Position numbers and translations under genes: made by a program. Shown here one piece after another: positions 1 through 64,000 of a stretch of DNA of 64,000 bases (position 1 is its first letter; the number at the start of each line of letters is the position of its first letter). The notes under the pieces are model-generated. The model had not been told where the DNA came from, ran no database searches, and saw nothing but the letters and a program-made list of their open reading frames with translations. This stretch comes from an archaeon (GTDB lineage Archaea > Undinarchaeota > Undinarchaeia > Undinarchaeales > JBDRKL01), in contig JBDRKL010000004.1 in NCBI GenBank assembly GCA_043814055.1, forward strand, positions 86,246-150,245. The letters run 5' to 3'.

Positions 1-314
1 GCCCCAAGCCCGCCATAGAGCTGCGGCGAGAGCATGTAGTAAGGCGCAGCTCCAACCAGCGCCATTATTGCGAAAGCACTGGCACCAAGAACCATAGCCC
101 GGCCAAGTGTCAAATGCCCTCGCTGGTAACGCTTGAACAGCGTGAATCCAAAACTAAGTGATATCACGGACGCGATTACATAAGGCAAGAACGGCTCACC
201 GTAGTAGACCGCGAGAATAACCGGGAGCAGAATTAAATTGCCTACAACCAGGAGAATTATGCCTAGGTAATGCAGTACTGTTGAAGCGAATTCAGGAGTT
301 ATCTTGGCTCTCAT
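1..314 (-). CDS. trkH: TrkH-family potassium uptake membrane protein (5' part, runs off the window)
   Basis: Manual translation MRAKITPEFASTVLHYLGIILLVVGNLILLPVILAVYYGEPFLPY... is hydrophobic; its ATG overlaps the trkA stop (TAATG). Confidence 0.8.
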   Translation of the reverse strand, partial: MRAKITPEFASTVLHYLGIILLVVGNLILLPVILAVYYGEPFLPYVIASVISLSFGFTLFKRYQRGHLTLGRAMVLGASAFAIMALVGAAPYYMLSPQLYGGLG

Positions 315-967
315 TATTTGACCAGTGACTTTATCACATCAGGCGCCGCCTTGCTCTTTGCGGTTATCCAGAGCAGGTCGCCGGCGTTAAGTGTTTCATC
401 GCCCTGCACTAGTATGATGTCCTCTTTCCTCTCTATCACGACTATTTTTGAATCCTTTGGCAGCCCGCACTTGTTCGCAGCCTTGCCCACTGCAGGCGAA
501 TTGTCAGTCAGGTAAAGCTCAAGAAGCTCCATCTTCCCGCCTGCCAAAGTCACAGCGGTCTTCGCGCCCTTTAGCCGGAAAGAGTTCATGAAATCACTGA
601 CAATTGAGCTTGTTACTGATATTGCACCATCAACCCCTGCCTGTATGAATAGGGTTTCATTCGCAGGATTATTTACTCGTGCGGCAATTTTTCCAACCTC
701 GGCTTTCTTCGCGAGGTGGCAAATCATCAAATTCACGTTGTCATCGTTGGTCAGCGCCGCGATCGCGTCCGCGCGGTCTATGCCCGCGTCCTTCATTATC
801 TTCGCGTTCGTGCCGTCGCCCTTGATTATGAGCGCGTCAAGCTCGTCAGCAAGCTCTTCTGCTCTCTCGTCGTCCTGCTCAATGATTACAACGTCCTCGT
901 TCTCCGCAACGAGCGTCTTCGCTAGAATCTCTCCTGTTTGCCCGCCGCCTACAATTATAACGTACAT
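314..967 (-). CDS. trkA: TrkA-family potassium uptake NAD-binding (RCK) protein
   Basis: N-terminal Rossmann motif IIVGGGQTG, GDGT, ALTNDDNVN, followed by an RCK_C domain. Confidence 0.92.
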   Translation of the reverse strand: MYVIIVGGGQTGEILAKTLVAENEDVVIIEQDDERAEELADELDALIIKGDGTNAKIMKDAGIDRADAIAALTNDDNVNLMICHLAKKAEVGKIAARVNNPANETLFIQAGVDGAISVTSSIVSDFMNSFRLKGAKTAVTLAGGKMELLELYLTDNSPAVGKAANKCGLPKDSKIVVIERKEDIILVQGDETLNAGDLLWITAKSKAAPDVIKSLVK

Positions 968-1062
968 ATTTCAGCATAAGGAGCTGGATTATAAAAGCTT
1001 TTGGCAGATAGAAAGCTATTTATAAACACATTTCTACATATACAACTCACTTAGTGATTCTT

Positions 1063-1338
1063 ATGCAGCACTCACGAGGATTCCGCGCAAAGTCAAGATA
1101 CAAGCTCAGTGGAGGGCGATTTTCAATAGCCGAGGCTTTGCAGGAGTTCAAACCGGGGGACAGAGTTCGTGTAAACATTAATCCAGCTGTGCACAAGGGT
1201 ATGCCTCACCCGCGCTTTCAGGCGGCGGACGGGTGCGTTGTGGAGAAGCGCGGCCGGTCCTTCAGGGTTGAGGTCAATATAGGCAATGCGACGAAGCAAA
1301 TACTGGTAAAACCAGAGCACCTTAAGCCGCTGAAATAG
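1063..1338 (+). CDS. rpl21e: 50S ribosomal protein L21e
   Basis: SRGFRAKSR, HKGMPHPRF and VKPEHLKP motifs; conserved rpl21e-rpoF-DUF655-ksgA order. Confidence 0.95.
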   Translation: MQHSRGFRAKSRYKLSGGRFSIAEALQEFKPGDRVRVNINPAVHKGMPHPRFQAADGCVVEKRGRSFRVEVNIGNATKQILVKPEHLKPLK

Positions 1339-1350
1339 GGGGAGTAAAAA

Positions 1351-1689
1351 ATGGTAGGAAAAAAAATATTATCTCAGAAAGCAGTGCCTCTTGTTGAGGT
1401 CCAGAAAATTGTGGAGACCCGCAAAAAAGAGGGCGAGCTCAGCTATGAACAGAACCTCACGCTGGAGTACTGCAAGAAATTCGCAAAGCTTAATCAAAAA
1501 GATACTGCGGCAGCTATCAAGGAGCTCATTGATCTTGAAAAAGTAACAGAAACACACGCCGTATCGCTCACTGACCTTATGCCAAATAACGAGGGTGAGG
1601 TAAAGCTTATTTTTGCCAAGGAACATTTTATCCTTGCTGAAGATGAAATCAGCAAGATTCTTGAGGTATTAGGCAAGTACAGGAAGTAA
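1351..1689 (+). CDS. rpoF: RNA polymerase subunit F (Rpo4)
   Basis: ELSYEQNLTLEYCKKFAKL and DLMP motifs; operon context. Confidence 0.92.
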   Translation: MVGKKILSQKAVPLVEVQKIVETRKKEGELSYEQNLTLEYCKKFAKLNQKDTAAAIKELIDLEKVTETHAVSLTDLMPNNEGEVKLIFAKEHFILAEDEISKILEVLGKYRK

Positions 1690-1690
1690 G

Positions 1691-2356
1691 ATGCCAACTG
1701 ACGAGAATGCGATTGTTTTGGACTATTTGGCCGAAGGGCGGGCAGACTCAAGCGTGCCGGGATACAAGCGCGAAAGGCGAGTAGCGCAGGTGCTTGGAAT
1801 TGATTACTTCAGCCTGCTTGAGATTTCAATCCGCGAAGATGACAGTGCTGCGCAGGGCGACCACATTTACATCGGCAAGGGAGTGCGCGACAAGGTTCAC
1901 CACATAATCAGGCGGCTCAACCACAGCGATTTGACCTCAACTGCAAAGGTTGAGCTTGAATATGTTCTTGAAAAGCTCGTGAAGACGAACGAGGCAAAGT
2001 TCGTGAAATTCTTCAACGAGTGCGGGTCATTGACAATGCGCCTGCACAGGCTTGAACTGCTCCCTGGCGTGGGGAAGAAGCACATGTGGGATATCACGAA
2101 AGCGCGCAGCGTGAAGAAGTTTGAGAGCTTCGCGGACATAGCGGAGCGCGTGAAACTGCTCCCAGGCCCAGAAAAGCTAATAGTCAAGAGAATCATATGG
2201 GAGCTAAAGGGCGAGGACGACAAGCTCAAGCCGATAAAGTACAAGATATTTGTGGGCGCGCAGCTTCTGCCTGGTGAGGCTGAAAAGCCAACTGCCAAAG
2301 CTGAGGAAAAGGAAAGTGGAGCTAAACCAGCTGAAAACCCTGCTGAATCAGAATAA
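1691..2356 (+). CDS. DUF655 family nucleic-acid-binding protein
   Basis: AIVLDYL, FFNECGSLTMRLHRLELLPGVGKK helix-hairpin-helix; operon context. Confidence 0.9.
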   Translation: MPTDENAIVLDYLAEGRADSSVPGYKRERRVAQVLGIDYFSLLEISIREDDSAAQGDHIYIGKGVRDKVHHIIRRLNHSDLTSTAKVELEYVLEKLVKTNEAKFVKFFNECGSLTMRLHRLELLPGVGKKHMWDITKARSVKKFESFADIAERVKLLPGPEKLIVKRIIWELKGEDDKLKPIKYKIFVGAQLLPGEAEKPTAKAEEKESGAKPAENPAESE

Positions 2357-3104
2357 CCTGAAGCTTTCTTCCAGGTTGGATCAGAACTTTTTATACGATT
2401 CTGAAATTCTTAAGCGCGAGGTTGAATACGCTGAGCTTTCAGCAGACGATGTTGTGCTTGAAATTGGGCCTGGAGTCGGAACTCTCACTGAGGAAATTCT
2501 GAAGAAAACAAAAAATGTCACAGTGATTGAAAAGGACGCAAAGTTCAAGCATATTCTTGAAAAGCTCGGTTGTAAAGTGATAATCGCGGACGCTATGGAA
2601 GTTGAATGGCCCATGTGCAGCAAGATTATCTCAAACCTTCCATACTCAATCTCAAGCCCATTAACTTTTAAAATCCTTGCGCAGGACATTGAACTCGCAG
2701 TGCTTTGCTACCAGAAGGAATTCGCGCGGAGAATGTCCGCGCGGCAGGGCGCAAAGGGCTACTCGCGGCTCAGCGTGAACTGCTACCTCCGCGCGGTTGT
2801 TGAGCTCAAGGAAGACATTCCAAAAGAGAAATACTTCCCAATTCCAAAGGTTGATTCCACAATTGTTAAATTAATTCCAAAAAGTGGCACAGTGCCGGAG
2901 CATTTTGACAGCATTTGCCGCGCGTTATTCCAGCACAAGAACAAGAAAGTACGCAACGCGCTGATGGATTCTGCGCACGAGATTGACAGCGACAAGGAAA
3001 AAGTCAAGGCCTGGGCTGAAGGGCTTTGGGAAATAAAAGACAGGAAAGTTACACAGCTCACGCCTGAAGAAGTTGTGGCGCTTGCTGGAAGTTGGACTAG
3101 TTAG
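2316..3104 (+). CDS. ksgA: 16S rRNA m6,2A dimethyltransferase KsgA/Dim1 (start uncertain; GTG 2316 preferred)
   Basis: DQNFL, VLEIGPGVG, SNLPYSIS and PKVDS motifs. Confidence 0.93.
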   Translation: MELNQLKTLLNQNNLKLSSRLDQNFLYDSEILKREVEYAELSADDVVLEIGPGVGTLTEEILKKTKNVTVIEKDAKFKHILEKLGCKVIIADAMEVEWPMCSKIISNLPYSISSPLTFKILAQDIELAVLCYQKEFARRMSARQGAKGYSRLSVNCYLRAVVELKEDIPKEKYFPIPKVDSTIVKLIPKSGTVPEHFDSICRALFQHKNKKVRNALMDSAHEIDSDKEKVKAWAEGLWEIKDRKVTQLTPEEVVALAGSWTS

Positions 3105-3143
3105 TGGAGAAAATATTTAACGAACCCAAACCATACTACAGTT

Positions 3144-3677
3144 ATGGAACTGCCAAAGCTGAAAGAATGCAGGGGTTGTGATAAGCATTGCTGCAGGGGT
3201 GGCGCACTTGTAACTCTGGCGGATGCTGAGCGGGTGCGCTCCGCAGCATGCAAATTATTTGGGGAAGAACTACTTCTTAAAGACATAGTCAACTGGGGGT
3301 GGTACAGGCCTCAGCTTGAGATAAAGACGCGCAAACAGAGTAAGCTTGTTGAGGAAAAGGACCGCTATTGCCTCTTCTTCTCCAAAGGCAGGTGCAGAAT
3401 ATACAAGGAAAAGCCGCTTTCGTGCAGCCTTTTTCCTTTCATAGTGAATGAAAGCGTCAGTGTATCCCTGAGATGTCCTGCACGGAAATCTGCGAAAAAA
3501 CTGCTCTCTCGCGGAGAATACCGGGCAAACGTGGAGCGCGTTGGGGGTATAATTAAGGCAGAGTACGCCAAGAGTGTGGGGCTCTTCAGCAGTATGAAGG
3601 GCAGGATAACGCTTGAACGGCTTGACAGGCTCAGAGCGAAGGATGAGCTGGCATACCTGAAGAGAATTATGGTTTAG
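3144..3677 (+). CDS. YkgJ/UPF0153-type cysteine cluster (CxxCxxCC) protein
   Basis: CRGCDKHCC...CLFF...CRIYKEKPLSCSLFPF. Confidence 0.8.
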   Translation: MELPKLKECRGCDKHCCRGGALVTLADAERVRSAACKLFGEELLLKDIVNWGWYRPQLEIKTRKQSKLVEEKDRYCLFFSKGRCRIYKEKPLSCSLFPFIVNESVSVSLRCPARKSAKKLLSRGEYRANVERVGGIIKAEYAKSVGLFSSMKGRITLERLDRLRAKDELAYLKRIMV

Positions 3678-3692
3678 GTTTTTTGGCAGTAG

Positions 3693-3752
3693 GACAGGAA
3701 AGTCATATCACTGAGCCCTGAGGAAATCATAACGCTTTCTGAGTCATTTTAG
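3693..3752 (+). pseudogene. Orphan remnant of a ksgA 3' end
   Basis: Translates DRKVISLSPEEIITLSESF*, aligning with the KsgA C-terminus DRKVTQLTPEEVVALAGSW. Confidence 0.7.
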
Positions 3753-3805
3753 TTATTTCGAAAATTTCCGAAAAGTATATAAATCACTATTTTCTACCTC
3801 TGCGC

Positions 3806-4297
3806 ATGGGAGAAAAGGAAGAGCTTGCTAACCTAAAGAAGGATGTAATCAACATATACTCCACAATCCCTGAAATGATGGGGATTAACCGCGCGCTTGG
3901 CGTTATATGGGCTACACTAGCTTTTGAGGGTTCATTGACGATGGCAGAGCTCTCGGAAAAAACCGGCTACTCGCTTTCAACTCTTAGCCCATACCTGAAA
4001 ACGCTTGATTTAATTGGCCGCATAGAGATCCGCAAGGAGGGCAAAGTAACAAAGTACCAGGCTTTGACTTCTATGCGCGAGATTATGGACAAAATGATGG
4101 CGTCAATTCAGCTGAAATTCTCAACCTGCATAGCTGCACTGAAACAGGCAGAAGCGCATCTCAATACAATGAAGAAAACCGAAGATGTTAAAAATACGCT
4201 TGAAGTAGTACGAAAGCTAAGAGAGGAGCAGGAAGGATGTTTTGATCATATGATGAAAAATCTTTCAAAAATGCCAGAGGGATCAATAAATGGCTAA
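3806..4297 (+). CDS. GbsR/MarR-like winged-helix transcriptional regulator
   Basis: GINRALGVIWATL...LTMAELSEKTGYSLSTLS HTH; heads an ABC operon. Confidence 0.8.
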   Translation: MGEKEELANLKKDVINIYSTIPEMMGINRALGVIWATLAFEGSLTMAELSEKTGYSLSTLSPYLKTLDLIGRIEIRKEGKVTKYQALTSMREIMDKMMASIQLKFSTCIAALKQAEAHLNTMKKTEDVKNTLEVVRKLREEQEGCFDHMMKNLSKMPEGSING

Positions 4298-4985
4298 GGA
4301 AAACATGTTTGAAATAAAGGACGTCTGCAAGACCTACATGATGGGTGATGTTGAGACCCGCGCAGTATGCAACGTGTCTGTAAATATCACGAAGGGCGAT
4401 TACACAGCAATAGTCGGCGCCAGCGGCTCAGGCAAGAGCACGCTGATGCACATGATTGGCTGCCTTGACACCCCAACCAGCGGAACCATACTCGTGGACG
4501 GCATTGACATCTCTGAAATGACCGAGGATGAACTAGCGCTGGTCCGCAGGGACAAAATCGGCTTTGTCTTCCAGTCATATAATCTTATAACAAGCTTCTC
4601 TGCGATAGAAAATGTCGCGCTCCCGCTCAGGTTCGCAGGAACCTCACGAGAAGCGGCTAACGCAAGGGCAGAAGATCTCCTTGAGAGTGTCGGTCTCGGC
4701 CACAGGATGAAGCACAGGCCGAACGAGATGTCCGGCGGGGAGCAGCAACGCGTTGCAATCGCCCGCGCAATAGTGAACGACCCTGATGTAATTCTCGCGG
4801 ACGAGCCAACGGGAAACCTTGACTCAACAGTCGGGGCTCAAATTTTTGACCTTCTAGAGAACCTGAACAAGAAAGAAAAGAAGACATTAATCATAGTCAC
4901 GCACGACGTGCACTTGGCCGAACGAATAGACAAGCAAATACGCCTAAAGGACGGTCAAATCATAAACAAGGGGGTTTCTATATGA
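4290..4985 (+). CDS. ABC transporter ATP-binding protein (LolD/MacB type)
   Basis: [32 protein letters not shown]. Confidence 0.95.
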
Positions 4986-6133
4986 AGAAATTTTTGGTTT
5001 TAGCAATTGCATTAATGATGCTGGTGTCGGTAAGCGCTGTTTCAGCAGCCGAGGCTGACCTTAGGTTGTCCGGAGAAATTCCGGACGGCGCAGTCCAGCC
5101 AGGGGACAGTTTTACCCTGCGTTTGGTCTTTGATAACATTGGCACAACCGGAGCCACGAGCATTGACTATGAGATAATTGCCGGCTCTGCCATATCTGGG
5201 TATTCAACTGGGCACAGTGAAATCGGCGGCGTCCCTGCGGGAGAATCTCGAATAGTTAAAGTGCCGCTTACAGTTGCAAGCGATGCGAGCACTGGCGCCC
5301 ACCCGCTAACCGTCAAGGTTAGGTACGGCGGCGGTTCAAACTCGCCGTTACAGGAAGAGTTCACTGTGCAGGTTGGCAACCGTGCTGACTTATATCTGCA
5401 GAACATCTGGCTTGAGCCCGAAGTTTTTGAGCCAGGTTCAGATGTAACACTTTACGCAAGCTTCAAGAACGTTGGCGAGGACGCTGCAAGAAAAGTCTCT
5501 GCAGTGATTGTGGCGAACTCAACTGACATAAAGCCAGTCCTATCCGGCGGCGAGGCGTATGTGGACATAATAGGCAAGGGTAGCACAAAGGCGCTTCCTT
5601 TCACAATAGCTGCAGAGAGTGGAACCAGCACCGGAATGTACGATGCCACCATAACCGTGAACTACGAGGACTCAACAGGAGTATCAGCTAGCGAAGAGTT
5701 TGACATAGGAATTCCTGTTTCCGGAACTCCAAGCCTGGAAATCCTAAACACCAAGATAGAAACAGGCGAGTACAAGATTGAGGTGCAGAACCTCGGAACT
5801 TCAAAGGCAAAAGCAATCAAGGTAACCCTGCGCCAGGACGGCCAGATTGTCGGCGTTGACATTGAGAACGAGATAAAAGCTGACAAGAAGAGCACTTTCC
5901 GCTTTACAGCCTACACTGCGGGTGTTGGTGAAGTGACAATGGAGTACCTTGACGAAGAGAATCGCGAATACAGCGAGACGATTCCTGTTTCAATCAGCGG
6001 CTCTGCAAGCGGAGGCTCAGGTGCCAGTGGTATAATTTTCTTCCTAATTGCTGTTGTTGAAGGAATATACATCTACAAGCTGAGAAAGAAGCTCAAGAAA
6101 CAGAATAAGCAGGAAAAACAGCAGAAGAAGTAA
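4982..6133 (+). CDS. COG1361-like secreted Ig-domain protein with C-terminal membrane anchor
   Basis: Signal peptide, repeated PG...NxG Ig-like modules, C-terminal TM plus basic tail; typical partner of MacB-type ABC systems in archaea. Confidence 0.75.
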   Translation: MKKFLVLAIALMMLVSVSAVSAAEADLRLSGEIPDGAVQPGDSFTLRLVFDNIGTTGATSIDYEIIAGSAISGYSTGHSEIGGVPAGESRIVKVPLTVASDASTGAHPLTVKVRYGGGSNSPLQEEFTVQVGNRADLYLQNIWLEPEVFEPGSDVTLYASFKNVGEDAARKVSAVIVANSTDIKPVLSGGEAYVDIIGKGSTKALPFTIAAESGTSTGMYDATITVNYEDSTGVSASEEFDIGIPVSGTPSLEILNTKIETGEYKIEVQNLGTSKAKAIKVTLRQDGQIVGVDIENEIKADKKSTFRFTAYTAGVGEVTMEYLDEENREYSETIPVSISGSASGGSGASGIIFFLIAVVEGIYIYKLRKKLKKQNKQEKQQKK

Positions 6134-6139
6134 AACAAG

Positions 6140-7243
6140 ATGCTTGACCTTGCCCTTAGGGACCTAACCAGCCACAAGCTTAGAAGCTTTCTGACCGTCC
6201 TAGGTGTAATCATAGCAATTGCCGCCATAGTGTCCCTGGGCTCTTTCACTGCCGGAATAAACGAGCTTGTTCAGGGTCAGGCTGAGATGGTATCTGGAAA
6301 GATATTGCTCACCCAAGAGGGGGCTAGTACTATGCAAGGTCCTCCTTCTGGCGAGATAACAACAGACGATTTGGACGAAATCCGGCAGATGGACGGTGTT
6401 GACGCTGTTGCAGGTCTATTTCTCAAGCAGTCCGGCCAGCGAATGCTGGTCGGCGTTGACTTTGACAATATGGAACTCCTTGAGATGGACGAGATAAAAA
6501 TGGAGGAGGGGGATTGGCCAGAGGCTGGAGATTACAAAATTGCTGTTGGCCACACGGTTTCTGAAACCTCCAATCTTGGAATAGGAGACACGGTCAAGTT
6601 TGAGGATACCGAGCTTGAGGTCTCTGGAATTGTGGAAGAGCTCGGCACATTCATAGACCTGGGCATGATAACTTCTTTAGAAATCGCGCAGGAAGCTTTT
6701 GATGCCAAAGATGTGGTGACAATGGCTTACGTGAAGCCGAATGACATTTCAGACGTTGAGAGCATAGTTGAGGATATTGAAGAGGAGTTTTCAACAATTA
6801 ACGCAGGAACAGTTGAGGAAGAGATAGAGAAGGCGCAGGAGGGGATAAGGCAGATACAGCTCATAACACTCAGCATCGGCTTTATCACTTCGCTCGTAGC
6901 GGCAATCGGAATCATAAACACGATGTTCATGTCAATCACTGAGAAGACCAAGCAAATAGGCATAATGAAAGCAGTTGGCGCCAGCCACAGGGACATAATC
7001 ATGGATGTTCTCCAGCAGGCGCTTCTGATGTCATTTTTCGGCGGGTTCGTTGGAGTTATGATTGGTTTAATAGGCACAGCTGGCGTGAACGCGGCAATGG
7101 GAATGCCGCTCGCGCGCGTGACTTGGTCTTTAGCGCTCTACAGTTTCTCTTACGGCGTGGTCCTTACGCTCGGCTCTGCGCTCTACCCAGCAATTAAAGC
7201 ATCCAAAATTGACCCAATCAAGGCAATACAGGGTGGTGCCTGA
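6140..7243 (+). CDS. ABC transporter permease (MacB/FtsX type)
   Basis: RSFLTVLGVIIAI, EKTKQIGIMKAVGA, PAIKASKIDPIKA. Confidence 0.92.
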   Translation: MLDLALRDLTSHKLRSFLTVLGVIIAIAAIVSLGSFTAGINELVQGQAEMVSGKILLTQEGASTMQGPPSGEITTDDLDEIRQMDGVDAVAGLFLKQSGQRMLVGVDFDNMELLEMDEIKMEEGDWPEAGDYKIAVGHTVSETSNLGIGDTVKFEDTELEVSGIVEELGTFIDLGMITSLEIAQEAFDAKDVVTMAYVKPNDISDVESIVEDIEEEFSTINAGTVEEEIEKAQEGIRQIQLITLSIGFITSLVAAIGIINTMFMSITEKTKQIGIMKAVGASHRDIIMDVLQQALLMSFFGGFVGVMIGLIGTAGVNAAMGMPLARVTWSLALYSFSYGVVLTLGSALYPAIKASKIDPIKAIQGGA

Positions 7244-8355
7244 TGATTCTGGACTCTACCCGCTCCGAGCTCACGCGGAACAAAACCAGGACAATGCTCA
7301 CAATAACTGGCATAGTAATTGGCATTTTGCTCATCACCACAATGGCCTCGCTCACTGAGGGAATCAAAGTCTCGCTTGACGAAAATATGGGCTTCCTTGA
7401 GGGTACAATAACAATAGTTGAGGACGCGGAAGGTATGAGCTTTATGAATTTTGTTATGATGAGCGAGCTGGATGAAGACATTGTTGAGGAGCTTGAGGCA
7501 TATGGCGAGATTGAGCAGGTGGCGCCAGTGCTTGTTGTAACCACTAGCGAAGGTACTGTCCAGGGTATGAACTGGGGTGATATGAATATGTTTGATGGCT
7601 TTGACATCGGTTTCCAATCCGGTGGGCCATATGAAGATGATTCCAATGAAATAATAATTGGAAGCATGATTTACGAGAACTATGACTATGACGTTGGTGA
7701 TATCATCCGATTCTCTGGCGAGAATTTTGAAATAGTTGGAGTCCTGGAATCTGTTGGGAATCCACAGGACGACAGTTCAGTGATGACCTCTGTTAAAACC
7801 GCTCAGAGAATAGGGGGCAAGGAAGGTATTCTAACTGCGGTAATGGCGAAAGTTTCCGACCCTGAGGAGGCCGAAAGCATAGCAGAGAAGATAGAAGAGG
7901 ACTTTGACGATGTAATCGCGCTGGTTGACAAGGACATTCAGCGCGAAGCTGGGAAGATGCTCGCGCAGATAAACGCAATGATTTACTCAATCGGCGGCAT
8001 CGCATCCATGATTTCAATAATAGTCATAATGAACGTGATGTTCATGAGCGTCCGCGAGCGCACACGCGAAATCGGAACTATGAAAGCCATCGGAGCCACA
8101 AACCGGCAGATTCTTCTTGAAATAATGGGCGAAGCAATAATCATGGGTTTCATAGGCGGCTTGATTGGGCTTGGCCTAAGTTTCCTGGCTGTAATGGCAG
8201 TGAACGCAGCGATTGGCAGCCAGATGGCGCTCATATCACCTCGGCTTGCAGCAATGTCAATCAGCTTCGCCTGCGTCATAGGTCTTATTGGAGGCGCGCT
8301 TCCTGCGAGGCAGGCGGCCAGGCTTGACCCGATTGTGGCGCTAAGATACGAATAA
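7243..8355 (+). CDS. ABC transporter permease (MacB/FtsX type)
   Basis: ERTREIGTMKAIGA, PARQAARLDPIVALRYE. Confidence 0.92.
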   Translation: MILDSTRSELTRNKTRTMLTITGIVIGILLITTMASLTEGIKVSLDENMGFLEGTITIVEDAEGMSFMNFVMMSELDEDIVEELEAYGEIEQVAPVLVVTTSEGTVQGMNWGDMNMFDGFDIGFQSGGPYEDDSNEIIIGSMIYENYDYDVGDIIRFSGENFEIVGVLESVGNPQDDSSVMTSVKTAQRIGGKEGILTAVMAKVSDPEEAESIAEKIEEDFDDVIALVDKDIQREAGKMLAQINAMIYSIGGIASMISIIVIMNVMFMSVRERTREIGTMKAIGATNRQILLEIMGEAIIMGFIGGLIGLGLSFLAVMAVNAAIGSQMALISPRLAAMSISFACVIGLIGGALPARQAARLDPIVALRYE

Positions 8356-8404
8356 AAACTTATTTAAAGCGCGGTTCTCTAGCTTTCTCAAGGAGGTAAT
8401 TAAA

Positions 8405-8740
8405 ATGACAGATTTACCAAATGCACCAATTAAGAGGATTATGAACAAGGCAGGCGCAGAGAGAATGTCAGCAAGCGCAGTTGTGAAAGCAGCAGAGGCA
8501 GCCGAATCATACCTTGCAGACCTTGCAAAGCAGGCACTGGACAACGCAGCAAACGACAGGCCGGCACGCAAGACCATCATGGACAAGGACATTGACGCCG
8601 CGCGCGAAGCACTCAGGAGCGGGGCAAGCTTCTCAGCACCAGTTCCATCAGAGCCAGTTGCAGAAGAGAGCTCAGAGCCAGCAGCTGAAGCATCAGCAGA
8701 ATCTTCAGAATCCGCAACAGAAGAGAGCACGAGCTTCTAA
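8405..8740 (+). CDS. Archaeal histone (HMf-like fold) with acidic C-terminal extension
   Basis: LPNAPIKRIMNKAGAERMSASA...RKTIMDKDI; RBS GGAGGT upstream. Confidence 0.88.
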   Translation: MTDLPNAPIKRIMNKAGAERMSASAVVKAAEAAESYLADLAKQALDNAANDRPARKTIMDKDIDAAREALRSGASFSAPVPSEPVAEESSEPAAEASAESSESATEESTSF

Positions 8741-8793
8741 GAAATTTTTTAATTCGGGAATTTATGCCTAGCGTGAGCTGAGGGCTTATTTTG

Positions 8794-9549
8794 CTAGTCT
8801 ATTTTCCCAAGCATCCTGAGAACCCCGCCTAGCTCGCCTGCAGTCGGGGTATATGAGCGTACGCAGTCAATCGCGCAGAGCGCGCCTGTGAAGAAGGATT
8901 TCCGCAGTTCATCCATAAGTTCCTCAATTTCAAGTTTGTCCTTATCAGACCGCGTTATTGAGTGAACATATTTACGTGTGCAGTTTTTTATTTCATCAAG
9001 CATTTCAGTAGAATTGTCTGGTTTTGGGGTTTTGCCAAGTTTAGCGCCTGCCTCTTCTACCAACCCTTTAAGTTTCGTGGTTTCTGCGTTGTCCACATTT
9101 GAATCCTTCAGTATCTTTATAGCTGCAAACACTCCCCCTATAAAAAACCTGTTGTTCCTCGCGCGCCTTTTGTCTAAAAGCACGCTGATTATCGCCTCTT
9201 CTACTAGCATGAGCTTTTTGACGCCTTTCTCTGCCTTCATCTCTTCCAGCTGCTTTACCATTTCCTGATGCTTTTTTACCTCCTTCTCCCCGTCCGCAAC
9301 ATCAAGATAGAATGCAAGGCTGTAATGCTCACTCCTCAGTATTTTTCTCGCCTCTTCGCACGCTTTCTGGAGGCTCTCCGCTCTGCCTCTAGTTTCGCCT
9401 ATCCTTTTGTCCATCTTACGGAGCTCTTCCCGTATTACTAATACCCAAGCCAGATTCTCCTTTAGGCTCTGCTTGCTGTCAATAAATATCCTGTTCGCAA
9501 TAGCATATTGGCCTTCAAGCTGCCTGAATAAGTCGCCTGCGTTGGTCAT
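8794..9549 (-). CDS. Hypothetical coiled-coil protein
   Basis: 251-aa ORF filling the intergenic space; no recognised motif. Confidence 0.6.
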   Translation of the reverse strand: MTNAGDLFRQLEGQYAIANRIFIDSKQSLKENLAWVLVIREELRKMDKRIGETRGRAESLQKACEEARKILRSEHYSLAFYLDVADGEKEVKKHQEMVKQLEEMKAEKGVKKLMLVEEAIISVLLDKRRARNNRFFIGGVFAAIKILKDSNVDNAETTKLKGLVEEAGAKLGKTPKPDNSTEMLDEIKNCTRKYVHSITRSDKDKLEIEELMDELRKSFFTGALCAIDCVRSYTPTAGELGGVLRMLGKID

Positions 9550-9622
9550 AAATTATACGTGTATTCCCCTGCCTATAAACTTTCCCCAAAGTTTAATTAT
9601 TTGAAGAACTTATTCTTCTTTA

Positions 9623-9864
9623 ATGAAAGCTCCGCCTGGCCGCGGAGGTGGGCCACGTCGGGGGATGCTCGCTTCAGCACGCAGCTCGTGCTGAGGCATG
9701 CGCTGCGTGTCTCTGCATGCTGGCGCATGCAGATCACTCGATCCCCCATATTGAGAAAAACATGAAAGCACCAAACACTCCGCCTGGCCGCGGAGGATGG
9801 CGTCAGGGGCATTCGCTCCTTTCAGTCGCGAAGCCCCAATAGAGGTTTAGATGAAAGCACCAAA
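9623..9864 (-). mobile_element. Two tandem hairpin cassettes between copies of the nre start sequence
   Basis: ATGAAAGC at 9623; ATGAAAGCACCAAA at 9762 and 9851; the first two copies are followed by CTCCGC-N6-GCGGAG; homologous to inserts at 26476-26502 and 26532-26596. Confidence 0.75.
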
Positions 9865-11053
9865 TATGTGTATAGCCTGCAAAGGCGCAAGAGCCCTATG
9901 CGGCAACGAACGCTGTCCCCTACTCGCAAGAGTAAATGTCACGCCAAAGCTCACAGGCAGAATTGGAACCGACTTCTTCGGCCCGTCCCCCAGCGTTTTC
10001 GTGGGCAGAATAGGCTACCCAAATCTCTATATGGGTCCGCTCGCGACTTTTCAGGAAGAAGAAAACCCTGAGCTTATGGACACGCCGAGCTCCTGGATGA
10101 ATATGAGCTATGACAAGATTGTTGAAATGCGCTCAATGCTCATCCGCTCCAAGTCAGTGCAGAACATTTTCTCAAAATCAAGATTCATTGAAGAGAACCA
10201 GGAGCTTGCGCTCGCTGAGCGGCCGACTGATGTTGAGCTGAACTTCTCCCGCGAGCCAACCTACAAGGTCTCTTTCTCTGACGTGCATCAGCCAATGGGC
10301 CCGTCAGCTCCGCTAGAAAAAATGAAAATCACCGAGAACGTGAAGATAAACCGCAAAGTAGACCGCATAGTTTCAGACGACTTGAAAGCGAACGAGTCAG
10401 TGCTCAACCTCTACGACATTGATGTTGACGTTTACAAAATCACCACAATCCTCAGCTCAGGCGCGCTCGGCCTGGAGCAAAACCAGAAGCTCGTTCCTAC
10501 AAGATGGAGCATAACCGCTACGGACGATATGGTCGCAAAGAATCTCATTGAGCAGGTCAAGGACTTCAAGAGCGTGAGTGAGTTCAACGTGTTTGAGTTT
10601 GAATACCTCAGCAACCACTTCTGCATACTCGCAATGCCTGGCAACTGGGAGTTTGAGAACTTTGAGGCCTGGGCGCCGGGCTCGTTCTGGAGCCAGGGTT
10701 TGAAGAATACTGCGATTACTGAAGAATACGAATCCTTTGAAGGCCGCAAGAAATACGCAACAGAGCAGGGTGGCGGCTACTACGCTGCGCGCCTAGGGGT
10801 TGTGGAAGGGCTCAGCGAGCTCAAGCGGCAGGCAAGAATTGTTTCGTTCAGGGAAATTTATGAAGGCTACACAGTTCCTCTTGGCGTTTGGGTAGTTAGA
10901 GAAGCTGCTCGGAACGCTATGCGCCAGCTGCCTGTGAAATTCACAACCCTAAAAGAAGCGCTTGCGCACATCAACTCAAGAATGCGAATTGACACGAGTG
11001 ATTATTTCTCAAAGAGCAGGATTCTGAGGCAGAAGCGGCTTACTGAGTATTAA
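9851..11053 (+). CDS. nreA: DNA repair protein Nre (DUF650/651)
   Basis: CIACKGARALCG...CP, SVFVGRIGYP, KLVPTRWSITATDD, C-terminal PIP box QKRLTEY. Confidence 0.92.
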   Translation: MKAPNMCIACKGARALCGNERCPLLARVNVTPKLTGRIGTDFFGPSPSVFVGRIGYPNLYMGPLATFQEEENPELMDTPSSWMNMSYDKIVEMRSMLIRSKSVQNIFSKSRFIEENQELALAERPTDVELNFSREPTYKVSFSDVHQPMGPSAPLEKMKITENVKINRKVDRIVSDDLKANESVLNLYDIDVDVYKITTILSSGALGLEQNQKLVPTRWSITATDDMVAKNLIEQVKDFKSVSEFNVFEFEYLSNHFCILAMPGNWEFENFEAWAPGSFWSQGLKNTAITEEYESFEGRKKYATEQGGGYYAARLGVVEGLSELKRQARIVSFREIYEGYTVPLGVWVVREAARNAMRQLPVKFTTLKEALAHINSRMRIDTSDYFSKSRILRQKRLTEY

Positions 11054-11409
11054 ACAAAAGGCCAAACACTGTATGAGTACATCCCAGCAATAACTATAAT
11101 CGCAGCCGCGACTATGTAATTTCCTAAAAAGTATATCACGTACGCAAGCCAGTCTGGCTTCATATTCTTCTTCAGTCTGTGCAGCTCGTACTCCTCCATC
11201 GCTGAGACCATTATGAACGCGCCGTAGGCGAGCAGGAAGAATCCAATCACGTTCGTGTAATAAAGCAGCGTACCCCCTGCAAATAGGACCATAATGCCGT
11301 TCGCTATCGCGCCCTTGTAAGTGAACTTTTCCCGCGTAGCCCAGCCGATTAGCAGAATCATTATTGCCTGGGCCATTGTTGCAACAATTGACGGCTCTAC
11401 ATACACCAT
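11050..11409 (-). CDS. Hypothetical membrane protein (about 4 TM)
   Basis: Hydrophobic 119-aa ORF. Confidence 0.65.
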   Translation of the reverse strand: MVYVEPSIVATMAQAIMILLIGWATREKFTYKGAIANGIMVLFAGGTLLYYTNVIGFFLLAYGAFIMVSAMEEYELHRLKKNMKPDWLAYVIYFLGNYIVAAAIIVIAGMYSYSVWPFV

Positions 11410-11440
11410 AAAAAAGCATATGGGAACGTCCTTTATATAA

Positions 11441-12625
11441 TTATTTTGAGCAGTGAATGCTGATTACGTCCCCGCTCTTCAGTTCATAGTCAGCCCCGAC
11501 CTTCTTCTTTGTCCGCGCGTCAATTCCGCAAACGAAATTCTTGCCAATATCCGTGTGAATCTTGTAAGCGAACTCGCGAGCAGTTGTGCCTTTCGGAATC
11601 AAATGCGCATCCGGAAGCACGCAGCCTTTCTTGTCCTCATACTTGTTCTCGTCCTCAACAGGGTAAACCACAATCAGGTTGAGCATTTCAAAAACCGCCT
11701 TGTCAATTGCTTTCTGAACTCCTGTGCCATTAAACTTCTTCAAGACCTTTTCCTTGATAAACTCAAGCGCTTTCTTCTGCGCTTCCTCAACATCCCCTAT
11801 TATTTCAAAATCATCACTGCCTGGGTCATATTTTAAAATTCCTTTCTCAGCAGCGCGTCTTAGCGCGAGCTCGGAATCAGCTGAGGTTGGAATCGCGCCC
11901 TCCAGGTTCGGCAGGAATTTCTCAGCCTCTGGAATGTCGCACTTGTTCGCGCAAATGAGAATCTGCTTTGAAAACTCTCTCAGTTTTGTTGCAAACCTTT
12001 TCAAATCATCATCATTCCAGTCAGATGGCTTTTCAATATCCAAACCAAGCTCTCTCACAGCAGAACCAATATAATGCTCCTTAACTTTCAATCCACTAAA
12101 TCTTTCAACAAGAGCTTTCATCACCTCGCCTTTCTCCATCTGCAGTTTCCGCGCGAAAGCTTCCCAGTCCTTCTTGATTAGCGCAAGGAACCACAAATCT
12201 AATTCGTTTTCAAGGAACGTGATGTCCTCCTCGGGGTTATGCTCTCCTGGACTGCACGGCTTGCCCTCAGAATCTGTTGAGCCAGATGCGTCAATCACGT
12301 GAATCAGCGCATCTGCTTGCCTCAAATCATCCAAGAATTTATTCCCAAGCCCTTTGCCCTCGTGCGCCCCTGGGACTAATCCGGCAACGTCAAGCATCTC
12401 AATCGGGATGTAACGTGTTCCATCCCTGCATTCAGAGTTGTTCGGGTTGCACTCAACGCCGAATTCCTTGCACGGGCATGGCGCCCTGACGTAAGCTATG
12501 CCGCGGTTAGGCTCAATGGTTGTAAAAGGGTAATTCGCAATCTCTGCAGTGGCAAGTGTCGCGGCGTTCAGGAAAGTGCTTTTGCCGCAGTTCGGTTTTC
12601 CGACTATGCCTAATAGTTTTGCCAT
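11441..12625 (-). CDS. ychF: Obg-family translation-associated NTPase YchF (archaeal type, TGS domain)
   Basis: GKPNCGKST, NYPFTTI, DVAGLV, GLGNKFLDDL, NKCD, C-terminal TGS. Confidence 0.93.
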   Translation of the reverse strand: MAKLLGIVGKPNCGKSTFLNAATLATAEIANYPFTTIEPNRGIAYVRAPCPCKEFGVECNPNNSECRDGTRYIPIEMLDVAGLVPGAHEGKGLGNKFLDDLRQADALIHVIDASGSTDSEGKPCSPGEHNPEEDITFLENELDLWFLALIKKDWEAFARKLQMEKGEVMKALVERFSGLKVKEHYIGSAVRELGLDIEKPSDWNDDDLKRFATKLREFSKQILICANKCDIPEAEKFLPNLEGAIPTSADSELALRRAAEKGILKYDPGSDDFEIIGDVEEAQKKALEFIKEKVLKKFNGTGVQKAIDKAVFEMLNLIVVYPVEDENKYEDKKGCVLPDAHLIPKGTTAREFAYKIHTDIGKNFVCGIDARTKKKVGADYELKSGDVISIHCSK

Positions 12626-12671
12626 CTCACCACAACCTATTTATGCAAATTCCCTATATTATACCTTTGCA

Positions 12672-13175
12672 ATGAAATCACCTATATGCGGGCTCTGCGC
12701 GAGTATGGAATCGCTGTGCAGCTCCTGCCAGGGGAAGGTGGACTCCGGTGAGGCAACGCTGGCTGATGTTGAGCTAGCGCGCGCTTTGACCCAGCTCGCC
12801 CACAACATTCCGCCTCTGGACAAGGCCGAGTTCAAGCGCGCTGTTTCTGTTGACAATGTTATGCTCGTTACTGTGCCGAAGGGCACTGCAGGCCAGATGA
12901 TTGGCCGTGGCGGAACTTTCGTGAAGGAAATTTCAAGCAGGCTCGGCAAGCAGGTCAAGGTGCTTGAGGAGACCAATGACCACCGCGAAATAATGCAGAA
13001 AGTCCTGTTCCCGGCGCGCTGCCTTGGCGTGAACGTGGTATATGGAGCGCGCGGCAAGGACGGGTTCAAGATCCGGGTTGCAAAGACTGACCGCGTAAAA
13101 GTGGACAACCCAGAGTCGTATGAGAAGCTCTTCAGCCAAGTGCTGGGAAAAGAGACTAAGATTAGTTTTGAATAG
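12672..13175 (+). CDS. NusA-like KH-domain protein with N-terminal Zn finger
   Basis: MKSPICGLC...LCSSC; KH loop IGRGG. Confidence 0.8.
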   Translation: MKSPICGLCASMESLCSSCQGKVDSGEATLADVELARALTQLAHNIPPLDKAEFKRAVSVDNVMLVTVPKGTAGQMIGRGGTFVKEISSRLGKQVKVLEETNDHREIMQKVLFPARCLGVNVVYGARGKDGFKIRVAKTDRVKVDNPESYEKLFSQVLGKETKISFE

Positions 13176-13206
13176 GTTTATTTATGTTGAAGGTTAAGTA
13201 ATTCTT

Positions 13207-14943
13207 ATGAGACTCGCAATAGTAGATAATGATCAGTGCAACCCTGAAACCTGCGGAGGCTTTCTCTGCGCCAGGGTATGCCCTGTGAACCGCGCCAAGA
13301 AGGCGTGCATTACTCAAAATTCTGAAATAAACCGGCCGCAGATAAATGAGGACTTGTGCATCGGCTGCGGAATCTGCGTGAACAAGTGCCCGGTTGATGC
13401 AATCACAATCATAAACCTCGCAGAGGAGCTCAAGGACGATTTGCTCCACAGATACGGCGAGAACGGATTCGCGCTCTACCGCGGGCCAATCCCAATCAAG
13501 AACCAGGTTGTCGGTTTACTTGGTCAGAACGGAACTGGAAAAACCACTGCGCTCCAGATTCTCTCAGGCGACCTGAAGCCGAACCTCGGCGCAGAAACTG
13601 AAGCGACCAAGGAGCAGCTCAAGGAATTCTTCAAGGGCTCGGAGATGCAGGACTACTTTGAGAACATTGAGCAGAAAAAGATGTCCTACAAGCCGCAGTA
13701 CGTTGACCGGATTCCAAAAATGTTCAAGGGCAAAGTCAAGGACTTGCTAAAAAAATCCGACGAGCGCAAAATCTATGACAAAATGGTCAAGGAGCTCGGC
13801 ATGGAAGCGTTCTTGGAAAATGATATCACTGAAATCTCCGGCGGAGAGCTGCAAAAAACTGCGATTGCCGCAGCGATTATGAAAAACGCTGACATTTACT
13901 TCTTTGACGAGCCTTCCTCATACTTGGACGTCAAGGAGAGGCTTAAAATCGCGCGCGCGATTCAGGAATTGGCAAAGGAAAAACTCGTGATGGTTGTGGA
14001 GCACGACCTTGTTGTGCTTGACTACCTCACGGACCTGGTGCACGTATTCTACGGCAAGCCAGCAGCGTACGGAATAGTGAGCTTCCCCAAGGCAGCGCGG
14101 AACGGAATCAACGCATATTTAGAAGGGTTCCTCAAGGAAGAGAACGTTCGCTTCAGGGAAACTCCAATCAAGTTCATTGTGAAGGGCGCGGAGAAAGGAA
14201 AGAAACTTAATCCAATTGTAAATTTTGAAGGGCTCAGCAAGAAGTTTGACAATTTTGAACTCACTGTTGAGAAAGGAGAAATCCACGAAAAGGAAATTGT
14301 CGGAGTTCTTGGCCCGAATGCAACAGGCAAAACAACTTTCATGAAGATGCTCGCAGGGGAATTGAAGTCAGACTCTGGCAATTTGAGCAAGGAAATCAAA
14401 ATCTCATACAAACCGCAATACATCAAGCCAGAAGATGACTTGTTTGTGCGAGTTGCACTTGCAAAAACACCCCAGAAGCTCATCGCAGACCTCAGCCTTG
14501 AAAAGCTACTTGAGAAAAAGCTCGGCCAGCTCTCAGGCGGGGAACTGCAGAGAGTAGCAATCGCGCGGTGCCTGAGCCAGGAAGCAGACCTTTACCTGCT
14601 TGACGAGCCCTCGGCGCACTTGGACGTTGAGCAGCGCGTGAACGTTGCAGACATCTTGAAGCGGGATATTTCAACCCGCGAGAAGAGCGCAATAGTAATT
14701 GACCACGACATAATGTTCCTTGATTACTTGAGCGACAGGCTCATGACATTCCTTGGCGAACCAGGTAAAAAGGGCGAAGGCAAAGGACCTTACGCAATGG
14801 AAGAAGGAATGAACCTGTTCTTGAAGGACTTGGACATCACGTTCCGCAGGGACCCGGACACAGGCAGACCGAGGTCAAATAAACCTGACTCAGTAAAAGA
14901 CAGGGAGCAGAAGAAGAGTGGGAATTGGTATTATGTTAAATAA
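13207..14943 (+). CDS. rli1: Ribosome recycling factor ABCE1/Rli1
   Basis: N-terminal FeS motif CIGCGICVNKCP, two ABC domains, FRRDPDTGRPR tail. Confidence 0.97.
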   Translation: MRLAIVDNDQCNPETCGGFLCARVCPVNRAKKACITQNSEINRPQINEDLCIGCGICVNKCPVDAITIINLAEELKDDLLHRYGENGFALYRGPIPIKNQVVGLLGQNGTGKTTALQILSGDLKPNLGAETEATKEQLKEFFKGSEMQDYFENIEQKKMSYKPQYVDRIPKMFKGKVKDLLKKSDERKIYDKMVKELGMEAFLENDITEISGGELQKTAIAAAIMKNADIYFFDEPSSYLDVKERLKIARAIQELAKEKLVMVVEHDLVVLDYLTDLVHVFYGKPAAYGIVSFPKAARNGINAYLEGFLKEENVRFRETPIKFIVKGAEKGKKLNPIVNFEGLSKKFDNFELTVEKGEIHEKEIVGVLGPNATGKTTFMKMLAGELKSDSGNLSKEIKISYKPQYIKPEDDLFVRVALAKTPQKLIADLSLEKLLEKKLGQLSGGELQRVAIARCLSQEADLYLLDEPSAHLDVEQRVNVADILKRDISTREKSAIVIDHDIMFLDYLSDRLMTFLGEPGKKGEGKGPYAMEEGMNLFLKDLDITFRRDPDTGRPRSNKPDSVKDREQKKSGNWYYVK

Positions 14944-16090
14944 TCACATGCTTATACACAAACAACCCGCTCAAAATCTTCGGCGCAAAAAAAGTTGACT
15001 TCTCTGGCATTACAATGTTTGAATCTTCCAAGCCTGCGTTTGCAACTTCCATTAATTCTTCAATTGAAACTGGGTGCAGCGCAATCGCAGCATCATACTT
15101 GCCCCCGTCAACAACTTTCTTCATTGTGTCAAGCTCGGACTCTGCGTAGTAGTCAAAGTGCGCGTGGTCCATAATCATGTCGTGCGTCAGCTCAAACACT
15201 GGGTAAACTTCCCTTTCAAGAATGCTTGAGTCAAATTTGCCAACAACATCGTCAGGGACTTCCTTTGCATTCAGCAAATAGGACTTGCCACCTGAGTAGA
15301 TGCAGAACTGGTGCTTCTCCGGGGTCTTGAACTCGTTAGTCTCTTCGAGCTCAAACCTGTCGCTTACTTCGTCAAACTTTTTCACTCCAGTTACCACGCG
15401 GTTGTACGCCTGAATCTTGGCCTCTTCAACAATGTACGCCAAAAAGTGCGTCTGGTTATTCTTCAGCGAAGTGTGATATCTGTGGTGCCCGTCCGCGATA
15501 TAGAGGTTGTTCTTGCCGATGAGCTCCTTGAGCTTTTTGCCTTCTGCGCTGTTCTCCTTGACGCGGAAAACTCTGTTCTTTATCCCGTTCAGCTCGCTCT
15601 GCCCGCCAAAGTCAGATGTGAACTCATACTCTGGCTCGTATTTTGACTTAATCTCCTCAAGCACTGAGCTGATTGGGGACTTGGTCAGCAAAAACACAGG
15701 GCCGAATGAGTAGCCAGTGGTTCGCCTAAGCTTCAGCCTGCCTTGGACTTTCTCGTCAAAAGTTTTCTCGTGCCGGATAATCTCGCCTTTTGAGTAATCG
15801 CTAACAGCCGCGGCAACGAACACGCCGGTTCGCGTCTCGTTCCCATAGCGCTGCTCGTAAACATAAAAACACGGCTCGTTATCCTCAATGAGCGCCCCGC
15901 GCTCAATAAGCTCCTCAAGCGCGCCAACAGGGTGGGAGCCGAGCGTGATGTGAAATAATGAATTCTCTCTCTGCTGCAAAAATTTCTCCAGCTCTGTGCC
16001 TGGCTTTATTACGTCATATGGCGGGGCAGTGACCTCGCCGACTTTTTCCTTTGAAGGCCTAAGGCCTGTAAGTCCAATTATCTCTACCAT
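14936..16090 (-). CDS. DUF1015 family protein
   Basis: APPYDVI, RHEKT, IADGHHRY, MPEKSTFFAPK. Confidence 0.88.
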   Translation of the reverse strand: MVEIIGLTGLRPSKEKVGEVTAPPYDVIKPGTELEKFLQQRENSLFHITLGSHPVGALEELIERGALIEDNEPCFYVYEQRYGNETRTGVFVAAAVSDYSKGEIIRHEKTFDEKVQGRLKLRRTTGYSFGPVFLLTKSPISSVLEEIKSKYEPEYEFTSDFGGQSELNGIKNRVFRVKENSAEGKKLKELIGKNNLYIADGHHRYHTSLKNNQTHFLAYIVEEAKIQAYNRVVTGVKKFDEVSDRFELEETNEFKTPEKHQFCIYSGGKSYLLNAKEVPDDVVGKFDSSILEREVYPVFELTHDMIMDHAHFDYYAESELDTMKKVVDGGKYDAAIALHPVSIEELMEVANAGLEDSNIVMPEKSTFFAPKILSGLFVYKHVII

Positions 16091-16141
16091 TTCTCAATGC
16101 ACCTCGTGGCGCTCTATCCGTTCAAGTGGTTTAAATATATT

Positions 16142-16501
16142 TCACTTCCCAACAGTCATAACCAGTTCTTCTTGCTCAGCAATTATCTTGTTCATGTTGT
16201 CGTTTGACAGCTTTTGGTCGAGCTTGATAAGCAGTTGAGCGTATGGATTCCTCTCGTTTAGCTTGTACATTTTCGCTCTTCCCACGCAACGGGTGTGCTT
16301 TATGAGCCCGACTTCTATGAGCCGCGGGATGACCTCGTGTAGCGTGGTCCAGCCAACTTCTGCGCCTTCCTCTATGTCCGAGAGCGAGTAGTCCAATCCC
16401 CTGCCGAGTATTAAAAGGTCAATAACCCGTATGGTTGGCGAATTCCCAAGCGCCTTTGTTAAAAAAGTTTCTTCATATGTCATATTTGTTTCCATACACA
16501 A
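16142..16501 (-). CDS. Winged-helix DNA-binding protein
   Basis: GNSPTIRVIDLL...DYSLSDIEEGAEVGWTTL...GRAKMYKLN. Confidence 0.75.
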   Translation of the reverse strand: MCMETNMTYEETFLTKALGNSPTIRVIDLLILGRGLDYSLSDIEEGAEVGWTTLHEVIPRLIEVGLIKHTRCVGRAKMYKLNERNPYAQLLIKLDQKLSNDNMNKIIAEQEELVMTVGK

Positions 16502-16544
16502 CCTCCTATTTAAATGTTTGTTTTTAGAGCTTTATTATTCTTTT

Positions 16545-16820
16545 TTAGAGTATTAGTTTACTGTCAATTTCCTCTTTAATTTCCTTAATGAAACGCGGAT
16601 TCAATGAAACGTGGTCGTCTTCAACTGTTTTCTTTAGCATAATTTTTCTCTCCTTAACTAGGTCTGCTATGGCTCTTTTAGTCTCTTTTGATCCTCGGTT
16701 CTCCCGCGGAATCTTCTTTAGCATGTTCACGACACTTGTATGAGCCCCGCCCCACTTGCCTCTACGGTCCAAAGTTTCCAGCACGATTCGTCTCATCAAG
16801 CAATACTTTTCATAGTCCAT
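16545..16820 (-). CDS. Small basic hypothetical protein
   Basis: 91-aa ORF co-oriented upstream of the wHTH gene; GKWGGAHT...VSLNPR. Confidence 0.65.
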   Translation of the reverse strand: MDYEKYCLMRRIVLETLDRRGKWGGAHTSVVNMLKKIPRENRGSKETKRAIADLVKERKIMLKKTVEDDHVSLNPRFIKEIKEEIDSKLIL

Positions 16821-16880
16821 ATCGCCCAGAGCTTCAGATGAATATATAACCTTTTTTTAACTCTACTAGGTTTGTTGAGC

Positions 16881-17852
16881 ATGAACATCCTCGGAATTGA
16901 GTCCACAGCGCACACCTTGGGAATCGGTGTCTGCACAGATGAAGGTGAAATAATCTCAAGCGAGAAGATTACATACATTCCGGAGTCTGGCGGCATAGTG
17001 CCGCGCGAAGCAGCTGAATACCAGGCAGACCATTTTAAAGAAGTTCTTGACAAGGCAACTGAGAAAGGTGGATTGGATGAAATCGACGCGTTTGCATTCG
17101 CGCAGGGACCTGGTCTCGGACCGTGCCTCAGAATCGGAGCCACAGCCGCCCGCTACTTATCTGAAGTTTACAAAAAACCGCTCATCGGTGTTAACCACTG
17201 CGTTGCACATATCGAAATCGGCAAGCTCGCAACAGGAACAAAAGACCCGGTTGTGCTTTATGTCTCAGGCGGGAACACGCAGGTCATCGCATACTCCGGC
17301 GGCAGGTACAGAGTCTTTGGGGAAACCTTGGACGTTGCAGTAGGAAACTGCCTTGACCAATTCAGCAGAGAATTAGGTTTACAGCACCCAGGCGGGCCAA
17401 AGATAGAAGCGCTCGCGCTTGAGGGAAAAAATTACATTGAGCTCCCCTACGTTGTGAAAGGAATGGACTTGTCATTCTCAGGAATACTAACTTCGGTCAA
17501 GAACAAAGTGAAAGACCACAGCAAGGAAGATTTGTGCTACTCGTTCCAGGAAACCGCGTTCGCAATGCTCACCGAAGTCACTGAGCGCGCAATGGCGCAC
17601 ACAGAGAAGCAAGAATTGCTCGTAACAGGCGGGGTCGCGGCTAACCAAAGACTCGCGGGAATGCTCGGCACAATGTGCAAAGAGCGCGGCGCAGAGTTCC
17701 ACGTGGTTCCAATGGAGCACGCCGGCGACAACGGTCTGATGATTGCGTGGACAGGAGCAGTTATGCTCAAAGCCGGGCTAACAACTGAGCTTAAGGATTC
17801 AAAAATAAATCAAAGGTTCCGCACAGATCAGGTTGATGTTACTTGGATGTGA
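16881..17852 (+). CDS. kae1: KEOPS t6A synthase Kae1
   Basis: GIESTAHT, GPGLGPCL, VNHCVAHIEIG, LYVSGGNTQ, DNGLMIAW. Confidence 0.97.
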   Translation: MNILGIESTAHTLGIGVCTDEGEIISSEKITYIPESGGIVPREAAEYQADHFKEVLDKATEKGGLDEIDAFAFAQGPGLGPCLRIGATAARYLSEVYKKPLIGVNHCVAHIEIGKLATGTKDPVVLYVSGGNTQVIAYSGGRYRVFGETLDVAVGNCLDQFSRELGLQHPGGPKIEALALEGKNYIELPYVVKGMDLSFSGILTSVKNKVKDHSKEDLCYSFQETAFAMLTEVTERAMAHTEKQELLVTGGVAANQRLAGMLGTMCKERGAEFHVVPMEHAGDNGLMIAWTGAVMLKAGLTTELKDSKINQRFRTDQVDVTWM

Positions 17853-17855
17853 TTC

Positions 17856-18311
17856 TTATTTTATCTTGCCACTCTTAAGCAATTTCTCTATTTCCTTTTT
17901 CACTTTGTCAGGCTGTTTCTTATATACCGCACTGCAGACAGTCAGCTCAGACAATCTGCACTCTACTGCAGTTGCTTGTATTGCCGCTAAGACATCTCCT
18001 TTGTTGTGCTCCTCAAACGCAGTAAGTATCTTGGAGTTAAATCTTTTTTTTGGCTGCGGGTTCCGTGTTGAGGGGCGCGTATTATTCTTTTTTATAGGGC
18101 TATCTGGAATTTCGCCTGACTTTATCCTTGAACTAATGCATGCAAGTTCTCTGCGCTCGTCCTTAGTAAGCATTGAGCGCACAGCTTTGCAAACATTAAG
18201 GGCGCTGACTCCACACTCTTTTGAAGTATTGATAATCGCAGTTTCCAGAGTATTAGTTGCCATCTGCTGCTTGTACTCTTCACGTACTAATACTGGCCAC
18301 GTTATTCTCAT
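17856..18311 (-). CDS. Hypothetical protein
   Basis: 151-aa ORF in an operon with dCMP deaminase; internal repeat ECGVSALNVCKAV / ECRLSELTVCSAV. Confidence 0.6.
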   Translation of the reverse strand: MRITWPVLVREEYKQQMATNTLETAIINTSKECGVSALNVCKAVRSMLTKDERRELACISSRIKSGEIPDSPIKKNNTRPSTRNPQPKKRFNSKILTAFEEHNKGDVLAAIQATAVECRLSELTVCSAVYKKQPDKVKKEIEKLLKSGKIK

Positions 18312-18317
18312 ATTATG

Positions 18318-18845
18318 TCACTTCTCAACCTTCTGCAACTCAACACCGCAGTCCTTCATAATCTTCTCAGCCATCAAATCCGGATAGCCGTTCTCATAAA
18401 TTAGCTTTTTAATTCCGGCATTAACTATCATCTTCGCGCAAACTGAGCACGGAGTGTTCGTGCAATACATTGTCGCGCCTTTGATTGAAACTCCAAACAC
18501 CGCTGACTGAATAATTGCGTTCTGCTCAGCGTGCAAGCCAGTGCAGAGCTCGTGCCGCTCTCCGCTCGGAACTTTCAAATCGTCGCGCAGGCATCCGATT
18601 TCGTCGCAGTGCTTCATCCCTTTTGGATTACCATTGTAGCCAGTTGTGAGGATGTGTTTGTCTTTCACAATCACTGCGCCGACCATCCTGCGCGGGCAGG
18701 TTGAGCGCTCTTTCACAAGGTGAGCCATCTTCATAAAATATTCATTGCTTGACGGTCTCCCCTTAGTTTTACCACCCTCGGTCTCAGCCCAGCTGCCTTT
18801 GGACATGAATTCTTCTAGTTTTTCCTTGTAGTTTACTTCAGCCAT
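18318..18845 (-). CDS. dCMP deaminase (ComEB family)
   Basis: [29 protein letters not shown]. Confidence 0.92.
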
Positions 18846-18962
18846 TTCAAACTCCCCAATCGCACAGTGTTTGAAATAGACACAAAGCTTATTTTACGTA
18901 TAAACTTTGTGTCGTATGTCTCCCGAAGCAAATAAAAGGTTAGGAGTTTATTAAAGTTTGCT

Positions 18963-18998
18963 ATGAACAAATTCCTCAAGCTCGGCGCAGAGGCAAAG
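18963..18998 (+). repeat. Duplicated 5' end of bud32 (MNKFLKLGAEAK)
   Basis: AAATTCCTCAAGCTCGGCGCAGAGGCAAA vs 19562 AAATTCCTAAAGCTCGGCGCAGAAGCGAA (3 synonymous differences). Confidence 0.8.
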
Positions 18999-18999
18999 A

Positions 19000-19563
19000 A
19001 TGATTAGGTCATCTATTATAGCGGAAAAGATTTGGGAATATCTTAGGGATAACTTGGGTAAACTCAAAGACAAGTACACAAAGCCCAATGACAGAGTAGA
19101 ACTGGTAAGAGGGATAGTGAAAGAAATCGGCACAAATGCTCGCACAGTAAACCCCTTCTTCAGTTACCTCCTTCAGGCTCCGCAAAAAGGTTGGAAAGTA
19201 AAATGGGGTTCCTTCTTCAAGAGAATGCATGAAGAGGATGTATTTTTCTTCTTGCAGTTGTCCCTTTTCATTTACAAGATTACTAGAGGGGGGGCGAGAA
19301 AATCAGGTGTGGTTTCTGCAATAGGCCTTGGGTATACGTTCAAAGCAACAGGCAGGGAACTTGACGACGTGTACAAAACCGGTGCCACAGGGTTTATCTA
19401 CAGTTACATACGAAAAAATGGCAGCATAACTGTTCCGGATGACTGCACAAAAGTGCAGGCCTACCTGAAGGATCAGTACCAAAAGCACGATATAACAACA
19501 GTGCTTTCAACAATTACAACACTACTGCTCTGTGGGAGTATAGAGGTGCAGGGTGCAAAGTAA
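19000..19563 (+). CDS. Hypothetical protein between the duplicated bud32 starts
   Basis: 187-aa ORF; no recognised motif. Confidence 0.65.
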   Translation: MIRSSIIAEKIWEYLRDNLGKLKDKYTKPNDRVELVRGIVKEIGTNARTVNPFFSYLLQAPQKGWKVKWGSFFKRMHEEDVFFFLQLSLFIYKITRGGARKSGVVSAIGLGYTFKATGRELDDVYKTGATGFIYSYIRKNGSITVPDDCTKVQAYLKDQYQKHDITTVLSTITTLLLCGSIEVQGAK

Positions 19564-20149
19564 ATTCCTAAAGCTCGGCGCAGAAGCGAAACTCACCCGA
19601 AAAGGCGACAAGCTCACAAAGGAGCGCATCAAGAAAGGGTACCGCCTGAAAGAAATAGACGAGCCGCTCAGAAAACAAAGAACCGCGCGGGAAGCGAGCC
19701 TGATGGACAGGGCAAGGCGAGCCGGAGTTCTAGTCCCAAAGATTTACAAAGTTGACAAGGAAAAAATGAGCATTGAAATGGATTTCCTTGAAGCGAAGCG
19801 AATTGACCAGGTTCTGACTGAAGAGCTCTGCGCGCAAACAGGAGCTGAAATCGCAAAGCTGCACGATGCTGACATAATCCACGGCGACTTGACAACTTCA
19901 AACATCCTTGTGAAAGAAGACGGCATTTACTTCATAGACTTCGGGCTCGGCGAAGTTTCAAAAAGCATTGAGAAGAAAGGCGTTGACCTGCGCGTGTTTA
20001 AGGAAGCAATCCGCGCGACAAAAGGCGAGGAAGCTGACAAGTACATAGACGCGGCGATGAAAGCGTATGTGGAAAATTCAGAATCCGGCGCAGAAGTTTT
20101 AAAGCGCTTGGAAAAAATCGAGACAAGAGGCAGGTATAAAGAGCGTTAA
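19553..20149 (+). CDS. bud32: KEOPS kinase/ATPase Bud32
   Basis: GAEA, KERIKKGYR, IIHGDLTTSN, IDFGL, RGRY. Confidence 0.95.
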   Translation: MQSKFLKLGAEAKLTRKGDKLTKERIKKGYRLKEIDEPLRKQRTAREASLMDRARRAGVLVPKIYKVDKEKMSIEMDFLEAKRIDQVLTEELCAQTGAEIAKLHDADIIHGDLTTSNILVKEDGIYFIDFGLGEVSKSIEKKGVDLRVFKEAIRATKGEEADKYIDAAMKAYVENSESGAEVLKRLEKIETRGRYKER

Positions 20150-20961
20150 TCTGAATTGTCTTTGTCTATTCCGCACTTCAAAATCATCTTCCTATACTTC
20201 TCCGGTTCAGCAAATTTTTCAGTCAGTTCCAGATACTCTCCCACCAGTTCTTCACGCGCCGGCGCCTGACCTTTTTTAAGCCTGTCAAATATCGCAGGGT
20301 CTCGCACAGCTTCCCGTCCTATCATAACTCCTTTCACTCCCATGTTTTTTAGAAACTCCACCTGCTTTTTTGTGTGTATGTCGCCGTTCGCGATTATGTT
20401 TTTTCCTGTTTCCACGCACTCTTCATAAACTGAAAAATCAGCAGGCTCCGCGCTGGTCTGCGTGCCGTGCCTTGCGTGGACCACGAAGAACTCTGCGTCA
20501 ACTCCACTAATCAGATTCAGGTAAACCTTGTTCTCCTTGTCCCTCTGATTTAGGCCGAGTCGCATCTTCACAGATGCCTTGAACCCGTGGTCCCTAAACA
20601 TATCCAACAGTTTCTTGGTCTTTGCCACGCGCCTAACCAGCGCGCACCCCTGCCCTTCTCTTATTACTTCAGGGCTCGGGCAGCCAAGGTTGAGGTTGAA
20701 CCCCTCAAAACCTTTTGGCGGCTCAAACATAGCGAGAAACTGCGTGAACTGCGACTCGCTGACTCCAAGGAGCTGGGCGACCACAGGCGTCTCGTCCTTG
20801 AAATCAAGGCGGGACCAGGTGAGCTTGTTCTTCCGCGCGAGCCCGCCTACTTTTACCAGCTCTGTGAATGTGAGGTCAGCGCCGTGCCTGTGGCAAAGCG
20901 TTCTGAACGCGTTGCTGGTGATACCCTCCATCGGAGCCAGCATATACTGGAATTCATTCAT
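20146..20961 (-). CDS. tRNA-dihydrouridine synthase (Dus family)
   Basis: LAPMEGIT, NLNLGCPS, SVKMRLG, VHAR, IANGDI, GVMIGR. Confidence 0.9.
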   Translation of the reverse strand: MNEFQYMLAPMEGITSNAFRTLCHRHGADLTFTELVKVGGLARKNKLTWSRLDFKDETPVVAQLLGVSESQFTQFLAMFEPPKGFEGFNLNLGCPSPEVIREGQGCALVRRVAKTKKLLDMFRDHGFKASVKMRLGLNQRDKENKVYLNLISGVDAEFFVVHARHGTQTSAEPADFSVYEECVETGKNIIANGDIHTKKQVEFLKNMGVKGVMIGREAVRDPAIFDRLKKGQAPAREELVGEYLELTEKFAEPEKYRKMILKCGIDKDNSD

Positions 20962-21099
20962 GCCAATAACTTGAAACGCGGATTATATAAGGTTTATACC
21001 GGCGCAGAAACAGCAGAGCGCTGTATAAATCAATGTATAATCTCAAAGAACCGCCGCGTCCCAGATAAGTATTTAAGCAAAAGTTTTCATAGATATTTT

Positions 21100-21813
21100 A
21101 TGAAGGAATTCGATGTGTTGCCCTGCCCAAAGTGCAAAGGTTATTCTCTTGAAGGGGCTAAAATCCAGGTTAAGGATGGCAGGATACGCATAGTCCACAC
21201 GGACTGCGGTGGCCGGCCCGCGGTTGCTGTAACCAAGATTTCCAAAAACGTTTTGTTTGAGCTCAAAACCTGTTTGAAAGATTTCAAGCTTTCAAGCAAG
21301 AAGGGATTTGAGCAACCAGGACTGGAGCTCTGGTGGGATATCTTCTCCGCTGTCCTAAACTCACTAAGTTCTGAAGTTTTCAAAGAAAAAGGGGAGTACG
21401 CGGAAGAGAAGGCTGTAATACTCATTAAAACCATACAAATGGCTGAGAAGTATCTGTGGAGTTATGTAGACCTAGACCCATCGCGTATTCGAGAAATCAA
21501 TCAGGACAATTATAAAAAATTCCGGGAAGGTATGCTGAAGCAAATGTCAGAGTTGCTTGGTGAGTCGGTTGAAATTGATACCGATGTAATCCGCGCCAGG
21601 GTCAAAGAGTTTGCAGACAATAAATTCAACCCTGAGAGCATTACCGATTGGTGGAGATCTGACTTTCGCATCGTAAGGCAGTTCATCTTAGATGTAAAAG
21701 AACTCGATATGAATTCTGCTGGAAAATCAGAGCTCATATCTTATCTCCTTATTATGGAGATGTACTACGGGCCTATCCTTGCCTATGATGAAATAACAGT
21801 GCAAAGTAAATAA
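21100..21813 (+). CDS. Hypothetical protein with N-terminal CxxC...HxxC Zn module
   Basis: Likely start ATG 21100 (MKEFDVLPCPKC); the upstream part of the listed ORF overlaps dus. Confidence 0.65.
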   Translation: MKEFDVLPCPKCKGYSLEGAKIQVKDGRIRIVHTDCGGRPAVAVTKISKNVLFELKTCLKDFKLSSKKGFEQPGLELWWDIFSAVLNSLSSEVFKEKGEYAEEKAVILIKTIQMAEKYLWSYVDLDPSRIREINQDNYKKFREGMLKQMSELLGESVEIDTDVIRARVKEFADNKFNPESITDWWRSDFRIVRQFILDVKELDMNSAGKSELISYLLIMEMYYGPILAYDEITVQSK

Positions 21814-21974
21814 TGGTGCACTATGAGTTGCTTTAGCAGCCATGTGCTAATATAGGTTCTATAGCGCAAAGAAAGGTAATTATAAATAAGCACCAAGCTC
21901 GGCGCAGAGACGTGGAAGTGCGGCAGGTACAAAGAAAGATAGTTTATAAATAGTTCACTCTACATTATTTTATT

Positions 21975-24074
21975 ATGGTAAGCACGAAGAAAGCAATTAT
22001 TGTTATTGTTATTCTAGTTATCATACTTGTTGCACTTTTCCTAGTAGCTCTAGAGGCTGGCTGGTTGGACTCAATCAGTTTTGGCAGTGGCGGTGGAGGC
22101 GGTAGCGGTGGGAGCAGTACCCCGCGGCAAGGTGGTCAAACCACTTCAGCTAACTGGGGGAACATTATTATCCTTATCATAGTTATGGGCAGTCTTGGCG
22201 GGCTTGGCAAGGGTATAACAGGTACACAGCGCTACCAGAATTGGAAAGCTGGCAAGGATGAAGAGGGTGCAAAAACTCCTGACAAAAAGAAATCTAAAGC
22301 GGAAAAGGAGGCGGAAAAAAAGAAAAAGAAGGCGGAAAAGGAAGCTCAACAAAGGCTGAAGAAGGCAGACGAGGCGCGCAAGAAACAAGTAAAAGCCGAG
22401 GCGAAAGAGCGAAAAAAAGCCGAACAAAAACGTCTTCCACTTGAAGACATAAACCAAAAGACGAAAGCACGCTTCGGTGACCCTGGCAAAGTTCCTCTTT
22501 CTAAACGGGACATATGCCCGCACTGCGGAAATCTAATTTACAAAGGCACTAAAAAGTGTCCGCTCTGCAAAAAAGATCCTAGAAAGAAAGCTCAGAAGAA
22601 AACGAGAGACACTGCTTCTGCGTCTCAAGGTGCCTCCTCTTTTTGGACAACCTGCGAAAATTGCGGAAAGCCTCTTGGCAAGGATATGACAATCTGCGAG
22701 GTGTGCCACCACGCAGTTGGTCAGAAAGATTCTCCAAAGCAGCCAAAAGGCAAGGGGGCATCTCCTCCAGTGCACAGCGTTTCTAAATATTCAGAATCTA
22801 ATAAAATAAAATGCCATAACTGCTACAAGGAAATCTCAAAATATTCTGAGGTTTGCCCTCATTGTAACGCACGCCAAATTCCAGCAGAGCTTTCTGATCT
22901 TCATATCCCGCTGGAAAAAAAGAAGTTCTGGCCTTTTGGAAAAACAGTTGAGTTCGGCCACGCGCTGTTTGACGAGGACGGCAAGCCGATTCCAAACACG
23001 CCGCACGGCTCAACAATCATCTGTCCAAAATGTCATAAATCACTTATGATGTTCAAGGTCAAGCCGAATCACAGTGTGAAGGCCGCAGTCTGCCCAAACT
23101 GCAAGTTCAACGCGCTCAAGGACGACAAGCAACTGAAGGGGCTTTTTGAAAAGATAAAGCCGTGCCCATACTGCAAGAGCCACTCGCTCAAGCACACAGT
23201 TCTTATTTTAATCAAGCATCAAATCCCTGCCTCAGCTGGGACAAAGGAAGTGGACATTGGCATGTATGGAATTCACAGGGGCAGGTGCTTCACCGCTTAC
23301 TCCAAGCAAATTGGTAGCAGACCAGCACTTGAGATAACTAAAAAGCATCTTAAAGACCACTCAGAGACGGACTGGTATATACCTGGCAAATCTGCCGAGG
23401 CTATTTTGTCCGACGACGACTACGCTGGCTTACCTGACCACGGCGGACTGGCTGATGATGGTTATTCCAGGGAAACGGAAAATCAGGAAGCTTCACCTGA
23501 AAGTCTGACTGAGCAGCTCAGGCAAAAATACAAGGGCAGGATAAAGACTATTGGCTCAAACGAATCCGTGCGCTGCCCGAAGTGCAAGACGTTGGGCAAA
23601 ATCCTTTTCATCACATACGGCTACAACTCGCTCGCAGGAACTTACAGCGCAGTAGGCATCTGCGACAATTGTAAAGAGGAGCAAATCACAGTTGGCACCA
23701 AAATCCGCAAGTGCATAATCTGCGGCAACAAGTCGTTGCATTACGCAAAGGTTGCCGCTTCCTTCAAGGGGCTCACCTTGGTGCACAACGCGTGCTATGC
23801 CAAGCTGAAAAACAAAGACGACGCGCAATTTGAGAAACCCAGGAAGAAGCGGGAACAGAAGGAGGCCAAGAAAGTGCCCAAGACAGAATCAACCGAGAAG
23901 TCAGGCTTTTTCGCGCGGCTTTTTGGCCGTGGTGACAAAGAGGCGGATGAAGATGTGGGTGGAGCGGATGATATGGCAGGCATGGTCAAGTGTTCTAAAT
24001 GTGAAGCAATCATGCCCAAGGACGCTGATATCTGCTTTGAGTGCGGCGCTGATTTTACTGAGGATGATGAATAG
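21975..24074 (+). CDS. Membrane-anchored multi zinc-ribbon protein
   Basis: Two N-terminal hydrophobic segments, K/E coiled coil, more than 12 CxxC motifs. Confidence 0.75.
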   Translation: MVSTKKAIIVIVILVIILVALFLVALEAGWLDSISFGSGGGGGSGGSSTPRQGGQTTSANWGNIIILIIVMGSLGGLGKGITGTQRYQNWKAGKDEEGAKTPDKKKSKAEKEAEKKKKKAEKEAQQRLKKADEARKKQVKAEAKERKKAEQKRLPLEDINQKTKARFGDPGKVPLSKRDICPHCGNLIYKGTKKCPLCKKDPRKKAQKKTRDTASASQGASSFWTTCENCGKPLGKDMTICEVCHHAVGQKDSPKQPKGKGASPPVHSVSKYSESNKIKCHNCYKEISKYSEVCPHCNARQIPAELSDLHIPLEKKKFWPFGKTVEFGHALFDEDGKPIPNTPHGSTIICPKCHKSLMMFKVKPNHSVKAAVCPNCKFNALKDDKQLKGLFEKIKPCPYCKSHSLKHTVLILIKHQIPASAGTKEVDIGMYGIHRGRCFTAYSKQIGSRPALEITKKHLKDHSETDWYIPGKSAEAILSDDDYAGLPDHGGLADDGYSRETENQEASPESLTEQLRQKYKGRIKTIGSNESVRCPKCKTLGKILFITYGYNSLAGTYSAVGICDNCKEEQITVGTKIRKCIICGNKSLHYAKVAASFKGLTLVHNACYAKLKNKDDAQFEKPRKKREQKEAKKVPKTESTEKSGFFARLFGRGDKEADEDVGGADDMAGMVKCSKCEAIMPKDADICFECGADFTEDDE

Positions 24075-24105
24075 CCTCGCCCAAATTACATAACCTCTTA
24101 TTCCA

Positions 24106-24525
24106 ATGAAATTCACAAAACAATCCGACAATGAATACTTCGGCAGGTTTGAGGAGAACGAAGACCTCAAGCAAGCGCTCCTTGAGCTCTGCAAAACTGA
24201 AAACATTCAAAGCGGCTGGTTCACAATCATCGGCGCGGTGAAGAACTCTGAAATCGCATTCTATGACCAGGACCAGGGCAAATACCTGAATATGGCTCTT
24301 GACGAGCACGCTGAAATCATCAACTGCACAGGCAACGTCTCTTTGAACGAGGGCGAGCCGTTCGTGCACATGCACGCAACGCTCGCGGACAGGGAAGGCA
24401 GGGCATACGGCGGGCACGTGACGCGCGCAAAGGTCTTCGCCGCTGAGTTTTACATTAAAAAATTTGACAAGCCGGTTGAGCGCAGAAAGGACGAGTCAAT
24501 TGGACTGGGGCTGCTGGAGCCATGA
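24106..24525 (+). CDS. PPC domain (DUF296) protein
   Basis: IGAV, EIINCTGNVS, PFVHMHATL, GGHV. Confidence 0.9.
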   Translation: MKFTKQSDNEYFGRFEENEDLKQALLELCKTENIQSGWFTIIGAVKNSEIAFYDQDQGKYLNMALDEHAEIINCTGNVSLNEGEPFVHMHATLADREGRAYGGHVTRAKVFAAEFYIKKFDKPVERRKDESIGLGLLEP

Positions 24526-25067
24526 TTCACTTCGCAACAACAAACCCTGGGAAATTCAGGGAAGCAAAGGCTTTGTTTGAGAAAAACAATTTAGAACTCA
24601 GCCAGTTCAACGAAGAGCTCACTGAAATCCAGACCGATGATGTTGAGCAACTTGCCCTACACTCAGTCCGCGAGGCATACGAGAAGCTCAAGCAGCCTGT
24701 CTTCGTTGAGGACGCGGGCATTTTCATCAAATCGCTCAAGGGCTTCCCTGGTGTTTACAGCAAGCAGGCATACCTCACAATCGGCTTGAAAGGAATATTG
24801 AAACTTCTTGAAGGCGTTGAAGACCGGAGCGCAGAGTTCTGCGCGGTCATCGCATACAAGGACGGCTCCGGCGAAAAAGTATTTAAAGGAGTCTGCATAG
24901 GTAATATCTCCCGCGAAGTGCGCGGGCGAGGTGGTTTTGGTTTTGACCCTATATTCCTCCCGAAAGGGCGCGAAAAAACTTTCGCCGAGGATGTTGAAAC
25001 TAAATCCAACCTGTCTCATCGCGCGAACGCTTTGAGCAAATTAATTGGACATTTAAAAAATGGCTAG
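24522..25067 (+). CDS. rdgB: Non-canonical purine NTP pyrophosphatase (HAM1/RdgB)
   Basis: FATTNPGK, EDAG, GFPGVYS, GFGFDPIF, SHR. Confidence 0.93.
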   Translation: MIHFATTNPGKFREAKALFEKNNLELSQFNEELTEIQTDDVEQLALHSVREAYEKLKQPVFVEDAGIFIKSLKGFPGVYSKQAYLTIGLKGILKLLEGVEDRSAEFCAVIAYKDGSGEKVFKGVCIGNISREVRGRGGFGFDPIFLPKGREKTFAEDVETKSNLSHRANALSKLIGHLKNG

Positions 25068-25515
25068 AATGTATTCACGAAGGAAGGGGAAATCCGGCAG
25101 CAAGAAGCCGATTAGTTCAGAGACTCCAAAATGGGTCAAGATTCCTCCAAAGGATGTTGAAACCATCATAGTTGAGCTCGCGAACAACGGCAGGCACGAA
25201 GCCGAGATAGGCATAATCCTGAGGGACCAGCACGGAGTTCCAAGCGTCAAGAATGTGACTGAGAAGAGCATCTCCCAGATACTCAGGGAGAACAAGCTGG
25301 AGCAGCGCCTCCCAAGCGACTTGACCCATCTCATAATCAGGGCTGCAAAAATAAAGAACCATATGAAAGCGCACAAGCAGGATATGGACGGGAAGCGCGG
25401 CCTTCAGTTGACCGAATCAAAAATAAGGAGGCTAGCTAAGTACTACAAGGCTAATGGCGTTATTGAAAAAGACTGGCGCTACGAGAACGAGCGGCTTGAA
25501 TTCCTAGGCGGATAA
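25060..25515 (+). CDS. rps15: 30S ribosomal protein S15 (uS15)
   Basis: MARMYSRRKGKSGS, IGIILRDQHG, ESKIRRLAKYYK. Confidence 0.97.
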   Translation: MARMYSRRKGKSGSKKPISSETPKWVKIPPKDVETIIVELANNGRHEAEIGIILRDQHGVPSVKNVTEKSISQILRENKLEQRLPSDLTHLIIRAAKIKNHMKAHKQDMDGKRGLQLTESKIRRLAKYYKANGVIEKDWRYENERLEFLGG

Positions 25516-25517
25516 AA

Positions 25518-26147
25518 ATGGCAAGGGAAACAGTTGACAAGTGGAAGAGCAAGAAATTCTTTGATGTTGTAGCCCCGCCGCTATTCAGGAACGCTGTCAT
25601 AGGGCAGACAATCGCATCAGACATTCGCAAAGTCCCGGGCCGAATAGTAATGGCCAACTACAGCACAATCATAGGCGATCCGAACTCAAGGAACAACAAG
25701 GTCAAGCTCAAGTTCAAAATCACAGGTGTCAAGGGCGAGAAGGCAGAGACAGAGTTCCTTGGTCACGCGCTTGTCCAGGACTATCAGCGCAGTTTGGCGA
25801 GGCGCAGGACGAGCAAGGTATACAAGAATCAGGTAGTCACCACAAAGGACGGAAAAAGACTTCGCGTGAAATCAATTATTGTTACAACTAGGCAGGTTAA
25901 GAAGTCAATGAAGAGCGAGCTTGGCAAGAAACTTCTTGAGTTCATGGCTGAGGATGCAAAGCAGTACAATTACAATGAATTCATCAATGACGCAGTTTCT
26001 GGCAGGATTTCAATGCGAATGAAGAAAGGGCTTTCCAAGTTCTACCCGCTCAGGCACGCAGTGGTTGAAAAGACCGAAGTTATTAAGGAAGCTGTGAAGG
26101 CTGAGCCGAAGGTTGAAGAGAAGCCTGCAGAAGAGAAGAAGGAATAG
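25518..26147 (+). CDS. rps3ae: 30S ribosomal protein S3Ae (eS1)
   Basis: DKWKSKKFFDVVAP, DYQRSLARRRTSK, TKDG, YPLR. Confidence 0.95.
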   Translation: MARETVDKWKSKKFFDVVAPPLFRNAVIGQTIASDIRKVPGRIVMANYSTIIGDPNSRNNKVKLKFKITGVKGEKAETEFLGHALVQDYQRSLARRRTSKVYKNQVVTTKDGKRLRVKSIIVTTRQVKKSMKSELGKKLLEFMAEDAKQYNYNEFINDAVSGRISMRMKKGLSKFYPLRHAVVEKTEVIKEAVKAEPKVEEKPAEEKKE

Positions 26148-26148
26148 G

Positions 26149-26160
26149 AAGCTTTATTAA
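26149..26160 (+). promoter_or_regulatory. BRE/TATA promoter for the C/D sRNA
   Basis: AAGCTTTATTAA about 25 nt upstream of the predicted sRNA 5' end. Confidence 0.6.
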
Positions 26161-26181
26161 TTCTATAAGACACCATATTAC

Positions 26182-26247
26182 TTGCAGTGAAGAAGTGAAC
26201 ACCCTCTGATACCGCCCAAAGATGATGAGTATGGTAGCTTCTGAGCA
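26182..26247 (+). ncRNA. Box C/D guide sRNA
   Basis: C GTGAAGA (26187), 12-nt guide, D' CTGA (26206), C' ATGATGA (26222), 12-nt guide, D CTGA (26241), short terminal stem. Confidence 0.85.
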
Positions 26248-26836
26248 CTCAATGATTTTTTGGTCCAGCTTTTGCGCGAGTTTTGCGAGCGGAAAAGGTG
26301 GGTGCCAGCACCCTCTGATACCGCCCAAAGATGATGAGTATGGTAGCTTCTGAGCAATCTTTTTCCTTCCAATTTATCAAAAACGTCGGACGCACAGCGT
26401 CCGAGGCCAACGCGCTTCGCGCGTCTGGAGCTTGACCAAAAACAGTGCTGCTGCTTGATGTTTTTGAAGCAGCACGTGGCCGCTCTCCGCGGCCAGGCGG
26501 AGATAGCAGTAGCTTCTGAGCAATCGTTTTCACAAACTTCTATTGAGGCTTCGCCGATGGCGAATGCCTCTGCTCTGCCTCCGCGAGCAGGCGGAGCTTC
26601 TGAGCAATCTAAACTTTTATTTTTCACAAATTTGACCGAAGGCACCCGAATGGCTTGGTAATGCCACAGCATCACCAATTTTATGTGGCATGCTCTGCCT
26701 CCGCGAGCAGGCGGAGCTTCTGAGCAATCTAAACTTTTATTTTTCACAAATTTGACCGAAGGCATCCTACTTGCTCGGTAGTCCCGCAGCATCAAAAATT
26801 TCTTGCGGGACAAAGTGCCGCCTGATTTTTCAGGCG
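26200..26836 (+). repeat. Array of hairpin cassettes separated by copies of the sRNA 3' end
   Basis: 48-bp direct repeat 26200-26247/26309-26356; AGCTTCTGAGCA recurs at 26511, 26595 and 26715; 74-bp direct repeat 26571-26644/26691-26764. Confidence 0.85.
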
Positions 26837-26840
26837 AACG

Positions 26841-26853
26841 AAAGCTTTATATA
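26841..26853 (+). promoter_or_regulatory. BRE/TATA promoter for the hairpin-array RNA
   Basis: AAAGCTTTATATA, consensus archaeal promoter with no ORF downstream. Confidence 0.7.
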
Positions 26854-26874
26854 CCCTCACGGATTACTAGATTT

Positions 26875-27190
26875 CCCCTCCGGGGGTCTGACTGTATTGG
26901 GGAGGCATTTCCAATCTCTCAGAACAAGCTTGGGTTGAGGTGGGATCTGTGAAAGCCTTCGGGCTTACATGGAATTTATCTTGACCCACTCTAAGATTGG
27001 ACTGGGTGGGGGAACGCGAAACCTTCGGGCGACGCGCAATTCAACCCGGTCCACTCTAAACTTGGATTGGGGTTGGACATGTAAAATTTTCGGATTTTAT
27101 GCGAAAGATCTCAATCCACTCTAACCTGGACCAGGTGGGAGAGCGCGAAAGTTTCGGCAGACGCGTAATTTAACTTGGTCCACTCTTCTT
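26875..27190 (+). ncRNA. Putative structured ncRNA of about 310 nt: leader plus four tandem UUCG-capped hairpins
   Basis: Units 26931-26988, 26998-27053, 27063-27118 and 27127-27182 run TGG...TTCG...CCA with linker CTCTAA; compensatory changes and G-U pairs on the + strand. Confidence 0.8.
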
Positions 27191-27227
27191 CTCAAAGTTT
27201 TTAAAGAGGCAGTCACTACACTATCTG

Positions 27228-28589
27228 ATGGACTCCATCCTTAAAGAGGTTCTCAAGCGGGCTACGCCGACCGAGGCAGAGCACAAGAAATTGGAAAGCT
27301 TTGCCCAGCAGGTTGTCAGGAAACTCAAGGCAGCCGGCTACAGGGCAGACGTAGAGGGCTCTATCGCAAAGGACACCTGGGTTTCAGGCACGCACGATGT
27401 TGATATTTTCATGTTTTTTGAGCCAGGAGTTCCAAGAAGCAAACTGGAAAAGGATGGCATAGCAGCTGGCAAGAAAATCATAAAAGGGCTCGGCGGCAGC
27501 CCAGTGATTGCGTATGCCGAGCACCCTTATGTGAAAGGTGCTATTGGGAATTTCAACCTTGATATAGTCCCCTGCTATTCAATCAAAAAGACCGAGGAGC
27601 TTCAGTCCGCGGTTGACAGGACACCGTTCCACACCGCTTACATAAAGAAAAACCTCACCAAAAAGCAGATGGGTGAGACGCGCCTGCTCAAGCAATTTAT
27701 GAAAGGCGTCGGCGTGTACAGCGCCAAGGAAAAAGTGCGCGGCTTTTCAGGTTATCTCTGCGAGCTTTTAATCCTTGAGTACAAGGACTTCATGGGCGTT
27801 GTGAGAGCTGCCAAGAACTGGAAGTACGGCACGGTCATAGACCTAGAAAAGTTCTACAAGGGCAGGGAGGCATTTAACCTGTTCAAGCACTCCCTCGTCG
27901 TGATAGACCCAATAGACAAGGACAGGAATGTTGCAGCCGCGGTTGAGAATGACAACTTTGAGCGTTTTTCATTTGCGTGCAGCGAGTTCCTCGCGAAGCC
28001 GTCTAAAAAATTCTTTTACCCTGAAAATGTTCAAGTTCTTAGCAAAGGCGAGTTGAAAAAGAAACTTGAAAAGCACGGCGAACTATTCGTGGTCAAGTTT
28101 AAGACGCCAAAACTCATAGAGGACATTCTTTATTCTCAATTGAGGCGCAGTTTGGCTTCCTTAGTTAGGGCTGTGAAGGAAGAAGATTTTGAGGTTATTG
28201 ACTCGGCGTTCCACTCCGATGAGTATTCATATTTCTTACTTGAGCTAAAAACTGCAAAGCTACCGGGGATTAAAAAGCTTGACGGCCCTCCAATCCAGAT
28301 AAGTCAGGAACACCAAAAAAAATTCACGGACAAGTACAAGAAGCAAAAGCCATGGGTGGAGAAAGGCCGCTGGTATGTTGAAGTTCCTAGGGAATATGTC
28401 CAAGCTGTAAAGTTGCTCAAGCAGTTGCTCTCAAATCCGCGGCAGATTGGGATTGGAAAATATATATCAGACAGTCTTAAGAAAGATTATAAAATCCTTT
28501 CAGGCTCAGAATTGTCTAAGGAATACAAGGAAGAATTTGCAACGTTTTTAACGCAGTACTTGGTCAAGAAGAACTCCTGGAATTGGTAA
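27228..28589 (+). CDS. cca: CCA-adding enzyme (class I tRNA nucleotidyltransferase)
   Basis: GSIAKDTW...DVDIF, YAEHPYV, SAVDRTPFH, GFSGYLCELL, DPIDKDRNVAAA. Confidence 0.97.
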   Translation: MDSILKEVLKRATPTEAEHKKLESFAQQVVRKLKAAGYRADVEGSIAKDTWVSGTHDVDIFMFFEPGVPRSKLEKDGIAAGKKIIKGLGGSPVIAYAEHPYVKGAIGNFNLDIVPCYSIKKTEELQSAVDRTPFHTAYIKKNLTKKQMGETRLLKQFMKGVGVYSAKEKVRGFSGYLCELLILEYKDFMGVVRAAKNWKYGTVIDLEKFYKGREAFNLFKHSLVVIDPIDKDRNVAAAVENDNFERFSFACSEFLAKPSKKFFYPENVQVLSKGELKKKLEKHGELFVVKFKTPKLIEDILYSQLRRSLASLVRAVKEEDFEVIDSAFHSDEYSYFLLELKTAKLPGIKKLDGPPIQISQEHQKKFTDKYKKQKPWVEKGRWYVEVPREYVQAVKLLKQLLSNPRQIGIGKYISDSLKKDYKILSGSELSKEYKEEFATFLTQYLVKKNSWNW

Positions 28590-28590
28590 C

Positions 28591-28737
28591 TTAAATTTCT
28601 TCCTCTTCCACTGGAGTATCGTCTTGATCGTCGTTATATTCTTCGCTAGACTCACTGTCATCTTCCCAAAGATCTTCGTCGCCCTCTAGCTCATCTTCTT
28701 TTTCTTCGTCTTCAAGATAATCATCGTCCACCACCAT
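28591..28737 (-). CDS. Unannotated 48-aa highly acidic peptide
   Basis: MVVDDDYLEDEEKEDELEGDEDLWEDDSESSEEYNDDQDDTPVEEEEI; RBS GAGGTG and TATA (TTTATAAA, about 28790) upstream. Confidence 0.7.
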   Translation of the reverse strand: MVVDDDYLEDEEKEDELEGDEDLWEDDSESSEEYNDDQDDTPVEEEEI

Positions 28738-28809
28738 TAACACCACCTCAAAGTTTTTTGAACTGGGCTTCGTAATTACATAAATAGTTTATAAACCTTT
28801 CTAATTCCC

Positions 28810-28839
28810 AAAAAATAGAAAGGCGGCCCGGAGGCCGCC
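28810..28839 (-). terminator. Hairpin plus T-tract terminator after the Lys-rich peptide gene
   Basis: GGCGGCC-N4-GGCCGCC followed on the - strand by TTTCTATTTTTT. Confidence 0.6.
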
Positions 28840-28859
28840 AACATTATCACAAACTTCGT

Positions 28860-28961
28860 TTATCTCTTCTTTTTTGTTGTCTTTTTCTTGGCGGCCTTTC
28901 TCTTCACGGTTCTCTTCTTTACCGCCTTTTTCTTTACAGCTTTTTTCTTTTTTGCAGGCAT
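28860..28961 (-). CDS. Unannotated 33-aa Lys/Arg-rich peptide (composition like the H1 tail)
   Basis: MPAKKKKAVKKKAVKKRTVKRKAAKKKTTKKKR; RBS GGAGGTG, TATA TTTATAAG at about 29025. Confidence 0.75.
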   Translation of the reverse strand: MPAKKKKAVKKKAVKKRTVKRKAAKKKTTKKKR

Positions 28962-29037
28962 GTTACACCTCCAGGTGTTCAACTTGAGTATCAAGTTGTT
29001 AATAGAAAATAACTACGCTTTACTTATAAACTTTTTC

Positions 29038-29466
29038 TTATTCCAATTTTTTCTCTTCTTGCAATTCAATCAGCTCTTCAAACCTTTTTCCGTCGGTGTA
29101 AGCGAATTTTTTTGACACTTTGAAATTTTTTCCTTTTGTGTATTGTATCTTTCCAATGTCCAAAAATACCCAATCGCGCCCTTCAAACCTTACCGCGACG
29201 TATGGAATTGCGCCGAATGTCTGCGCGAACGTGACGAGCTTTACAATTTCATCATAAGTTAAATGAACATAATCTTGAGTGCTTGACTTGGACTCAATTG
29301 CGAAATACTTCTCGCCGTTCCCTGCGACAACGTCGGGGCAGGGGCGCCTTGAGACCCCTGAGCCTGGGCCGCGTAGCGCAGCATAGCCATTGTTCCAGAA
29401 CATTTCAATCAGCTCTCGCTCGGCGTTAGTTCCTTTTTGGTAGCGGTACTTGAGTTTTGTTGCCAT
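29038..29466 (-). CDS. hjc: Holliday junction resolvase Hjc
   Basis: KGTNAEREL, GYAALRGPGSG, PDVVAG, AIESKS. Confidence 0.92.
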   Translation of the reverse strand: MATKLKYRYQKGTNAERELIEMFWNNGYAALRGPGSGVSRRPCPDVVAGNGEKYFAIESKSSTQDYVHLTYDEIVKLVTFAQTFGAIPYVAVRFEGRDWVFLDIGKIQYTKGKNFKVSKKFAYTDGKRFEELIELQEEKKLE

Positions 29467-29520
29467 CACTTCAGGTAGGTTTCCGCAATTCTTATATCTC
29501 ACTATGTACTAAAATAATAC

Positions 29521-30114
29521 ATGGCAGAAGAAAAGAAAGAAAAGAATTGGTGGAGAAAATACACCAAGAAGCACTTGGAAAACTCTGAATCAGATGAGCC
29601 AGTGCAGGAAGCTCCAACAACGGAGAGTGCTGCACCCGAGGAAGAAAGCACTGCGCCTGAGATTGACATCTCTGACCCTTTCTCCGAGCTTAATACAATA
29701 ATGCAGAGAAACCTTGACGGCATTATCAAGAATATGTTCAGCAGGGACGTTTTCCGTTTCCCTGAGATGCCCGCCACGCTGAAGATGGACGGGGGGATTT
29801 TCAGAAAGCCAAGGGCAACAGTTCACGAGACTGACAAGGAAGTTTTTGTCGCAATTGAAATGCCGGGCGCGAACAAGGGCAATATCAAGATAACCGTGGA
29901 CGGCTTGAACTTAATCATAGACGCTCAGACAAAGAGCGAAAAGAAGCGCGAGGGATTCTCAAGCTCGTCCTATCAGGGTTTTAGGAACATCATAAGATTG
30001 CCGTGCGAAGTCTTGAAGAAAAAAGCCAAGGCAGAATACAAGCAGGGAATCCTGAAAGTTACTCTGCCAAAGAAGGAAGTTTCTGACGAGCCTGGTGACA
30101 TTCCTATTGAATGA
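29521..30114 (+). CDS. Small heat shock protein (Hsp20)
   Basis: EMPGANK, LPCEV, AEYKQGILKVTLPK, C-terminal IPIE. Confidence 0.9.
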   Translation: MAEEKKEKNWWRKYTKKHLENSESDEPVQEAPTTESAAPEEESTAPEIDISDPFSELNTIMQRNLDGIIKNMFSRDVFRFPEMPATLKMDGGIFRKPRATVHETDKEVFVAIEMPGANKGNIKITVDGLNLIIDAQTKSEKKREGFSSSSYQGFRNIIRLPCEVLKKKAKAEYKQGILKVTLPKKEVSDEPGDIPIE

Positions 30115-30116
30115 AG

Positions 30117-30602
30117 TTATTTTATAACTTTGACAATTTCAATGCTACCATCAATTAAGGCCTCAGTTGCATATTTTTTGTCAGTACCTTTCCAATAATA
30201 CTTTATATGCTCTTGAGCCTCCTCAAGCTCCTCTTTGCAGTGTTTTTTAATTATTTTCAAAACTTCTTCTTCACTTTCAAATCGCTCACGAGCGTCTACA
30301 GCTATCATAGCTTTGTTCAACCAAAGCCCTGCTTGCAGAACCCGATCCATTCTTGTAAAAAATGGTTCTCCCTCTATAATTCTTACTTTATAGCAGTGAT
30401 CATATAGTTTTGATATATTTTTCCGCATTTCTACAAACAGGGCTTTTTTTCTTGAGGGTCGGTTCCTCGGCCGTTTGAGCTCAAATAGCGTTTCGTATGT
30501 TCTTCTATGCAAGTTATATTCTCTGAAGTCTCTTTCACATGATTTTAATATATCCCCAACTTTGTAGGTCTTGTTTGATGAGTGATAATATGTATCTTCC
30601 AT
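30117..30602 (-). CDS. Low-GC hypothetical protein, possible ADP-ribosyltransferase-like fold (DUF2441/Arr-like)
   Basis: YYHSS...GDIL, FE..RP..RPSR..ALF, YYWKG...TEALIDG pattern. Confidence 0.5.
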   Translation of the reverse strand: MEDTYYHSSNKTYKVGDILKSCERDFREYNLHRRTYETLFELKRPRNRPSRKKALFVEMRKNISKLYDHCYKVRIIEGEPFFTRMDRVLQAGLWLNKAMIAVDARERFESEEEVLKIIKKHCKEELEEAQEHIKYYWKGTDKKYATEALIDGSIEIVKVIK

Positions 30603-30615
30603 ACGGTCCTCTCTA

Positions 30616-31155
30616 CTATACCACAAAGTACTCTCTTATCGCGTTCCCAAAATTGTGCGCCACTGCAGGGCCGCAGGCGGTTAGAATATTGTTGTCTGCC
30701 ACGACTTTTGTCTCGGTGAACATTCCGCCTGCGGCTTCAATTGCCTCGCGCTGTTTTCCGTCGCCGTTCCAGGCTGTGAGCTGCTTGTCCTTTACAATGT
30801 TTGCCTTAGCAAGCGCGAGCGGGGTGATGCAGATTGCCGCCACGAGCTTTTTTGCGGAGTTGAACGCCTGAACTTTTTCAATTATCTTCTGGGTCGTGCC
30901 TGTGTCATTGTTTAAGACCTCTGCCATCCCAGGCCCGCCGATTAAAACTATGCCATCATAATTATCAACCGCGATGTCTTCTATCAAAAGTTTCGGGGTT
31001 GCCTTGCCCCCGTCAGCGCCGTAGAGTTGTTCCATAGTGTTGCTCGCAATATCAACTTCAAACTTCGGCTTCTGCGAGAAACTCAGCGCGCTCTTGGTTT
31101 CTATGAGTTCTGCGTCCCTGAAGTTGTCAGTCACTATGAATGCAAGTTTTATCAT
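30616..31155 (-). CDS. DJ-1/PfpI family protein
   Basis: FRDAE, YDGIVLIGGPG, AAICITP, TACGP. Confidence 0.9.
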   Translation of the reverse strand: MIKLAFIVTDNFRDAELIETKSALSFSQKPKFEVDIASNTMEQLYGADGGKATPKLLIEDIAVDNYDGIVLIGGPGMAEVLNNDTGTTQKIIEKVQAFNSAKKLVAAICITPLALAKANIVKDKQLTAWNGDGKQREAIEAAGGMFTETKVVADNNILTACGPAVAHNFGNAIREYFVV

Positions 31156-31211
31156 ATTATCACTTATAGCAACCTTTATATTTAATTCTTATTATAGAGT
31201 AGGTTACTTGG

Positions 31212-31302
31212 TGCACAAATTGCACCAGTGCTCAATTGGCTGGGTAGTCCTGCAGCATGACAAATATCCTGCAGGACAGCTTGTCAACTGAGCTTGCAGT
31301 TG
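31212..31302 (+). mobile_element. Hairpin cassette abutting the tRNA-Thr 5' end
   Basis: GGTA-GTCCTGCA-N15-TGCAGGAC-N7-CAACTG-N6-CAGTTG, same geometry as the copies at 26657, 26777 and 39942. Confidence 0.7.
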
Positions 31303-31419
31303 CCTCGATAGCTCAGTTGGTAGAGCGTTACCTTGGTACACGGCACGAGAATCGTGCGCGATTCCGACTGCCGTCGAAACAGGTAAAGGCCGGGAGTTCA
31401 ACTCTCCCTCGGGGCTCCA
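31302..31419 (+). tRNA. tRNA-Thr(GGT) with 42-nt intron at 37/38 (31339-31380), CCA encoded
   Basis: Cloverleaf GCCTCGA/TCGGGGC, anticodon arm TTACC-TTGGTA|A-GGTAA, TTCAACT T-loop, BHB-like junction. Confidence 0.92.
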
Positions 31420-31471
31420 ACATTAAAGAATAAACATATAAACGAACTAGCTTGATTTGAGGTGAGGAATA

Positions 31472-31894
31472 ATGAAAAAATTATTGATAGTTTTAATATG
31501 TTTGATGTTAAGTGTTATTATTGCTGGCTGTATTGGTCAAGGAGATGGTACAGGCAATTCGACTATAAACAAATGTGAAAATCTTTCAAATTATCCTGTA
31601 GATAAAGCACATTGTTATTCTGATGTAGCACTAAAGCAAAACAATCCACTATTATGTGAAGACTTAGGCGAAATGGGCTATAAGGGCGTTTGTTACTTTG
31701 ATATTGGAAGCAAAACAGGAGATGTATCTGTTTGTGATAATTTAGAAGGGGCACTAGGTGTATATGTTTGCTATAAGGATGTTGCAATTGCTTTAAAAAA
31801 TCCAGCAATCTGTGAAAAAATTGTGCCTGCTCCAGGAGTCACAGAATTTAATTTAGAATATTTGCAAACATCTTGTATTGAGGGGGCATCATAA
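31472..31894 (+). CDS. Low-GC secreted Cys-rich repeat lipoprotein-like protein
   Basis: Signal peptide with IAGC lipobox; repeated CY..A...N...C..I units; RBS GAGGTGA. Confidence 0.75.
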   Translation: MKKLLIVLICLMLSVIIAGCIGQGDGTGNSTINKCENLSNYPVDKAHCYSDVALKQNNPLLCEDLGEMGYKGVCYFDIGSKTGDVSVCDNLEGALGVYVCYKDVAIALKNPAICEKIVPAPGVTEFNLEYLQTSCIEGAS

Positions 31895-31970
31895 AGTTCG
31901 TAACGGTGCTTTTTAATATTTCATTGGAGGTTCTAGGAACCGGCAAAAATATGGTAGCAGGTTTCTAGTG

Positions 31971-31999
31971 GTGGGTTCAATTCTCTCTCAAGGCTCTCA
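31971..31999 (+). repeat. Degenerate copy of the tRNA-Thr 3' end (att-like scar)
   Basis: GTGGGTTCAATTCTCTCTCAAGGCTC vs tRNA GGGAGTTCAACTCTCCCTCGGGGCTC. Confidence 0.6.
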
Positions 32000-32004
32000 A
32001 TTTT

Positions 32005-32628
32005 CTAAAACATCCCTGCAGAACTCTCTATCGCTTCCCTTGCCCCGCCGATAATCGGTTCCATATGCCCAGCAAGCAAATTTTCCACGTCAAGCTCTCT
32101 GAGTTTTTTCAATGACTCGTGCAGTTTCTCAATATTACCGCCAATAAAATCAGTCCTGCCAACGCCCTGCGGGAAAATAGTGTCCCCTGAAATCAAAGTT
32201 TTAGTTTCAGAATCATAGAGGCAAATACTTCCTTCTGAATGACCGGGGGTGTGAATCACTTCAAACCCTGCGAACTTCTCGCCCTCTTCAAACTTTATAT
32301 CAACTTCAACACCCTCGGCTGGCTGCATTATCGTGTACTCGTCTGCTACTTCAACGTGCGGCGCGTCCAATTTGTGCACTGCAAGCTTCGCCCCAGCCTC
32401 TTTCAGCAGTTTATTCCCGCCAATGTGGTCGCCGTGGCAATGCGTATTAATTATAAGGTCAAGCTCGCTGAGTTTTAAAACCTGTTCAATCTGCGCAATT
32501 CTTTCTTTTTCAAATCCAATTCCGCCCGAATCAATCAAAATATTCTTTTCACCCATGAGCAAATAAGAATTTGAATCGCCGATTGTTTTTTCTCTAAAGC
32601 AATATATGTTGTCGAGTATTGGTTTCAT
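32005..32628 (-). CDS. Metallo-beta-lactamase fold hydrolase (glyoxalase II-like)
   Basis: THCHGDHIGG, HTPGHS, SGDT, GRTD. Confidence 0.92.
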   Translation of the reverse strand: MKPILDNIYCFREKTIGDSNSYLLMGEKNILIDSGGIGFEKERIAQIEQVLKLSELDLIINTHCHGDHIGGNKLLKEAGAKLAVHKLDAPHVEVADEYTIMQPAEGVEVDIKFEEGEKFAGFEVIHTPGHSEGSICLYDSETKTLISGDTIFPQGVGRTDFIGGNIEKLHESLKKLRELDVENLLAGHMEPIIGGAREAIESSAGMF

Positions 32629-33896
32629 TGTCTTGGTTGCAACTTGTTGACCCTCAGGAACTTTCTTATCATCTTCAAATCTTCGTTAATCTGGCTCCCA
32701 ACCATCTCAAATCTCTTCAAATCCTTTGCAGGGTCTTCCCCCACCTTTATTTTATACAGGAAGTCTGTGTAGTTGACTCTGCTGTCAAACATCCTATGCC
32801 GCGCTTCTGCTGTTCTGTTTTTGACATCTTTGTATACCTTGCTGCTCCTCGTCATTTCCTTTAAGCTGTTATACAGGTGCTCTCCTAAAATTGGCTCTGA
32901 GGTGTCAAGCATATGGACAACTAGCGGAAGTTCCATAATAATTTCATTTTGAAGGCTGGTGGTGCTTTTTGAGTGCAGCGAAACGTGCAGTTTTTCTTCC
33001 CGTTCCATTCTCACCACTTCTTCATACACAATTTTCTTGAGCCTCAGCTCATTAATTTGCTCAGGGGTTGGCACAAAGCCATCTTTAAGAAGGTCCTCAG
33101 TCAGTACCCTTTGGAATCCTTTTGTGTCGTCCCAAATAAAGAGGAGGTCAAGGTCAGCATATTTTGTCGCGTCACCCCTAAGCGTTGAACCAAAGAGTGA
33201 GAAAAGGTATGTTCTCCCAATCTCCTGATTCCCCACGCCAAAGGTATCTTTTATCTTCTTGGCCATGCGGCTGACAATAACTTTTGCATTTTCATGACGT
33301 TTTCTGCTGGCTGCTTCCATTTCCATATGCAGTTTTTTCACCTTGGCATCCACCACGGACTTTTTGTAGGAAAATGCTGTAAAAAACCTCCACTTGTAAC
33401 TGTCATCAATTATGATATTCCACCGGGTGGGGTTCTTGCTGCTTATTTCAAACATCACCCTGTCAGCTATTTTGTATTTATCATATACGCAATCATGCTC
33501 CGGCTCTATGTATGGAAGCTTGTTATAGTCAGATGGAAGTATTTGTGCAACTTCATCCATACTGATTCCCATAGTATCACTAATCTCTTGGGGCGTAAGC
33601 GCATGATTCATTATGCTCTTCTGTATTCTGTAGGCATAATCATCAAGTGTTGACAGCATAAAAATGCCTATCTGGATTATGGTGTCTGAAAACTGGCGGA
33701 GCTCCTCTGTCCTGCTTTCGATCTCATCCTCACGGCACATAAACTCAACAATGGTGCCTTTGTCTGGGATGTGCCCCCCCTTCTCTGCACAATACACCTC
33801 AAATGAACGATGGCCCTTCTTTTGCAGTGCCTCTATTATCCTCCTTTCATCTAAAGTCTTTACATAGAAAACTGCTTTAACTAAACGCTTTGTCAT
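32625..33896 (-). CDS. Multidomain protein with a Pol-beta-like nucleotidyltransferase domain
   Basis: LFGSTLRGDATKYADLDLLFI (GS...DxD); upstream HTH-like LTPQEISDTMGIS. Confidence 0.7.
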   Translation of the reverse strand: MTKRLVKAVFYVKTLDERRIIEALQKKGHRSFEVYCAEKGGHIPDKGTIVEFMCREDEIESRTEELRQFSDTIIQIGIFMLSTLDDYAYRIQKSIMNHALTPQEISDTMGISMDEVAQILPSDYNKLPYIEPEHDCVYDKYKIADRVMFEISSKNPTRWNIIIDDSYKWRFFTAFSYKKSVVDAKVKKLHMEMEAASRKRHENAKVIVSRMAKKIKDTFGVGNQEIGRTYLFSLFGSTLRGDATKYADLDLLFIWDDTKGFQRVLTEDLLKDGFVPTPEQINELRLKKIVYEEVVRMEREEKLHVSLHSKSTTSLQNEIIMELPLVVHMLDTSEPILGEHLYNSLKEMTRSSKVYKDVKNRTAEARHRMFDSRVNYTDFLYKIKVGEDPAKDLKRFEMVGSQINEDLKMIRKFLRVNKLQPRQ

Positions 33897-34120
33897 ATTC
33901 TACTCCCAAGGAAAACTGCTTTCAATTTTGCAAGTGTCCCCTTAATCTCCCTCTCTAGCTCTGCGCCATCGCAATAAATATCAATCATAAAACAGTCTGG
34001 GTCCCCTTCATCCATACTTATTTCTTTCATTATCCTAAAATGGTATCGCCTCAAGTTGAGCCGTTCTTCCAATTTTTTCTTGCTTACTCCTTCAATGCTG
34101 AACATTAGGATTTTTTCCAT
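33893..34120 (-). CDS. Small hypothetical protein coupled to the nucleotidyltransferase gene
   Basis: 75-aa ORF with ATGA overlap. Confidence 0.65.
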   Translation of the reverse strand: MEKILMFSIEGVSKKKLEERLNLRRYHFRIMKEISMDEGDPDCFMIDIYCDGAELEREIKGTLAKLKAVFLGSRI

Positions 34121-34168
34121 GTATTAAAGATGGAAAACTATCTATATAAGAATTTTCTAAACTCGCTT

Positions 34169-35227
34169 ATGAAAGTAAAACTCAAGAATCAGTCAAAAAA
34201 CTTTCGAACAGTTTGGTTTGAGTCTCCTCAAGTTGTTATGATTGACCAGCCAAAGCTCCCTTTCAAGTTCGCGATAAAGCGGTTCAAGACCTACAAGGAA
34301 ACAGCAAAAGCAATTTCTGACATGATTGTGCGCGGAGCTCCTGCAATCGGCGCAACAGCCGCATACGCAACTGCGCAGGCAGTGCTTGAGTTCAAGGGCG
34401 AGGATGTGAAAAAGTTTGACGATTATATGCGCACAGCGTGCAAGCTCATCAAGTCTGCGCGGCCGACTGCGATTGACCTCGCGCACGCGACAGACCGAGT
34501 TTACAACGCGGTAATCCGCTGGGATAATCTCAAGCAGGCCAAGATGATTGCAGTAGATGAAGCTGAGAAAATTGCTGATGAGTATATTTCAATGAGCCGA
34601 AGAATTGGAGAGCACGGAGCAGAATTAATTCAGCACCGCGCGAGAATTCTCACTCACTGCAACGCTGGCTGGCTTGCTACAGTTGATTGGGGTACTGCGC
34701 TCGCTCCAATATTTACCGCACATAGGTCCGGGACAAAGCTCTTCGTGTTCGTTGACGAGACCCGGCCAAGGCTTCAGGGTGCAAGATTAACTGCTTGGGA
34801 GCTCGCGCAGGAAGGAATTGACCACGCGATAATCGCTGACAACGCAGCAGGATATTATATGCGCAAGGGTGAAGTGGATATGTGCATAGTCGGCGCGGAC
34901 AGAATCGCAGCGAATGGCGACGTGGCAAACAAAATTGGCACCTATGAAAAAGCAGTTGTTGCGAAAGAGCACGGAATTCCATTTTATGTTGCTGCGCCAA
35001 AGCCGACTTTTGACTTTGAGTGCAAGACAGGCGATGAAATTCCAATTGAAGAGCGGAATGAGAATGAAGTTAAGAAGATGTGGGGCAAAGAAGGCATAAT
35101 AAGTGTTGCAAATCCAGGCTCGCCTGCGAAAAATCCAGCTTTTGACATCACTCCATCCAAGTTTGTGACAGGTTATATTACTGAAATTGGGATTTTGAAG
35201 GCCAATCAGCTCTCAAAACTTGGTTGA
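34169..35227 (+). CDS. mtnA: Methylthioribose-1-phosphate isomerase (eIF2B-like family)
   Basis: MIVRGAPAIG, ARPTA, LTHCNAG, DETRP, GADRIAANGDVANKIGTY, NPAFDITP. Confidence 0.93.
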   Translation: MKVKLKNQSKNFRTVWFESPQVVMIDQPKLPFKFAIKRFKTYKETAKAISDMIVRGAPAIGATAAYATAQAVLEFKGEDVKKFDDYMRTACKLIKSARPTAIDLAHATDRVYNAVIRWDNLKQAKMIAVDEAEKIADEYISMSRRIGEHGAELIQHRARILTHCNAGWLATVDWGTALAPIFTAHRSGTKLFVFVDETRPRLQGARLTAWELAQEGIDHAIIADNAAGYYMRKGEVDMCIVGADRIAANGDVANKIGTYEKAVVAKEHGIPFYVAAPKPTFDFECKTGDEIPIEERNENEVKKMWGKEGIISVANPGSPAKNPAFDITPSKFVTGYITEIGILKANQLSKLG

Positions 35228-35379
35228 TTCTCTTCAAATTTTCACTCTTTTTATTGCTATTTATTCCCCATATTCATAATAAATATCTTCATAGCGGTTT
35301 CACCAAGTTCCAAAACCTGCTTTTCCCAAGGCAAACTTATTTATATACTATATACGTACTGATTCCAAGGTGAATTTGA

Positions 35380-38300
35380 ATGGCCCCTAAATTAATGAAA
35401 ATTGGAATATTAGTTGTACTTATAACACTCTTTGTCGCGCAGGCCGCATACGCGAATTGCACATACTCCGGCACAGGGGATTGGATAATTGATTCCACTG
35501 AAAGCTGTGCCAATACCAGCGAAGTAATAACCCTTAATGGAAACCTTACTATTAATGGAGAACTTAATTTCACCAACGTGACGCTCAAGGTCAATGCAAC
35601 AACGCAGGGTGGTTTTAAGATATTCCTTAACGGCTCTACAACAAAATTCAATGTTTTCGGCGGCTCAAACATAACCAACGAGAGTGCAGCCAACAGCTAC
35701 AACATTACTGTTGACAATGGAACCCTCATAATAAACAATTCAGTTATTGAGATGCTGAACAACTTAACTCTAAGCAATAGCGCCTTAGCAAACTTCACAA
35801 ACGTAACTTTCAACAGAAGCAACATAAGCATAGCTGACTCAACCTCAAACCTCACTGTAAAATGGTATGTTGACGTCTATGTAAATGACACAAACGGAGT
35901 CAACACAAGCGCAACAGTTGTAATAAACGATACTGCCAATAACAATCACTTCTCTGGTGCGAGCAGTGCCTCAACCGGCATGATTACCCAGCAGGTCCTG
36001 CCTGAATTCTGGCGCAATAACGCAACTTGGTATTATTATTCATTGTATAATATATCTGCATCCAATGCCTGGGGCAGCAATAATACTACTTTAAACCTGA
36101 CCTCGGACAAAACAGGCTCAAATAATATTACACTCACAGTTACTGCAGTGCCAAACTGCACAATAACTGCTCTAAACACTTCAATAACTCTGCCACCACT
36201 CGGCTTGCAGATAGTTGAAGTAAACATTACAAACACAGGCGGGCTTACAGACAATTTCACCCTGAATACGTCACTCCCAACTGGGTGGTCCTATGACATT
36301 GTGAACAGCACAGTCTATAACATGGTGGCAGGTTCATACACTTCAGCAAACTTGCGCATAATTGTTGGTTCAAATGGCCAGCCCGACTCAATGCAGACGC
36401 TTACCCTCTACTGTTATTCGCACAGAAACGCTGGTGCGTTCAATACCTCTACAATGAATGTAACAGTTGACGACGCTCTGGAATATGCAACTATAACTCA
36501 AAACGCAACGGACTGGATTGAAGGTAACGAGAGCAGTCAGGGAATATGGGGGCCGTCAAATTACACAACTGCATGGGTCCTCTGGACTCTGAACACAACC
36601 GCAAATTCAAGCATCACAAACATCACGAACACAACCTCAATCTTCAACGCAACCCAGCACGCAAGCGGTTACTGGCTTGATGATGTTTATGAAAATAATA
36701 CTACAACTGCCATGGTCATAATCGCATATAAGGAAGCAGGATATGCAAACAATAGCACCAATGGGAATCTTACTCTAGCTGCAAACTATTTGATGACCCA
36801 GGCAAAAGTTGATGCCAACCATGCCTGGCCATCAACAACAAACAATGCTTACACCACTGCCGTAATCCTAACAGCACTTTACAAAGAAGGGACCTACAAT
36901 TCTAATACCAGTGCAATAAATGCAACAAAATGGCTTGTTGGAAATCTGACAAACGCCTCAACAGGCAATTACACCTATTGGAGCTGGGGTAATAATACCA
37001 CAAACACCTCTTGGGGAATTTGGGCTACAAAATCCGGTTATGGTTACGGGAACTTGAATAGTACTGAGCAAACCAAGCGGAATGCAGCAGTACTCTGGCT
37101 CAAGCACAACCAATCCAGAGACGGCTACTTCGGCTCCAGCGCAAACATCTATGACACTGCAATGGCTGTAATCGCACTTAAAGCAGAAGGTGTTGCTCTT
37201 ACTGACACATGGGAAATTGACATTGACAAGAATTTCAGCACAACCTATGACCGCTACAATGCCTCGCTTGAGCAGGCAATTTACTGGATATACACGCAGA
37301 GAAACACCTCATCCGGCGGCTGGGGACTTTCTCCAACAAGCGCGCTGGGCTCTTCACTTGGAACACTTGCTTTAGGCGGCTCTTATGCAACTGTGAGCGG
37401 ACAAGTTCAGGGCTCTGGGAATGCATCTGGCTTCAACATCACTGGGGTAAATGTCACATTCGGCTCATACACTGCACAGACAAACAGCTCAGGTCATTAC
37501 AAGCTGAACGTGCCTGCAGGCACCTACAGCTGGGATGTAGCTCATATAAACTTCACTGCTAACTCAAGCACTGGTTTTGTTCTGGGCAACGGCGAGTCCA
37601 GAACTCAAAACATTCTGATGCTGCCAGGGATAAACATTACTGGCTTCTACGGTACGGAGGAAACGTCAAACAAATATCTCTCAACAGCTTCTCCTGCAGC
37701 CAGCGCTACATACAACATCTCTGCAACCGCTGTCTACAAATACAATACCAGTAGGGGTGTAAATGGAACCTACTACTACAGCTTAAACGTAAGCACAGTC
37801 TCCGGTCCATATGCGTCAAATGCCACAACTGGATATTTCATGCAGGGCGGATTGACCGCACCGGCCGTAACCGTACAAACGGCATACACAACCAATCTCT
37901 CAATCAATGACTCATACGGAAGCTACGCTGAAACAGCAAAAACTCTTACTGTAACAGTTGTAGCAACCGGCGACCCAGCAACTGACTCAAGTGGCGGTCC
38001 ACCTGGATCCACCTCAGACTACGGCCTTTCATTCCTTGAATACAGCCACGCAATCAAGCTTGCACAAGGTGAGACCCAAACAATTAAAGTCAAGATAAAG
38101 AACTCAGGGACGAAATCTCTTGAAAACGTTGCCCTCTCTATAGTAAGCATAAACAGCGACTGGTACTCCTCAAAAGTTTCAGGCACCAGCTCTGGAATTG
38201 AAGGGATGCTGGACAGCGGGGAAGTAGTGACCTATGATGTCACGTTCAACATACCTGCAACCGCGGATCCAAAAACCTACTCAGGCACCTGGCGCGTAAA

Positions 38301-38793
38301 GGACTCTGGGGGCAACGCGCTCGCAGAGAAGGCAATGAACCTGACAATCACTGGAACTGCAGTTACAACTGGTAATGGCACCCAAAACGAAACCAAAATA
38401 GGTGGGCTCGGGCTGACCCTGCCGGACATCTCTGGTTCAGGCGTTGTGATTATGCTTATAATCGTGCTCGGTGGTGCTGCAGCCGGCTTTGTAATCTGGT
38501 ACAAGTTCTTCCGGATGGTGCCAATCTCAGACATAAAAAAGAACATAACAATGTACTCATCGGGCGGCGCCCGCCTTGAGGGTGTTGTGAAGTCCGTGAC
38601 TGAAACCAAGAAGGGTAAGGTCTTTATGATAGCTGACCACACTGGCAAACTGCACGTGCGCTATCCATACTACACAACAATTGAGAAAGGCGACCTGATT
38701 CGCTCAAAGGGCGTTATGAAAACCTACAAAGAAGTGCCGTACATGGATGCAGTTGACCTGCTCAGAGTTACGGTGAAGCACAAAGGGATGTAG
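35380..38793 (+). CDS. Large N-glycosylated cell-surface protein (helical repeats, Ig-like domains, TM, C-terminal OB-like domain)
   Basis: Signal peptide, dense NxS/T sequons, QW-like repeats (WLKHNQSRDGYF, WIYTQRNTSSGGW), C-terminal TM followed by an ~90-aa domain. Confidence 0.8.
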   Translation: MAPKLMKIGILVVLITLFVAQAAYANCTYSGTGDWIIDSTESCANTSEVITLNGNLTINGELNFTNVTLKVNATTQGGFKIFLNGSTTKFNVFGGSNITNESAANSYNITVDNGTLIINNSVIEMLNNLTLSNSALANFTNVTFNRSNISIADSTSNLTVKWYVDVYVNDTNGVNTSATVVINDTANNNHFSGASSASTGMITQQVLPEFWRNNATWYYYSLYNISASNAWGSNNTTLNLTSDKTGSNNITLTVTAVPNCTITALNTSITLPPLGLQIVEVNITNTGGLTDNFTLNTSLPTGWSYDIVNSTVYNMVAGSYTSANLRIIVGSNGQPDSMQTLTLYCYSHRNAGAFNTSTMNVTVDDALEYATITQNATDWIEGNESSQGIWGPSNYTTAWVLWTLNTTANSSITNITNTTSIFNATQHASGYWLDDVYENNTTTAMVIIAYKEAGYANNSTNGNLTLAANYLMTQAKVDANHAWPSTTNNAYTTAVILTALYKEGTYNSNTSAINATKWLVGNLTNASTGNYTYWSWGNNTTNTSWGIWATKSGYGYGNLNSTEQTKRNAAVLWLKHNQSRDGYFGSSANIYDTAMAVIALKAEGVALTDTWEIDIDKNFSTTYDRYNASLEQAIYWIYTQRNTSSGGWGLSPTSALGSSLGTLALGGSYATVSGQVQGSGNASGFNITGVNVTFGSYTAQTNSSGHYKLNVPAGTYSWDVAHINFTANSSTGFVLGNGESRTQNILMLPGINITGFYGTEETSNKYLSTASPAASATYNISATAVYKYNTSRGVNGTYYYSLNVSTVSGPYASNATTGYFMQGGLTAPAVTVQTAYTTNLSINDSYGSYAETAKTLTVTVVATGDPATDSSGGPPGSTSDYGLSFLEYSHAIKLAQGETQTIKVKIKNSGTKSLENVALSIVSINSDWYSSKVSGTSSGIEGMLDSGEVVTYDVTFNIPATADPKTYSGTWRVKDSGGNALAEKAMNLTITGTAVTTGNGTQNETKIGGLGLTLPDISGSGVVIMLIIVLGGAAAGFVIWYKFFRMVPISDIKKNITMYSSGGARLEGVVKSVTETKKGKVFMIADHTGKLHVRYPYYTTIEKGDLIRSKGVMKTYKEVPYMDAVDLLRVTVKHKGM

Positions 38794-39316
38794 CTCTTCT
38801 GCTTGGAGATATTGCAAGCTTTTCAAGTTCGCCCAGTTTAGGGTTTGTGTGCCCGCATTTCTGGCAGACAAAAACTATCTTGGAATGCTCTGGCCGCCCG
38901 TCTATGAAATCCTTGTACCTGTCCTTGATATAATTAAAATATTTCTGAGCCGCAGCCTCGGTCTTTGCTGAAAATATCATGCTCCACTCAAAATCTCCAA
39001 ACAACATATAAACATCAATTACTTCAACACCCATCTCAGCAGCAACTTCTCCTCCTTTGAGTCCGCTTATTATCTTGTTCAGGCCTGCCTTGGTCGGCGG
39101 ACTGGCCTTGAAAAGAACCATATAAGTGGTCCAGCCCATCTTGGTGCAGTCGGTAAGCGCTGAATATCCTATTATGACCTGCTCGTCTTCAAGAGCTTTT
39201 CTAGTTCGGAAGACTGTACTCTGGGCGCAATTTAATTTTTTAGCTATTGCAGAGTCGCTCTGCCGCGCGTCTTTCTTTAATTCCTTTAGAACTTTTTCGC
39301 GTATTTCATCTTTCAT
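38768..39316 (-). CDS. Lrp/AsnC family regulator
   Basis: LKKDARQSDSAIAKKL...LEDEQVIIGYSAL; GDFEW. Confidence 0.85.
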   Translation of the reverse strand: MKDEIREKVLKELKKDARQSDSAIAKKLNCAQSTVFRTRKALEDEQVIIGYSALTDCTKMGWTTYMVLFKASPPTKAGLNKIISGLKGGEVAAEMGVEVIDVYMLFGDFEWSMIFSAKTEAAAQKYFNYIKDRYKDFIDGRPEHSKIVFVCQKCGHTNPKLGELEKLAISPSRRATSLCASP

Positions 39317-39379
39317 AACTCCACAATTCTCTCAAAACTATTATTTAAAACTTTCTTTCTATGCGATCCAGTGCATAAT

Positions 39380-39907
39380 CTAATTTCGCGTCTTGCAAAC
39401 TGCCTTAATCCTTTCAAGGACAAGCGGGTTTTTCAAAACATCCTCGCCCTTCTTTTTCAAAACTCCAACCCCGCCGATAAAAATCATCTGGTGCGCTCTG
39501 GCGAATTTTTCCATTGCTGTTATTGTGCCCTGTATTGAATCCTTGCTCGCTTCTCCGGATGCTCCTGCAATTACGTTCTTCCCCCTCAGCGAAAGTTTTT
39601 GGTACAAATAATTAGTCCTGTCCATAAAGTTTTTCATAAGACCTGAGACATTGTCAAAATAGCAAGGGCTCCCAAGCACAATCGTGTCTGCCTTTAGCAG
39701 TTCAACCTCAAGCGTTTTCATACCATCCCGGATTACACACTTCTTGGTTTCCTGGCATTTGTCACAGCCATTGCACTGCTTCAGTTTAAGGTCTCTCAGC
39801 GCGATGAATTTCCTCTTCGTGCCAAGCTCTTTCATAATCGCCTTGACAAGCTTGTCAGTGTTGCCGTTCTCCACGGGGCTTCCTGATATGCCGAGTATGT
39901 AGGTCAT
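39380..39907 (-). CDS. Iron-sulfur flavoprotein / flavodoxin-family protein
   Basis: Start MTYILGISGSP..NGNT, CNGCDKC...C, GSPCYF, MKNFMDR. Confidence 0.88.
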   Translation of the reverse strand: MTYILGISGSPVENGNTDKLVKAIMKELGTKRKFIALRDLKLKQCNGCDKCQETKKCVIRDGMKTLEVELLKADTIVLGSPCYFDNVSGLMKNFMDRTNYLYQKLSLRGKNVIAGASGEASKDSIQGTITAMEKFARAHQMIFIGGVGVLKKKGEDVLKNPLVLERIKAVCKTRN

Positions 39908-39941
39908 GAGTAAAATGGTTTGGGTATAAACCAATTTGCAC

Positions 39942-40001
39942 GGTAGCGGTGCAGCATCACCAATTTGATGCACCGCACTTTCCCTCCGCAAGTAGGCGGA
40001 G
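39942..40001 (+). mobile_element. Hairpin cassette abutting the tRNA-Gly CCA end
   Basis: GGTA-GCGGTGCA-N15-TGCACCGC-N7-CTCCGC-N6-GCGGAG. Confidence 0.75.
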
Positions 40002-40182
40002 TGGTGCGCCGGCCGGGACTTGAACCCGGGTCGCAGCCTGTTTGCAACCCACTTCGCAGATTTACTGCCGCGAAGCGGCTCCGAATCGCGTAGCGATTCG
40101 TTTTTTGGTCGAGCTTTTTGCGCGCGTAAGCGCGGAAAAAGGTCGTGGCAAGGCTGAATCATAGCCGCTAGACCACCAGCGC
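40002..40182 (-). tRNA. tRNA-Gly(GCC) with 106-nt intron at 37/38 (40040-40145), CCA encoded
   Basis: GCGCTGG...CCGGCGC-A-CCA, anticodon arm CAGCC-TTGCCA|A-GGCTG, canonical BHB (TTGC/GCAA central helix). Confidence 0.92.
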
Positions 40183-40221
40183 ATTGACTCTTACAGAGTC
40201 TTTTTCAATACTTAAGAGTTC

Positions 40222-40296
40222 TGGTGGGCCCGACCGGAATTGAACCGGTGACCTTTTCCACGTCAAGGAAATGTCATACCACTAGACCCCGGGCCC
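40222..40296 (-). tRNA. tRNA-Val(GAC), CCA encoded
   Basis: GGGCCCG/CGGGCCC, TTTCC-TTGACGT-GGAAA, GGTTCAATTCC; G at position 8. Confidence 0.9.
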
Positions 40297-40374
40297 GTAT
40301 CCAGGGTTTAGCACCCTACCCTGGAAGTATTATAGAGGGGTTGGAGTGTATAAATATATTTGGTAGGCATCAGT

Positions 40375-40557
40375 TTACCATGGCAGCATTCCAACGAGCG
40401 CGAGAACCAGAATAACAATAAGTGCTAAACTGCTGAAAGCTGCAATCTCTACTCCAAATTCTGGTCCTTTTAACAGGGTCAACGCAAGTATTACAATGAG
40501 TCCATTGCAGACCACTACGAGTAGAGGGTTATGATGCCCTTTCCGGTTTAGAATCAT
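40375..40557 (-). CDS. Small membrane protein (2 TM)
   Basis: Hydrophobic 60-aa ORF. Confidence 0.45.
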   Translation of the reverse strand: MILNRKGHHNPLLVVVCNGLIVILALTLLKGPEFGVEIAAFSSLALIVILVLALVGMLPW

Positions 40558-40644
40558 GATTGTTCAAATAATTGTCTTTGCTTTTATATATTATTTTCTA
40601 GACTGGAGTATACAGAACGCGTATGTCCCCAAGCCCGCTCAACA

Positions 40645-40788
40645 TCAGGATTTAAACAACTTTTTCTTACAGCGCAAATACGCCTTTTTTAAACGCTTTG
40701 CATACGCTGGATGAAATGTTAAGAAGACAAGAATCGCCATGCCTATAATGCTTATTCCAAGTATTATTGCAATTTTTTCTGTTGCCAT
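40645..40788 (-). CDS. Small single-TM protein (47 aa)
   Basis: MATEKIAIILGISIIGMAILVFLTFHPAYAKRLKKAYLRCKKKLFKS, directly after the CBS gene. Confidence 0.45.
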   Translation of the reverse strand: MATEKIAIILGISIIGMAILVFLTFHPAYAKRLKKAYLRCKKKLFKS

Positions 40789-40797
40789 CTTATTTTT

Positions 40798-41310
40798 TCA
40801 CACTCCAATATTTTGCAGCAAGTCAATCAAACTGCTTGGCGTTACAACGCCTCTGACTTTCTTATTCTTGTCTAAGACAGGGATGTAGTGAAAACCCTCT
40901 TTATATACCAACTCTATTACTTTGTTGATAGGAGTGTCCAGGCTTACTACAGAGCTGTGTTTATTTATCAACTCTTTGGCATTTTTGTACTGGAATTCCC
41001 TTATGTAGCCAACATTCAGCAATTGTACAAGCGGTTCATATTTTACCTGATGCAAAAACAGTTTAATCATGTCTTCGTCGCTAATTTCCCCTACAAACTC
41101 ATCCTCTTTTGTAACTACTATGCAAACATTCGTGTCCTCCCTTTTTAGTTTGTTTAGTATTTTTTCTGCGTCATCGTCAGGATGAAGGAGAACAGGTCTG
41201 ATCATTGCATCTTTCGCAGTCAATCCGCCTACACCTGCAATTTCAGAAATAGCTACAGCGTCTTTCTTTCTTAACTTTCTATTAAAATCTGCAGACTTTA
41301 TTTTTTTCAT
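40798..41310 (-). CDS. CBS-domain pair protein
   Basis: TAKDAMI, FVGEISDEDM, IPVLD...GVVTPSSL. Confidence 0.85.
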   Translation of the reverse strand: MKKIKSADFNRKLRKKDAVAISEIAGVGGLTAKDAMIRPVLLHPDDDAEKILNKLKREDTNVCIVVTKEDEFVGEISDEDMIKLFLHQVKYEPLVQLLNVGYIREFQYKNAKELINKHSSVVSLDTPINKVIELVYKEGFHYIPVLDKNKKVRGVVTPSSLIDLLQNIGV

Positions 41311-41585
41311 TCCGCCCCCCTCTTTTTAACAATTTTATCATATACCTTAAACAACTCCTTAATCTCTTTTATTTTAAGGGAATAGAATTTCTCAGGCGGC
41401 TTTTCCTCGGAATTTACAAAACCAAAATCATACAGCAGTTTCAGGTGCTTGGACGCAGAAGACTCGGTTAGGTTTAGTTTCTCAGCTATTTCATGGACAG
41501 ATACCTTTTCTTTCTGGCAAAGTATATGCAACATGTCCCTTCTTGCCCTGGACCTTATCGCTCTGGCAAGTTGTTCATCCGGCAT
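41307..41585 (-). CDS. ArsR/SmtB family regulator
   Basis: RRDMLHIL...SVHEIAEKLNLTESSASKHLKLL. Confidence 0.85.
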   Translation of the reverse strand: MPDEQLARAIRSRARRDMLHILCQKEKVSVHEIAEKLNLTESSASKHLKLLYDFGFVNSEEKPPEKFYSLKIKEIKELFKVYDKIVKKRGAE

Positions 41586-41698
41586 AATTTTGTGTAAGCT
41601 TGGCGACTTTTTAAGTGTTTCTATGTTGCACAACTGAGCAACCAAAAAACTGAAAAAGTTTGGATTTTTGCCGTGCCTTTATATGCAAATGAGGCGAT

Positions 41699-42232
41699 TT
41701 ACACAGGAACTAGGTCATATAATTTATTCAAATCAGGGTTTACTTTCCCTTCCCTTATGAGCGGGAAGTCCACGTTTACCATTACGGGTTTTTCAATGAG
41801 ATACGTTTGGTATGCCATTCGAACAGCGTTGTAGTATCTTCTTGCTCTCGCGTGGTCGGGAGCTGAGAAACACACTATAAAATCATACTCACCGTTGACA
41901 TACAACATGTCTTTTACTATGACGTTTTGCTTCTTTGGTTCGTCTTCAACAATTCTTTTTATAAGTATTTCCACGAATTTGTTGGTCATGGGTTTACACT
42001 TCATCATGAGCTGGTATAACCCGTGTTTCATCTTGGTGTCGTCAATCACTGCTGTGTAACCCCATATAATTTTTTCTTCTTCGAGCTCTTTTTTCTTTCG
42101 CCAAACCCTCTGCCTGTGGCTCTTTAACTCTTTTGCAATCTCGCGTATGCTCTGCGTTGGGTCATCAAGCAGACATTTTAGCAGTCTAGATGTGTATATT
42201 TCTTTGTTATTTTTTGACTCTTTTTCGGTCAT
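41699..42232 (-). CDS. Lrp/AsnC family regulator
   Basis: DPTQSIREIAKEL...LEEEKIIWGYTAVID; GEYDF; paralog of the 38768 ORF. Confidence 0.85.
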   Translation of the reverse strand: MTEKESKNNKEIYTSRLLKCLLDDPTQSIREIAKELKSHRQRVWRKKKELEEEKIIWGYTAVIDDTKMKHGLYQLMMKCKPMTNKFVEILIKRIVEDEPKKQNVIVKDMLYVNGEYDFIVCFSAPDHARARRYYNAVRMAYQTYLIEKPVMVNVDFPLIREGKVNPDLNKLYDLVPV

Positions 42233-42480
42233 TTTAATACCATTTGTAACATATTAAGTACAAAACCTTTATATATGTATATTGTATTTAATAATTGTTG
42301 CGAGTTAGAGGCGTTGCACACCGCAAGGCGTGTGATGGAATCTGCTTTGAAAATAAGTAGGGGAACCGTGTAAAAAGCGGGTTTCTGGCTCGTAGCACTC
42401 TTATTTATATGTGAGTTCAACATTGTGATTCGACAGTTTTATAAAGCCCAACGCTTGATTATTCAATTAGTGTAATAAAA

Positions 42481-45207
42481 GTGACCCTATCTAAAAACAT
42501 TAATTGGCACCACAAGAACGTGGAACACGTTCTAAGCGAGCTTAGTACAACAAGAAAAGGGTTGTCAAGCAATGAGGCGGACAAGCGGCTTAAGGAGCAC
42601 GGCTACAATGACCTCGGGAAGTTTGAAAAGGTTTCGGCTTGGAGGGTTTTTCTAAGGCAGTTCAAGAGCTTTATCATATATGTTTTATTGTTTGCAGCAG
42701 CTGTTTCATTCTTTATCGGGGACCACACTGAGTTCTCAGTTATCTCCGGCATAATACTATTTGTTGTTATTTTGAGTTTTATAGAAGAGTACACAGCATC
42801 CAAGGATATGGATGCCCTGAAGAAGCTCACACCCATTATGGCAAGGGTGCTGCGCGATGGACAGGCCAAAACCATTCACTCTAGAGAACTTGCCCCAGGA
42901 GATGTTATTCTCCTTAAGAGCGGTGATCGCGTTCCTGCCGACGCGCGCTTGATAAGCGCTAATAGTCTCAAAATAGACGAGTCCATGCTCACCGGCGAGT
43001 CAAAATCTGTTTTGAAAAACACAGACTCGCTGAGCGGTAAGGTGTCTCTTGCGGATATGAAGAACATGGTGTTCTCAAGCACATTAGTCGTTGGCGGAGG
43101 CTGTGAAGCAATAGTTGTTGGAACTGGCCGCTCAACAGAAGTTGGAAAAATCTCTGGCATGCTGAACAGCATTGTGGATATTGAGACTCCACTCCAGAAG
43201 CGGATGGACAAATTTGGAAAGCAAATCGCTGTTGGCGTGTTTGCCCTTTGTGCCCTCATCTTCGTTTTGGGCATTTGGCGTGGAGAGCCAATCGCCGGCT
43301 TGCTCTTGATATGCGTTGCGATGTGCGTGGCTGGAATACCTGAGAGCCTCCCAACGATAATCGCAGTCACACTGGCTGTTGGCGTCAAGAACATGGCAAA
43401 ACAGAATGCCATAATTAGGAGGCTTCCTGCTGTTGAAACTCTTGGCGCAACCACGGTCATCTGTACTGATAAAACTGGAACGCTCACGCAGAACAAGATG
43501 GTCATTGAGAACATTTGGACAATGGATACAGAAGTGAATGTCACTGGCGTTGGCTTCAATCCAAAGGGGCTGTTCTTGCGAGAGGGCGTAAAGATAAACC
43601 CCAATAGGCACAACACCATCTCAAAGCTTTTGGAGATAGGCGTTATGTGCAACAACGCCAATCTTCTGAAAAAGAAAAAAGATTGGCTTATTGACGGTGA
43701 AGCGCGCGAAGGTGCTTTTATAGTCCTAGCAAAGAAAGCCGGCATAGAGAAGATAGAATTTCATAAAAAACACCCGAGAATTCACGAGCATCCCTTTGAC
43801 CCTGTTAGGCGGTGCATGACGACCATTCACCACGTAAAAGATATTCCTATTGTGTATACAAAAGGCGCTCCATCAAGCGTGCTCGAAAAGAGCGATTTCT
43901 ATCTCGATGGCGGGAAGATAAAGAAAATGACGCGGAATGAAAAAGAGCTCATTCTCAAAAAGAGCGATTTCTACGCCTCTAAGGGTCTTCACGTCATGGC
44001 GCTGGCTTACAAGGAACACAAAGGCGAAACTATGGAGCTTTTCAGAGTTGAGAAAGGGCTGATATTCGCGGGTCTTGCGTCAATGCGCGACCCTCCTGAG
44101 CCGTCGGCGAAGGAATCTATTATTAACTGCAAGGAGGCAGGAATCCGGGTGGTAATGCTTACAGGAGATAATCGTGAGACAGCGAAGGCTATCGCAGAGG
44201 ATTTAGACATATACAAGGTTGGCGACAGGGTGGTAGAGGGCGTTGAGCTTGATGAGATGGACGACACGGCTCTTAAAAAGATTATTAATGAGATTAGTGT
44301 TTTTGCGCGGGTAACCCCCAAGCACAAGCTTAGGATTGTTGAGTGCCTTCAGGATCTTGGGCATGTTGTGGCGATGACAGGCGACGGCGTGAATGATGCC
44401 CCTGCTTTGAAGAAGGCTGACATTGGGGTGGCGATGGGTCGCTGCGGCACAGAGGTTGCGAAAGAGGCATCAGAGATGGTTCTGAAGGATGATAACTTCA
44501 CGACGATAGTGAATGCTATAAAAGAGGGGAGAAACGTATATTTGAACATACAGAAGACAGTGTATTACCTTTTGGCAACGAACTTCTCAGAAGTTATATT
44601 AATCCTGGTCGCGGTGCTGCTCGGAGCGCACGCTCCGCTTACAGCGCTCATGATTCTTTTCATAAACCTGGTGGGGGACGAGTTGCCGGCGCTCAGCCTT
44701 GCGTTCCAGAGGCCGTCAAAGAGTATAATGAAACAGAAACCTCGCGACATAAAAGAGGGTATCCTGAGTGACTATCTGCTGCTGAAGCTGGTAGAGCCAG
44801 TACCTCTGATGGTTTTGGGAACGCTTCTTTTGTACATTTGGACAATAGCAACAACAGGTTCCTTCGTGAAGGCACAGACAGTTGCCTTTGCAACTATCAT
44901 AATGTTTGAGATTTTCCACACGCTAAACGCAAGGAGCTGGCAGGAGACTGCGCTATCCAAGAAAGTGCTGCTGGATCCGTTACCTCTCCTCGGCATGGCG
45001 AGCTCGTTTATCGCCACTTTGATTGTTATATATGCACCGTTCTTCCAGGGAGTATTCGGCACGGTTTCGCTTGCTCTAACGGAGTGGATCATAATAATAG
45101 TAGCCGCATCTTCAATCCTATTCTATAGGGAGATTGAAAAATCCGTGCTTAACGCGGAGATACAAGAACGAACCAAGTCGTCTATTTACCCTACACGGGA
45201 AGTATAA
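42481..45207 (+). CDS. P-type cation-transporting ATPase (type II, Ca2+-like)
   Basis: TGES, IPESLP, DKTGTLT, KGAP, TGDN, GDGVNDAP. Confidence 0.95.
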   Translation: MTLSKNINWHHKNVEHVLSELSTTRKGLSSNEADKRLKEHGYNDLGKFEKVSAWRVFLRQFKSFIIYVLLFAAAVSFFIGDHTEFSVISGIILFVVILSFIEEYTASKDMDALKKLTPIMARVLRDGQAKTIHSRELAPGDVILLKSGDRVPADARLISANSLKIDESMLTGESKSVLKNTDSLSGKVSLADMKNMVFSSTLVVGGGCEAIVVGTGRSTEVGKISGMLNSIVDIETPLQKRMDKFGKQIAVGVFALCALIFVLGIWRGEPIAGLLLICVAMCVAGIPESLPTIIAVTLAVGVKNMAKQNAIIRRLPAVETLGATTVICTDKTGTLTQNKMVIENIWTMDTEVNVTGVGFNPKGLFLREGVKINPNRHNTISKLLEIGVMCNNANLLKKKKDWLIDGEAREGAFIVLAKKAGIEKIEFHKKHPRIHEHPFDPVRRCMTTIHHVKDIPIVYTKGAPSSVLEKSDFYLDGGKIKKMTRNEKELILKKSDFYASKGLHVMALAYKEHKGETMELFRVEKGLIFAGLASMRDPPEPSAKESIINCKEAGIRVVMLTGDNRETAKAIAEDLDIYKVGDRVVEGVELDEMDDTALKKIINEISVFARVTPKHKLRIVECLQDLGHVVAMTGDGVNDAPALKKADIGVAMGRCGTEVAKEASEMVLKDDNFTTIVNAIKEGRNVYLNIQKTVYYLLATNFSEVILILVAVLLGAHAPLTALMILFINLVGDELPALSLAFQRPSKSIMKQKPRDIKEGILSDYLLLKLVEPVPLMVLGTLLLYIWTIATTGSFVKAQTVAFATIIMFEIFHTLNARSWQETALSKKVLLDPLPLLGMASSFIATLIVIYAPFFQGVFGTVSLALTEWIIIIVAASSILFYREIEKSVLNAEIQERTKSSIYPTREV

Positions 45208-45429
45208 AATTAGTACTTACATAAGCCCCTAGGCCAGTATCGTGACCGAGCTACAGTCCCACAAACTTTTAACCGGTTAGCTATCCTTCTGGATAACTAT
45301 GCTGAAAAGTTTGATCAAAAATAGGCCATATCAAGTTTGTGATGCTATAGCCTTATTGGTCTGGTCAATCTGTTGCGCTGTTTTCCATAGGCACTAAAGT
45401 ATATAAGATTTCCCACATTACACATCTTC

Positions 45430-46641
45430 ATGCCAGCAGAAATGCTCCCAACAGTGACCTATTTCGCCACGCTCCTCGGCTTCGGCGTACTGGTCACAGG
45501 ATTGTCGCGCCGTGTGAACATCCCCGAGGCAGTCTTCATGCTCCTTGTCGGCCTTGCGTTCAGCCCGACATTCTTTAACCTCGTGGACATAAACCTAATG
45601 GGTGACATTCCGGAATTTCTCAGAACCCTTGCCTTAATCATAATCGTTTTCGCATCCTCATTCCATCTCAAGCTTGACACATTCAAGAAGGTCTCAAACA
45701 TTTCCCTAAAGATGTCCTTCGGCGGCTTCTTCTTCACAATGTTCTTTATGGCACTCTGCGCCCATTTCATATTCGGGCTTTCTACACTAGGTTCGCTCCT
45801 GCTCGGTTCAATAGTAGGCGGAACATCCTCTGCCGCGATATACACTTTTCGTGGCGCTCTGGAGAAGGAAAAGCACGCCTTTGACATCCTCACTGTGGAA
45901 TCAATCTTCACCGACCCGCTCACAGTCCTGGTTCCAGTGCTTCTGCTCAGCGCAATCACAGGCGGGGTAACTTCAGGAACATTTTACATCTCTCAGTTCT
46001 GGCAGATGATTGCAGCCGGCGTCGGAACCGGTGTAGTGATTGGATTTGCAGCGGTTGAGGTGTTCAAGCACACTCAGCGCGAACTTTCTCCAATACTTAG
46101 CTTCGCAATAGCAATGATAACCTATGCAATGGCCAGCAACGTAGGCGGTTCTGGGATCCTTGCAGTTGCATTGTGCGCGATGATACTCGGCAATCTCAAA
46201 ATTCCGCACAAGGAAATAATCGGCGAGTTTGAGGATTCACTCTCCATAATGCTCACCATCTCAGTCTTCACCCTCCTCGGCGCGCAAATCTCACTCTCAT
46301 TTGGAGATGGCCTACTTTTCAAGGAAATTATCTTCCTCGCAATTCTCATATTCTTCGCCCGCCCGGTGCTTGCAATACTCTCACTCGCAAAGACAAACAC
46401 AAACCTCCCTGACACATTGCTCATTGCGTTCACCGGCCCGCGCGGCGTGGCTTCTGCGGCAATGGCTGCAATTCCGGTTACTTTCGCCCTGCGCGAGAAT
46501 ATTGAATGGCTCATTCCAGAAGCAGAGCTCATCCTCCTAACAACATTCATGGTAATCCTCTTCACAATGCTCTCAAGCACAATAGTTGGTTTTATTTTCT
46601 CAAGAATAGGCAGTAGTGCTGAAGAGCAAAATTCTAATTAG
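45430..46641 (+). CDS. Cation/proton antiporter (CPA1/NhaP-like)
   Basis: About 12 TM, ESIFTDP, SGILA, GPRGVASA. Confidence 0.88.
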   Translation: MPAEMLPTVTYFATLLGFGVLVTGLSRRVNIPEAVFMLLVGLAFSPTFFNLVDINLMGDIPEFLRTLALIIIVFASSFHLKLDTFKKVSNISLKMSFGGFFFTMFFMALCAHFIFGLSTLGSLLLGSIVGGTSSAAIYTFRGALEKEKHAFDILTVESIFTDPLTVLVPVLLLSAITGGVTSGTFYISQFWQMIAAGVGTGVVIGFAAVEVFKHTQRELSPILSFAIAMITYAMASNVGGSGILAVALCAMILGNLKIPHKEIIGEFEDSLSIMLTISVFTLLGAQISLSFGDGLLFKEIIFLAILIFFARPVLAILSLAKTNTNLPDTLLIAFTGPRGVASAAMAAIPVTFALRENIEWLIPEAELILLTTFMVILFTMLSSTIVGFIFSRIGSSAEEQNSN

Positions 46642-47453
46642 GCTAGCATTGCTCTTGCCTTGCCCTGAAGCTTTTCAAGCACTTTCCTGCTGACCTCGGT
46701 CTTTCCATACAACTCGCCAATATCGCTTTCCGCCAGCTCTTCTATCAAAAGAATGCCGGCCTTGGAGAGCTTTTCGTGCACTTTTTTTTCAATGTTCAGA
46801 ATCGTGAGCGGATATATGCTCTTGTCATCTATCATGCTCCTCAGATCCCCGTCAGGCGGGTAGTTCCAGCCCACTAGCAGCGTGCCTTTCGCCTTCGCAT
46901 ATCTTGTACCGTGCTCGGAGAATTTCGTGTTAGTGACCAGCATTATGTTGTCGTAAACCCCTTTGTTCGGACCCTTGTTAATGTCATCAAACCGAGCCCA
47001 GGTTTGTATCACGGTCCCTAGGTCGCAGAACCTGTGCGGGTTCACGTGGTGTTTGCACTCCACAAGGTACTTCTTCCCGTCCTTTTCCACAATTACGTCC
47101 ATCTGGTGCTCTATGCATTCCCCTTGAACTATCTTGTTCCACTCTGTCTCGTAGCCGTGGGCTCTGAACAAGTGCGATATGTACTTCTCAAACTCGTGCT
47201 CGCCCGGCTCAAGCGCCGCGAGTGCCTGCTTGAGCTCGTACTTCTTTGAATGAGCTTGCTCATATTTGTTGAGCTTTGCCAAAACCCAGGTGAGGATATC
47301 TTTTGTAGTTGTTCCTTCCCTGACGTTCTGCTCAACTTCACTTACAATTCGCTCCGCAACATCTTTTGGAACTCCAGACCGCTCGCATGTCCTGAGTATT
47401 TTTTCCCTGTCAAACTTTGCCCTCTCACCGTTTGCCTTGATTACGTAGACCAT
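46638..47453 (-). CDS. ATP-cone + Mrr-like restriction endonuclease domain protein
   Basis: VIKANGERAKFDREKI (ATP-cone); FEKYI...D...VECKH (PD-D/ExK); VTNTKFS. Confidence 0.85.
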   Translation of the reverse strand: MVYVIKANGERAKFDREKILRTCERSGVPKDVAERIVSEVEQNVREGTTTKDILTWVLAKLNKYEQAHSKKYELKQALAALEPGEHEFEKYISHLFRAHGYETEWNKIVQGECIEHQMDVIVEKDGKKYLVECKHHVNPHRFCDLGTVIQTWARFDDINKGPNKGVYDNIMLVTNTKFSEHGTRYAKAKGTLLVGWNYPPDGDLRSMIDDKSIYPLTILNIEKKVHEKLSKAGILLIEELAESDIGELYGKTEVSRKVLEKLQGKARAMLA

Positions 47454-47487
47454 AATCCTAATTAACCACACAGCCCTTATAACCCTT

Positions 47488-64000: not shown

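Follow-up and report, generated by a model that had tools for sequence, protein, structure and literature searches.

What, if anything, is encoded in the 1080-nt gap that separates the rpS3Ae gene from cca, the gene for the CCA-adding enzyme, in the 64,000-nt stretch of archaeal DNA analysed here (the window)? The source organism is a member of the Undinarchaeales (DPANN archaea), and we know of no non-coding RNAs described in the phylum Undinarchaeota. The gap opens with a C/D box sRNA, and from about 26841 to 27193 on the plus strand it holds a BRE/TATA box followed by a leader and four stable hairpins (Table 1). The first-pass annotation had called a promoter-led array of four hairpins from 26841 onward, and both reading of the sequence and folding bear this out: nt 26865-27200 fold to -130.6 kcal/mol, compared with -100.6 +/- 4.8 kcal/mol for 100 shuffled sequences (z = -6.2), none of which folded as well. 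The TATA box, whose first base lies 86 nt 5´ of G1 in unit 1, and the BRE-like element next to it would constitute the promoter of the hairpin-array RNA. Folded alone, the leader gives a z-score of -1.5, which is not significant; relatives, too, begin with a small hairpin at the 5´ end, and an A/U-rich stretch that closes with UU leads into their first unit. The sequence CTCTAA plus 2-3 nt lies directly 3´ of units 1-3 and the pyrimidine tract CTCTTCTTCTC directly 3´ of unit 4; the latter likely represents the end region of the array transcript, where termination is predicted to occur. The Cca protein matches the Pfam families tRNA_NucTransf2 (1.3e-39), CAA_C (3e-38) and NTP_transf_2 (5.8e-9), and the position of the cca TATA-like box implies a leaderless cca mRNA. 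Short plus-strand ORFs of 55 and 51 aa overlap the array region; among relatives, the arrays differ in length and in how many units they have, a pattern that gives no hint of coding.

Table 1. Features of the region between the C/D box sRNA and the end of cca, in window coordinates
Feature	Position	Strand	Basis and remarks
C/D box sRNA, conserved	26183..26247	+	sub-threshold Rfam C/D matches (sR14, E = 0.047)
Putative array promoter: BRE-like GAAAGC (26840-26845), TATA TTTATATA (26846-26853)	26840..26853	+	read from sequence
Leader with two small hairpins	26876..26930	+	fold; 5´ end estimated ~25 nt past the TATA box
Unit 1	26931..26988	+	U-1 26931, G1 26932, C72 26987, A73 26988; uninterrupted hairpin, UUCG loop; z = -5.8
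Linker 1, CTCTAAGAT	26989..26997	+	tRNA trailer and leader likeness; trailer score in top 1.1% of 8039 intergenic CC sites
Unit 2	26998..27053	+	G1 26999, C72 27052, A73 27053; z = -3.2
Linker 2, CTCTAAACT	27054..27062	+	trailer score in top 0.4%
Unit 3	27063..27118	+	G1 27064, C72 27117, A73 27118; z = -4.2
Linker 3, CTCTAACC	27119..27126	+	trailer score in top 0.2%
Unit 4	27127..27182	+	G1 27128, C72 27181, A73 27182; z = -3.9
Pyrimidine-rich trailer, CTCTTCTTCTC	27183..27197	+	read from sequence; trailer score in top 0.1%
cca TATA-like box, TTTTTAAA	27198..27205	+	~28-30 nt 5´ of the ATG
cca, class I (archaeal) CCA-adding enzyme, 453 aa	27228..28589	+	Pfam matches

Single units fold with z-scores of -3.2 to -5.8 on the plus strand compared with -1.8 to -3.25 on the minus strand. 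When the window's four units are aligned, 8 of the 20 consensus pairs are changed on both sides, as are 9 of the 11 pairs of the lower stem across 15 units from four genomes, in agreement with the initial observation that the stems differ in sequence yet keep pairing. In the same 15 units, 90.9% of the lower-stem cells are paired, compared with 74.4 +/- 2.4% in 500 shuffles (0/500 as high), and sliding the partners by 1-3 columns lowers this fraction to 32-63%. G.U pairs, which fit the plus strand only, as had been noticed, make up 57 of the 253 lower-helix pairs in the 21 units collected. Counted from G1, the helix has 10-14 layers in 19/21 units (median 12), with two outliers of 17 and 20. 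Above it lies a conserved junction in which a purine-rich G(U)GGGAGA, found in most units, stands opposite an A-rich strand; its GGG mostly pairs with YUU, so that the feature first described as a GGA-containing internal loop has to be reread as part of this element. Alternative pairing of GGUGGG with UCCACU was discarded since the GG ahead of UGGG is not consistently present. The upper part varies, with one to three hairpins on the junction, mostly with UUCG loops, and loops are 4 nt long in most units. The inner stem and the UUCG cap described earlier are not conserved between genomes, relatives having one to three upper hairpins, and the proposed A-B-A-B alternation holds for units 2 and 4 (80% identity) but less well for units 1 and 3, which have an uninterrupted upper stem in common and little common sequence.

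Searches for known RNA classes did not assign the array to a family. At gathering thresholds, Rfam 15 annotates only three tRNAs in the window, all away from the array; at E <= 10, the region 26100-27400 yields over the array only a miRNA match attributable to chance (18.5 bits; cut-off 72), and at E <= 1 the arrays of four relatives yield only C/D-like matches, which lie outside the arrays. We rejected tRNA (no RF00005 match over the arrays, no ARAGORN call and loops of mostly 4 nt), C/D box sRNA (the C box, RUGAUGA, and the D box, CUGA, are absent from the window's four units), RNase P RNA (found elsewhere in the genome) and a CRISPR array (the units differ in sequence and are joined by 8-9 nt linkers). 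The same absence of RNase P, CRISPR and H/ACA hallmarks had been noted at the outset. Of these classes, H/ACA RNAs deserve comment: archaeal H/ACA RNAs can comprise one, two or three hairpins in which an internal loop separates a lower from an upper stem, a tandem plan also seen here, the window genome encodes Nop10, and Rfam annotates no H/ACA RNA in the window. Nevertheless, it is highly improbable that the array is a multi-hairpin H/ACA-type pseudouridylation guide RNA, given that an ANA box follows the helix in 0/21 units (A-C-U in 20, A/G-C-C in 1), the internal loops are small, largely paired and conserved across units where guides would differ, and the upper stems end in UUCG loops, with no K-turn or K-loop seen by eye on the folds. 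In the literature on Undinarchaeota tRNA, archaeal CCA-adding enzymes, minihelices and tRNA-like RNAs, we found no description of the array RNA, and a term search of the founding Undinarchaeota paper (PMC7414124) gave 0 occurrences of 'non-coding' or 'CCA'. From the predicted folds and these searches we conclude that the array RNA is an undescribed structured non-coding RNA, as first suggested, so far confined to some Undinarchaeales.

The initial annotation also called for a covariance-model search of relatives for linkage to cca. Among 13 genomes of the order, the covariance model R1 gave tandem matches in G003 (4), G007 (4) and G011 (3), and reading of the regions upstream of cca added an array of 2 units in G010, for a total of 21 units in 5 genomes. 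One copy of cca was found in 12 of the 13 genomes, and in 5 of these 12, representing three families, it is immediately preceded by an array of 2-6 units. In all five, the array adjoins the cca promoter in the same orientation, at the same locus and with a putative promoter of its own, even where Cca is only 51-55% identical to that of the window. The case for linkage is limited in that it comes from about three lineages and a short spacer. The neighbour upstream of the array differs in 3/5 loci: the C/D box sRNA, which in relatives either lies in the rpS3Ae-cca gap or simply precedes cca, is separated from the array by an orphan 180-aa ORF (G003, G007) or a 23S-IVS protein gene (G010). We found no complementarity between the guides of this C/D box sRNA and the array. 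The array is present in families f1 and f4 and in one of three f3 genomes, and none was found in the f2 and f5 genomes searched. This patchy distribution implies several losses or transfers and suggests that the array RNA is dispensable, accessory rather than essential.

Constant adjacency to cca raises the possibility that the array is a cis element of this gene, with read-through from the strong upstream promoter and with units that act as cleavage punctuation or insulate cca, fixing where its mRNA begins and how much of it is made. Punctuation by tandem tRNA-like elements is described for t-elements in passages of PMC4326828, and only the array of G011 ends in a clear oligo-T run, seven Ts 3´ of the last unit. 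We consider this explanation improbable, since a single element would be enough for punctuation, yet 2-6 are present, and cca has its own TATA-like box, whose start is fixed 27-30 nt 5´ of the ATG in 12/12 genomes, 7 of which have no array. Another TATA-like box is found 48-86 nt 5´ of the first unit in 5/5 arrays. Because each array has its own TATA-like box and cca has another in every genome, we conclude that the array is a separate predicted RNA gene and not the cca leader, in line with the two promoters read from the window at the start.

The units had been described as hairpins opened by TGG and closed by CCA. This closure is not an encoded CCA tail and is better read as resembling the ends of a precursor tRNA, with U-1, G1-G2-A3 paired with U70-C71-C72, the discriminator A73 and a CU-rich trailer. 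Over the 21 units, G1-C72 is present in 21, U-1 in 20, a GGA start in 20, A73 in 19 (G73 in the other 2) and a trailer starting with CU in 20. Among the 39 tRNA genes of the window genome, 27 have U at -1, 25 have A73 and 17 lack an encoded CCA; trailers of the latter start with YU in 16/17 and with CU in 9/17 cases, and in G003 11/27 tRNA trailers start with CU. Using a profile built from the 17 trailers and 8039 intergenic CC sites as background, we found that the four unit trailers score 4.0-8.3 bits, in the top 0.1-1.1% of these sites and inside the range that the tRNAs give when scored leave-one-out. The helix of ~12 layers has the length of stacked acceptor and T stems. Thus, both features expected of a t-element-type signal are present, namely the end itself (G1-C72, a purine discriminator and tRNA-like flanks) and a stacked helix of ~12 bp. 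RNase P RNA was detected in the window genome (141 bits) and in 10/13 genomes of the order, and tRNase Z above the cut-off in 12/13; in the window genome, the tRNase Z gene is at C10:30672-31559. The resemblance has limits: the units have no T-loop and the top of the helix is unlike T stems, and a role of the UGGG element as a T-stem mimic was rejected given that only 11/40 tRNAs have GGG at positions 51-53. None of the 31 tRNAs of G003 starts with GGA, so the units there are no copy of a particular tRNA. U-1 may pair with A73, which would make the end blunt rather than leave a free discriminator. Copies of the nearby C/D box sRNA have a similar 3´ flank, AATCTAAAC, so the trailer motif may mark the ends of stable-RNA genes generally rather than tRNase Z sites.

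Alternatively, the array might be evolutionary debris, a remnant duplicated in tandem and kept by chance, derived either from a tRNA gene or from hairpin cassettes that would insert at tRNA and sRNA gene ends and copy the end of their target. Repeated sRNA tails are observed directly upstream (26200-26836), the tail and trailer of unit 4 have an 11-nt run in common with those of tRNA-Val(CAC) of the same genome, and the distribution is patchy. Nonetheless, covariation involves both helix strands, inside one genome as well as across genomes, and could not arise if a single tail had been copied, and the locus is maintained with its promoter in the three families despite the divergence of Cca. 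A hairpin cassette dispersed in the genome was likewise rejected, as in the genome of the window R1 and a second model, R2, give matches at this locus alone, with no further copy. Altogether, we give debris little credence.

The explanation we prefer, at a probability of roughly 0.4, is that the array gives a polycistronic precursor from which mimics of the tRNA acceptor arm are excised and CCA-tailed, to act as pseudo-substrates or regulators. Judged from sequence, transcription, cleavage, CCA addition and the physiological role of the units are all predictions. The transcript would be a string of 2-6 hairpin units, each imitating a precursor tRNA at both ends, with U(U) closing the leader, a helix G1-G2-A3...U70-C71-C72, an unpaired A as discriminator and a CU-rich trailer. 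RNase P would cut before G1 and tRNase Z after A73, the linkers would be discarded, and the neighbouring CCA-adding enzyme would then add CCA to the excised units. According to sections of PMC4477674, CCA-adding enzymes accept acceptor-stem-like hairpins, including mini- and microhelices, and prefer an A discriminator, as does the class I enzyme of A. fulgidus, and a 5´ GG permits refolding and addition of a second CCA; passages of PMC4326828 describe cleavage of tRNA-like t-elements by RNase P and tRNase Z in Haloferax. Since the units all start with GG and end in CCA, the added CCA could slip back onto G1-G2, and the units might hold or repeatedly engage the enzyme. As pseudo-substrates, they would buffer how much the tRNA 3´-end machinery can handle, or signal it. 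We think it quite unlikely that the units are dedicated natural pseudo-substrates in the full sense, in which slippage recreates the end or CCA repeats grow and the array is a sponge or sensor setting the amount of enzyme free for tRNAs. The earlier suggestions that the linkers are cut and that the array is linked to the CCA-adding enzyme gain support from the adjacency to cca in 5/5 arrays, the changed upstream neighbour in 3/5 and the pre-tRNA-like flanks, which are consistent with both.

General tRNA end enzymes would need neither the invariant G2 and A3-U70 nor G(U)GGGAGA, pointing to an additional or different, sequence-specific partner. The array might therefore be an unprocessed multivalent scaffold or sponge, an intact transcript with 2-6 binding sites for a sequence-specific RNA-binding protein, not necessarily the CCA-adding enzyme, each site consisting of the conserved UGGA/UCCA helix end and the G(U)GGGAGA/purine junction. 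In addition to conservation at positions that tRNA enzymes do not require, the free covariation of the remaining stem, the copy number and the variable upper parts, with 1 to 3 hairpins, would be in keeping with such a role, and by eye the junction can form tandem G.A/A.G beside G.U pairs, as is common where proteins or metals bind. However, a scaffold leaves the tRNA leader and trailer likeness of linkers and flanks and the ~12-layer helix length unexplained, and no candidate protein emerged; by eye, the junction does not fit a K-turn, having no 3-nt bulge beside the G.A pairs. Overall, we regard an unprocessed sponge as doubtful.

Several known systems resemble parts of the locus. ToxI-like type III toxin-antitoxin arrays consist of a promoter and tandem structured RNA repeats placed immediately 5´ of the gene whose enzyme product both processes and binds the repeats, and in sponge RNAs of the CsrB/RsmZ type repeats provide multivalent binding. 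The array is not known to have sequence or structural similarity to either, and unlike in ToxI loci the downstream gene is a single housekeeping CCA-adding enzyme with its own promoter, not a toxin. Unlike t-elements, which plant mitochondria also have, the units have only 8-12 nt linkers between them, no cloverleaf and no T-loop, and their cleavage is a prediction. RNase P and RNase Z release mascRNA and menRNA, which then acquire CCA or CCACCA. These small RNAs from MALAT1 and NEAT1 (PMC9777231, PMC11693755) are tRNA mimics, as we propose for the units here, but they belong to mammals, occur singly, resemble a cloverleaf and come from long non-coding RNAs, whereas the array is archaeal, tandem, hairpin-like and beside cca. 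The flanks and helix length of the units fit t-elements, tRNA-like processing signals found, for example, upstream of 5S rRNA in Haloferax volcanii, although as described in passages of PMC4326828 these are single, lie inside larger precursors and free a neighbouring RNA, while here 2-6 units would form their own gene. Armless, hairpin-like mitochondrial tRNAs of nematodes and mites, as characterized in sections of PMC4477674, have ~50-60 nt, an acceptor helix plus one stem and two connector bulges and are still CCA substrates; they keep a 7-nt anticodon loop and decode, which the units, with 4-nt UUCG loops or 2-3 hairpins, cannot do.

If the units do enter tRNA end processing, this would be the first archaeal gene with tRNA-end mimics as its only product, and it would adjoin the gene of an enzyme acting on them. 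The locus would then provide a natural system for studying what RNase P, tRNase Z and class I CCA-adding enzymes recognize in a bare minihelix, and for asking whether RNA decoys regulate CCA addition and what role mimics have in reduced DPANN cells. Were the pseudo-substrate reading true as well, the array would represent an extant minihelix acceptor that has no part in translation and, as a sponge or sensor, the first RNA regulator of tRNA 3´-end maturation. Should the processing reading prove wrong, RNA studies would still have a concrete target in this multi-hairpin RNA, which is conserved, covaries and has a putative promoter of its own.

Finally, we looked for further arrays. A blastn search with 460 nt against 40 relatives gave no match; the sequence is too diverged, and covariance models are needed. 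Weak single matches to R1 (G008, G004) and to R2 (G004, G012) were dismissed, as by eye these stretches look protein-coding, and the R2 matches in G002 and G014 are not arrays; two other weak R2 matches are in contigs of G012 (C12, E = 0.068) and G011 (C155, E = 0.08). We also scanned contigs for the pattern TCCACTNTAAN{2,4}TGGAN{4,8}TGGGAGA. Among genome contigs, this gave 10 stretches, 4 of them in Undinarchaeota or 'archaeon' records matching known arrays; the other 6 (five bacterial, one Haladaptatus) had no R1 match. Among metagenome contigs, the scan gave 7 stretches, of which only L050 matches R1, with the same length and score as L041. Outside the order, we surveyed 40 of 76 genomes with a cca match, mostly from the upper part of the list rather than chosen at random, and saw no array by eye upstream of cca; only 3 of the 40 have more than 150 nt free of a long ORF there. 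One of the genomes surveyed seems to hold two intron-bearing tRNA genes that ARAGORN does not call.

Re-reading the window confirmed the coordinates of the elements described in the first-pass annotation, namely a promoter-like box, a leader, four hairpins, CTCTAA linkers, a pyrimidine tract and a second TATA-like box. The 336-nt array stretch surpasses its shuffles in folding by 6.2 standard deviations, and for every window unit the + strand gives a better fold than the - strand. Among the 20 consensus pairs of the four units, 8 carry changes on both sides, in line with the proposed selection on RNA structure, and the array is without a match to any Rfam family, even at E <= 10.

A covariance model built from these four units (R1) had the array locus as its sole match in the window's own genome (G000; 0.98 Mb, 82% complete; the window is C4:86246-150245) and gave tandem matches in G003, G007 and G011, three genomes of another family of the order, where six, six and three units were read. 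Upon fetching and reading the sequence ahead of cca in each of the 12 order genomes with an identified cca gene, we observed a fifth array, of two large units, in G010, and none in the other seven. A second model (R2), for which we used 15 of the 21 units and set aside six that are the largest or branched, recovered the same five arrays across the phylum's 17 genomes; four of its six weak matches elsewhere were inspected and are not arrays. Scanning two large public collections for the motif yielded no further lineage, and in a sample of 40 archaeal genomes from outside the order none shows such an array upstream of cca. The array is a real, conserved and undescribed structured RNA gene, particular to some Undinarchaeales. 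In a tree of Cca proteins the genomes bearing it are not grouped as one clade, implying that this RNA was lost or moved several times and is probably accessory.

Only both helix ends and one junction element are conserved among the 21 units, which we number like a tRNA. A U (U-1) lies ahead of 20 units (UU in 17), 20 start with GGA (G1-G2-A3), the unit end is YCC, and the base that follows, at discriminator position 73, is A in 19 and G in two, with CU next in 20. Positions between the conserved ends covary freely, with 9 of 11 lower-stem pairs changed on both sides; 90.9% of lower-stem cells are paired, versus 74.4% in shuffles and 32-63% in slid controls, and G.U accounts for 57 of 253 lower-helix pairs. 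That such units are functionless debris from the lineage's hairpin and tRNA-end rearrangements seems improbable to us. Counted from G1, the helix has 10-14 layers in 19 units (median 12), usually topped by UGGG paired with YUUA. Above it, a purine-rich junction, with AGA facing GAA or an A-rich strand, bears one, two or three hairpins, most with UUCG loops. The inner stem assigned to each unit at first reading is present in the window, but is specific to this genome rather than general. An H/ACA-type guide RNA is very improbable, as an ANA box follows the helix in 0/21 units, a K-turn is not seen and the loops are kept from unit to unit; Nop10, however, is present.

A TATA-like box begins 27-30 nt upstream of the cca ATG in 12/12 genomes, with or without an array, so for cca we predict a promoter of its own and an mRNA with practically no leader. 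All five arrays have an additional TATA-like box 48-86 nt ahead of the first unit, making the array a separate gene; we give a cis role for cca little chance. Inserted genes part the C/D sRNA from the array in G003/G007 and G010, and nothing intervenes between array and cca promoter in 5/5. The linkage, first noted as bare adjacency, is thus strengthened by contiguity despite upstream insertions, though the lineages number about three and the spacer is short. One insertion, in G010, encodes a 23S rRNA-intervening-sequence protein and has inverted GGCGTTGGGCGTT-like repeats on its flanks.

Features of the rpS3Ae-cca gap and other loci (bare coordinates, window positions)
Feature	Coordinates	Remark
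rpS3Ae (ribosomal protein S3Ae)	25518-26147	5' border of 1080-nt gap
C/D box sRNA	26183-26247	sub-threshold Rfam hits
sRNA-tail modules	26200-26836	five copies of GTAGCTTCTGAGCAATC, differing hairpin modules in between
120-nt direct repeat	26571-26688 / 26691-26808	89% identical, upstream of array
cca (class I CCA-adding enzyme)	27228-28589	three Pfam domains
C/D box sRNA, relative	L012:175-250	
PF05635 gene, G010	L030 3299-3688 (+)	3.4e-33; opposite strand, between C/D sRNA and array
'tRNA-Pyl (CUA)' (ARAGORN)	G000:C12:115016-115203	95-nt intron
RNase P RNA-like match	G001:C34:3118-3398	second, besides full one; sub-threshold (62 bits, cut-off 84)
Stretch with no obvious gene, G005	L028 ~1160-1470 (oriented)	~300 nt upstream of cca

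The 'UGG...CCA' closure, correct as sequence, is re-read as U-1, G1-G2 ... C71-C72, A73. We compared the unit flanks with 39 usable tRNA genes of the window's genome, 17 of which lack an encoded CCA. Of these 17, 16 have a trailer starting with YU, 9 with CU and 6 with CUC; among all 39, the last leader base is U in 27 and the discriminator is A in 25. With a profile from the 17 trailers, the four unit trailers score 4.0-8.3 bits, a range shared with left-out tRNAs, which puts them in the top 0.1-1.1% among 8039 intergenic sites after CC. In G003, 11/27 tRNA trailers start with CU. Read this way, the linkers would be tRNA-like trailer plus leader, and the array resembles a polycistronic tRNA operon with hairpins in place of tRNA bodies. 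The window's genome encodes both RNase P RNA and tRNase Z. A CCA end is encoded by 22/39 tRNA genes in the window's genome versus 4/31 in G003 (L054-L083), a large shift in reliance on CCA addition inside one order. The tRNA-Pyl call, its CUA anticodon probably an artefact of intron placement, has an acceptor beginning GGAUCC, as do many array units of relatives.

We tentatively favor (probability roughly 0.4) that the units are processed tRNA-end mimics that would act on or with the CCA enzyme. Published work supports the chemistry: CCA-adding enzymes accept acceptor-like hairpins and minihelices with a preference for A73, shared by the class I enzyme, and with a 5' GG the added CCA can refold onto G1-G2, making a second round possible (PMC4477674); RNase P and tRNase Z cut archaeal tRNA-like t-elements in vivo (PMC4326828). 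Against this reading, the helix top does not mimic a T-stem and a T-loop is absent, and the nearby sRNA-tail copies share a similar 3' flank; the trailer motif may be a general mark of where stable-RNA genes end. The invariant G2, A3-U70 and G(U)GGGAGA element are needed by no general tRNA enzyme and no G003 tRNA starts with GGA, making a sequence-specific partner likely, whether the units are excised or not. An unprocessed protein scaffold is a less probable alternative to the tRNA-end mimics. The closest known systems to these tandem tRNA-end-like minihelices linked to cca are the tRNA-like t-elements and mascRNA; unlike them, the array is tandem, a stand-alone gene and without a cloverleaf.

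The G005 stretch upstream of cca, where no gene is obvious, is unrelated to the hairpin array and opens with a long segment, GC-rich and palindrome-like, of CAGC/GCTG repeats. G021 (L112), an unrelated archaeal genome, has two candidate intron-bearing tRNA genes with CCA encoded directly upstream of cca (~390 nt), neither called by ARAGORN. In the window, the first two thirds of the rpS3Ae-cca gap contain the C/D box sRNA and repeated modules, each closing with an sRNA-tail copy, the last abutting the array promoter; the array occupies the final third. The C/D sRNA is kept across the order, sited between rpS3Ae and cca or close upstream of the latter (also in L025, L027, L029, L031, L032 and L033). 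Its D guide has no clear match in rRNA. Its D' guide has a ten-base complementarity to GGGUGUUCAC, which lies in the 23S rRNA gene region (G000:C12, ~9590) and which we take to be the A-loop (helix 92); by the fifth-base rule, the methyl group would presumably fall on the U2552 equivalent.
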